Shown: piece after piece, positions 1-64,000 of the stretch
Layout: each line of letters opens with the position of its first letter
Position numbering within the stretch: position 1 is the stretch's first letter
Assembly: GCA_038496445.1 (NCBI GenBank)
Contig: JALMLS010000048.1
Span: 1-64,000, forward strand
Length of the DNA: 64,000 nt
Source of the DNA: Trichosphaerium sp. ATCC 40318
Lineage: Eukaryota > Protista > Tubulinea
Direction of reading: 5' to 3'
Translations under genes and position numbers: made by a program
Notes under the pieces: generated by a model
Seen by the model: only the letters and a program-made list of their open reading frames with translations
Told to the model about the DNA's origin: nothing
Database searches by the model: none

Positions 1-2495
1 TAATGGTACGCGTTTTTGAAATATTTTTCCAACTAAATTGCTATCCGTTTTGCTTTCTTTCGCGGGAATGACCTTGCATTTAACAACGCGTTCATCAGTG
101 AGATATTAACGTTGGTAGAATTCTTCAGTCAATACCACTCACAAATACATCAACCACCTTCACCATACGCTCCTTCAGCACCTCCAATCGATGAAGACGA
201 GCTACTACATGAAGTTCCTTCATCACGCTCTCCGCCTGACACACATCATTCTCAAACAGCCCATTCCGGTCACATAGTCCAGTGGAACCTTTGTTCTTGG
301 TACGCTAACAGGATAAAAAAAAACAAGTTGCGAAAAAACCGCCTGAGAGTTCCAAATATGGTTATTTCGGTATTTGTTTGGTTGATGGTGGCAACTGTTT
401 TGCGTTTGTTGTGTGAAACAATTGTGTTTTTCAAAAATCAAAGCAACGTTTGGATCATTTGGTTCTAGAGTTTGACATTTTTTTTGTTTTTTTGAATTTT
501 ATTATTTACTGTTTCACAGCGTCCTGGAATTCTCCTTCAGTGCTGGGGTATTTAGGAAGGGCAGTTGGTATTGGAGTACGCTTATCAGTAAGTTAGAACA
601 ACCAGAAAATTTAGAGAAAGGAGAAACAATTACATCATCCATACTCTGTTTTCTTTTTCCTCAACTCCAGTCATTCTACAAAAGAGCAAATACCTCAAGG
701 TTCTATTCTGGTGATAACAAATTTTTAACACTGATGGCGTAGGAGTTTGAGGGAAAAGAGAAGCACATTAGTTTGGACTGTTTACTTTCCGTGTAGAAAT
801 TAGTTTTGTAGGTATCTAATGTGTTTAGAACATTCCGCACTACAATAAATCAAATAGCCCAACGGATGCCTTCTCTTAGATCTCTTGATGAACCAAGCAG
901 TTCTCCACCTCCTCCTATATTAACGCAACCTAATAGAGGTCGTTCTCCACTTCTTAATGAACCAGAAGTAATTTTACAAACCAACAGCAATTCATCAACA
1001 GGTACGCCACAAAATGCGAACACGCCAGAATTTTGCATAATTTGATTGAATCAATTTTTTGTTCTGATTTCATGTCAAGGCGATAGACAAGCGTCCAATA
1101 CTATTCCATCACCTAGAAGAGAGTCTATGGATATTGTATCACCTTCCGAAGATGACCCTGAAGCGACTGATAATGAAGATAATCAAAGACATCCAGTTCG
1201 TCAGTCAGTTGATATTATGAAATATGGAAAGTTTGAAATCAAACAGTCACACTTGGAAAAACTGTTTAGAAAGTGGTGCGAGTCTCTATTCTTCACACCT
1301 ACAAAGTACGTTAGGATCAAATTCACTCATCAAAACCAGTGAGCTCAGTGTGTTTATGTATTTGTAACACATGCAACGTTGAAGAGAGTGAAGCCAACTT
1401 TCATTCCTTTTTGGCTGTTTAAGGCAGACATTGATGTTAAGTACACTGGTGAAGCCTTGTGTGATCGTATGGCACCTCAGGTATGTGTTTATACTATGCT
1501 TAACTGATTTAAAGTGTTAACATATTTGAACAGGTGAATACAACGCTAAGAACTTTGGGTTACACATGTTGGTACAAGGACTGCTATTATAAGAATGTTT
1601 TGGTTTGTGGTCCTTGGAATCGTTGTCCATAAGAATTATTAAAAGATAGTATAAAACATGGACAAGAATCGATCGTATATGGCTGCAATAGGTCAACAAA
1701 CAAGATCCTTTATTCTAGGAGCCGGCTCGAGCATACCTCTATGTAAACTTCTTCAACTTTACAGAAACCTCTTTTTGTGCGAAGATAATGGTTTTTAATA
1801 AGCGTTGTTAGGCTCAAAATACGTTTGAATGGGTAATGGATCAGATAACATTGTTCATTGGCACACGTAAGGAGAAGTTTGAAGATGATAAGCCACCTGA
1901 TATACAACCACTTTCACATAAACCACTTGAAGAATCTTGGGATGGTCAAGGTGAGATTTTTTCGAAAAACAATTAGTTTGATCGTTCTACGACTAAACGT
2001 GCTTACATATAGTACTTGTTTATTTCGTTGTAATTATTTGTCAATTAACCTTTATTCTAAGGTATGGCTACAATTCGTGACAGCGAATTAAAGCAATGTA
2101 CAGCTCTTGTTAAAAAAGAAAATAACGCACAAAATGTGAAGAATGTTAACGTTCACATTGAGCTTCAACAGCGACAACATATGCTTGTATATTTACCAGT
2201 ATATATTGGATCATATACATTTGAATCTAAAGACTATTTAATAGTATTCAATGGCCAATCAGGAAAGATATATGCACAATGGTATGTCAAACAAACGAAA
2301 TTTTTTTTTGAAGTAACAACGCTTTTTTCTTTCTTTTATCACGTGATATAGTATCTAGTCACATTTTCTTATTATTATTTATTCTTATTCATTTATAGGC
2401 CTGTAACAACTATGGGTACAATTGTTCGTGCTGGAATCAGCACAGTGTCCTCTATTTTCTCTTCGTTTACGTCATCTTCCAAGGCGAATCCTTGA
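1..2495 (+). CDS. Mirror copy (5'-truncated at window edge) of the RING-finger gene at 4560-7473
   Basis: Left arm of the palindrome carries the same exons, ending ...SSFTSSSKANP-TGA at 2495. Confidence 0.6.
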
Positions 2496-3158
2496 TTTTT
2501 TTTTCTGCTTGCTTTGGATGCCACTAACAACATAAAATCGCAAACTAGTACTAGCACTCTGAACAGAATACGCTATTGTAAAACAACATCATGTAAATAA
2601 AAAACAAATACAATAATTTGTAATCAAGGCCAAGGCACACGCAAACAACCATTTATTTTTATGACTATACTACAAAATCCCTTTGTATGTTTGAATAATT
2701 AAAACCCTTACACCACTATCTTCCTCATCCAGCCAACGTTTCGTATGTCCTTTATACTTTATGTAGTCTTTACCAGAAAAGCATATTGGGAAGTTTGATT
2801 ATCTTAATGTAATGTCCTCAGCTTTTATGGTGTAGATCAAACAAGTAGTGAATGTCGTTTAGAGGTCGGTTGTACGGTTTAGCTATTTACCAAAAAGAGC
2901 TCAAATGACTACAAACAAGCTGTGTTAAGTACAGTGTCGGTCAAATTATTACAACGAACAGAATATTGGCTTAAAACCTTGTGTTCACCTTCAACGCATA
3001 AGTTGTCCACAACCTAGGCTAGAATATTGCAACAAAGATATGACGTGATTCTATATTCGGAATGAGTTGTCGCGTGGAGAGCAAAACAGGAAAGAAGGGT
3101 CGCGTGGAAAATCAAACACGAATTTACATTCAAGAGATAGCAATACCTTCTGTAAACG

Positions 3159-3487
3159 ATGAAGTACTTTAGGATTGGAATGCAGATATCATATTTTCTC
3201 TTTGTGGCGGCATTGACAATAATCCGTTATCCTCATAAAAGAAAAAGTAAGAATGAGAAAGTTGTGCAGGACAACAAAGGGTTTGTGGAAAAATGTATGT
3301 TGGTTATAGTTTCAATTGGCATGGGTGGACTCCCTCCTTTGAACATGATTTTCCCAAGCTTGCTTGAGTTTGCCAATTACCCCGATTGCCCAGAAGCTGG
3401 TTTCATTGGCATTTGTTTAATGCCATTGTCTATGTGGCTGTTTTATAGATCACATAAAGACCTTGGTACGAATTGGAGTGTTTCACT
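3159..3487 (+). pseudogene. Truncated mirror copy of the ICMT-family gene, cut by the fold-back junction
   Basis: Identical to 3897..3569(-) up to ...GTNWSVSL, then runs into the loop and stops. Confidence 0.7.
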
Positions 3488-3897
3488 ATCCAAATAGAGG
3501 TATACATAGGATGTCTGATATACTTGTATACACCGCCTGTAACAAGACTGTGCTTTTCTCGGATTTCAAGTGAAACACTCCAATTCGTACCAAGGTCTTT
3601 ATGTGATCTATAAAACAGCCACATAGACAATGGCATTAAACAAATGCCAATGAAACCAGCTTCTGGGCAATCGGGGTAATTGGCAAACTCAAGCAAGCTT
3701 GGGAAAATCATGTTCAAAGGAGGGAGTCCACCCATGCCAATTGAAACTATAACCAACATACATTTTTCCACAAACCCTTTGTTGTCCTGCACAACTTTCT
3801 CATTCTTACTTTTTCTTTTATGAGGATAACGGATTATTGTCAATGCCGCCACAAAGAGAAAATATGATATCTGCATTCCAATCCTAAAGTACTTCAT
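3488..3897 (-). CDS. Isoprenylcysteine carboxyl methyltransferase (ICMT/Ste14) family, copy 1, 3'-truncated at palindrome centre
   Basis: LGTNWSVSLEIREKHSLVTGGVYKYIRHPMY is the ICMT/PEMT-type motif. Intronless. The sequence after YTSIWI is the fold-back arm. Confidence 0.85.
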
Positions 3898-4559
3898 CGT
3901 TTACAGAAGGTATTGCTATCTCTTGAATGTAAATTCGTGTTTGATTTTCCACGCGACCCTTCTTTCCTGTTTTGCTCTCCACGCGACAACTCATTCCGAA
4001 TATAGAATCACGTCATATCTTTGTTGCAATATTCTAGCCTAGGTTGTGGACAACTTATGCGTTGAAGGTGAACACAAGGTTTTAAGCCAATATTCTGTTC
4101 GTTGTAATAATTTGACCGACACTGTACTTAACACAGCTTGTTTGTAGTCATTTGAGCTCTTTTTGGTAAATAGCTAAACCGTACAACCGACCTCTAAACG
4201 ACATTCACTACTTGTTTGATCTACACCATAAAAGCTGAGGACATTACATTAAGATAATCAAACTTCCCAATATGCTTTTCTGGTAAAGACTACATAAAGT
4301 ATAAAGGACATACGAAACGTTGGCTGGATGAGGAAGATAGTGGTGTAAGGGTTTAATTATTCAAACATACAAAGGGATTTTGTAGTATAGTCATAAAAAT
4401 AAATGGTTGTTTGCGTGTGCCTTGGCCTTGATTACAAATTATTGTATTTGTTTTTTATTTACATGATGTTGTTTTACAATAGCGTATTCTGTTCAGAGTG
4501 CTAGTACTAGTTTGCGATTTTATGTTGTTAGTGGCATCCAAAGCAAGCAGAAAAAAAAA

Positions 4560-7473
4560 TCAAGGATTCGCCTTGGAAGATGACGTAAACGAAGAGAAAA
4601 TAGAGGACACTGTGCTGATTCCAGCACGAACAATTGTACCCATAGTTGTTACAGGCCTATAAATGAATAAGAATAAATAATAATAAGAAAATGTGACTAG
4701 ATACTATATCACGTGATAAAAGAAAGAAAAAAGCGTTGTTACTTCAAAAAAAAATTTCGTTTGTTTGACATACCATTGTGCATATATCTTTCCTGATTGG
4801 CCATTGAATACTATTAAATAGTCTTTAGATTCAAATGTATATGATCCAATATATACTGGTAAATATACAAGCATATGTTGTCGCTGTTGAAGCTCAATGT
4901 GAACGTTAACATTCTTCACATTTTGTGCGTTATTTTCTTTTTTAACAAGAGCTGTACATTGCTTTAATTCGCTGTCACGAATTGTAGCCATACCTTAGAA
5001 TAAAGGTTAATTGACAAATAATTACAACGAAATAAACAAGTACTATATGTAAGCACGTTTAGTCGTAGAACGATCAAACTAATTGTTTTTCGAAAAAATC
5101 TCACCTTGACCATCCCAAGATTCTTCAAGTGGTTTATGTGAAAGTGGTTGTATATCAGGTGGCTTATCATCTTCAAACTTCTCCTTACGTGTGCCAATGA
5201 ACAATGTTATCTGATCCATTACCCATTCAAACGTATTTTGAGCCTAACAACGCTTATTAAAAACCATTTCAATCGAAGCCAAAAAATCCTAGTGAGAAAA
5301 AAAAAAGAAAAAAAAAAAGAAGCGAGCGAGACAAGCTACAGAAAAATTACGCCTGTTGACATACAGATACTATACGATCAAGATCCCAATCTCCATCTTT
5401 TATACTATCTTTTAATAATTCTATATGTGACAACGATTCCAAGGCACCACAAACCAAAACATTCTTATAAGTAGCAGTCCTTGTACCAACATGTGTAACC
5501 CAAGTTCTTAGCGTTGTATTCACCTGTTCAAATATGTTAACACTTTAAATCAGTTAAGCATAGTATAAACACATACCTGAGGTGCCATACGATCACACAA
5601 GGCTTCACCAGTGTACTTAACATCAATGTCTGCCTTAAACAGCCAAAAAGGAATGAAAGTTGGCTTCACTCTCTTCAACGTTGCATGTGTTACAAACCTA
5701 CATAAACACACTGAGCTCACTGGTTTTGAGTGAATTTGATCCTAACGTACTTTGTAGGTGTGAAGAATAGAGACTCGCACCACTTTCTAAACAGTTTTTC
5801 CAAGTGTGACTGTTTGATTTCAAACTTTCCATATTTCATAATATCAACTGACTGACGAACTGGATGTCTTTGATTATCTTCATTATCAGTCGCTTCAGGG
5901 TCATCTTCGGAAGGTGATACAATATCCATAGACTCTCTTCTAGGTGATGGAATAGTATTTGACGCTTGTCTATCGCCTTGACATGAAATCAGAACAAAAA
6001 TTGATTCAATCAAATTATGCAAAATTCTGGCGTGTTCGCATTTTGTGGCGTACCTGTTGATGAATTGCTGTTGGTTTGTAAAATTACTTCTGGTTCATTA
6101 AGAAGTGGAGAACGACCTCTATTAGGTTGCGTTAATATAGGAGGAGGTGGAGAACTGCTTGGTTCATCAAGAGATCTAAGAGAAGGCATCCGTTGGGCTA
6201 TTTGATTTATTGTAGGTGCGGAATGTTCTAAACACATTAGATACCTACAAAACTAATTTCTACACGGAAAGTAAACAGTCCAAACTAATGTGCTTCTCTT
6301 TTCCCTCAAACTCCTACGCCATCAGTGTAAAAAATTGTTATCACCAGAATAGAACCTTGAGGTATTTGCTCTTTTGTAGAATGACTGGAGTTGAGGAAAA
6401 AGAAAACAGAGTATGGATGATGTAATTGTTTCTCCTTTCTCTAAATTTTCTGGTTGTTCTAACTTACTGATAAGCGTACCTCCAATACCAACTGCCCTTC
6501 CTAAATACCCCAGCACTGAAGGAGAATTCCCAGGACGCTGTGAAACAGTAAATAATAAAATTCAAAAAAAAACAAAAAAATGTCAAACTCTAGAACCAAA
6601 TGATCCAAACGTTGCCTTGATTTTTGAAACACAAATTGTTTCACACAACAAACGCAAAACAGTTGCCACCATCAACCAAACAAATACCGAAATAACCATA
6701 TTTGGGAACTCTCAGGCGGTTTTTTCGCAACTTGTTTTTTTTTATCCTGTTAGCGTACCAAGAACAAAGGTTCCACTGGACTATGTGACCGGAATGGGCT
6801 GTTTTGAGAATGATGTGTGTCAGGCGGAGAGCGTGATGAAGGAACTTCATGTAGTAGCTCGTCTTCATCGATTGGAGGTGCTGAAGGAGCGTATGGTGAA
6901 GGTGGTTGATGTATTTGTGAGTGGTATTGACTGAAGAATTCTACCAACGTTAATATCTCACTGATGAACGCGTTGTTAAATGCAAGGTCATTCCCGCGAA
7001 AGAAAGCAAAACGGATAGCAATTTAGTTGGAAATATTTCAAAAACGCGTACCATTAGTCTTTGGACGTTCAGGGCTAGCTGGTATACGCGTAGGTTGACT
7101 TGACGCAAGACTAATCTTTCGTTTGTTATCCTTGAGTTTGGTTACAATGCTTTGAAGGCTTGTGTTCTTCCGTATGCTTAGAACGCCTTCAGGATAGGAA
7201 GAGGGTTCTCTAAAGTAAACGTTACATAATAAAAAGTCTGGGAAACGTACATACCTGCACAACGGGCAATCAATCACGCAGTTATCGCTCTGTTTCCCTA
7301 AACACAGTGAGTCAGCCGTTAGAATTTACAATTTACGTACAAATGTCGATTAAACACATTGTACAATACGAGTGCATGCACTTTAATGTTCTGGGTTCTG
7401 TAAACAGTGATAAACATACTGCACAAACTAATTCTTCCTCCAAATCAGCTACTAGCTCTGTTTCCTTTGCCAT
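4560..7473 (-). CDS. Spliced C3HC4 RING-finger protein (putative E3 ligase) with Pro/Ser-rich middle and a conserved C-terminal domain
   Basis: N-terminus MAKETELVADLEEELVCAVCLSLFTEPRTLKCMHSYCTMCL...IDCPLCR is a TRIM-like RING. Later exons read KLFRKWCESLFFTP, FIPFWLFKADIDVKYTGE and LVYLPVYIGSYTFESKDYLIVFNGQSGKIYAQ. GT-AG introns. Confidence 0.8.
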
Positions 7474-7619
7474 TGTTACAGAAATGGCATAGGCAAGTGG
7501 ATAAACAGGCCAGAGAGTCCGTTTTTTGTAAGTCAAGTAAGAACGTTAAGTGAGTAGAAACGATTTTCTGAACGCAAATTTTTTTTCTTTCACAAAAAAT
7601 CGTCTCTACGCTGGTAATG

Positions 7620-8150
7620 AGGAATTTCGACTCGTAAAAAGTTGAGCGTAAAAATAATATGTTTCAGAGATTTGGTCTTTTTTTGGTTTATTTTTACGCT
7701 CAAAACTTTTCACTCGTAATCGTAATTTACATGTAAATGTTGTTAGTGAACTACTGAGGCTTAACCTATGTTTTATTAAGTTTGCAAGGTTGTTAATAAT
7801 GTCACAGTGATTGAAAAAAAAACCAATTGATTCACTTCTATTGATGAGAGCCTACTGAGCACTTTCTAATGACTTTAAAGTATAACGTTGCAAAAGCAGC
7901 GTTAAACAACGTTTCAATGTATCCGAAGAGCTTGTATAAGGACCAATAACAAGTGGTGATCTTTTTTTGTATTAATGACTGTATTGTGCAACAAATAAAT
8001 AAAGTGTTTTTGAATGAGTTACGATTTACGAGTGAAAAGCATTGAGCGTAAAAAAAACGTAAAAAACTAAACCCAAAACTGTCGTAAAACTAAGTCCATT
8101 CTTTGAAACCAGAAATTTTTACGCTCAGCTTTTTACGAGTCGAAATTCCT
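7620..8150. mobile_element. Non-autonomous DNA transposon (MITE), 531 bp
   Basis: Terminal inverted repeats AGGAATTTCGACTCGTAAAAAGTTGAGCGTAAAAAT / ATTTTTACGCTCAGCTTTTTACGAGTCGAAATTCCT. A second inner inverted pair lies at ~7691-7727 / ~8016-8057. TAATG direct repeats flank both ends (7615-7619, 8151-8155). No ORF. Confidence 0.85.
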
Positions 8151-8160
8151 TAATGAAGTC

Positions 8161-10674
8161 ATGGAAAAGAAGAATCAGCTTGTAAACTTATCAAAGAACG
8201 TAGCAGGATTAACTAGAAGTGCTTCGTTACGTATAAAAGCTAAACGAATATCTAAATCTATTGATGATGCTCTTGGTATTAACGCATCGCTGTCATTTCG
8301 CGAATCAATACAAAAAATGGAGGCTGACGTTAAACGTTCGTCTATTGACACAGATGAAAATACAAACTTCTATCTTGCAAATGCTGTAACGCCTGAACGT
8401 GTGGGCCACTTTTACGAGTATTTCGTAATTTTGGGTGCGTCAGACAAGGATGCTAAAGAACCAACTGTTCAATACGTATACCCTGCACGAGCCTATGCGT
8501 AAGAAATGCTTTATGTTGTACCAAAAACCTAATATTTGTGTTTAGAAAACTACTACCTTCTTTAGCTCAATTCTGCTTCCCAAAAGGATACGCAATTAAG
8601 GAAGTACAGCGTACAATGAGCTATACTGCCGTTAACGAGGTATGTATTTTTAATTATAAAATCGAGTTTATTATTGCTCTGTGAGCGCGAAGCCGCTCCA
8701 AAACGCGGAAACCGGCGTTGCATATTGAAATACCTTTTTTTCTGAAAAAACAAAACCAGACATGCCTAAAACGCTATTAAAGTACATCTAACACGTTTAT
8801 TCACTAGGTACTGTACGGAAGTTTAAACGAAGCTGAAGATGCAGCGAATTCTTTTGTATTTTTACTATCAGGAGGCGAAGAGTTGCTCTATGGAGTATGT
8901 GTTACTACTACTGTAATGCTTGAAGGTTTTGGCGGTTCAGTACGTAATTTTTAACCGTTTTGTCTTTAACGAATGGTAGAGTGGCGGATCTTCATCTGCT
9001 AGACGTCATGATTACGCTCAGAGTCAACCAAATCAAACAGCAGTGTTTGCTCCAAGATGTTATTGTTTTATTACAAAGTTTCCCTTTTTTCAACTTCATT
9101 TTGAAGTACTTTACAGTTTGGTTGGTATGTCACTTTTCCAAGTCATTTATTTCTGTATCTTATTTCTTCTAAGCTCAACAACATTTACTTACTGTGAACG
9201 CCGCACTACTGGAGCAAGGCACCCCACGGATGGACAAACACGGAATCGAAGAAGGTACGGCTGAATTGTATTCAGTTTTTTTTTTTATCTTCAAGTGTTT
9301 CTTTAATCCCTCGTGTTTGGTGTACTTTATGAACTCTTAAGTAACTATATTGTGCGTATTAATATTTAACATGGTTGTAGGTTGGTTAGAAACGGCAGGA
9401 AAGTTACTGGAAATGTACTTTGCACATGCTGTTCCAAGAGAAAATAGGGGTATTGATTTTCAGCTTCCAGGTGATCTAAGAAACGTCAAATTCAATTGTC
9501 CGGTAGTAAAACTTATAAATTATATCTTTGATATTGGTTTACTTACATCATGATATTTAGACAGGTGACGAGAATAAACTCATTGCACAATTTTGTCAGG
9601 TATTGATGGAGGTTTTTTTTTCGAATGATTTTGTTGTTGTTTGTATTAAATCATTATTTAGGCTACTCTTTTTCGTCTTCTTTCACTTCCTAATATCTTA
9701 CAATTGGTTGGTTGTTGCTTGCTAGAAAGACAAATACTTATAGTTTGTCCTGATCCTGGTATATTGTCAGCAATAACGTACGTTGCTAAGCAACCTATAA
9801 TAGCACTCATTCCTTTTTAACTTGTTGTTTTAGACTTGGGTTAATACCAATTATACGTCCTTTTACTATACAAGGTGCTTTTATACCAGTACTTCCATAT
9901 GATGATATTTTTGTAACATGCCTTGATGCACCTGGTATGTCATGACTTGGTTTTTTTATTATTTTCTTTTTTGTTTACCACTGTCTCATTGTTGACATAT
10001 ACTGCTTAGTACCATATATTATGGGATTAACGAAGCTACCTGATATTGTCAATACTGAAAAAAGATTTTCAGATCACGTGATTCTAGATGTCACAACAGA
10101 CAAGTTTAGATTACCCAAAAATTTTAATGCTTTTAAAATGTTACCTGATTATGGACCGCTGCAACGTAGCCTCAAACCTTTCCATCAATCAATACATAAG
10201 GCTGTATCTTATGCTAAAAAGTTAAAAACTCCTTTTAAAAGCTCTACAGCAGAGTTACAAGCAGTACAAGGTATCACTGATGTCATGAATACTTATAGTG
10301 TGAAACTGATAGAAAAGTTCGCACAAGCAGTTCCACCAAGTCTTCATGGTTCGAAGTACGTACTTGGTCATTTTTCAAATTGGTCTAATGTATTTATGTT
10401 TATTAGACGTTTGTTTGATGGTACACCAAACTCTACAATGATTGGAAAACTGCCGAGGCAGTACAGGAAGTTTTTTAAACATTTTATGAATACACAAATG
10501 TTTGTTACATACATGGAGAAATTCATGGATGTTGTTGCTGAAAAAGAACGTACAGCAGAGGCTTTATTGAATAAATTAGAAGAGATTATTAGAACACATA
10601 GCGAACATAGGGTTCGTGGTAAATCATATGCGGTATCACCTATGGGTCAAGTCTTTAATCGTATGAAAATGTAA
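8161..10674 (+). CDS. DENN-domain protein (putative Rab GEF), spliced
   Basis: uDENN/cDENN motifs FYEYFVILG, QFCFPKG, FVFLLSGGEELLYGVC, PRCYCFITKFPFF, LLERQILIV, FIPVLP, LDAP-VPYIMG; dDENN motif FFKHFMNTQMF. Confidence 0.92.
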
Positions 10675-10864
10675 AAAAAGAAGGGGAAAAAAAAAAGAAA
10701 GAACGAAGGTCACTAACTTTTTTTGTAAATACATTGTGACAGTTGATTGTATTTAAAAAGTATGTTTGTGTATTTACTTGATAAAACATTACATATTAAG
10801 TAACCTCCTTGGTGTTTCTTAGTAGTAATTCAGATGACATAGAAACAGACCTTTATTTTGTTGA

Positions 10865-12250
10865 TCATGGAGCTGATAAGAACGTCAAACAATTTTCAAG
10901 GCGACGATTACATGTACTTATTCGTTTTAGAGGAGGGCACGTTTCTTCTTCACAGTCTACTTCAACATCAGAGCCAGCACGAACGCAGCAGCTAAAATAG
11001 TGTAAAGAAACATGATTATTCGTATGGACTTTTTACGTATCAAACTCTCCAGAGTTTCCTGAAACTCGCCCATCTACCATTGTGTTTTTGGTAATACTTT
11101 CTATAAGAATTCTATCATTTCCATCGCCACCAGCAACAATGGTATTCGCTGCTGATGAAGGTTCTGCAAAAAATTAAACAAACAAAAAAAAAAGTATTGT
11201 TTGCATACGAATGACAACTTCTGATACTATGATAACATCGTCATCGCCCTCACCAATTATACTTTCTACAAAAGAGCACTTTGCACTGATAACATCATTA
11301 CCACTACCGCCTTATGCACGTGTAAGCAGTTTGCTAGCAAAATACAAACAACTTTTTTCTGTTGAGAAAGTACCTGCAATACGCTGAACATCACTGTTTT
11401 GTACATCAATACAATCGTCATTAGAACCTCCAAATACGTCCCCTACAAAACTGTGTACGAATTCATAAGGCAGAACTTTAATACAGTCATCTCCATTTTG
11501 TCCACTCAAGCGGTCCCTATTTTGATACAAAACATTAAATGCGCAGGAACACTTTGCCACTTACGGTAATATACCACGTTTTTTTTCACTGCTGATAGCC
11601 ATACTACCTTCGAAAATGATATCATCATTTTGGTTTCCTCCATTAACTGCTTCGGTAGTAGATTGGGTGACTCTGATACAATCATTGCCATCGCCTGATG
11701 TTGTGTTAATAGTAAAAAAAAAATACAACTAACCTCACCTCCTACTATTCTGGTTGTTGTAGCTCCATCAATTACACGAATGCAATCATCACCTTCATTA
11801 CCACTTATCTGACCGGTTTTTGCACTTGAGCCTCTGACAAGGATACAATCATCACCATCAGTTCCAATAACTAAATCAACAGTAGTCTCAATAATAACGC
11901 AAGTGCCAATATCTTCGAGCCTCACTTAACAAACTCTTTTAATAAACACCAAATGTACTAAATAGACAGAAAAGTATAAAAATATCAAAGTTCTTCAAAC
12001 ATAAAAAAAAAATAGGACCTACCAAAATTTGAGCCATCAGGTGTTGCTATATTACAATTATTTTCGAAATCGCATGTAGTACACGCCATACACCTACAAT
12101 CACACCCAGGCACTTCAGGTAAGTCTGGCTGCGCGTAAAAAAGGCTTGGAACTAAGTTGGTGTAAACGCTAAGATAATTTGTTATTAATCTTGATTGGTA
12201 CAAAAGGAAAGCCAAAGTATGAATATCTTATGAATAGATGTTGTTTCCAT
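10865..12250 (-). CDS. Secreted Cys-rich protein with RTX/hemolysin-type Ca-binding GGxGxD-like repeats (paralog A)
   Basis: Signal-like N-terminus METTSIHKIFILWLSFC, then CDCRCMACTTCDFENNC. Repeats GTDGDDCI, GNEGDDCI, GQNGDDCI, GGSNDDCI, GGSGNDVI, GGDGNDRI. Cys-rich C-terminus. Multiple introns. Confidence 0.75.
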
Positions 12251-12554
12251 TGTTTTAATTACTGTATATATCCCAATCTGAACAAGGAGGTATGTTGATT
12301 GTGAATCCGCTAGAAACTGAACGTTAATTATCACGTGTTGTTCATCACAAAAAGTAGATTTGTATATGTCCGAACTGTCATGATTATCGGTTTTTGTAGT
12401 TTTTAGGCACTAGCATCACAACCACGGATTATCGCGTAACGACACGCGAATTCTCGAAAAATTTACGGGATATATTACACGTGTATTGAAAAAAATAAAC
12501 AATGCCAAAACGATTGATCTACAAAAAAAATTTATTCTTCTTTGGTTTCTTTTT

Positions 12555-14965
12555 TTACTTCGCTTTCGGATTTAGCTTCTTCAGCTTTAGAGTCCTCTTT
12601 GGATTCATCTTTAGCTTCTTCTTTAGCTTCATCCTTAGCTTCTGCTTCGGCTTCTTTAGCCTCACCTTCAGCCTTGACTTCTCCCTTGTTTCCCTCAGCT
12701 TCAGGCTTAGCTTCTTCAGCATTCTTAGCAGCTTCCTCCTCAGCTTTTTTAGCAGCAGCCTCTTCTTCAGCCTTTTTAGCAACAGCTTCCTCTTCGGCCT
12801 TCTTAGCAGCAGCCTCTTCTTCAGCCTTCTTAGCAGCAGCTTCCTCTTCGGCTTTTTTTGCAGCAGCTTCCTCTTCAGCCTTCTTTGCAGCAGCTTCCTC
12901 TTCAGCTTTTTTTGCGGCAGCTTCTTCTTCAGCTTTCTTTGCAGCTTCTACTTTAGCCTGTTTAATCTCAGCATGTTTTGCAAGTACTTCTTCGTGTTTC
13001 TTTTTAGTTTCTTCTTTTTTCTCGGCTCTCTTATCTTCAATTTCTTTCTTTCTCGTTTCTACTATTTCCTCACACTTTCAAGAGTTAACACCCAAAAAAA
13101 GATGTTCTGGTTTACCTTTAATTTAAGTGCCGCGATTCCCTCTTTAGTCTCTGCAGTTAGCTCTACATCCTTAACAGTCTCTAGTGCACTAAAAACCTGA
13201 TTAGCTGCTAAGAAGTTTTTGGTTTTCGGCTAACTTTCGCGTAGTCGAGTGTCACTCTACGAAACAAAAAAATGTTTAAACGTACAGAGCAGCGCCACTC
13301 ATACCCCTCATTGATCCAAAATGTAATCTTGTAAACTCAACAGGTATATTAGATGATTTACTTGCTGGAACAGCGCCAGTCTCTTTTAGCTTTTCAATAA
13401 GCGATTTATACGATTTTATAGTCTTAATTGGTATCTGACGATCTACTCCCTTAACAGCAGTTGTATAAGCGAAGCGGGCCATAGGAATTACTTCTGCTTC
13501 TGGGCGTAATGGAGTACTAGGTCTCTTATTAAACCATAATTTAGCTTTGTCTAGATTATTATTCATCAAATGAGCAAAAATCATGTCTGTAACGATAAGT
13601 GCATCCATCGTTAAGTAAGATTTCTTATGCTTAGCTTGAGTATCTATAATCAACTTTTCAGCTGCATCTGCTTCCATTGTGAATATCTTTGTTTGTAAGT
13701 TCGAAGCAATACTCTCGATGTTGTCTTTGATATTAAAGTATTTTTTAATTTTGTTCAGTTGATTGAAATGTTCTAGGATTTGATCAGCCCTAGTTACTTC
13801 CTAAATATAACAGTTAAGCGTCATAAAAATACTGTCATATTTCCATCTAAATCAATGAAACAAGAATACAAAGCCGAGTCTGAGAATACAGCACTTGTTA
13901 CTTGTATAGTTTTTTTATATGTTGCAAAGAAAAAAAAAAATACCTTTTCTTCTTCTGCCTCTTCGCCGTCATCTTCTTCTTCTTCATCATCGTCCTCATC
14001 TTCATCTTCTTCCTCTTCTTCGTCTGCTTTTTTTTGTTTTTTTCTTCTTGAAGTGAGGAGTTCTGTACACAAAGCGTCAGTTACTTTTTTCTCTTTTTTT
14101 TTTTTTTGACTTTGATTACCTTTTTTCTCGTTTAACTCCTTATTATCAGCAAAGACTTTGATATTACGAAATTCCTGTGCTAATGAGCGTTCAATTTTAG
14201 CAATCATGTCTGCATTACGCTCAATGCGCATCCACCTTTCTCCAAGAGCTTCTATAGCGAGCTCTGGCGCGCTAAATATTACACGTTAGCGACTTGTGGT
14301 AGTACATAGGCGTTTGTACCCAAGCGCAAGGAAGTTTTCAATCGTTTTCATTAGAAATTGTGAGTAACCCCTCTTAGTGATTAATTCTCTGCTGTTATGG
14401 GCTTGAGCGTAAGTCCAAGCTTGTAGTGCCTCTTCAATGTTTCTGGTTTTTATGTGAGTTTCTACAACATAGTGCCTTAGTGCGTACGTCGCTTTGTTAA
14501 TGGCTAGCTGTACTACTCTTGAGTTTGGAGGTATGTTCTTCTTTTTGCAGTCTGGGTCAGCTAAAAACTGCTCCATGGCGGTTTTTATTTGTTCGAAACT
14601 CACCTACAATCATGTAAACGCGTTTGATACGTTTATAATTAAATAGTAGGTTCAAAAGCCGCGAAATGGAAGCGTACGTCTTTGGACCAATCCCGCTGTA
14701 GCTTTTGCACTAAATAACACTTGTAAGTATAATCTTCAAGTTTTTCGCATTTCTAGGTTATCTTACGTTCTTTTGCCTTCGCTTCATCATAATCTGGCAT
14801 ACCAGGGGTTGGTGCATTTGTGTTGAAGAGATCCGGGCGTATGTTTTGTTTCCATTTCTTCATCCTAAGCACAGTGCCAGTGCGATACGAGCGTTTTTGC
14901 ACCGAGGCACCCTGTCCCTTTTGTTTTGTTACACAAGACGCTCGATACGCCGTAAGACACCTCAT
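12555..14965 (-). CDS. Large helical protein of unknown function, possibly mitochondrial, with acidic tract and C-terminal KAEEEAAAK repeats
   Basis: Basic presequence-like start MRCLTAYRASCVTKQ. Consecutive minus-strand exons (14753-14965, 14286-14603, 13821-14231, 13276-13677). Apparent indel/stop errors near 14754 and ~12775. Confidence 0.6.
12716..12948 (-). repeat. Coding 27-nt tandem repeat (about 8 units) encoding KAEEEAAAK
   Basis: Repeated TTCCTCTTCRGCYTTYTTWGCAGCAGC on the + strand. Confidence 0.9.
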
Positions 14966-15032
14966 CTTTGTGTTTTGCAGGCGTATGTACACAATGGAAA
15001 AACTTTGAATTTGCTACTGGCTTTTTTTTAAA

Positions 15033-15848
15033 ATGAGTGGTTGGGTACCAATAGTAGCTACAACTATCGGAGGCTTTATTGCAGGCTATTTTGTTGCTTC
15101 AAACAAGGTTAACACAGCTTTGGAGCAAGAACGCATTAAAGTAGAACAAGCAGCCAATGACGAACGAGAGCGAACTCAACGAGAAGCGGCTGACAGGAAG
15201 AAACGCGCAGAGGAACGAAAAAAGCGACTTAGAAGTAAAGTGAAGGAACGTATACGCAAGGCGGAGGCAGAACATGATGAAGATGAAGATGAGGATGATC
15301 ATTACTTTCATAAAATGGTAAAAACCAAACATGTTAACTGACTACATTTCTAACAACATGTCAAGGTATTAGTCGTCAGAACAGACCTAAAAATGGGCAA
15401 AGGAAAGATTGCTGCTCAATGCGGTCATGCTACTCTTGGCGCGTACAAAATGGGCGTAGAGGCAGACTCAGTACACCTTGAGCGATGGGAACGCGGTGGT
15501 CAAGCTAAGATCGTATTGAGAGCCAGTGGAGAAGAGCTTTTGTGCGCTTTAACGAAATAATGTTTTTAAACGTTTTTTCTTTTGACCACGCTAATGTTAC
15601 GCAATTAGAGATAAAATAAAGCAAGCAGCAAAAGAAGCCAATATTCAAACTCATGAAGTGTTTGATGCCGGCCACACACAAGTTGAGAGCGGCTCACGCA
15701 CTGTTTTAGCTCTAGGACCAGGTTAGTTACGTTTTATTGGACTGCTTTTTTAAACCATTTTTTTTGATAAGTTCTTACTGTTGTTTTAGCACCAATTGAT
15801 AAGCTTGACGCTATTTGCAAGGTAAAATTCGGATTAAAGCTTATGTAA
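15033..15848 (+). CDS. PTH2: Peptidyl-tRNA hydrolase 2 with N-terminal membrane anchor
   Basis: [54 protein letters not shown]; 3 introns. Confidence 0.95.
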
Positions 15849-16699
15849 TCGTGCTTTTACACTGTTTTCAGTTTTGCAATCATTACAACATCAATGTTAT
15901 ACCTCCCATTCTATAGCACAGAAAATACTATGTACAATACACATACTACACAAGTTTACTCGGTCTGGTTGTAAGTAATCCACTGTTCAAGGTTGTGTTT
16001 GACAGGTCATTTTTTTCTAATGACGAAAACTTGAGATTTGATATCAAATTTTCAGTGACAGATACATTTTTTTGTTGCACTCTTCCAATGCTTGCTACAT
16101 ACTCCTACGATACTTTTCAGTATTATTAGTGAATCCCACAACTTTTTTTAAATCAGAAATTGTTTGAACAAAAGGCTGTTGTTGAGAATTTGTCAGTGGG
16201 TGCAGTGCAGGTTAATGCATAGAGTTAAGCTGTTACTTCGATTATTGATTATATCACACTTTGTTTGGACGAGAGGAAAACACTTCCCCAGGGTGGTCTC
16301 GTGGTATTTCTTCATGCGAAGATGCGAAGGGAGGTGGCACTGGTAGTGTGCATCCTATAATGAGTGTGTAATAACATTACAATGGACATGGCACCACTTT
16401 CGGGTCATGTCTTAGTTCATACCTCGCTAGCTGAACCAATATCACGTACCATAGAGATCTGGAAACACCATCGTGCTCTAAGCCCTAATACGGCTGTAGA
16501 GCACACCTAGCAGTTGACGCATTCACCCTTTTTACTTTTGACAATGGTAACAATATGTAAATCTTGTACTACAAACGCCATGTCAACTAATTGTAGTGGT
16601 TGTTGTATACAATACACCAGAAAATTGCACTTTTTTCAAAGTTAAAACAGTCTGCCACTTTTTTCGTTCGAAAAGAGCTAAGGCTGAAGTCATTCTTGT

Positions 16700-16761
16700 C
16701 CTACCGCTGTGTGCAACTTGATCATGTCCACCTACCGCTGTGTGCAACTTGATCATGTCCA
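16700..16761. repeat. Two exact 31-bp tandem copies CCTACCGCTGTGTGCAACTTGATCATGTCCA
   Basis: Read directly; lies ~90 bp upstream of the F-box gene ATG. Confidence 0.95.
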
Positions 16762-16850
16762 TTGGCTGTTAAGATAGTTCATTGACAAATTGCACATTTC
16801 CCTTGGTACATTTTTAACCACTTAACGCAGCTTACGTTCTCCAGGTGAAG

Positions 16851-17770
16851 ATGACAACGCCTAGAGCACCAAAACAAGCAAAGAACACGAATGAACACTA
16901 TTTCTCGTTTTTGGAATTACCATTAGAACTTTGCGTTTGTATCATGGAGTTTCTAGACGTAACAGCACTAAGTCGCCTGTCACAGGTTTGTTTCAGGCAA
17001 AAAAAAAAGTAAAACCTCGAAAAATAACTGTTTACTAGCTTAACACTCAATATTACGCCCTGGGATCATCAAACTTTATATGGCGTTCAATTCACCCAGA
17101 CCCACATAACAAACAACGTCTTGTTAATCTCCCAGCGCGTACAAATGACGAAACGTATCGATTACCCGGTTATTGGCGCTTTCGGTACTTTCTACATCAC
17201 ATAGAGATCAAAAACCGTTGTCACTATTGTGGAGTATACAAAAGACCATCTGGACGCGGATGGGGCCAACTGATGTCAAGGGTATTCGCAAAAAAGTTAT
17301 TGTGCAAAAACTGCTTTAATGACGTTGGCTGTGATTACATGACGAGAGTGGAAATAAAAGATTTGGTACAAGCCAACAAATCCAATTCCAAAAACCAAAC
17401 AATCTTTTTTGTCTCAGAAAAAGTTTTTTGGTTTTCTTGTCGTGAGTTGATTGCTGACACCTCTTGTTAGTATGGTATCACTACAGAAGATCTAGATACA
17501 GCAAATATACCTTGTAAAGTACATAAAGCAAAGAAGACACCTGGTAAAGAAGCCAAGATTATCGGTTATTATTATCGACATGCTGATGTTGCTCTGTTGG
17601 CAAAGTTGATTCTTGGACCAAAAGGTCTTCCTGAGTATATACCTCCGCCAATACCAAGTGACCTCCAACCTCTAAAACCTGTGGAACGTATAAGAATTGC
17701 TCCACCAGGAGCAAGGAGAAGTCCTAGGCTGAAGAACAAAGTTTCAATAGATTATGATATTTATCAATAA
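16851..17770 (+). CDS. F-box protein with CxxC...CxxC zinc finger (XPA-like), 2 introns
   Basis: FLELPLELCVCIMEFLDVTALSRLSQ is the F-box. Followed by CHYC...LCKNC and YMTRVEIKDL-YGITTEDL. Confidence 0.75.
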
Positions 17771-18085
17771 AAAAAATTTGTGAAGTATGCATTTTGATAC
17801 TCCTAAGCGAATCAAAATCCAAGAAAGGCAAACCTTGAGGTACGGCGATATGTAAGAAAACACATAGTTGAATCACCTTAAATGAACTATTATATCTTGC
17901 GAGTAGCAGTTATTTGAAGCTAGCAGTGAATTACATGCATACAAATGTAAAAAAATTAGTATACAGCCGGTTGATCTTGGTAATAGAGCCTATCTTATCT
18001 TTATATAATTACGTAAAGAATAGTCGAAATGTCATGAAGCTGTCAAACTGAATAGTAACTAGACTACTGATTGATTGGTATTAGT

Positions 18086-19495
18086 TCATTTAAATGATGC
18101 AAGATTTTTCTCAATCTTTGCTACACAACCCTGTATTATTTTTTGCTTGGCTTCTTTGTCCTTACCCATAACATGCCAAGGTCCAAGACAATCTAACGTT
18201 TCTAAAATCGTGTTGTATTTATCAAAATCCTTTAGTGTGTTTGGTGTAAGCAATCCAGCGTCATCTGCTTTTTTAATAAAAAGTTCTTTAAATCCACTAT
18301 CTTTTAATTCATCAAATCCATTATACCATTCATGGTATGCAGGAAACACACCTATAAAATATAATGAGAGAACTGAAATAAAGTGAAACTGGGTATGGTG
18401 TCCAGGCGTCTATGGCAAAAAACTGAAAGGCACTTTTTTTCGATATTGACACATTGTAGTTTTATGCATACCTGTCCATTCCCAATCTAAAAGTGCCGTT
18501 ATCTTATCATGTGAATCATTTACCATGATATTCCGCAGGTCAAAATCACCATGAAATAGAACCAAAGGCACATTAACGTCTACGTATTTCTCTATGTTAT
18601 CCACGAAATTTGTAACTTTAGGAATATATTCAATTAATTTATCTAAGCCCATTGTCGTTGCACATCTTGTGTACGAAACCAGGTATCCTTTTAAAAAATC
18701 TTTAAGATTATTATAAGGGCCCGGGGGTACTCCTGCGGTGTTTAAGAAGTCAAAGTAAGGACCTAAAATAGCATATTTCATAAGCAAAACGAAAATGCTA
18801 TTGAAAAAAAGCAACTTTAAAATATTCTTTGGACTGATTTCTGCTGAATACTGTACCTATTTTAACTGTGTTACTTTCTTGAATAAACCCACCAGATTCG
18901 TTAAATGTTTGGGTTTGGAGTTGTTTCAGTATTTCAACCATTTGATCGAGTATTTTATTTTTTTGTTCAAAAGTCATATCCTTCCACACATCTACTAAAC
19001 ATGTACCATCAACACGTGACATGACAATATATCTAAATCCAAAATCGTCTATACGTAACCAATATTTAGTAAAATTATATCACGTGACAGAAAATGTGAC
19101 AGCTAAATTCACTTGACCTGCGGATGAATCCCAAAATAATATTTTAGGCGTGGAAATGGTTGTTGCCTTTTGAACGTATTTGTATGCAGCCAGTTCTGCT
19201 TCTATTTTAGCTTCAGACCTGTATTTACAAGTAAGAAAACCAAATAATCACCAAAAACGATACCACGTGGCAGCGGATATGCGTATTGCGTAATTTTCAC
19301 CTTCGGAAAGAATTAAGTGATAGAAATGTTTGCAATCGTACCTGTGGTACTCTCCACTAGGTACACTTTATTGTTCCATCCTGTTGGTACCTCTTCAAAC
19401 GTTTTACACTTCTCGGTTAGACCATGCTTTTTAAATATCTTGTCAGCTTCTTCTTGACACAATGACAGGCCTTCGTGGTGAGGTGATGATGACAT
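18086..19495 (-). CDS. Aminoglycoside phosphotransferase / choline kinase (APH) family protein
   Basis: GWNNKVYLV loop, LVLFHGDFDLRNIMV (Brenner motif), ITALLDWEW; spliced. Confidence 0.9.
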
Positions 19496-19981
19496 GGATC
19501 TAGTTTTTAATCTTCTCTAAAAGATAGGATGTTTTGTATTACACAGTGACGTGGCAATGTTCAAGGTTATAACGGAGAAGATTATGGTATAATTCACTGA
19601 TTTCTTGCTTACATCCTCTGCAAATATTCTTACAAGTATTCTGACCATCCCTACTTTATTTAGGTATTGTACCACCCTATTGCTACAATACGCTTGGTCT
19701 ACTATGGAAAAACGATGGATTTTGGATGGCAAAAAAAGCCGTTAAGTTTTGTTTCGGTCAAATTATTACAACGAACAGAATATTGGCTTAAAACCTTGGT
19801 TGGTTCACCACCTATTCAAGCGTCATCTAAACAACCTAGGTTAACTAAAAGCATTTGCGATATGACGTGATTCTATATTCGGAATGAGTTGTCGCGTGGA
19901 GAGCAAAACAGGAAAGAAGGGTCGCGTGGAAAATCAAACACGAATTTACATTCAAGAGATAGCAACACCTTCATGCAAACG

Positions 19982-20574
19982 ATGGAGTACTTTAGGATTG
20001 GAATGCAGATATCATATTTACTCTTTTTGGCAGCAGTGACAATAATCCGTTCCCCTCATGAAAGAAAAAGTAAGAATGAGAAAGTTGTGCAGGGCAACAA
20101 AGGGTTTGTGGAAAAATGTTTGTTGGTTTCAGTTTCGATTGGCATGGGTGGACTCCCTCCTTTGAACATGATTTTCCCAAGCTTGCTTGAGTTCGCCAAT
20201 TACCCCGATTGTCCGGAAGCTGGGTTTACTGGTATTTGTTTAATGCCATTGTCTATGTGGCTGTTTTATAGATCACATAAAGACCTTGGTACGAACTGGA
20301 GTCCTTCACTTGAAATCCGAGAAAAGCACAGTCTTGTTACAGGCGGTGTATACAAGTATATCAGGCATCCAATGTATACCTCTATTTGGATATGGGCGAT
20401 TCTACAAGCGTTGGTACAACACAATTATATAGTGGGTTTCTCTGGTCTTGTGACATACGGAACATTGTACTTTCTTAGAGTAAATGAAGAAGAAAAAATG
20501 ATGTTAGCGAACTTTGGGATGAGTACAAGCAATACATGCAATCGTCAAAAAGATTGATACCTTATTTGTACTAG
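19982..20574 (+). CDS. ICMT/Ste14-family methyltransferase, copy 2 (complete; 1-nt indel near 20517)
   Basis: HKDLGTNWSPSLEIREKHSLVTGGVYKYIRHPMY...RVNEEEKMMLANFG; restoring one G gives DEYKQYMQSSKRLIPYLY*. Intronless. Confidence 0.9.
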
Positions 20575-20835
20575 ATAGTATTTGTGTCAACAAAATAAAC
20601 ATTGTAGCCCTATCACGTGATTCATATAAAATTTTTATAGATACAATATAAACTTGTTGTACGTCCTACACCTTATTGTTTTTAATCAAAGGGCTTTACC
20701 TTTGGTGTTGTAGTAAAAATTAACAGGTCTATGTGCCACTAAGTAAAATGTTGATTTTTCTTTAAAATGCGTTCCCACAACTTTCATTGAAAGTGTGTGC
20801 AATTTAATAACATTGACTATATGAAATACAATAAC

Positions 20836-21048
20836 ACGTTAAATGCATATCTTCGATGCTACACAACCTATGGAAGGCACCTGTCGCATGTGATACGAAA
20901 CAGTTGAGGATTGCTGATGTCGACACATTTTATGACAGTTTGCAATTGCTCAAGTCATACGCTTGGAGTTTCTATGTCTCAAAGTATATATGATGGGACA
21001 TAAGATACATGAATGCCAAATGATTAAAAGAGAAGCAGCAGCATTTAA
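20836..21048 (+). pseudogene. Internally deleted, decayed copy of the F-box gene at 23978-25000
   Basis: GTTAAATGCATATCTTCGATGCTAC matches the gene's 5' end (GTTAAACGCAGATCTTCAATGCTAC). It is joined directly to sequence matching the gene's last ~230 nt (...GGACATAAGATACATGAATGCCAAATGATTAAAAGAGAAGCAGCAGC). Confidence 0.8.
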
Positions 21049-21259
21049 ACAGTTTGTTAAACTAACACAGTCAATGTATCCTGTTTGCAATTGTGATTTT
21101 GGTGGCTGAAGTTTTGTTAATATTTGTTTCTAGTCGCTAGCAAGTTAATATTAAGTGATAGTAGACTACTTAAGTTGACTTTTATTTAACAATTCCACGT
21201 GATACAATTATTGACGTACAATATCAACAACCTGAACACGCGGAAGCTTAGGTAGCATA

Positions 21260-23701
21260 ATGGCAGAAAGTAACAGTGGAGAAGCTATTGCTGGCCTTCT
21301 TACAGAAGACAACATTGAACATGGTGATTTTTATACGGCAGACTCTAAAACAGTCAAAATTGAGAGTGATAACAGTTGGTGCTCGCTATCAATGTCTTTG
21401 GGCGAGTTATACTCAGAAGTCGTTCTACTTGTAAAGTAAGGATGTTTTTACGCTACAAGCGCTCACTAAACTATACTCTTCTGATATTAGGCTTGCTGGA
21501 CCAATTGTGCTGGCTTATTTCTTTCTAAAGATAATGGGAGTTGTAAATATCATACTGGTGGGTCATTTAGAAGAAGCAAAGAATAGTTATTCACATAATG
21601 AACATTTGCTATCTTCAAATGATACTCTACATGTAAACGGAACAGATTCAGAACCTGCCATGCTAGCTGCAGTGGGCTTGTCAGTGTATGCAGATTGTTT
21701 GTTATATGATATTTTTAAAGTACTGATTGTTCTCTAATGACAACTTCTAGGATGTGGTGTAATGTCACCGGGTTTTCTGTCATTATAGGATTGCTAACTG
21801 CAATGGATACACTTTGTTCTCAGCAGTTTGGCGCAAGTGAGTCCCCACAACTATCCGTTTTTTGTTTGTTTTTTGTTTTGAGTGATTTGACTGAAACTTA
21901 GGGAACTTCAAGGCAATAGGTGTCACTTTACAACGTAGTATGTTAGTTGTTTATGTATACAGTATTATTGTTGCTATTTTGTGGTACGTTTGTATGACAG
22001 TGCCCTGTTGAGCATTGCTTAGGCTTTGTTGTTGACTAACAATTCAGGTGTTTTTCTGAACGCTTTTTAAAATTAATCGGCCAAGACCCTGAAGTTGCTA
22101 GATATACTGGAATATACACAAAATGGATGATGCTAGGTACATAGTCAATCCTACTCCCAAGAAAGAACGGAAAAAAGACAATAAAAAAGCCCAGAATTCT
22201 TTTTGCTCACGTGTGGTTTTTAGGTTTGATTCCTTATGCTACTTTTGAAGCGCTTAGAAGATATCTACAAAACCAAAACATTGTATGGCCTATGGTCGTA
22301 TCAAGTGGTGTTGGTGCTGTATTTCATGGTATTTTCACATATGTTGTCATGTTTCCTTTAAAATTCGGATTCATTGCAGCACCTCTTGGCATGGTATGTA
22401 GTCTTAGAATTTGCGTGAATTCTCCAAGTGACCTTTTAGCATTGTCTATAAGAGTATGGTAACGGTATTTGCTTATTTATGCTTTGTTTAGAGTGTTGGG
22501 TTTTGTGTTGCTACATCTTGTCTGTTAGCATATATTTTGGTGACTGGGCTACACAAAATGACATGGGGAGGATTCACAAAAGAAGCTTTTTCTGATTTAC
22601 CACAATTCTTGAAACTAGCTGTTGCTGGCACCTTTATGACTTGCGGGGAATGGTACAATAGCCGATACTTAAATCACCAACATGTTTTAAAAATACAATT
22701 GCACAACATTTTTGATAAGTCTGTAGGTGGGCTTTTGAATTTAGCGCTCTACTTGCCGGGTACAGTACATTATGTTAAAAAGTCATAAATGCACTTGTCT
22801 AATAACAAATTATAGATGGGGAGGAACAAATATGCTGGCATCCTTTAATGTACAATAATGTTTAGAATTTGTTTTCTTTCTTGTACAAAAGCTTACAGCT
22901 GTTAGATTGTTCTTAGTATACTTTCAATGGCCTATCAAATACCATTGGGTATTTCTATTGGTGTTAATACACGTGTGGGAAATTTACTAGGTATGATTGA
23001 TTACCACTTTTATCGTCTGGGTTAACAGCTTGTTTAGGAGCAAATCAACCTAAAAAGGCTAAAAATGCAGCAATATACGCTTTGTGTATCACAATGGGAT
23101 TTGTTGCTATTGTTGTACTTTTATGTTTATCACTTAGAAACGTGTTACCCCGCATATTTACTGATGATCCACCTGTGGTGAAAGAAGTGTCAAGAACACT
23201 TCTCATAACAGCAATATTTATTATTGCCGACTATGGAAATGGAGTTATCTCTGGTATGCTTTCATACTTACATCAATATTTGTGTTTGTAGCTGCATATG
23301 ACCGTAGTGACGTTTTGACATTTTTTTCTTGAGGTATCATTCGGGGATGTGGGAGACAGCATCTTGGAGCAATTGCCAGCATGGTTTCATATTATTTTGT
23401 TGGGTTACCTGTATCAGCTATGCTTCTATTTTTGGGTCATATGGATAGCTTGGGTATGTTCACAGGTCTTACTGTTGCGGGTTGGTGTGTATTTATTGCA
23501 TTCTTTGTACTGGTATTCCGTATGGATTGGAAAAAAGTGAGTAATGTTTTAACAATTTTGATGAAGTTTCTAACTGCTTTGAAGCAAGCTGAAAAGGCAT
23601 TAGCACGTGCTTCAAAAGGTGATACACGTGAAGAGTATAAACACAGCATTCTAATTAATCAAGATGATGATGACATTGAGATACTTGCTCTTGATATTTA
23701 G
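21260..23701 (+). CDS. MATE multidrug/toxin extrusion transporter, intron-rich
   Basis: AMDTLCSQQFGA, LRRYLQNQNIVWP, FLKLAVAGTFMTCGEW, NTRVGNLLG-ANQPKKAK, GIIRGCGRQHLGA. Confidence 0.95.
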
Positions 23702-23977
23702 GTAATACAAGTTATATCAAAGCGCCATTCAAAGTACTGATAACTGTTTGCTTGTGTTCATGTATTCGTTCAAATGCCATCTTCATCTAAATAAACCGAG
23801 TTTATCAGATTACCATTTATTGCCCAACACATGATTGTTGTTGGTGTTAAAAAGTTATGTACATTAAAGAAACAAGCGTCAGCATCAATGAAGTAACCAA
23901 ATCGAGACAAAACATAACTTCGCACAACTTTCACGTGCTGTCTTAATAACGTTGACTTTTAATGATACTAATTTTAA

Positions 23978-25000
23978 ATGGAGTTAAACGCAGATCTTCA
24001 ATGCTACAACTCTGGAACAAGGAAGCCAGGATCAGTGATAATTTACTTATTACAAGATTATTTATCTCTACGAACACGTGCAGTGGCTTGTGCAGTGTGT
24101 CGAGATTGGCAAAACCTGTTATACGTAAAACCACAATTAATACTATCTCTTGAAGACCTCCTTACGCAAGAACGTGAATACCGAAACAACTCTTTGTGTA
24201 TAACATACAATTTTTCAGAAATACCTTCAAGATATGTGCCTAAACTACACCAACTTCTATTCAAGCATGTTGTAAAGTTAAGTCTTGATGTAGATCCATA
24301 TTTCAGAGTTCCTTACCTTTTACTCCTCTGTATGGCTCAATCGGATGGACAACCAAAAAGCTTGGTCCAATCATTATCATTAGACGACCTTTTACAGGCA
24401 ACAACACAACATCTGCAGTGGCTGCAGATTAGATGTTGGGAACCCAACCGAAACCCAAGCATATTCAGCGGTTTAACATGTGTTCCATTGACAAATCTTA
24501 TGCGAATAGATTTCTTTAAGCCATGTATTTCAAGTGTATATGAACTATTAGTAATATCCCCTCAAGTTGAATACATTAAAATAGAAGGAAGCCACAAAGT
24601 TCAAGCAACCTTTAAACAAGACAACATTGTATTTACAAACATAACAGCTCTATCAATGATTCTAAGCAATGTTGGCTCTGTCAAGGCTTGGATGTGGCTT
24701 TTTAAATCTATTCCAAACGTGCAAGAGTTCTATTTCAGAGGAGAAATGAGGGAGTATGGATACAAAAAAACCTACGGAGATCAATTGTCACCTGTGATCC
24801 TTGAAAATTGTAGATATTTAAGGATTGTTGAAGTCAACACATTTTTTAATAGTTTTAAATCCCTCCAGTCATTGCCATACTTGGAGCGTTTCAGTAGAAG
24901 ATATAGTGCGCATCTCTCTCCGTTTGGTCACATATATATGATTGGACATAAAATACATGAGCGACAAATGATTAAACGAAAGAGAAGCAGCAGCTTTTAA
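23978..25000 (+). CDS. Intronless F-box / degenerate LRR protein
   Basis: 340-aa ORF with F-box-like IIYLLQDYLSLRTRAVACAVCRDWQNL and LxxLxL-type segments. Confidence 0.7.
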   Translation: MELNADLQCYNSGTRKPGSVIIYLLQDYLSLRTRAVACAVCRDWQNLLYVKPQLILSLEDLLTQEREYRNNSLCITYNFSEIPSRYVPKLHQLLFKHVVKLSLDVDPYFRVPYLLLLCMAQSDGQPKSLVQSLSLDDLLQATTQHLQWLQIRCWEPNRNPSIFSGLTCVPLTNLMRIDFFKPCISSVYELLVISPQVEYIKIEGSHKVQATFKQDNIVFTNITALSMILSNVGSVKAWMWLFKSIPNVQEFYFRGEMREYGYKKTYGDQLSPVILENCRYLRIVEVNTFFNSFKSLQSLPYLERFSRRYSAHLSPFGHIYMIGHKIHERQMIKRKRSSSF

Positions 25001-25204
25001 ATTGTCTGATTTGCAAAAATAAAACTTATCCGGTTTGATGTTGTGACGTTTTTGCAGCGAGTTTCTATTTTGTTTTGTTACTGTGTTAATACTAGCTAGC
25101 AATAGTTTGAAATGCTAGCGAGAGCAGTTTCGTAGCATTATCAAAAAAGTCCCCACTTTTCAACTATCCTCAGAATTGAACACGTGATAGAGAAGGGTTG
25201 CAGA

Positions 25205-25594
25205 ATGGCAGCGGGCAAGGCTAGCGAAGCTGATATTGGACTTCTTGCAGAAGAGAACATAGACTATGAGTTTGACAATATAGAAAATGCAGTATCAAGA
25301 AAGAGAAACGAAAGATGGTGCTCGCTAACAAAGTCTTTGGGCATGTTATGCTCAGAAATCATTCTACTTGCAGGTTGGTGTGTATTTATTGCATTCTTTG
25401 TACTGGTATTCCGTATGGATTGGAAAAAAGTGAGTAATGTTTTAACTATTTTGATGAAGTTTCTAACTGCTCTGAAGCAAGCTGAAAAGGCATTAGCACG
25501 TGCTTCAAAAGGTGATACGTGTGAAGAGTATAAACACAGCATTCTAATTAATCAAGATGATAGTGACATTGAGATACTTCCTCTTGATAATTAG
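25205..25594 (+). pseudogene. Internally deleted MATE paralog: exon 1 fused to the last TM/C-terminal part
   Basis: WCSLTKSLGMLCSEIILL (paralog of exon 1 WCSLSMSLGELYSEVVLL) is fused to AGWCVFIAFFVLVFRMDWKK..., which is nearly identical to 23477-23701 including the last intron. Confidence 0.9.
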
Positions 25595-25866
25595 GTAATG
25601 AGTTTATCAAAACGTTCATTCAAAAGTAGTGATAACTTTTGCTTCAAAACTGATGTTGATAATCCATAGGGTGTAGCACTTGCAACATATTGAGATTATT
25701 GACCTCTTTTCATCTGGCTGACAACTACATCATAGATTAAATTTACCAGACTGTTTTTTAAGAATAAATAAACGTTTTGTAAAGAGTGTCGTTGACTTGA
25801 GTTAATTGCTAAATTTCGCTAGCGTTACAACATCTCGTACAGTATTATCTAGACTTCACGATTTCA

Positions 25867-27141
25867 ATGTCAAAAACCTCACCAGTTATCGCACAGCAAA
25901 GGTAAAAGCTCAATTTATTCAACAGTTACCAGTTTTACGTTCTAACTATCTATAGCCCACAAGTAAGTGTTTTAGACTTACCTACAGAGATATTAGCTTG
26001 TATTTTACGTCAAACTACAAAAGCACGATTTGCAGCTTGTCAAGCTTGCCATCACTTTGCATCTATCATTCACGACATTATTGGCTATGAAAGCGTTATA
26101 ATTTCAACAGTGGAACAAGCAAAAGCGCTTTTAAAACATGCTAGTACTCTCCAACAAACAAAAATTGCTCTTGTTGGCGATTGCTTCGATTGTAGCACCA
26201 TCAAAGAGTTTGCTGGTGTCCATACCATTGACCTTATTGCTTGTAGAGGTGCTACAGATGAGAGTGTGAAAGCTCTTGCTGGTGTTCATACCATAAAGCT
26301 TGGCGGTTACGGAGGTTATACAGATGAATGTATTTCATCTCTGGCAGGTGTTCATACAATTTATCTTAGCGGTTCTACAGGTATTACTGATGAAGGTATC
26401 AAATCACTCTCTGGCGTTCATACTATCGACCTTAGTGATACGTTGGTGACGGATGAAGGTGTTAAATCACTAAAGGGCGTTCATACTATTGATTTGGGTA
26501 ACACTGAAGTAACGGATGAGGGTATCAAATCACTGAAAGGTGTTCATAGCATAAATCTTCATATTTGTAGAAGTATTACCGATGAAGGTGTAAAAGCTTT
26601 AGCTGGTGTACATACCATTCATTTATCAGATACAAACGTGACAGATGAAGGCATTAAATCATTGGCTGGTGTTCATACTATTAATCTTGCTTTTTGTGAA
26701 GATATTACAGATGAAGGTATTAAATCACTTACGGGTGTGCATATCATTAACTTGAGTGGAACATCAGTGACAGATGAAGGTATTAAGCCGCTGGCTGGTG
26801 TTCATACTATCAACCTTAGTGAAACAAATGTGACCGATGAAGGCATTAAGCTGCTGGCTGGTGTTCATACTATTGATTTGACAAACACCTCGGTGACAGA
26901 TGAGGGTATCAAATCAATTGCTGGTGTTCACAACATTCTTCTCTATGGTTGTAAGGCCATAACCGATGAAGGTATTAAATCATTGGCTGGTGTGCATGAA
27001 ATTGATCTTAGCGAAACAAATGTGACAGACAAAGGTATTTCAGCACTGAGAGGTGTTCATACCATTCAGTTATATGACACTAAAGTAACAGATGAGGGTA
27101 TTACTAAATGGCTGGATGGGGCTCATACAGTTGGCCAGTAA
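25867..27141 (+). CDS. F-box + leucine-rich repeat protein (about 14 copies of a 21-23 aa GVHTIDLSxTxVTDEGIKSLA repeat)
   Basis: VLDLPTEILACILRQ F-box after one short intron; regular LRRs in the 343-aa ORF. Confidence 0.9.
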
Positions 27142-27247
27142 TAACAATCTAACGACTGTAACAGTTTTGAATACTAAAATTAAGCTTGCCTCAATCGCAA
27201 CAAAAAAGGATTTCAACAATTTATTTATTCTTTCGAGACAGCAGTGT

Positions 27248-30200
27248 CTATTTTAGACTCTTCTTTAAAGATTTTTTCTTTGATGATGTGACATCACCTG
27301 AAGATGGAATAGACCTAGGTAGAGGCCAATCAAAAGCAAGTGTAGGACATGGAATAGGCGCTTTCTTAAGTTTTTCGTCTAACCATTGCATATGCAACAG
27401 GTAGTCCTTAGGCAAGCATGTCGCAGTGCTAAATAAAACAATGAGACCCTCAGGAAGTTAATCAACCCAAAAAATTTAAAAAAAGGACTAACAAAACTTT
27501 TAAAAGTATTTCGAGGTTTTTCTGTTTGATTGAGTGCGTACTCTGTCTGAAGTCCTCCAACAATGAAAGTCCTATCCTTGTTGAACTTTGCTTTGGTGTA
27601 TACAGCAACGTCGTTACTGGTGTTACCATAAGCACCACCAACATCAAGTTTATACTCTTCACGAAGTTTCTTAAGAAAGAAAAAAAGATTAGAATGTAAA
27701 ACAATATCGTTAGTCAGTACCTTGATGTAAGCTGTCTTAAAGTTACCAACACCAATCGTTTTCGATCCAGGAACATGGTAAATAGGCAAAGTAGGTACAG
27801 CAGTATTAGTGTGTCCAATTAGACCTTGAAAAAAGTTAGAACACTCAAACTTAAACTTGACAATAACGTTTAAAAAAAACAAAATGAGCAACACAGAAAG
27901 AAAAAAAGTATCGTACCTGGAGGGAATCCACGTTTGTGTAGCCATTTCCAAGTAAGGTGGTAATAAGTACCAGCACGACCACTCAAATAAACAGGCAAGT
28001 ATCCTTTAGCATACCAAGACCTGAAAGAAAACAACCGTCAAAAAAAACAACTTTTTGTTTAGGAAAGTCAGTGCGTACCTGACCATAGCAACAGCACCGT
28101 TTCTTGGCGTTGGGTTATAGTTTGAGGCGTTACCACTAACTTGCTCAATAGCAAGTTGAGTTACAAGCTCATGATCACCTACAGTGAGGGTACCATCGAT
28201 ATCATAAACAACACAGCTTGTTCCAGGTTTAAGAACCCACACGGAACCCTAAACCAAATTAAAAACGTTGACATAAATATGGCTATATAAAAATTGATAA
28301 CTCGCTTACCCTTGCTGAGCTATGATCCCTAGCATAGAGTTAAAAAATGTCCTGTCACACGTGATATTGTTTCGTACCTTCTGACAATCATTTGAATCTG
28401 GTATCTTCCAGGTTTTGCAAAGTACTTACGGTCAACGTTGAACTTAGCTGCACCATTTTGAGTTCTGGCAGTGCCATGGTGTTTCCATTCTCCAATTGGG
28501 AAATAAGAATCAGGCTCCTAAAGGCGTTTAGATTAAGTTACAGACTTCAGTAGCTAATCGATTAGCGACTTGTTTATGAACGGTATTAGGTTCTGTTTCG
28601 TGTACCTGGATGAATAGCTCAACGTATGCACCATCGTTGATACGTGTGTAACCATAACGGAAGTTACCAACCAACTCGACTTAAAACGAAGGTAAGTTAA
28701 GTGGTTTAAGAAAAATCATAAAAAAAATACCTGCGACTCTATCGTCACCAGAGCCCAAAAGAACTACATCATCAATACCACAACGATGAGTCTTATGCCC
28801 AGGAAGCATAGCATTTTGCCTCTTGTATGTCTCAGCAACAAGTTGCTTAGGAGACATAGAAAATTGATTGTTTGGAAAGTCTGCAATTGTCAAGTACTTT
28901 CCAGTGTCTTTGCCCTAAAACATAATGTAAAAACTAGAGCTGTGTAAATGATTCTGTACTTGGAGGTATGAGTATTGTAGTCGAAGTTTGACCTTTCCTG
29001 CATTTGTACGGTCTGCCTTTGCAGAGCGCAAATCAAAATAGTCATCAGCTAAATAACTCATTTAGATAACAACAGCCCAATATTAAAACTTTCTAACCTG
29101 GAATGCCTGGTGACAAGTAATCGAGCAATAGAACACTCTCATACAATAAATGATCCTTATGGAATTTTCCCAAAGAACTCTTACGCCACAAAGCAACGTT
29201 GATTTCTTGATTGGAGTGGAAGATTAAGCTGTTAAAAAAGAATGAGATTTTCACAGAAAAAGAAAAAGAAAAAGTTTACAATATCAGGCTTCAATTAACG
29301 TACAAATACATAAAAGTGCCCCACGTCCATCCTTTAGATTTAATATAGCTTATACTCTTAGAACGAATAGTTTGACCATCACAAGTGATTTTAAAGTAGT
29401 AATTGGAGCCCTTATTGAGGAATTTGGTCTTAACGTTATCATGAGATACAGCGTCATCGACTAAAGCAAGTGTTATTATGGAGATGTTATTCTGAAGTCG
29501 TGGGGAAATTATTTCTATCATCTTTTTTTTCTTTATCAAAAAATCGTACTCCATAGCCTTAATTGTCCAATAAATGCCTCTGGCTTGGTATCGTCGCTAG
29601 ATTTAACTACCAGCTCTTTGGATTCCTTATCATCATCGCTCTATTTGAAGATACACGTGTTAGAAGATCAAAGTCCCAAAAAAATTTTACTTACAACGTC
29701 TCCCCACTCGAAAAAGTGAGTGCCATCAATGAATTTGTTTCTCTTTACGTGAGTGATATACCTATTCTCAAATAAAGCTTGTCCGAATCTGACAGCATCC
29801 TCACGGTCCTTTGTGTCCAATAATTCGAGCATAACATCAACAGCATCACATCCTTTAAAAAACTGTTAAAAAAATCTTTTTATGATAACTTCAGTGCTAC
29901 CTTTGAACGCTGGGCGTCTGTTTGAACCCATCTTTTTGCAAGTTGTTGGAACTTTCTCCTTTAGGCGACCGTAGAAGTCTTTAAGCTTAAAAAGTAATCA
30001 AAACACGCGCAATAGGCTTAACCCTTACCAACGATTCATCTCCGAGATCTAGCTTGAGTGGTTCATCAGTAGTTGCGCTTGTAGTATTAGTTTCGAGTCC
30101 TTCAACGCGTTGATCGAGCTCCAGAACGTGTTCGGCGAGTTCCTGACGATATTTAAAATTTAATTGTGTGATTAACGCTGTGCACCTCCATTTGGCCTCT

Positions 30201-30314
30201 GAGGATCCTGACTTCGTGCATAATCTCTTGAACCATACCGGCAACGTCAGCGCTTTCTTCATAATTCGAAAAAGAGCGCTTCAAACTCTCCGTTGGTGGT
30301 TTCTTCTTGCTCAT
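27248..30314 (-). CDS. Coiled-coil + DEP + C2-like + LNS2 (lipin/Nir2-type HAD) protein
   Basis: DEP: FKG-CDAVDVMLELLDTKDREDAVRFGQALFENRYITHV. C2-like: NYYFKITCDGQTIRSK. HAD motif I CVVYDIDGTLT, motif II YLSGRAG, and AYGNTSNDVAVY. Confidence 0.8.
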
Positions 30315-30698
30315 GGTGCGTAGCTGAATAGGGAGTCTAAAAAAACTCAAAACGGACTTTTTTATGACTTGCCTCAAACGAAGAAAACTTCTTTCCCTGT
30401 TCTAGCATTGATCCCGTGCGTACAGCCATGCAGGGGATAAATTTGCCCGGAAAAGTCAGTTTGGCCGAAACTCGCGACAACCCGCTAATTCCACCGCAAG
30501 GTTCGAAAAATTTACACCAAATTAGTGCTTAATAACGTGGCGCCACAAGAGTTTATTTAAAGGCATGATTGTTTTGAGGTGTCACAATGTGACGACTGAC
30601 GATTGAGTTTTTTTTGTGATTTTCTCCCTTCTTTTTTATCGCTTTGTTTGGAATACATATACGTATATAATATTATGATTTTTGTTTATGTGTGCATC

Positions 30699-32403
30699 TT
30701 ATCTTGATAACCTTGTTGTATGTGCAATCTTTTTGCCTTCATGTTTGTCCCACACAGCATCAATTAAGTCGCCAAAAACATTTTTAACTAAAATGACATT
30801 GTGAGCAAAAAAAAATACATTAAAGGACCTACCATTTTCTCCTGTCCTCGTAGACATTAAGGCGCTACCAATAACACTTACATAAATCTTCTGAACATTC
30901 GCTACGACACGCTACAAAAAAAAAGGAAGAAAATTAACAAAAAACTTAAGTAAGTTTCTTTCCCACATACCTTAGCCTCTACTGCCCATAGAGTACGTTG
31001 AGTTGCTGTAAGCATATCCATCTTATTTCCAACTATTATAATACGAAAGTCTTTTACTATACGTGTCCTACATCGGAAAGCAGCCAACCATTCAAAAATA
31101 TACTTTTCAAATCCGACACCGCCAATAAATTTAGTTACATCATAAAGAAGCACTACACCATCACACGTGTGGAGTATTCTGTGATACGTCTGAAAACAAA
31201 GAAAAGCGTTAACACGTGATAAATCAATAAATGATATCAAAGAAGAACATCATACCTCTATAGGAGGTGAGCCTCTTTTAGATGAGCAGTCAATTGAATT
31301 AAGTGTCACATCTTGAACCCGAACCTGTACCCGAAACCTTTTATTTGCATTAGCTTCTATTGTCCTCTACTACATGTTAGATGCATATACAAGTATTGTA
31401 GGAGCGTACCCAACTACCTAAACCAAGCCACCAACTAGCACATAAGAACTTTTGCATTGTTGTCTTTCCAGCACCAATATCACCAACTAAAATGACCGAA
31501 AACGCATTATAACAACTAGGTCATTAAAGTGTTAGTGATGGCAACATGTAGAAATAAGAAAATGACGTTTCTTTACCCTTTCAAAGCAAGCTCATAGGAT
31601 AATAACCAATCCTCAGCGTTTGCTGTTCTAACTGAATAAGATATATCTTGTAGTGTTGTTCTAAATGTTACAGCACTTGTAGTAAACCGTCCTCTATCTA
31701 CGGAGCGAATACAACGCAGTGGGATCGCGTGCTTGATCATCTAATATTTTTACAATGTTAGCACATCCGAGTAAGAGTGCTTGTTTACCTTTGTTCGCGG
31801 ATCACAAAGCAACAGTGATCGAAGTGTCAATAGTACAATAAACCTGCCTTTGTTTTCACTACTACGTGGTGCTTCACGCTGCGGATTGCGCTCTTCTAAG
31901 TCGTCTGAAGTGCGTAGAGCACTTTGGACAAAGCCAAAAAGCGTGTCCTCTTTTTTCCACTATTCCATGTTAAAATTGTGATATAGGGCTACGGGCAAAT
32001 TTTTATAGCGTTTGTGTGGCCATTGAGGCGAATAAAGAGTTACAGTTATGGAATTCTGGGTGAGAAAGTTTTTATTTTACGAACTCTTTCGTTTTAACGT
32101 ACCGTTACTATCGCTAGTTGTTTAATAACCGGTCTGAACCTTCTTTGGTACTTTGCCTAAGCGTAAAATTGTTAACAACGTTCTACGAGCGTGGAACAGT
32201 ACCAAAAATTCAGGAAAGCGCGTAAGACGGCTCCAAAGTTGACATACGCATGAGCACGATGCAAAATCCTCATCATCTGTGAAATGAAGCATTTCAACCA
32301 CCATTTCAGGAGGTAGGTAGCTTAGGGAGAGCGAAGGAGTAAAAGTAACGCTACAATGTGTTATTCCGTTGTAGCAATGTACAAACGTACTTATTGCTAT
32401 CAT
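30699..32403 (-). CDS. F-box + PH-like + divergent Ras/Rab-like GTPase protein (in-frame TAG at 31960-31962; sequence error or pseudogene)
   Basis: F-box LSYLPPEMVVEMLHFTDDEDFASCSCVCQLW. PH-like FIVLLTLRSLLLCD..IPLRCIRSV..EDWLLSYE. G1 VILVGDIGAGKTT, DGVVLLYDVT, G4 IIIVGNKMD, G5 STRTGENVKNVF. Confidence 0.75.
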
Positions 32404-33525
32404 TCGAGGTTGTAATCATATAAAAGTCCTCCATTGGGTTACCCACACTAGCTCTCCTAAATTCTCTTTTTTTCACAACTCATTTTGACTTGATCAATAT
32501 TCAGAGTACGGTCAGTTGCCTTCTCAACAGCCCTGTTAAATACATAGAAAAGAGGCTTTTCAAGAGTTTAAATTCTGTTGTTAAAATTGTTGAATTGTCA
32601 AGTCCAATTTCCGTTTCAAAATGAACTGTTCACTAGAATAGCAGATGGAGTAGCTCTTCTCTTACGCTTCGTTATTGTTTGGTAACTTTTTACAGTGGAG
32701 TTGAGCCGCATTATCGATAAACAAGATTAACGATCCCAATTTTTAGTAAGCCTTTTACATACCTCATAATTGGACTAATGGCTCCTAGCACGTCAATGAA
32801 ACAAGACTTGCTGGTTAGGACTGAATACGTACTCACGGTGATGAACCAAAGAACGAATAAGATACGTAATGCTTTTCTATTGTATCTCAGAATAATTTAC
32901 AGCTTATATTTTCCACGTGTTGTAAATAATCCACAGTGAAGAGTCTCTTCTACTATCAGCATCCACAAAAAATCTTCCAGCAAAGGAGCACTAGATAATT
33001 GTGCGTTCCTTTCTTGGTGACGTGCAAGAACTTCATTTTTTTTTGGCTTCTTTTTCTCTTACAATGCCATGAAACCGTCACAATCTAAAATTCCTCTCAA
33101 ATAGCAGTGGGGCGTTTAAGTGCATGCACAGTATGTGTCACCAAGTATGACGTACAGGAACTAGATAACCTAATCCGGAACGCGAATTCGCGTTGCATGG
33201 CGTGTATGTGGGCGTTAGATACAGTACACGCTCTCTAAAACGGTTTGGGTAATTTCCCGACAATTAAGCTCAATTAATTGCTTGAAAAAGGTTTGAAGTC
33301 ATTATTGGCATAATTTGGCGGATCTGTAACATAGATACCTATGCTAAACACAATCCTCTTGGGAGTTGCGAAAAAAAATCATGCAAATTACATTTTCTGA
33401 CCACAAAAAGCCTTACTTAACATTCCTCAGTTGTAAAGAAATAAAACACCTCAAGACGGTATCAACAACAATTGGCGCACATTCGAACGCAATTATTTAA
33501 AGGTTTTGGCGAAGATTTTTTTTAA

Positions 33526-35046
33526 ATGGAGCTTCTTGCAGAAAGTATATACAGACTTATAAATGTGTCACCCTTATGTGCTTGTATTGCTACGTGTTTT
33601 GTCACCTTCGCAATGCGACTTTTTATAATCGAGAATATACTTATTGTGCGGCTTACCAATTGTGCATTGTTTTAAAAAAATGTATGGATATCTAACTCTA
33701 CGCTGTAGCCATACGCTCGTAAATACAGGAAACTCACAGCTGTAAATGCAATCAAGTTTGGAGAGAGCTGCTACTTCTTCCTCTACTACGCTGTTATGTT
33801 TACTTGGGAGGCGTATACGCTTTCTTTTGTGAACTACGTCTGGAAGCCGGAGAATTTATGGACACCATGGCCTCGAGAACCCTCGTACGTTGTTTAATGT
33901 AACATGACGAGCAAGTATCTCAAAAACCATTTTAAAATCCGTTTGATAAAAAAAACAATCTCATGAGCTCAAACTACCCAATTTAGTTTCTCCCTGGGGT
34001 CGGGTACGCCCCAAAAGGTAGGAAAAATTAACGGTTTTTATTAACAGGCCTCATGAGACAATTATTTACTGCACCCAAATCTCAAATTATGCTGCAGCTT
34101 TTGTTTGGTCGCTACTCCCAAGAAACGCCCGAGCTCACCATAAGGATTTTTACGCATTGACAAGCCACCATTTAGTCACGTGTATGCTAATTGGGCTCTC
34201 TTGGAATTACAGGTATGGAGTAATACGCAAAAAAATAGAAAAGTTGGGTAAAAAATTCCAAAAGTATCCCGAATCCCATGTTCTTGGGCAAAATGACCTT
34301 TTTTCTCCAAGCAGCTCCTTTATCTTATTTTTTTACTAGCTTTATGCCTATTGGCATGCTTGTATTGGCTATTCATGACGTGTCAGATATTTTTCTTGAA
34401 GCGGCGAAAATTGCTCATTTTCATGACTTGTCAGTAGCAAAGAACGTCCTATTCGCTGCTTTTGCTGTTGTTTTCTTTGTTACACGTAATATCGTCTATC
34501 CGTTCTGTATAGTATGGCCTGCGTACGTATATTTATTCAAATCTGTTTTACAACAAAGCGGTAACCAACCAAGCAATTTTGGCGTAGAAGAAAAGGAAAC
34601 AAAAGATCCCCTAGTTTGCTTTTTTTTCTGGAAACATTAACTTTATAATAGCCCAATAGCTTTCAAAGTCATAAACATAAAAAATGATACTCAATACTAT
34701 ATGATGCAAATGTGTATGGGATGTCTTTATTTCTTAGCAAGTTTGCACGTCTATTGGTTTGTGCTAATCGTAAAAATGATAATAAGGTTTGACATCTTTA
34801 TTCGGATCTTTCCTCAATTGTCCTGACAATCTCTTTTTTTTTCAGGTCTCTTAAAGCTGGTGATGTACAAAGCGATATAAGGTATGTTTAGTGAACAGCA
34901 TTTAACACCAACGATATAATAATTGTATTGTTTTATTGAAAAAACAAGAACAACTTTTCTGACTTATTCATAGATCCGATGAAGAACTTGAGTACGAACA
35001 AAACTATGAGCAAGATGAATGCAAGAAAGGCAATTGATTCACGCTG
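33526..35046 (+). CDS. Ceramide synthase (LAG1/CerS, TLC domain)
   Basis: KFGESCYFFLYY, KDFYALTSHHLVT, GMLVLAIHDVSDIFLEAAK, LHVYWF, SDIRSDEE. Confidence 0.93.
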
Positions 35047-35215
35047 AAGCTTATCACATATCTTTTTTTTGCTGTTTGTAGATGTTTGAGTAAAAAAAAA
35101 GAGTAATAGACTCAATACTTAATGTGACTTGTATTTAAGTTCAGCGTAATGTATGCGTTATTTGATAGTAGCATTGCATTACTATTACCGTTGTTATTAC
35201 ACGTACTAATCGTTA

Positions 35216-37482
35216 ATGGAGCTTGTGATTGTCACATTGACCCAAACGGCAACGATTCCACTGTGCGTTTTAATTATTTTTTCACTAGCCCCCTACTGTT
35301 CAAATAGGGCTCTGGGAGCGTTTTATCGCCTTTCTACAGTCTATCCAAATGCATTAATAACGTACAAGAATCTTCGATACAGATATGCGCAGGAGGTACG
35401 CACGTGCGTCGAAATTGTACCTCAAACCACTGCCGACTTTTTACTGTATAATTAAACGACATTCATTCCAAAAACGCTAGGTGGCCAATACACATACGTA
35501 GATGATCAATATATAAACGCGACAGAGTCTAGCTTGCGTATAGAACCCACTAACAATAATGATGACCTTTCTCCATCTTTTTCTAACTTGGCACGTTGTT
35601 AATCACGTGACGAATCGCTAACTTATTTTCAGGTGCTTTCTTTTCCTTCACCAACTGTATCACTTTTTTTGCATTCTGTTATCGTCAGTGGAGACATTGT
35701 TCTTATGTATCCTGGAGTATCAGAAATTAACATACCACCAATATCTTTGAATCAGACTCAATTCTCTGGGCGTAAGCAAAAATACAACATTGTTTTTTAC
35801 CACTATTTAATAACGGTTTACTAGTTCATGTCAAGGCTGCAAGGATGACTTCAATCGCGTCAATAAATCAATTACTTATATCAGATACAACACTACAGAC
35901 AATAGAAATTTCTGCTGTAAATGTAGAAGGCTTTGGTACGGTCTTTAAGATGTTAGATTCTAATGTATTCACTTATAGAGATTTCCGAACTTATAGTTAC
36001 TAACAGCAAGATGGATCTAACAAATTTTAATAACGGTTCGTTGTACATAACCCACGTGAAAAGTTTTTTAAATCTCTTTTTATACAGTCGTCGTTCAACA
36101 CGCTAAACTCAGTGGAAATACTTTCATAAAAATTGGCACGGCCTCAGTTATTACAATGTCAGCAGGTAAGCTTTTTTCATCCGTCACAACCCATAGTAAT
36201 TTACATAACTTATCTTTTGTTGTAATGCAGAAACAAAGAGTATTGTAAATTGCACATTTACTGGTGTTTCTTTGGATACTTCTTCAGATTACATGCTTGA
36301 TGCGCTTGAAATTGAAGGTTCATACTTTCAGTACTACGATGGCAACGCTGTAAGAAATCAAAAGAAAACTACTGAGTTTCTAATAACCGGTTTGTAGCCA
36401 GTAGTAGTTGTTGGTAGGTATGCCTTGGTATCTATCTCAAGTTGTGTCTTCTCAAACAATAGGTGAGAACCCGATAGGCTATTTACTAGTGAGTTATTGT
36501 CTGGCTAACTCTGTACTAAGATGGCAGGCTACAGATATACCTACGTTCTCTACAATATCATTTTATCAGAGCTCACAAAACACTACACATGCTGAGGCAT
36601 CAATTGAGAACACGTCTTTTCTTCAAAACGTGGTTATTTACAAAAACATAAATTTGTATCTTCCTCCTATTTCTACATCAACCTGGACATCTATAACAAC
36701 TGATTCTCTGACAATAACGCCTTCAGGTGCTGGCTTTTTTTAGAATATAATCTCATTATGTGTAGGCACATGTTGGCCTGGTTACGAAGTATATGATGAC
36801 GCTTTCTGTGAAGGCTGCGAACGTGGCTTTTTTTCAAGACGGGGAAAGGAGTGCTTACCGTGTCCTGAAGGTACAACGTGTGATGTAGAATCAACTCATT
36901 GCCATGCTTGCATTCCAGGAACATATGCAAATACCACGTGAGTATTAGTCAAAACGTTTACATACTCACGTTGTATACAAAGAGGGTCGGTCGATTGCTT
37001 TACTTGTCACTATGGAGAAATAGCACCAGAAAATAGGAGTGTTGCGTGCGAACCATGTCCAAGTGGCCATTATACAGAAGATCACCTTTCTTGTACACCT
37101 TGTCCTCCTGGTACTTTGAACACCTTCAACCTGTAATACCCTTACAAAGTGGAATAGATCATTTCTTGCCTTCCAGAGAGTTTGATAATCCGTATAGTCC
37201 ATTGTGCGAGCACTGCTTATGGTGGGAATCAGCGCACGCTGGATCTACGAAATGTGATTGTACGTTTTATTGATGGTAAAATGTTTGTTGAAAACGTGCT
37301 CACATTGTCGTTTATATTTTAAAAGTGTTTACATTTACATAGTTGGGAGCACGTTAATATTTGTTGCTATTGGCGTCAGTATTACTGTTTTGTTGGCAGG
37401 TATCATAATTGCAGGAGGAATCACGTGTCGTCATTTTGCTAATAAAAAGCGTAACGACTATCAACACATACAAGACGACTAA
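35216..37482 (+). CDS. Type-I membrane protein with Cys-rich (TNFR/ephrin-receptor-like) repeats
   Basis: Hydrophobic N-terminus; CLPCPE, CIPGTYAN, CEPCPSGHY, CTPCPPG; C-terminal TM LIFVAIGVSITVLLAGIIIAGGI and a short tail with YQHI. Confidence 0.65.
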
Positions 37483-37652
37483 TTCTATGTACAATAAAAT
37501 ACACACAATACCCAAGTATGTCTTTGTATCGCTTTGGAAAAGGGTTATTTACTCAGAGCACAAGTTGCTTGTAAAACCAAAAAGTAAGAGCGTGTTTGTG
37601 GCTTAAAGAAAAAACGAAATTAAGTGAGAAAGTCTGCTCGTACAAGTTGAAT

Positions 37653-39376
37653 ATGAGGTTATCTTCTCTTGTAATATTCGTTTTTACACTAACATGTATC
37701 ACGTGCTCTGAATCGGTTGATATTTTCTCACCGTCAGTTTTTAATTTCTATTTCTACATAAACACCAACTACGATTTAAACGAAGCCCATTTATTCACTC
37801 TGGAACAAGCGCAAAACCATTGGAAGGTAAAACAAAAAACTTTTCAGTTTATCAGATATCCATTAACGTTGTTTGTAGACGTTTGGCATTCACGAAGGAC
37901 GGCAAGCGTGTGGAAGCTTTCACTCTGTACAATACCTTGAGCGTTATCCGAATTTAAAGCAGAAGTTTGGATCAAACTACTCTGCTGCCATAGACCACTA
38001 TCTCACAATCGGTCTAGCTCAAGGTTCGTTTGTTTTCTTTGTCATAGTTTAAGACAGCTGTCTAGGTCTTTTGGGTTACGTTGAAGGTGGTTATGATGGT
38101 AGATATACTATTCATAATCCTAAAAGTGGCATTTTTATGAGTGCTTCAGATCGTATGGGTGGTGCTGTAGACAGGTACATCATCAAGTTTAACCTCAAGT
38201 CTAGTTTTTCTTATTTTTGTTGTAGCGTTGTTTGGAACAACTATGAGTTCATCAACGCCTGGGTAACCATTTGAGTTTATAACTATTACTAACTCTACAT
38301 AATTGTAAAGGATCATGGTCGGGAGTTGCAGTCGGCTGTCACTAATGGACATGGAGTACTTGAATATCTTTCTTCAATTGAAGAACAAGCTCTGATTTCT
38401 CACCTTAGGAGTGCTTCAATCCAACTGAAGCTGGATCGGGTATTGATTTACATAACCCTACGACAACTACTGTAATTCAAAACATTACAGCTGTTCAGAA
38501 CGAGCTTCAAACTCGAGTACGTCCTCAACGAAGAAAGCAACCTTTTGAATTTCTGTTTAGGTTCTTCCTGCTTTTTGGATGGTTCCAGGAGAGCCTCATT
38601 CCAACCCTACCTCAACATGTTCTAAGGCATTAAATAAAGTTAAAGTATCTAACTACACAATGTCAAAGAAGGTTACAATCGGTAAAGTGTTAACAACATC
38701 GAGAACCTTTTAATCTTACTTTAAATAGGTTTTTCTGGAATTGACAATGCTATTTCGTTCCTATCTAGTGTTTTTGTTCCTCAAGACGATGATATACTAC
38801 AAGTTGAAGCACCTACAGGATACATGAGCAAAGGCTTTGATCACTTTTATAGCATTAACGTTACAACAGGTACCTTACTTTTCTTTAAAGACAGTTTGTT
38901 CAGCCTGTTTAACATTGTCTAGGTGACTTGACTCCATTGCCAACTACAACAGGAGAAATTCCGTTCCCACTCGTATTTAGTACAGCTGATAGTACTCATG
39001 CCATGGGTGCATGGTCTCCAGGGTTACCTTCGCCAGGTACAAGCTAATAAATTTTTGCTCTTTAAATGAACTAGAAAAGACTTACGATTTTTAAAGAGTA
39101 TCCAAGCGCTGGTTACGGGAAATTTCATTTTCACTTCGCAAATGATCCGAACTCAACCAATAAATGGACTTTAGTACACAGGTATTGTAAAGGATACTGA
39201 AAAAAAAACGTGTTTCTTTACATAGGTTTTTTGAAGGTTTTTTTTTTGTTTATTTTATTACTAGAAACAAAAATGTTAAGGCAGGCACAACAATGCATTA
39301 CAACGCTTATATATGTGTTGGTACTTTGCAACAGGTATCCACGTGTATGACTCGTGTACACTCTAAATTTGAATAA
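37653..39376 (+). CDS. Secreted protein of unknown function, intron-rich
   Basis: Signal peptide MRLSSLVIFVFTLTCITC. Two FxxxxYxxxYPDL...HY..G..EGR-like repeats, then EFINAW-DHGRELQSA, ECFNPTEAG, EAPTGY, YICVGTL. Confidence 0.75.
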
Positions 39377-39600
39377 ACTGGTAAATAAGCCACAATATGT
39401 GTAGACTTAATTGAAAATTGGTAGCTTGTGAACCTTAACTTCACGAGATTGTTTAACAAGAAAATTAGTATGTTAAAAGTGTAATGGATAATTTTCTTAG
39501 TAGTGCCAGCTTGTTCAACAATCCCATAAAGCTCCGCTCCTTTGAATCACAATCATTTAACACCGAGATTATATATACGTCACAACGCGGCAACTCAAAG

Positions 39601-41027
39601 ATGAAGGCAATAAAAGCGATTTGTATTCTATGGATTACAATATGTATCTACCAACAAACGTAAATATTTACCTAACTAACCAATGTTAGTTCTAGGCATG
39701 TACCACGCTCAACCACCCATACCCGAAGCGTCTGGCTGCGATTGCGATTGTATGGCTTGTAGTGCTTGCGATTTTGAAAATGCTTGTATGACGGTGACCG
39801 CTACGAGTGGTGATGGTAAGTTCTTTTGCGTTTTTTGAGTTTCTTTTGAATGAACCGTTTTTCCCCACGTGTTTGTAAAATACGTTACAATTACGTTATT
39901 GTGTCTTTGATTTTTCTCCTATTCTTCTAACCAATGTTGCTAGTGCTGCTGGACGGCATCGGTAATTGTGTGATAGTAGAATCAGCTGTAACCGGCGAGA
40001 TTCGTGGAACACAAACCAATGATTGTATCCTTATACAAGGATCAGGGGCAGTCATTAATGAAATCAATAGTAGAAATGGTGATGATTGTATTATTGTACG
40101 AGACGGAGCTACACTAGAAGGACGTATAAGTGGAGGTAAGCTTAGACATAAACTACTTAGTTTGACTTTGATAGGAAATGACAATGATTGTTTACGATTG
40201 ACTCAAGTGACTACATCAGATATTGTAGGAGGTGCTGGAAATGATGATATTATAATAGAGGGAATTACTGTGAACCCGAGGGTGGTTGAAAAACGAGCAG
40301 ATGAGCAGACCCCGTAAGTACTACAATTCAATTTAAGTTGTAAAGTTATTGTTACTTAATGAAGTGAAAGGTCGAGCTTGAATGGGCAAGCTGGTGATGA
40401 TTGTATTAGAGTAACTCCTTTTGATGGTGTTCAACCATTCATGGGAAACGTTTTAGGAGGCGGTGATAATGATTGTATTGATGTTCAAACCAGTGACGTT
40501 CTCACTATTTCAGGTATTTGGAATTATACCTTTGCTTTGTTTAAGTCTAGCTTCTAACTGTTTTAAGGTGGTAATGGTAATGATGTTATGTATGCCAGAT
40601 GTTCTGTTATGGTGAATATGAATGGAGCTGCTGGCAACGATGTAATGATTGTAGAAGAAGTGACAATACGTACTCAATAGCTTCAGGCTGTCATTAAGAC
40701 TTACTTTCCTTAGAACCATTCTCAACTGTTAGGAGTGCTGTCAATGGTGCTGACGGAGCTGATAGAATTCTTGTTGAAAGCCTCACTCAAAACATGGTTA
40801 TACCTAATGGAAGGATAGTTGGTGGTGGAGTTGACGATCCTAATGACAGGTACAACTAATTAAAATTTAGATACTGATTTTGACATTCGTTTAGTTGCTG
40901 TTCTCGTGTAGACCCTTCTGTTTTCGAAGTTGCCAATTGCGAAGATGAAACGTGTCCTCCTATCAGTGAATCAACGTGTCCTAGGCGTATTGGTGATTGT
41001 GTACCGTTTGTGTTTGATAGTAGCTAA
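39601..41027 (+). CDS. Secreted Cys-rich protein with RTX-type Ca-binding repeats (paralog B)
   Basis: MKAIKAICILWITIC signal; GCDCDCMACSACDFENAC; GTQTNDCI, NGDDCI, GGAGNDDI, GQAGDDCI, GGGDNDCI, GGNGND. Exon layout similar to 10865-12250. Confidence 0.78.
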
Positions 41028-41837
41028 AAACAATAAATAATGCTAGGTATTTAAGCGATGAAACACTCGTGACAGTACAGCAAGCTAGTGAGTTCTGTGC
41101 ATTTTGTGCCACATTGAGATTGTGATGCCTTTTACAAAGTTATGGCACTGAGTATTCGTTATTTGAACAATCTACTGAAACTGTCTTTGTACTTCTCATT
41201 CATCCGAAGAATTGCATGGACGTGAGCTTACGGGCAGGTGGTGCTATGCATTCTGACATATAAACACTCTTTGGGTGCTTATCCAGGCTGGTTGTTAGCA
41301 TGCAAAAAGAAAGAAAATAATTGGTGTTTCTTAGCTCCAACACGCAAATGAGCACAAGGCAAGGACCGAAACTTGGAGAATCCGGGTTACAGTAGGCAAG
41401 TGAACCACATATTGATAATATTGATTTACATCATTTTGTTATTTCGTCCATTTATTCCATATTTGTCCAAATGAGCAACCAAGAGATTTGTGTTGTTTGC
41501 AAATGACATTGTTTTGCAAAATTAATACGCGGTACCTGCATTGTCGTCGTTATGGCGTTCATCTATCTTGTTGAATATCTGAATAGCATTGGCTTGCTCA
41601 TGGAAATATGCTGTTCCAACTGCAAATGCGCTGAACTCCTGTACAACACTATGTCCACGTGATGGAAAATTACAAGTATGTTGGTCGCTTTTTTATGATC
41701 ACGTGATTCTACACTAAACTATTAAACGTGGGATAATGTATTTGGTAATAAATAGCGAGCATGCGCCAGGAATAAAATAGCAATTTGGACTATTAGACCT
41801 CTCAACTTAATTTGTTTTTTTTCAGTCTGGTTACATT

Positions 41838-44800
41838 ATGAGAGGTCGAGGGCGTGGCGGTCGCCGTAAAATGCCCCGATGGATGCTAGCCAAGAGGTAC
41901 AGCGAAGCGAAAAAAGCAAAAGCGAAAGAATTAGATAAAATGAACGAATTACAAGTCGTTATACAAGGAAGTGGGTCTACAGTCCATTTAGACTTCCAAT
42001 TGACAGGGCCGCAAACAGCAACTTGCTCGAAATTCAAGAATACCACTATTGAGCAAGAATTCAGGCGTATTAGAGGTTACTCTTATGGTATTCTAAGAAG
42101 TTTGATTTTAAATAACGTTCCCGCCTAACAATTCGTGTAGATAACGCAACCAAATGCTTCTCTATACCTTTAGACAGTACAAGAATTTGCTTAACGCTTT
42201 AGATAATCCTTTTGTTTTAACGTTTATTATTAGGCTTAAAAGACCTTGAAAACGCATTGTCAACGCGTAATGACCTTCCCACAATTAAATTGAACCCTCC
42301 TCCTAAACTTGTTATCAATTTGGTTAAGAAATGGCAAAAACACAGGTACTCTACACTGTCTACGTTCTAAAGCTGTGGAATGAAAGTTGTTTCTGACATC
42401 TGTCAACAGGGCAACACATCAAGCAATAGACTTTACTAAAATACCGTCTAATCTCCTTTGTTCTCTACTGCCATTCCAAATGCGAGGCGTAACGTACGTA
42501 TATTTTTGTTCAGTTTTTGTGAGGAAACCACAAAAACCAGCGCTTCAGGTCATCTTCTGACTTATCCTTCTTATTAATAATAACGCACTAGTTTTGCCAT
42601 TCAGAATAATGGTTCTGTCCTTTTGTTCGGTACGTCAGCAATGAAAAAAAAAGGAATTGAGACTACTTTTTATTCAAACGTAAATGCAGTGCCTTTGTTC
42701 ATTTGTGGGTTTAGACGAGATGGGTCTTGGTAAAACAATACAAGCTATCGCTATATCATCAAACTATGAAGAAGATTGGCCAGTTCTTACTATAGTACCT
42801 TCAGCACTTAAAGATCAATGGGAAGCACAGTTTCGAAGGTAAAGTTATTCTCTACAATTTTTCTGATTGTTCATAAAAGGTGGTTGCCTGACATGACGAG
42901 AGGTTATAGTAGTATTTGTATTATCAGATCTGGGAAAGATAATATACCTAGAAATTCTAAAATATATATTGTCAGCTTTGACATGGTCAGTAGGATAAAG
43001 GCTAAGCTTGATGAACTTGGTTCGTTTTTTTTCCTTTTATTTTTTTTTCTTTTTTGCAATCACTCTTGTTTATTCCTTTCTGCCTTTCTTTCTTCGTCAT
43101 TATTAAATATAACATCGATTGTTTTTTTATTGTTAACTTACTTTTAGATTGTGGTGTTGTTATTGTAGACGAATCACACTACATCAAGAACTTGAAGGCA
43201 CTACGTACAAAGGCTATTGTTCCTTTGATTAAAAAAGCAAAGAGGCAATTATTACTAACTGGAACACCAACTTTATCTCGCCCAGCTGAATTATATGCGC
43301 AATTACAAGCCATAGGTAAGTTTCATTGCTTGAAGAACCCGTTTTGAGGATTCGTTGTTTGTAAAACAAGTCATACTTTACCCTTACAGAGTCTAGGCAT
43401 GCCAATTTTTCCATCTTTCAAACAGTTTTCTTTACGCTATTGTAAAGCGTTTATGGGTCCTCATGGATGGGATACAAATGGTGCTTGCAATCTACAAGGT
43501 AATTAAATTAAAATAACATACTTTTGTTAATTGTGAGAGTTCTAGAGTTACATGCAGTTCTTCGTGCAACGTTGATGGTCAGGAGAGCAAAAGAAGATGT
43601 TATTGAAGATATGCCAGATAAGATAAGGCATACAGCTCTTATAGATCTAGATTGTAGATATGCTGTAAGTGTTTTTTTGTATAGTCACGTGACATTGTTC
43701 TAAAAATAGAATAAAACATAGGGCGATCTTGCAAAAGCTATGAGAAGGTTTAAAGAGAGTACAGCAAAGAGAAGGACTACACCTACTTTTGATGATGAGG
43801 ATCTTCAAGATGGTTCTAATGCTAAGGTTTATATGATGTCTGGTTTAGCAAAAGTGGATGGAGCTGTTTTGTATATTGAAAAAGTTCTTGCAGACAACCC
43901 TGAAGATCAAATAATAGTGCGCTTTGTTCTTGATAGTTTGAAGTATTTTGCTTGTGTTGGCGTCATGTTGGATTGTTAGTTAACTGGTTTTGTGTATTAG
44001 GTTTTCGCACATCATACAGAGGTTCTGGATACAATAGCTAGAAGTTTTGAAGAAAATAACACGCAGTTTATTCAAATTGATGGAAGGTAAGACCAAGTTT
44101 GAGGGTTTAGAACTGTTCTTTTTTTGAAGCTGATTTAAAAAACTTAGAGTGACAGCTAAAGTACGACCTGGATTGGTGAAAGTACGTTATATATTCCGTA
44201 AAAATCTCCATTATTGTCTTCAGTTAACAAAACGTTTTTAGAGATATCAAACATATAAAAAGTTTCGTGTTGCTTTGATGAGTATTACTGCAGCATCTAC
44301 TGGCATCAACTGCAAGTTTTAACAGTGAATTATTATGTTGCTGTAAAAATTTTAATCATGGTTTTCCTAGCAGCTGTGATGATTTTTTTTTCTAGACATT
44401 TTGACATTAAGTAAATTTTTATTAAAAAGCCGTTCTAACCTTTATTCAGTGCAGGTAGCATCCCATGTAATATTTGTCGAGTTGTATTGGAATCCAGGAC
44501 AGCTTATACAAGCGGAGGATAGAGCATATCGTATAGGAACAAAGCATACCGTCCACTGTCATTACCTCATGGCGAAGGTTTTGAACATTTTTTGAGCATG
44601 TAGGCTTACTTATATTTAAGGGCTCTATTGATGATCTTATTTGGCCTATGGTAGAAAACAAGCTTGGTGTAATCACACGAACGCTTAACGGGGTTGATCA
44701 GCGCATGAGAGTTCGTGATCGAACTGATATGAGAGGTGGAAGTAATATCCTTGAAGTGTTGACAAGTGGTGATCCTCCACCTGACTTGGTATTGTTTTTC

Positions 44801-45844
44801 TTGTTTTACTAGAAGACTTACTCCTTTTTTTTTTGTACACAGAATGATCCTATTGAAGAAGATTCAGGTAGAAAGAAAAAGAATACACGTAAACGTAAAC
44901 TACAGACGACTAATGGAAAAACTGCACAAAAGAAAAAGAAGAAAGTTACAAAAAAGAAACCTGTTAAGAAACTGAAAGAAAACAAAGCGCCAAGAAACAC
45001 TACACTCGTTTCAGATGATGAACCAGATAGTGATGTTATTATATTGAATCAGTCTTATGAACGTATGGATATAGATAACGATGGTACGACATAAACTCAA
45101 GGAGGGAACAAACAATTTTTGTTTAACGTTTGATTTAGACTCAAATTCAGAAGACGATTTTGTGTTGTTCTACAAAGCCAAAAAACCAAAAAGAGTACAG
45201 AAAACGCAGAAAACCAAACCTAAAAACAATGTTAAGAAACCATCTGTGAAAAAAAATACTAAGGTGGTACAAAAACCTCGTGTCCTGCAAAAAAAGCCTC
45301 AAACACAAACTCAGATAACAAAAACTTTTAATCACGTGGCCGTTGATGATGATGACGACGATGATAATTTTTCTCTTGTCCCACGTAGTCATACTACTCA
45401 AAAGCCGGCACAAAAGCAACAAAAATTCAAAAGGAATGTTGTACAATTAAGTACTAGACCCAAGCCACGTTCCTCAAGATTTCTTATTGATGATTTATCT
45501 GAAGAAGATTCTATTGAGTCTTTTGAAGATACTTCAAAGGGTGAGCTCTTTTTTGTTTCAAGCAATTCTCTTCTTATGAACTGTGTTTGAAATCAAGCAT
45601 TATTTTTAGACCTAATTCGGTTTTTATCTCTTTTGTTAATACTGTTTTGCTATCTTTGTTTCCGCTTTTTTTCTCCTTTTTTATCTTCTTTGACTTTTTA
45701 GTTTCATTTGCTTACTGCTCTTTTTAAGGGAATTCTTTCCATCCTAGAATGCTCACCATAACAGATATGTTCAAAAACAAGAAAAAACAACAACTGGAAA
45801 ACACAAGGAAGAGTGGGAGAAGACCCACTTTAGATTTCGTGTAG
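41838..45844 (+). CDS. SNF2-family annealing helicase, SMARCAL1/ZRANB3-like
   Basis: [85 protein letters not shown]. The 3' end is approximate. Confidence 0.92.
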
Positions 45845-46147
45845 TTTCAAAAACAAAATGTATAGAATGTACCATAAAGCACAAAACCAAGCTAGGGTTA
45901 CTAGTAATGTCCTTGCTGTTTATGTGAAACCGTTTACGAGCTAAGTGAGTTCCTGCTACTAACGTTAATAGAATATCGCCCAACTTGCTGAGTATTATCT
46001 TTGAGCAACCACTACATTAAGGTGTCTCGCTACAAACTATAAGTACAGCGTATTAAAATAATTTTTGGTAGGTGCTTCTTATTGACGAAAAGACATAATC
46101 CTATCTGCTTTATTGTGACATACTACAAGAATTCGCGCCAGATGCGT

Positions 46148-47494
46148 TTATTTTTTATTGTGATGCCTCACATTCACAAAATCAACGTGTATTAATTTTT
46201 TTTCAATGCACGCAACAATTTTTTCTGGCGTTGTATCAAAGTGAACGGAATTTCCTGGGATAGAACCTTGGTCATTCCATGGATCCGATAACCCAAAAAT
46301 ATAGACCTTACCTCTTGAAGAACCATAAACAAGCTTTAAAGCATCTATATCAACAGTCTGATTGAAACCACAAAATCTTTTAAATATTTGTTTAAAGTAT
46401 GGTTTTTCTGGGCTTCTAATGTCAACTATGCTCAACTGTGTGCTGGTACTTCCACCAATAGTATTATTTATCAACGTACTAACATTTGATAAATCTTGAA
46501 TCACAATAACTGGTTTGGGACCTGACCTTTCATCCCATACTTTTGTTGTTGTGTGGTTTGAAGATAGTACAAGATTTCCACTAATTGATTTACGAACTGA
46601 ATAGACACCAGTATCATGGCCTGAGAATTTTGTTCTTATCTTCTCTTGACTAACATCATATATCATCACATTCTCGTATGTGCATTCCGTAAATACATAA
46701 TCAGAAAGTCCAAACGCAATAGAATTCTCATCAACAAAACACATTCCACATGGGTATCGTCCTAGTCTCCTCCCCACCTTACCGTAGGATGTAACTGTAT
46801 GACTCCTATTCCAAGTAATTATTCCATCAGTTACACCTACAGCTATGGAATTTTTACTGATTGCACATGTTTTGGCTATTGAGAGTTTGGGATGAGTCAG
46901 CTTTGTAGTCCTTGTATTTTCTTGAAACATCAAGAAACCATCTTTACTTGATGTTTTGCATCCACAAACAAGAATGCGGTTATTATTTTCTGGATCTATT
47001 CTAAGGTCACCTATCCAACCGCGTTTTAGCTTCAAACGCTCAATTTTGAATGTCGTTGAGGTTTGATTTCTGAAAGTTCTGCGTTTAATTTTAAATGTCG
47101 TTGTGGTTTGATTTCTGAAAGTGTGATTTCTGAAAGTTCTGTGTTTAATTTTAATTATTTTTTTGGTTCTTTCTTTCCATGATTCTTGCTGTTTTATGAC
47201 AAAACGTGATTGTTTGTACACCCATAAAGGCGTTGGGAAGGTTTTAGCGTACATACAGCTCCAAACAAAGTCTGTACTACAGATGTCGTTCATGCTTAGG
47301 CAAGCTGTTGACAGCGCCAGAATATCTCCGTACGCCACGTGCGATAATATCTCAAAAAGCGTTTCCGTTGGCAAGTGTAATAGATGGAGCTCATCGCTAT
47401 CCTGAAAACATGACTGACTCGTTGATGTGTAGCTCATTTGGTAAGAAGAATTGCCGAAGTAAGTTGACCAGCTGTGAATTTTTACCGCGAACAT
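46148..47494 (-). CDS. Intronless F-box/WD40 protein
   Basis: LLHLPTETLFEILSHV F-box; FSGHDTGVYSV...TKVWDER WD repeat; internal short duplication RTFRNQTTTTFKI x2. Confidence 0.85.
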   Translation of the reverse strand: MFAVKIHSWSTYFGNSSYQMSYTSTSQSCFQDSDELHLLHLPTETLFEILSHVAYGDILALSTACLSMNDICSTDFVWSCMYAKTFPTPLWVYKQSRFVIKQQESWKERTKKIIKIKHRTFRNHTFRNQTTTTFKIKRRTFRNQTSTTFKIERLKLKRGWIGDLRIDPENNNRILVCGCKTSSKDGFLMFQENTRTTKLTHPKLSIAKTCAISKNSIAVGVTDGIITWNRSHTVTSYGKVGRRLGRYPCGMCFVDENSIAFGLSDYVFTECTYENVMIYDVSQEKIRTKFSGHDTGVYSVRKSISGNLVLSSNHTTTKVWDERSGPKPVIVIQDLSNVSTLINNTIGGSTSTQLSIVDIRSPEKPYFKQIFKRFCGFNQTVDIDALKLVYGSSRGKVYIFGLSDPWNDQGSIPGNSVHFDTTPEKIVACIEKKLIHVDFVNVRHHNKK

Positions 47495-47625
47495 AATGGT
47501 TAAGCAGACCGTTTACGCGCCTATAAGTTATTTATAACTTGAAACCGCTTTGTTAACATTCTTTACATTCCAAAGGCAACCAAAAACATCATTGATTTAG
47601 TACAGGGCTAGAACATGCTCCAAAT

Positions 47626-50600
47626 TTATTTGGTAGGTGAACTTGTCATCCAAAATTCTAGCAGAGTTTTGCCATGTATGTCTGAATGTTTAATAAACGG
47701 ATTGGACATATTTAATGGCTCCCCATTTATCATCAATTTTTCTACATAAACATTCGACTCTGAGACATTATGTGCAATAACGACCTAACAGTGAAATCAT
47801 TTGGTTTTTTTTTTGTTATAAATGCAGTTTAGTCTTTATGACGTACTAAATCACCATCATCGCGGTTTATAGTCAAACTTGAGAACAAGGGAGATCCGAT
47901 CATATATCTATCTGAACCAGAAAGCGGATAAAATCCAAGAGCACCAAAAACATACCAAGCCGACATTGTACCTTTTTAAGTTTCAGTTTTTTTTTTCTTA
48001 TTTAATTCTTTAAAAACAATGTACCATAGTCATCATTACCAGGTAGACCATCAGGCCCAACGCCTAGTTCCAATTATTCTATCAAATTGTTTTACAGGTT
48101 ATCTTTACTTACCGTATTGTTCCTTCATGTTGTACTTAACCCACTTCTGTGTTAAGTCTGGTCTTCCAGCGAAATCAAATAAGTATGCAGCAAGCAAATC
48201 TTCCTCATTACCAGCCCAGTAATATGGGTTAGGCAAAGCATTAGGGAAGTACTCAGCACGCGAGAAAAATATATCAAGTTGCTCAACGAAGTACTCTTGG
48301 CTTCCAAAAAGCTTGATAAGTCCAGGAACATCTCCAGGAACAAACCTAATAAATAGTGTTAAATTCTAAGCAAAAAAAAAAAAAGAAGAAAATGCTACGA
48401 CTTTGTTAGTGCAAAACTCGTACCATCTGTAGTGCCAAGCGTCACCTTCAACATATCGTTCATCGAATACGTCGATCCAAGTTAGTGGGCATTCCCATTT
48501 TCCTTCTGAAGTCTTAGGACAGAAAAACTTATACTCTTTGTTCCAAACGTTCTAAATCACGTGGTCAGAAAAAAGATTTTAACAAGAATTCAGTTTGAAT
48601 TTGGATTACCATGTAATTCTTTGATGAGTTTCTGAACATTTCAGCATCAGTCGTGTGATTAAGGTACTCAGCTATAGTAGATAACGCCCAGTCGTCATCT
48701 AAGGTAATAAAACATCAGCGAGTTTTTTTTTAAAGCGTAAACTTTCGGTTGTACAAGAGTAATCTTGAGTCAATACAGCTCCGTGTTTATCTTTTTCAAA
48801 TGGGATGTAGCCGATAGTATGCCAATCTTGAGTGTCTGTACGACCATTGTGCCCCTGAGGGTATAACGATCCATTCTTTAATCCTTGATAAACCATCTCC
48901 AAATCGAAATCAATGAATCCTTAACAACAGTCAGAGCTTCACGAATACATTAAGACCAAATTATGTATTCACAAAACTATTCACCTTTGGCTATAGCATC
49001 AGCAATAATAACACTACGCAGAAAAAGTTAGAATAAATCCAAAAAAAGTACATCAAAAAAAATTTTAAAAAAGTAGGCATTTGATACGTGCGTTGTGTGC
49101 TGGCCTTCCATACAATCTGTATATCCTACACAAAGTATGTCCGTTAATCAGATTTGACTACGTTTATTGGTTGTACCATTGGCAAGCGGCCATCGCGGGA
49201 AATCTCCGCCTTGCTCATACATTAGGATTAATGATTTTACAATATCGTTAAATCTATCCGGTTGTATTATTGCCAACCAGGGGAACTCTGTTCTATGTAC
49301 ATCCCATATACTCATATCGCTGTAAAAACCTTTCTGATTTCCTTCAAGAGAATGCACCTTGTCATCAAAACCCATATATTCGCCACCTGATTGCAGCATA
49401 AAAAACTATTATTTTAAGGTGCTGCTATACCTGGTTCACTAAATACTGTTGGCGCCATTAGAGTGTGGTAGTAAGCGGTATAAAACTTTATACGATCTTC
49501 GTCAGTCCCACCAACAACTTGGATACGATCAAGCTCTGTTTGCCAAACATTCTATTTAACAAGTATCAGATAAGAAAATTTGCTTTTTCTATCAATTAGA
49601 AACTTACTGTTGTTTCTGCTAGGACGGTATCAAAGTCTCCTCCTTTTACCTCACTAACAATGTTACTCCTCGCGTGATCGATACTTATCGAAGAAATTCC
49701 AACGATCATTTCTAACACAGTATTAATCATAACGAAGTTCGTTAGGTAGCACCGATATTGTTCACTGAATTCTTATCAAAAACTATAAATCCTCCAATAT
49801 CTTTACCGCGAGCAGACGCATCCGCTGTAATTTTATCATCATTCCATACACCAGAACTAGAAAATATGCCAGTTTTGAATTGAGCAACAAAGTATGAGTT
49901 GTATCCTCCAAAACGACCTGATAAACTTCCCTTTTGGTATAAAAAGTTAGCATAGTTCAACGTTTCTGGTCCATACCATATTTCTAACCCAACCGCTCAC
50001 TTCTTGCTTACTTTGATCTATAAATATCGACGCATTTCCACAACCTCCTTCTTCCAAAGTATGACTAGTCAGAACGTCAAATAGACGTTAAAAAAGTCTT
50101 TTTTGACACTTGCCTAATATCGAAAAGGATAACTTTTTCCTTGTTGTCAACGAAATTATATCGATGCACTCCAACATGCTCAGTAGCAGTTAACTCAACT
50201 TGAATATTGTATCTTTCTAGAGAAACACTATAATACCTAACACCAGCTTAACATTCTCACTACACCCAGAAGTATGACTTACCCTGGCTTTGCCACTTCA
50301 GTTTTATGCGAATACTTTGAATAAAATCCGTAGTCCTTAACATCACTTGACGTAGGCACGCGATCAATAGGCATAACGCCAATAGTACCTGTTAAAGAAG
50401 AAAAAGATTACACAAAGAAAAGTTGTCCACATTTTTTACAAAAAGCTTACCGTAGTCTAATGCTCCTGAACCAACCATGTGCGTATGAGAAAAAACACGA
50501 ATGTATTCATCTGTATTTGGGTTTTAAGAACTTATGTTTGTTGTGTGGGCTCTGTACCGTCGTAGTAGTAGCCTCCAAAGTGATTAAACGGTAAGAATAT

Positions 50601-50840
50601 ATTATCATACGCTACAGTGTCAGGACCAACACGTGCTAATCCAAAAGGCCTTTGAGCGCCAGGAGGAGTGCTTCCGATTCTAAAAAGCGCAAATAAACAC
50701 GTGAATATGGAAGTATAAGGAAAGTACCCATAACCAGTACCACCGCTGCCAATATGTGGGTCCACGTGGTCGTAATTAGATGCGCAAATGCCAAGTACAA
50801 ATACAAGTAATGAAAGGCAGATAAGCTTGTATATTGACAT
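47626..50840 (-). CDS. Glycoside hydrolase family 92 alpha-1,2-mannosidase, secreted/lysosomal
   Basis: PPGAQRPFG, FSHTHMVGSG, YSDMSIWDVHRT, YVEGDAWHY, YWAGNEED, LPGNDDYGTMSAWYVFGALGFYP. Confidence 0.95.
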
Positions 50841-50984
50841 CTTTTCTGAGCTTTCGGTCAAAACTGTGGTCAACGTCACACTCTGACATTTTGTTTTACA
50901 TTGTGCTTACATTGCCTGTGTTAGGTAATCTTTTTAAATAGAATTTATGAGGTTTATTGGTTATTTGAACCGTTGAGGTGATAG

Positions 50985-53307
50985 TTATTCGCCGTGTATG
51001 CTTTTTTTGTGGGTTTTTGATTCCTTTCCAGAAGGTGATATTACCTCAATCTTCATGGCATTAGAGGAACGCATTCTTGCAAGTTGTACAAGTTGAGCTC
51101 TATCTTTAGGCTGAATAGGCTTTGAAGCACCTGAAAACAAAGTTTTAAAAGGTATAAAGTTATATCTGTTTACCTCGCATCCATCTTCCTCTTGCTTGAT
51201 GTGAGCGCGATCTTGCTCTCGTTTGAGAAGGTGCCGATAAACCTTGTCGACTTTTACTTGATTTAGATCTACTACTTGGAGAAATAGCCCTTGGGCTTGA
51301 ACCAGAAAACCCACTCTTCAAAGAGTAAATTAGTAGGGGTACATAAAACTAAAAGCTAGTTCCTACTTTTTTCTTGCGAGGGCGTCGCTCCAATTCTTGT
51401 ATAATAGGAACTGGTGTTGATATTGCAAGCGTCAACCTATTATTTTCAGGAGCCTGAATAAAGTGTTGGTATCAAAGACAGGAGTTTAAATAAGGTACCG
51501 GTGAGATTTGAATTGTTCTCTTTCTTGGTATGTTAGATAAAGTTCCTTCGCCGATATCGTTCGTCTTGATGTACCACAGGAGTAACACAGACAAGAACTG
51601 AACGCTTTTCTACAACATGACAATGTAAGGGAGGAATAGAGTAAGGCCAAGACGTACTTGAGATAGAACTAAGCCAACCATTGGATCAGCCTATAAGCCA
51701 TTAGTAAGTGTATGTTTCGTTCTTTAGTCCTACCTCTTTACTACGCCACAAGTTTGGTGCTACACAAATAGCTAGATTTTGAGGAGTCATCATATTAACT
51801 CCGTGATGCAACGCAGTCATCGCAAGCCTGTAAAAATCATCAAAATTATCAAATTATGCAAAATAGATTACAAGTCCAAAAGCCAGAATAAGATTGAGCG
51901 TTCTTGTTCTGGTAAGGTTTCAACGATTGCTGTAGCTGCTTTTTCATCGAGTTCTTTCATAAGCTCGGAAGCAGGAATAGGAGAAAAAAGAGGTTGAGGC
52001 ATCTCTCTGAACCACAGCTATTGAAACAAAATTATTAAGACCACGTGATAACAAAACAAAAAAATTGAAAAGTTTTTCGCCCTGGCCTGTCTAGTAAAAG
52101 CAGTACATATGCCATAATAACAATACTTGCAGTATTGAAATGGGTATGATATTTTCTTAATTGTGCTCACCTTGATCAAAGTTGCTAAATTGTATGCGTC
52201 GCTTGTCTTTGCAAACTTTTTCTTATTCATAGCTTGCTTTAGCTGCTGACAAACGCCAATATCTCCATTGATACGAAATATACCCTCCTTTTTCAGACCG
52301 TTACATTTAATTAACTCGTCCTTTAAAAGCTCGAGAATGAGCGGTACTTCGCGACCTAACAGCGGAAGGCAATAAAGAATTGTTGTACAACAAAAAAAAA
52401 TAGAGCTCATCAGTACCTTGCCACTCAACTTTCTCTAGCGTGTCAACATCACTTCCAAACCTACATTTTACATAAGATACACAATAAACACCACTTTAAG
52501 TACTTACCAACCACATTCAGTGTGTCTCAAGCGAACAGGAAGAAAACATTCAACACCTAGAAACAATGACCAAAACATGAATAAAAATTATCTATGGTGT
52601 GCCTCCTATTATGGCAGGGATACTACAATGAAATGTAATGTACTAGCTGTTGAAAGAAAAGAAAGAGTAAAGAACACAAAAAAGTACGCACGTGAGATCA
52701 AGTGGATGCTGAAGAGGTGACCGAAGCGTTATTTTTATCTTCACGCGTTTCTTTTTTCCCTTATTTTATTTTAGGCGAAGGGTAGTACTTGGCTTTAATT
52801 TCAAGAAATCTAGCGTACCGCGCCAATAGCTCCCCTAAATTACACTTAATTATATTATATAGTATCATATAAGTACCCATTAGGCGTTATAGCAAATTCG
52901 AAAGCTTTTGTGATCAATGCTTTGCCATTGAACGAAAACTTCACCTAAAAAAAAAACATTATTAAAAACACACTTTCCTGCTGTAAGATATAATTTTTGG
53001 CGCCTCTGTACCTTTCCTTTAGGTAAAAGAGATGTTATCTCAATATCTTCATTTACAACAACACAACTCTTCGTATCGAATAGCTGTTTATCTATGAGGA
53101 TATCCAACTCTGTTTTATTCGTCTAGACGCGAAGAAAAAAGAAAATAAATAAACACGTGATTAAAGCTTAGAAGACGCTCTAAATGAACGCACTTGGAAT
53201 AGATTAGCTTTGTTCACTACAAGTAATGAGAACATGAAGACCTAAATAAGCGTACAGGTATGTCTTCTTCCTGAAGGATTACCCTCTTTGCTAGCATGTT
53301 TGCCCAT
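50985..53307 (-). CDS. RhoGAP-domain protein
   Basis: VPLILELLKDELIKCNGLKKEGIFRING (Arg finger), LATLIK-LWFREMPQPL, MDSSNLAICVAPNLW. The start (MGKHASKE) is approximate. Confidence 0.88.
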
Positions 53308-53740
53308 TGGGGCAGGCGTGTAGGATCAACGACTTCGTGAGAAAAGTGCTTGTAAAAATGAAAACAAAAATACTACCAAAATCACTTGTCAACCGACGTC
53401 AATTGTTCGCCAGCCAGCTGTTTCAATCACCAGTGCCAAGTTTTGGAAACAAATGCCGTAAACTCACAGTTCAAGCCAAGCAAATACTCAAATAGCGTTT
53501 CAATAACAACATGTGCAAAATTTTTACAACACAAGAGCATGTAACGACGAAAAGAGCTACGGTTTTTTCAACTGTATCATCATCTTTTTAGAGCCAAAAT
53601 ATAGAGTTCAGGAGGAAGACGTTTACTTTAAAAAGAAAAGTACAAAATTAAGTGGTGATCGCGTCTCGTTGCCTTTAAATAGAAGTTGCACTCTTAGTTT
53701 ATTTAAACCATGAGTGCAACAATTAAACGAAGAAAACACT

Positions 53741-53817
53741 CTACAGGTGGGCGCTCTACCACTGAGCTACGGCGGGTAAGTCCCGCCGGGTAGGAATCGA
53801 ACCTCCGACCTCCAAAT
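53741..53817 (-). tRNA. Circularly permuted tRNA-Tyr(GUA)-like gene: 3' half (53817-53781), CTTA linker, 5' half (53776-53741)
   Basis: Minus strand reads ATTTGG AGGTC GGAGG TTCGATT CCTACC CGGCGGG A [CTTA] CCCGCCG TA GCTC AGTGGTA GAGC G CCCAC CTGTAG. Perfect 7-bp acceptor stem and D arm, canonical T loop, C1:G72 + A73 + GUA. The anticodon stem has 2 mismatches and the T stem a 1-nt bulge. Confidence 0.7.
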
Positions 53818-54276
53818 CAGAAAGACTCGATGACATCCTTGCACAACGTCAAATTAAGTCAATACAATTCATATTTATTCAACTCGCGCGACAACCAAAT
53901 TTATTGTGGTTTTAGGATAGCTCGATTGTCATAATGGTGACTCCCTTTTACGGCGTTTTACCATTGTTTAAGCCGTTGCGGTATTGAATGGATGCTAAAT
54001 GATTTAGAACGGTGTTTGTTAGCGCAAAAGGAAGTTTACAAATGTTCCTAAAAATAAACCTAAAACGTGAAAAACTGAGGGGTAACTTGGTTACAAACGT
54101 TTCTGAGATTTTTCGCAGGTGACAGTTACATGAATATTGCCACTGTCTCACAATAGTGAGTAAATGTTTTTTACGTATAGCGGTGCTTTGTAGCTTTGTT
54201 GTAGGTTTAGTACGTAAGGTACACTGCATCCTTATAAAGACAGCAGCTACATAATTTCAGCCCAACATAAAAACAG

Positions 54277-54427
54277 TGCAAGAAAGTGTTAAAGCATTGA
54301 AAGGTGTTCATTCGCTCAGTCTCAATATCAGCAGTGACAGACGGGAGTAAAAGCTCTAAAAGGGATTCATACGCTTAACATTGAGCATTGTAATGTTACA
54401 GACGAAGGAATCAAAGCGCTGAATAGT
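54277..54427 (+). pseudogene. Decayed remnant of the GVHT-type LRR family
   Basis: ESVKALKGVHSLSL...(frameshift)...VKALKGIHTLNIEHCNVTDEGIKALN matches the repeat unit of 26110-27141. Confidence 0.7.
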
Positions 54428-54494
54428 TCTTTTGATTTTTGTTATTTACAAAGGGATCCAACTAGACAATCATCAATACGTTTATACTTTATAT

Positions 54495-57400
54495 TCAATT
54501 TACAACAATGTTTATATTGCCCTCCATTTCAAGTTCGTTTATCATTTCATTAGAAATAGACTTTATCTTATACTCTCTACCAACCTTATACTTAAAAATT
54601 AAAACGGCAAGTATCCTGCAAGCAACCAATACAAAAAGCAATACAACAACATCATAAACTTCAGATTGAGAATCTAAATCAAGAAAAAACAAAGAAAGTC
54701 CGCCAAGGTTTACAGTAGTATTTTGTCCTTGTTCAGCACATACTCTTTCAGCAGCTAAAGACAAAATATAAGTATTGAGGAGATCAAAATAAGAACGAAT
54801 CAAAATAAGAACGAACCAGCATAATTTGCAGATCCATATGTATCTTCGAGTTCGTGTAAGTCGTTACAATCAAATGTCATATCACAACATATCAAGTTAT
54901 TATGAAGTAATGCTCGGTAACTACAAAAAAGGAAGTAAGGCATAGGAACAGTAGTAAAGAACCAGACTTATCAGTAGAATGTAAAAATGAAAAAAAACAA
55001 TGTTTATACAGCAATGTTTTTCATAATCGTACGTTATAGCTGGGATAGATGTCCAGTAGAATGGAATAAATATCGGTAAAATATGGCTGTAAACAATAAG
55101 CAAACCTCCAAAAACGGATCCCAATCCTACAAACAGTTGATGTTAGTAACAAGGAAAAACAACAATATTACGAACCAAGAAGTAAGAAGCACAATGTGTA
55201 AACAGTTCCAATCTTATTTGTTACAAAAGAGCACAAACAAACAACTGACTGCCAAGCTGCAGCACCAAGCTATACGCAACATTTAGTACAATAGATAAAG
55301 AACTTAACATACTGTTAGAGTGAGAAGGAAGAACACTGTGTTGTAGAGTTCAGTGTTTAAATCCACCAACCTAACACAATCAATTAAGAGCGGTTATTAC
55401 GTTGCTACTATACATACCAGTATCCAATTACTGTAAGTATGAGTACTTGAATAGTAGCTAAAGGTACTTCATGAAGAAACAATGCGCTCATATAAGTTGA
55501 CATTCTTATCGAGAATTTTTCAAGCTCTTTTCGCAGAATAGATCTCTCTAACAAATTATGTTAGCCTCTAAAGGCACGTATGGTTAAATACCTTCAAAAT
55601 ACATTGGTACAATATCTAAGTATTGTATAACCATTGAATACGTAGCAATTATAACAATATACATGATACTCTTATATCTATGTAAAAGTGAGAACAACGC
55701 TACATAAACCTGCAATTGGGCGCCAGACAAATAAAAGTAAACCAAGAATAAGCAAATCAATACATGTTTTGGGACTTTTAGTACTAGGCCCAAGATGCTT
55801 GTTAAAATACGTACGGTCTATACCAAATGTTGCGATCTAAAAATAAAGAGTAAACACGTGATTGCACGTAATAAAGAAAGATAGCTTACCGATAAATCCT
55901 TTACCACCAAAAGCAACTCCTAATAATAACGAAGCGCAAAACACTTGAAACAACTGAGAGAACATACTTCCACGAGAAACGTATCTCAAGTACCTTAGTA
56001 GAGTGAGTACTTTAGGCACTATAAGATGGTATTCACTTCGTACCTCCTTGAGAAAAGCACTGATATTTCAGAAAGCCAAGAACAAGCATATTGAGGTGGA
56101 GAAAGCAATTCTTTTAGTTTATCGGTCTAAGCAAAGTATTAGCTAACGTGGTTTCTTGCAAAAGCAAACTCACCTGCACTGGTAAGCTATTAATATCGTC
56201 AGCAAGTTGCTGCTTTATACTGGAGTCTTTATATGTTTGCTCGAGCCTGGCAGCTTGGAATAAAGTCAGACATTAACTTAGTATTAAAGGGATGTCGCAC
56301 CTGAATTGGACCTTTCGTTGTCTTCTGTAGGATCCAATCCGACGGCATCGATGATAAAATCACCTGGACTTTCATTGTCCTTAAGTTCACCGAAACCTTG
56401 CTCTGTAAAGTAATCTACAGCCTTACTAGGAGGACCAAAATATACAACTGTTCCATTTTGTCCGAGAAGTAAAACTGTATCAAAGATAGCAAAGCTACAA
56501 GTGGTGTTAAAAATACGAGTTTTCTTCGCTTAAAACAGCCTAAACTTTACACGTACCTATCAGGGCGAGGTGAGTGGATTGTTGTTACAATAGTACGGTT
56601 CCCTGATGTAGCAAGACTCTTTAGTAATTGAATGAACTTATGAGCAGAGTTGGCATCTAAAAGAGTAAGTTTCACTTTGAAACTGACACGAAATCTTGTG
56701 TACCTAGGCCACTTGTTGGTTCATCTAGAAGTAGCAAAGCTGGAAGCCTATTTGTTTATTAAATTACGTGATATCAATACCCATGATAGCACGTACTTGA
56801 GAAGTTCCAAGGCAGTTGAAAGACGTCTGCGTTGTCCACCACTTATACCAGGTGTATTTCTATCGCCCACTTTAGTATTCTTAGCGCTTGTCAAACCGAC
56901 TTCATTAAGAACTTGGTCAACTCGAGATACTACTTTATCTTCAGGGAGACATAAGCGAGCAGCATAGGTAAGTGTCTATCAAGCAAAACACATTAGAAAT
57001 TAGGAACGACAGCAAGGAAATTATCCAAAAAACACGTACTTCTCCAACGGTAAGATCTTTAAAAAAGATATCATTCTGTTTCACATATCCGCTCTTCTTT
57101 CTCATCACAACAGCGTAATTTTCTAATTCAAGGTCGTTACCATCAATTAACCGCCTTCCAGTCTTTTAAACAATATCGTTAGTGCTGTGAGCTTCCGCTT
57201 TAGAAAAAAATAAATAAAAATACCATGTATCCCCCTCTTGTCCTTCCACTGAGAACATTGAGTACTGTCGTCTTTCCTGAACCAGAAGGGCCTTGTATAG
57301 TTTTTCAGTAGGGTATTTAATATTAAATAACCACTCATTGGCCGTTAAGTACCCATTATAGCTGTGAATGTTCCAGGCTTAAAAAGTGCAGATATGTCAT

Positions 57401-57686
57401 TAACAATATTTTTACGCTTCTTTTTGAATGGATTTTGAAGACAACACATCTTCTTAAATTTGGAAGCCATAGATTCTTTAATATCAACATAATAACTAAA
57501 AACAAACCCACATATCAGCATATTTGAAAAGTACATGAAAGACAAAAAAAATAGCAGGAGAATAAAACAAGAAAAAACCAACCTTAAGTTTGAACAAGCT
57601 AATGTAATCGTTTCTACATTAGATCGTGGTATAAGCATTTCATCAACTTCATCATCCTTTACGGGATTATAAGCATCTAGTTTCAA
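54495..57686 (-). CDS. ABCG (White-type) half transporter
   Basis: Walker A GPSGSGKTTVLNVLSG, signature PGISGGQRRRLS, LDEPTSGLDA, TTIHSP, followed by a C-terminal TM domain. Confidence 0.95.
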
Positions 57687-58749
57687 CCTAACGCGAACTA
57701 ATTAGCTTAATTGCACCAATGGTGAGCGTTCACATGTTGAACTTTTAAACCAAAAAATCCACAGCGGAAAAAGTACTTTGCCATTCCTCCGAAAATAAGA
57801 AGGATGTGGTTTTAATAAGCAAGACATAGCGTACGTTGTCATCGAAGCACGGAGAGATCTGTGTTTAAAACACATAAAGCAACTCGCTAAATTAGTCATT
57901 GCTATTACTGCCACCATAGCTATGACAGTAATATAGCTCCACATTGTTATTGTTCGCGTTGGTTTTCCTTTTGTTACATATTTTTTTAGAGGATCAACTT
58001 GTTGCCCGTTGTTTTGTCCGTTAGGGTTTGAATTAGGCTGTCTATAGTTTCAAGCATTAGATAACCATTTTTGTTTACGTAAAACTAAAAAGAGATTGTT
58101 GGTCGCAAAACGCACCCCATTGGGCGTCCTTGACCTCCTCTGGGCGTCTGAGACTCGCCTAAGCGTCATTAGCGACAATCTACGAAAAAGGCCGCAAAGT
58201 GTCAACGTGGGATCGTAACACAACATCTTTCAATCGCTATAGGACGAACATAGAAGGGGAAACAGAGAACCATAGTCCCGCAACTGTCGGGGTTGGTAAA
58301 AATTATACGTACAGGTGCTTGTGTAAAAGACCAATGTTATACATAAAACGACCATTGTCCATCGTAAAACGCTCATCTCGAGATGAATAAGTGCGTTTCC
58401 GACGAATAAATTTTCGTTTAAACAGGAATGCACTTGACCATGTTTCGGGAGTTACGGGCTGACAATAAGACAAGTTGCGGCGCTTGAAAGTACAGGAATA
58501 GACAAATCCCTCCTACGCTCAGTTTGAGTACCTACAGCCAGAAATAAGTATTGTCAGAATAAAAACTACAAATAACAAATAAAACAGCACATGTTACGTC
58601 ACAAGAAGAGTAAACCTTCGGTTAAACGTAAGCTAGATAGGAGAGCTCTAAAAGGCACTAAAACAAGTCTAATGATAGTCTCAGAGAAACTGCCGCGTTT
58701 TTTTTTCTTGTGATTGTAGTTAATGTACAGCTGTTATTGAATCTAAGAT

Positions 58750-59750
58750 TCAAGTATCAAAATCAGTGTATGCAAGATCAGGATCAGTGAATCCGTCTTC
58801 GAAAAGTAAATAGCACAATAAACCAGTCTCATTCACTTCTTCTCGCATGTGTAATGAGTGATCACCATAAACACTTTCAAAAACAACGGCAGCAGCTGTC
58901 CATAAATCCCAACAAGATTCTCTCATAAAACTAAATACCTCGTTTAAATCTGTTATTTGTAGTTGTCTGTTTTTGAATTCATCGACCATTCTTTGGCTCC
59001 AGGCCACCAAATTAGCCTCTCCTCCATACTTATGTACTATGCCCTGTGATATATATAGAATAAGTTGTTTGAAAGGCTCCTTGGAACGATTTGGATCCAT
59101 AAAACGTAGTTTGATTTTGAAGTGTTCGAGAAGCTCCTCTTTCGTTTTGAAACAAGGTCTATACATAGAAAACAGTTTAAATGTCAAGAAGGCCGAAGTG
59201 TATTGACAAGAACCCCAATCCAAGCAAATAACTTCGTTGGAGACACCAAATAGCTTATGTATAAGCTCCTTAGCGTTACCATCGCAGCTTTCACTTAATT
59301 TCATTAGATCCTTCGTTGACATCTTTTGAGCTATTGCTTCACATGCATCGACACTTTTTGTACGCCCCATGAGCATTGAATGCACTCCGATAAGGGCATA
59401 TTGAATCAGTAGCAATGGATTGAAAAATAGACTACACCAAGAAGGTAAATTTGGTTGTTCCGCTTCTTGGAGCTTCTTTTGTTCGCGTAGAATGCCATCT
59501 GGGAAGAAATTATAAGAAAAACACAAATGTCATATTTCGCTAAAATGCCTTTAAAAGTTACGCAACGCGCACCTTTGAGCGTAAGGGCAACTTGGTTGTG
59601 TTTGTTGCCTTCCAGTAAAAATGGCTGTAGCAAAACCAAAGCTTTATCGTATGACGGACCACCTACTTCAATCAGCTGGTTAATGGTTGCCAAAGGAAAC
59701 TCCAAATCGGTCCTCGTTCCGTAATCGTCGTCAACCGTGTTTTCTTCCAT
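58750..59750 (-). CDS. Hypothetical helical protein (probably 2 exons)
   Basis: Overlapping minus-strand ORFs 59406-59750 and 58750-59526 with a probable short intron; no family recognised. Confidence 0.55.
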
Positions 59751-59895
59751 TAGGTAGTATACATTGTAATGTACAAAGTAAGAAAATATTGCACAGCACA
59801 GAAACAGGTGGACTGAACGTCAAAAATAGTCTGGTTTTCGCTGAAAGTACAACTACCCAAAACAAACCACAAATTGTTCATAACAGTCACGTAGC

Positions 59896-60943
59896 ATGTG
59901 GGGTACAGAACCAAAGACGCACAAACCTGTACGCGCATTCCGTTCGCCTGTCTATTAGTTCTTCACTAAACAGCCCGCAGATTTTTCCGCTGATAAAAGA
60001 CAAGATAAACAAGGAGTTTGATCCAAAAAATATTACTTATGTAGAGCTGAACCATGTAAACAGGGTCTTTTTGTTATTTACGCTTACAAATTGGCGTAGA
60101 TATCTAAAGGAAAGCCATGCTTTATGTTAAAAAATGTTTTAACGCCAGAGGAGTGTAAACTAATGATTAACGCCAGTGAGAGTACTGGATACCAAGACGC
60201 GCAAGAGTACTGCCATATGTACAGAGACAGGTAACGTAAATGACCCTTTGCCTGAAGAAAACCGCATTGCAAAATCACCAAAAGTTGACAAAATTTCCAG
60301 GTTGAATGACCGCACTATGAGCGACGATGATGGTTTTACAGACTTCATATACAACCGCGTTAAATCATACCTTCCTAAAACACTAACTATTGGTTTCAAT
60401 AATACCTTGTGGGACCTAGACGACTTGAATACTAGGTTTGCTTTTTTTTGTTCAAATATTAAATATTAATGGTTGTCCCTTAGATGGCGTTACTGTCGTT
60501 ATGTCAGAGGTCATTACTTTGGAAAACACTCTGATGGAAGATACACAAAAACTATGTCCTACCAGAGGTACTACGCTACAAGAAATCACAAGAAAAAGAA
60601 AAAAAAATCAGCACGTGAACCCAATTTTTTGTTAACACTTTTTTTAGTCACCTGACTTTTATGCTTTACCTAAACGGTCCACAAGACAAATCATTTGCAG
60701 TACGTAATTATGTTATATTCTTAAAACTTATAATTTATTCAGGGAGGTAGTACAAACTTTGTAGACCGCATGGGTAAACCAAAATACGAAATAGTACCTG
60801 AACCAGGATTGGCATTAGTTTTCTTACAAGCAGACTCTGATTTACTCCACGAAGGAGCTAAATTAAGGGATGGTACAAAGTACATTCTTCGTACCGATGT
60901 CATGTACAAATTCAGAGCACCAGACCGCAAACCTAAAAAGTAG
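59896..60943 (+). CDS. 2OG-Fe(II) oxygenase (prolyl-4-hydroxylase-like)
   Basis: NVLTPEEC, RYCRYVRGHYFGKHSDG (HxD), TFMLYLN, GGSTNF, LLHEG, KYILRTDVMY. Confidence 0.92.
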
Positions 60944-61272
60944 TTACCTAGTTTGTGATTTTTAATAAAAACTTAGTTTAAAACTGTATCAGTTTTTATA
61001 ATTTAGCACAAAACACTCATGCCCGTGAGATGGTTAGCAAAGCGAGTTGTGAACAGGTTAGATATTAAATATGATTGCATTATTGTACAAGTTTAAGGTG
61101 CCACAATGCATTCATTACGTTACAAATATCAAAAACTGACATGCTTTTGACAACTTTCAAACTCATCATTTATTTCCTATTTGTTACCATGACATGCTTT
61201 CACTTGTAATGAACATAACTCGATTTGACGCTTTCAAAGCACAATTGTTTGGTGTCATTCTTTTTTTTCAGA

Positions 61273-62471
61273 ATGCCTTGCCTTGAGTACGAATTCGTCG
61301 TTCGCCTTAATTGGGACAATACTCTCAAATTGAGAAGCCAATATCACGCACATAATATATTAGAATGTCCATTACGGAGTACAGAGACAGAGATCTGCAA
61401 ACAATTGGTAGAAAACTAACACAACTTTTCTACAAAGAATAAACAACGTTTCTAATCGTTAAGTATAGATGAGTTTAGCGCTATGCTCAATTTACAAGCG
61501 AATGTGCTTTGGCCAAGCGAAATACAACATATTCGCAAATACGGGCTGGCTAAAGACTCAACAGTTAGAATACTAGACGTAGGCACTGGTATGGGAACAA
61601 TTTGCTTCAGATTGGCAAAAGAATACCCAAATGCGTCTATTATCGGTATAGACTTGGTAATACTACAATCCACGCGCCGAAAACCTCTAATACTAAATTA
61701 GGAGCAAAAATACGTTGATGCTTGTAACGAGCTTTTGAAGACTGCACCAGATTCAAGTAACATACAGTTCAAACTTGGAGATGGACATGGGATAGATTTT
61801 CCAGATAACCATTTTGATTTAATTCTATGCCGTGCTGTGCTACATACCCTGGATGATCCATCACCACTTGTTAAAGAGATGACACGTGTTGCTAAGAAAG
61901 GCACGTGGTTGTTGTAAAACGACATTTGTAAACAACCAATATGGCTTGTTTTGTTCTGCAAGTAGAAATTAACATTCTGCTTAGGTGGACGTGTTCATAT
62001 ACTCAGCGAAGATTATGGTATGATTTACGCTCATCCATGTGAGAAAGAATGGGATGAATTCATAGCAAGAGGTAATTAAGAATTGCAAATATATTTCTGA
62101 TTGCGTTCATAGTAATGGTACCACTGTATAAAGCTACTGGTGGCAATGCCAAGTATGGGCGAATGACATATACTACACTAAAGCAAATAGATCCTAAAGC
62201 ACAGATTGATATTAACTACGTTGTTGGAGATACGTGCAAGATTGACAGAGAGTACTTAGCAAAGGTAACTAGCTCTAAAAAAAAAGTTATTAAATGCCAT
62301 TGTTAGATGTTCGAAACTTGGAGAGACGGCTATGCAAAAGTCCAATCAAAACATTCTGGTGTACCTCTTGATGAAGTTAAGGCTTACTGGAACTCATTAA
62401 TTTCATGCTGTAGAAATCCTGTAGGTTATGCTTGTTGGAACTGCCCTTTAGCAACAATTACAAAGCAGTAA
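61273..62471 (+). CDS. Class I SAM-dependent methyltransferase
   Basis: RILDVGTGMG motif I, FPDNHFDLILCR, EMTRVAKKG-GRVHILSEDYGM. The start is approximate. Confidence 0.88.
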
Positions 62472-62699
62472 AATTAAAACAAAATTCAAAATCAATAAAG
62501 TTAACTACTCTCGAACTTATTGTTGCCAGGCAAGTGTTGTCAAAAAAGCCGCTGCTGTAGCAAAAATTAACTCAAAAAACCAAGGGTATTCCTATCGTGG
62601 TTCTTTTTTTATCCAAAAGTGCTGGTAGGAACATTAAGAAAAAAGTTGGAAATACCTTATAGTTTTGAGTAAATTATACTTAGCCTAATAATCCAATTA

Positions 62700-62838
62700 G
62701 GTCGAATTCTGGAAATGGGAGCACCACATGAGCGATTAAGAATAACAAATGGAGGGCTTTCTAGTTAACTAACACTGGACCTGCTTTGTCTCAGTATCTT
62801 AGGTCTTTAGCAAAAGATAGCCAACTAACATTAATATA
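62700..62838 (+). pseudogene. Possible relic last exon of an ABCC/MRP-type transporter
   Basis: GRILEMGAPHE...(frameshift)TNTGPALSQYLRSLAK resembles the ABCC C-terminal tail from memory; no upstream gene is present. Confidence 0.4.
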
Positions 62839-63097
62839 AAGTGTTTGTAAAACACGATATAAATAATCGTTGTACATACAAAATACCCATTAAAGCTGCA
62901 ACAAGTCATTCTAACATGCTACCAGAGGCTAAACTGTCGGTAAGTCTGAGTCATGAATAGCTCTATCAGTGTTTCTAAGGATATTTCAATACTAGTCAGC
63001 ATAGTACTGCTTATTGACGTGATACAGGTAATCCTGGTTCAACACAAATATGAAAAGTCTTGTTTTATTCTAACTACATTATTTTGTTATTGCCACT

Positions 63098-64000
63098 TCA
63101 CTTTTTAATAAAGCAGTTTACTATCTTAGACTCCGCAGATATTTTACCATTTTCTTCCCAACACTTGTAATCTCCTTCACGCTTATCATCAACATAAAAA
63201 CACTGAACCCACAATAAACCATTAGGATGCCATCTCTTATACTCACCTTCCTTTTTATCTTGGCTATATTTACACTCCATATACAATATACCATTCGGAT
63301 ACCAAGACTTGCAGGTTCCATCACGTTTACCTTTAACATAGCCACACTCTTCTCGAACTTGACCATTTTCTCTCCAATTCTTACAGTCTCCTTCTTTCTT
63401 GCCATCAACGTAGTTACACTGCTCCTTAATTGTACCGTTTTCACGCCAACTACTGCACTTCCCTTCACGTTTACCTTGAGTGTAGTCGCACTGCTCTTTC
63501 AACTGACCGTTAGGATACCAACACTTTTCTTCGCCTTGTTTGATACCATCAAGATAGTGACATTGCTCTTGTAACTGACCATTAGGAAACCAACATTTGT
63601 ATTCTCCATCCATGATACCTTTTTTGTAGATATATTTCTCTTTTGGTTTGCTGGATACATACCAAGATTGATATTCTCCGTTTTGGCGTCCAAAAACATA
63701 GTCACAGCACTCTTTTAAACTACCATTTTCAAACAAACTCTTATGTTCTCCATTGAGCACACCATTAGTATAATGAGAATGAATACTGAGTTGACCAGTT
63801 TGGTACCAATGCTTGTACTCTCCTTCTTTTTTATCATTGACACTGTTATATTGCTCCTTTAATTGACCACAATAATACCAACACTTGCATTCTCCGTTTA
63901 GTTTACCATTAACATAGAAAAACTTCTTAACTAATTGACCACTACAGTCCCAATACTTGTACTCTCCTTCATATTTAGAATCAACGAAATGACAGCGAGT
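63098..64000 (-). CDS. MORN-variant (MORN_2/YwqK-like) repeat protein, intronless, 5' end outside window
   Basis: Tandem ~24-aa repeats of the form GEYKCWYPNGQLKEQCxYxDGKKE; the frame stays open to the window end. Confidence 0.88.
   Translation of the reverse strand, partial: TRCHFVDSKYEGEYKYWDCSGQLVKKFFYVNGKLNGECKCWYYCGQLKEQYNSVNDKKEGEYKHWYQTGQLSIHSHYTNGVLNGEHKSLFENGSLKECCDYVFGRQNGEYQSWYVSSKPKEKYIYKKGIMDGEYKCWFPNGQLQEQCHYLDGIKQGEEKCWYPNGQLKEQCDYTQGKREGKCSSWRENGTIKEQCNYVDGKKEGDCKNWRENGQVREECGYVKGKRDGTCKSWYPNGILYMECKYSQDKKEGEYKRWHPNGLLWVQCFYVDDKREGDYKCWEENGKISAESKIVNCFIKK

Follow-up and report, generated by a model that had tools for sequence, protein, structure and literature searches.

The minus strand of the window, by which we mean the whole 64-kb stretch of DNA that was analyzed, carries a tRNA-Tyr(GUA) written back to front. 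Its 3' part lies upstream of its 5' part, a short intervening sequence closes the acceptor stem, and a tRNA with a perfect anticodon stem is obtained only if the two outer ends are joined between positions 41 and 42, that is, inside the anticodon stem. The best explanation, to which we assign roughly even chances, is that the locus is a true permuted nuclear tRNA-Tyr(GUA) gene whose transcript matures without a bulge-helix-bulge (BHB) motif. This reading is favored because a complete tRNA with a perfect anticodon stem arises at 41/42 and at no other junction and, furthermore, because of the isolated contigs that point to expression, the constraint on the tRNA body in a marine relative, the existence of a paralog with a changed tRNA identity and a layout that is known from permuted genes. 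It is weakened because only linear RNA was seen and no BHB was found, because an extra nucleotide breaks the acceptor/T-arm helix (the T stem of the window copy has an additional A, the acceptor stem of the paralog an additional C), and because leader and trailer are better conserved between the two paralogs than the tRNA body; such conserved flanks are equally compatible with a functional RNA some 190 nt in length. An interrupted acceptor/T-arm helix is unusual for a working cytoplasmic tRNA and, to our knowledge, no pathway has been described that cuts and joins RNA inside the anticodon stem.

Architecture of the locus

The permuted unit spans minus-strand positions 53813-53737 and consists of G42-A73, the linker CTTA and C1-G41. 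Together with its flanks, it can be divided into the features listed below, all on the minus strand. The TATA-like box, the intervening sequence, the T4 run and the downstream T runs were read from the sequence, the two tRNA parts from the sequence and the junction test described in the next section, the leader from the sequence and contigs, the trailer hairpin from folding, the distal trailer from a constrained fold and the minimum extent of the observed unit from the contigs of two public sequencing runs, X1 and X2.

53871..53879, minus: TATA-like box AATAAATAT, 30-38 nt upstream of the first base under the X2 contig
53814..53841, minus: 5' leader, ending in AUUU right before G42
53781..53813, minus: 3' part of the tRNA, G42-A73, unchanged in X1, X2 and X3 (a marine-metagenome contig)
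53777..53780, minus: intervening sequence CTTA, 4 nt, the loop closing the acceptor stem
53737..53776, minus: 5' part of the tRNA, C1-G41
53733..53736, minus: T4 run abutting G41, which may act as a Pol III stop or as a mark for trimming
53685..53720, minus: trailer hairpin, stem of 9 bp (GUUGCACUC/GAGUGCAAC), which can be lengthened to 53728-53672
53650..53671, minus: distal trailer, which can pair with leader positions 53840-53818 to form a possible terminal helix
53630..53647, minus: downstream T runs (T4 at 53647-53644, T4 at 53639-53636, T5 at 53634-53630)
53658..53841, minus: observed unit, minimum extent, comprising leader, permuted tRNA, TTTT, trailer hairpin and part of the distal trailer

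The upstream part G42-A73 contains two anticodon-stem bases, the variable loop AGGTC, the T arm GGAGG-TTCGATT-CCT(A)CC, CGGCGGG and the discriminator A73. The downstream part C1-G41 contains CCCGCCG, TA, the D arm GCTC-AGTGGTA-GAGC, G26 and the stretch CCCAC-CTGTAGA-GTG; the GUA anticodon at 53744-53742 thus lies in the hairpin CAC-CUGUAGA-GUG. All seven pairs of the acceptor stem CCCGCCG/CGGCGGG are Watson-Crick pairs. A reading of this DNA made from the sequence alone (the sequence-only reading) had started from the slightly shifted minus-strand interval 53817-53741 (ATTTGG AGGTC GGAGG TTCGATT CCT(A)CC CGGCGGG A / CTTA / CCCGCCG TA GCTC AGTGGTA GAGC G CCCAC CTGTAG). Its description of a 3' half upstream of the 5' half on the minus strand, with a CTTA linker and a perfect 7-bp acceptor stem, is borne out in every part, and so is the tRNA-Tyr architecture that it proposed. 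C1-G72, A73 and GUA form the eukaryotic/archaeal tyrosine identity set, and all of them are present, as are the nucleotides that make the usual tertiary interactions (T8, A14, G15:C48, G18G19, G26/A44, G46, T54-A58 and G53-C61). An extra A at 53791 breaks the T stem or, in an alternative reading, is an additional base between the T and acceptor stems. This A and the other bases are identical across the contigs of three public runs from two studies and do not stem from faulty assembly.

The order of the two internal boxes is inverted: on the minus strand, the A box (53769-53759) comes after the B box (53803-53793). The combined T-loop/D-arm pattern has a single match in the 64-kb window and was found in none of 100 shuffled sequences; the combination is far from chance. 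The permuted unit is the sole tRNA-like element within the window. In the native gene order, neither ARAGORN nor the Rfam tRNA model (RF00005) reports a tRNA at the locus, as had been expected of standard tRNA scans.

The trailer is long and can be folded. The T runs at 53647-53630 are likely to be the final terminator. The duplex between leader (53840-53818) and distal trailer (53671-53650) has a predicted energy of -12.9 kcal/mol, which was equalled by 12.6% of shuffled sequences; a terminal helix can hence form, and it is not significant (p about 0.13). The trailer hairpin is followed by UUCUAUUU (53673-53684, minus strand), and this arrangement resembles a bacterial intrinsic terminator. 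The hairpin also accounts for a weak Rfam match to the Bacteroides sRNA BTnc201 (27 bits vs 105). In a eukaryote, both likenesses are probably coincidental.

The window itself is eukaryotic in character, with a GC content of 37%, only short open reading frames and proteins including F-box/WD40, LRR, ICMT, MORN, RhoGAP and GH92 types. The small RNA unit is followed, on its own (minus) strand, by a RhoGAP exon at 52018-52428 and by exons of a GH92 (alpha-mannosidase-type) protein at 49148-50879. The interval 53300-53657, which belongs to the gap separating the RhoGAP exon from the unit, has no contig depth in X1 or X2. At its beginning, the window contains a near-perfect palindrome (23-7036) with arms of about 3.46 kb that are 97-100% complementary and a centre of 81 nt (3488-3568), which could be either a real foldback or a long-read assembly artefact.

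The break lies between positions 41 and 42

When the two parts are joined at 41/42, the anticodon stem CCCAC/GUGGG consists of five Watson-Crick pairs out of five, the loop CTGTAGA has 7 nt with T33 and R37, and the free-energy fold is a clean cloverleaf with four stems. An explicit junction test was carried out for cuts from 38 to 43 and a variable loop of 4 or 5 nt, in which a solution needs five of five pairs, a 7-nt loop, T33 and R37; 41/42 was the only solution. The nick is therefore located between G41, which is paired to C29, and G42, which is paired to C28. The sequence predicted across the join is ...CUGUAGAGUG|GGAGGUCGG....

The sequence-only reading had set the break at 37/38, the canonical intron site. 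This junction was rejected, as it leaves two C-U mismatches in the anticodon stem. The mismatches, which had been listed as a caveat, are an artefact of the 37/38 reading and vanish at 41/42; the two other caveats hold: the T stem has one nucleotide too many, and a BHB is absent. Likewise, TTTT does follow G37 after 4 nt as described, and with the break at 41/42 it directly abuts G41.

A BHB was not found in strict or relaxed geometry, either by hand or in a constrained fold that included leader and trailer. Inspection by hand showed that a BHB arrangement, in which positions 36-39 would have to pair with positions -6 to -3 of the leader, cannot be drawn, and in the constrained fold AUUU and UUUUCUU, which flank the nick, remain single-stranded. 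The route suggested previously, in which a splicing endonuclease cleaves at a BHB and a circle is formed, is thus left with no BHB to act on. Spliceosomal back-splicing was also considered and is unlikely: GU is absent after G41 and G37, and AG is absent before G42 and A38.

ARAGORN calls a tRNA in the rearranged locus sequence. However, the result does not discriminate, since the program calls a tRNA at almost any cut, including in true YrlA RNAs and tandem-tRNA controls. Its score is dominated by the acceptor, D and T arms, and the explicit test of the anticodon arm was therefore relied on instead.

Pattern scans of metagenome and viral contigs provided control elements for this test. Control loci that have a closed acceptor with seven of seven pairs and lack an ordinary anticodon arm are YrlA-type mimics, and none of them gave a canonical anticodon-hairpin solution. 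Tandem ordinary tRNAs form closed acceptor hairpins as well, and for these the junction test returns the trivial solution 43. Among the elements tested, which were taken from the matches listed, only the locus described here has an anticodon stem that is completed across both ends. No relative of the permuted unit was present among the matches listed in the scans; these comprised only YrlA-like mimics and tandem tRNAs. A T arm, a closed acceptor hairpin with seven of seven pairs and a D arm occur, among the matches listed, in the metagenome loci L012 (3415-3466), L017, L022, L023 and L087, and the same YrlA layout is seen in the viral loci L146, L150, L172, L177, L182 and L217. For L023, the only stem solution is non-canonical and lacks T33 or R37. 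L109 scores 82.4 against the YrlA model and is the only one of the Rfam-scanned metagenome loci at the gathering score; the loci with a YrlA layout named above may be divergent YrlA-like RNAs missed by the model.

Apparent transcription of the locus

Two contigs from X1 and X2, two runs of one study whose RNA nature is the tool's guess, cover the locus. The X1 contig extends from 53658 to 53836 and the X2 contig from 53663 to 53841; each is 179 nt long, isolated and 100% identical to the window. The contig depth is 4-6 at the unit and zero over the remaining ~820 nt of the interval 53300-54300, and there are no loose ends. The silent flanks serve as a DNA control. Most simply, the contigs stem from a discrete RNA that is 184 nt or more in length, and the locus is apparently transcribed as its own small unit. 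Coverage starts 30 nt downstream of the TATA-like box, the contigs run through the T4 at 53736-53733 and for at least 75 nt past it, and they end 11-16 nt before the first of the downstream T runs. The T4 run is also kept in the paralog.

Only the linear, unprocessed form was seen in the X1 and X2 contigs. A joined 41->42 form, a circle or a CCA-tailed product was not found in them, although such contigs cannot exclude rare or short forms. In a further run, X5, a whole-genome data set from 2026 that carries the same species label as X1 and X2, 1.7 Gb were read and no read fell on the 1-kb stretch. The explanation is either a very large genome or a label that stands for another strain or organism.

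A misassembly of tandem tRNA-Tyr genes, which the sequence-only reading had named as a possible refutation, was rejected together with an ordinary tRNA gene. The flanks, CTGATTT and TTTTCTTCG, are not tRNA halves, and three independent contigs agree with the window. A tRNA-derived SINE was likewise rejected, as the B box precedes the A box, an A tail is absent and the 64-kb window holds one copy.

Conservation in a marine relative and in a cysteine-type paralog

The marine-metagenome contig X3 covers 53732-53913. Over the tRNA body and the proximal leader (53732-53826, 95 nt), it does not differ from the window at a single position, whereas the 87 nt upstream (53827-53913) show 12 substitutions and two indels. 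The difference between body and upstream region (0/95 vs 14/87) is significant (Fisher p = 1.8e-5). At the TATA-like box, the AT-rich character is retained in X3 with a 1-nt deletion at 53873.

In addition, X1 holds a co-expressed paralog of 184 nt that covers the same interval and was rebuilt from the listed differences. It matches the window copy at every position of the leader (53799-53836) and of the distal trailer (53658-53687). No difference falls within these 68 nt, compared to 20 events over the remaining 111 nt (p = 4e-5). The anticodon of the paralog is GCA, positions 26, 38, 57 and 59 differ, and the extra A is absent. Half of its 14 substitutions fall within the 19-nt acceptor/linker zone (p = 1e-4), which reads CGG(C)AGAG-UUUU-CUCUCCG and forms seven pairs with one bulged C; the linker is TTT(T) in place of CTTA, and the first unpaired base is a U (U73). 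U73 is the main cysteine identity element. We also take A26 with TTCAAAT to be typical of tRNA-Cys and G26 with TTCGATT to be typical of tRNA-Tyr, an assumption that serves as a lead and not as evidence. The trailer hairpin of the paralog keeps its 9 bp, with one G-C pair changed to G-U. The two copies thus have common flanks and differ at tRNA-identity positions, and the acceptor and trailer hairpins are paired in both.

Proposed maturation and alternative explanations

If the locus is a permuted tRNA gene, it would be transcribed from its own upstream TATA-like promoter to give a linear precursor composed of leader, G42-A73, CUUA, C1-G41, UUUU and trailer. In this precursor, every tRNA helix would already be able to form, and the sole discontinuity would be the nick in the anticodon stem, with U-rich strands on both sides. 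Leader and trailer would be trimmed back to G42 and G41, and an RNA ligase that seals nicks in duplexes, rather than the BHB/splicing-endonuclease route, would presumably close the break. RNase P and tRNase Z could subsequently open the CUUA loop, and CCA would be added. A bolder generalization, which we hold to be less likely than not, is that a substantial share of the cytoplasmic tRNAs of this amoeba derives from back-to-front genes in this manner, that is, with neither a BHB nor a splicing endonuclease, with a stem nick (at 41/42 in class I tRNAs) that is sealed by an Rnl2-type ligase and with U-rich tails that are trimmed. If such an Rnl2 route existed, it would be a new route of tRNA biogenesis and would provide the first physiological tRNA substrate of eukaryotic Rnl2-type ligases.

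The main rival to a permuted tRNA gene is a tRNA mimic, which we consider possible rather than probable. The product would then be a stable RNA of ~190 nt, a eukaryotic counterpart of the YrlA-type Y RNAs, whose acceptor stays closed and which is never charged; its L-shaped tRNA-like domain, the trailer hairpin and the leader-trailer stem might, again tentatively, jointly bind tRNA-recognizing proteins or a Ro-like partner. The observation of full-length linear RNA alone, including at least 75 nt beyond TTTT, speaks for a mimic. The sequence-only reading had proposed that expression solely as an unprocessed RNA of ~150 nt would favor this model; linear RNA is indeed all that was seen, at a length of at least 184 nt, and the model thereby stays open. 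Moreover, the two paralogs agree in leader, trailer and hairpin or differ there in ways that keep the structure, the BHB is absent, and RNase P, tRNase Z and EF-1A would all be impeded by the nucleotide that bulges out of the acceptor/T helix. The best Rfam match of the region is YrlA (E = 1.8e-4), because the T arm, the closed acceptor stem and the D arm come in the same order; however, the score is 30 against a gathering threshold of 69. YrlA RNAs are furthermore described as being without an anticodon loop (10.1101/312249), whereas the RNA of the locus has a canonical one with U33, GUA and R37. The terminal helix on which a mimic would rely is no better than chance, and anticodon and discriminator have changed together in the paralog, for which there is no obvious reason if the RNA is never charged.

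Alternatively, the locus could be a relic or repeat without any role. A tRNA duplicated in tandem would then have been stripped of its outer halves and multiplied to a few copies, and transcription would start from an AT-rich box that happens to lie upstream. The accepted origin of permuted genes is likewise a duplication followed by loss of the outer halves, and tandem identical tRNAs yield closed acceptor hairpins in the control loci, too. The extra nucleotide in the T stem, the bulge in the acceptor stem of the paralog and the low contig depth would suit such a relic, and should X1 and X2 be DNA runs of low coverage, the 179-nt island might represent a repeat present in many copies. We nevertheless judge a relic to be unlikely: the body is unchanged in X3 next to a diverged upstream region, the substitutions in the paralog keep the acceptor helix and the hairpin paired and cluster at identity positions, the anticodon stem is perfect only across the nick, and the contigs are free of the divergent flanks or loose ends that DNA repeats would produce. 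It is less probable still that the tRNA works in two pieces that are never rejoined. Here, RNase P and tRNase Z would open the CUUA loop, and leader-G42..A73-CCA and C1..G41-trailer would be held together by helices. All helices needed exist in the constrained fold (the acceptor stem, the anticodon-stem pairs and the leader-trailer helix), and the contigs contain no joined form. However, a helix projecting from 41/42 would probably clash with the decoding site of the ribosome, the leader-trailer helix is weak, and the data show no cut at the linker. We know of no naturally unjoined cytoplasmic tRNA. For opening of the loop there is a parallel in Mycobacterium smegmatis YrlA, which has a 7-bp acceptor stem and is cut by RNase P and provided with CCA (10.1101/312249).

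Comparison with known systems

YrlA RNAs are defined by a tRNA-like domain with a closed acceptor loop, no anticodon loop and an 'anticodon stem' that continues into the 5'/3' terminal stem (10.1101/312249). The locus shares with the YrlA family (RF02553) the order of T arm, closed acceptor hairpin and D arm, the elbow nucleotides, ends that may pair and a length in the range of 100-200 nt. In contrast to YrlA, it is of the eukaryotic tyrosine type, belongs to class I with C1-G72 and has a canonical 7-nt anticodon loop; membership in the YrlA family was rejected based on the score of 30 vs 69 bits and the presence of this loop. If the RNA is a mimic after all, it would be the first eukaryotic tRNA mimic with a YrlA-like layout.

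The split and intron-containing tRNA genes of archaea and C. merolae resemble the locus in that an interrupted tRNA has to be rejoined at the RNA level. However, their transcripts are processed by the splicing endonuclease at a BHB and by an RtcB- or Trl1-type ligase, whereas the locus presents a plain duplex nick with U-rich tails.

Permuted tRNA genes have been described in Cyanidioschyzon merolae, prasinophyte green algae, the nucleomorph of Bigelowiella natans and Thermofilum pendens, with junctions at 20/21, 37/38, 50/51 and 59/60 and intervening sequences of 1-74 nt (PMC3978253). No report of permuted tRNA genes in amoebae was found in the literature searched, and a review from 2026 confines the eukaryotic cases to certain unicellular algae, with all others in archaea; the suggestion that the locus belongs to a lineage for which no permuted tRNA has been described is in line with this. 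The locus also shows that standard tRNA finders count too few tRNA-like genes in genomes of this kind. As in the BHB-dependent permuted genes of the type described by Soma in 2007, the 3' part of the locus lies upstream of the 5' part on one strand, and the acceptor is closed by a short sequence, here of 4 nt. Further shared features are an upstream TATA-like box, a T stretch behind the 5' part, the lack of an encoded CCA and the inverted order of the A and B boxes; moreover, the rearranged locus forms a complete cloverleaf with the conserved nucleotides, the exception being the extra A at 53791. A permuted tRNA-Tyr(GUA) gene is also found in T. pendens. Unlike the known permuted genes, the locus has its junction at 41/42 inside the anticodon stem, its termini do not form a BHB, its host is a non-photosynthetic organism of the amoeba type, and a long trailer with a hairpin extends beyond the T stretch. 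It is hence not a strict member of the BHB-dependent permuted tRNA class. All permuted tRNA genes reported so far depend on the BHB signal of the tRNA-splicing machinery, and the amoeba locus differs from them in exactly this respect; it may represent a second route for rejoining tRNAs, which would bear on the roles of nick-sealing RNA ligases in eukaryotes.
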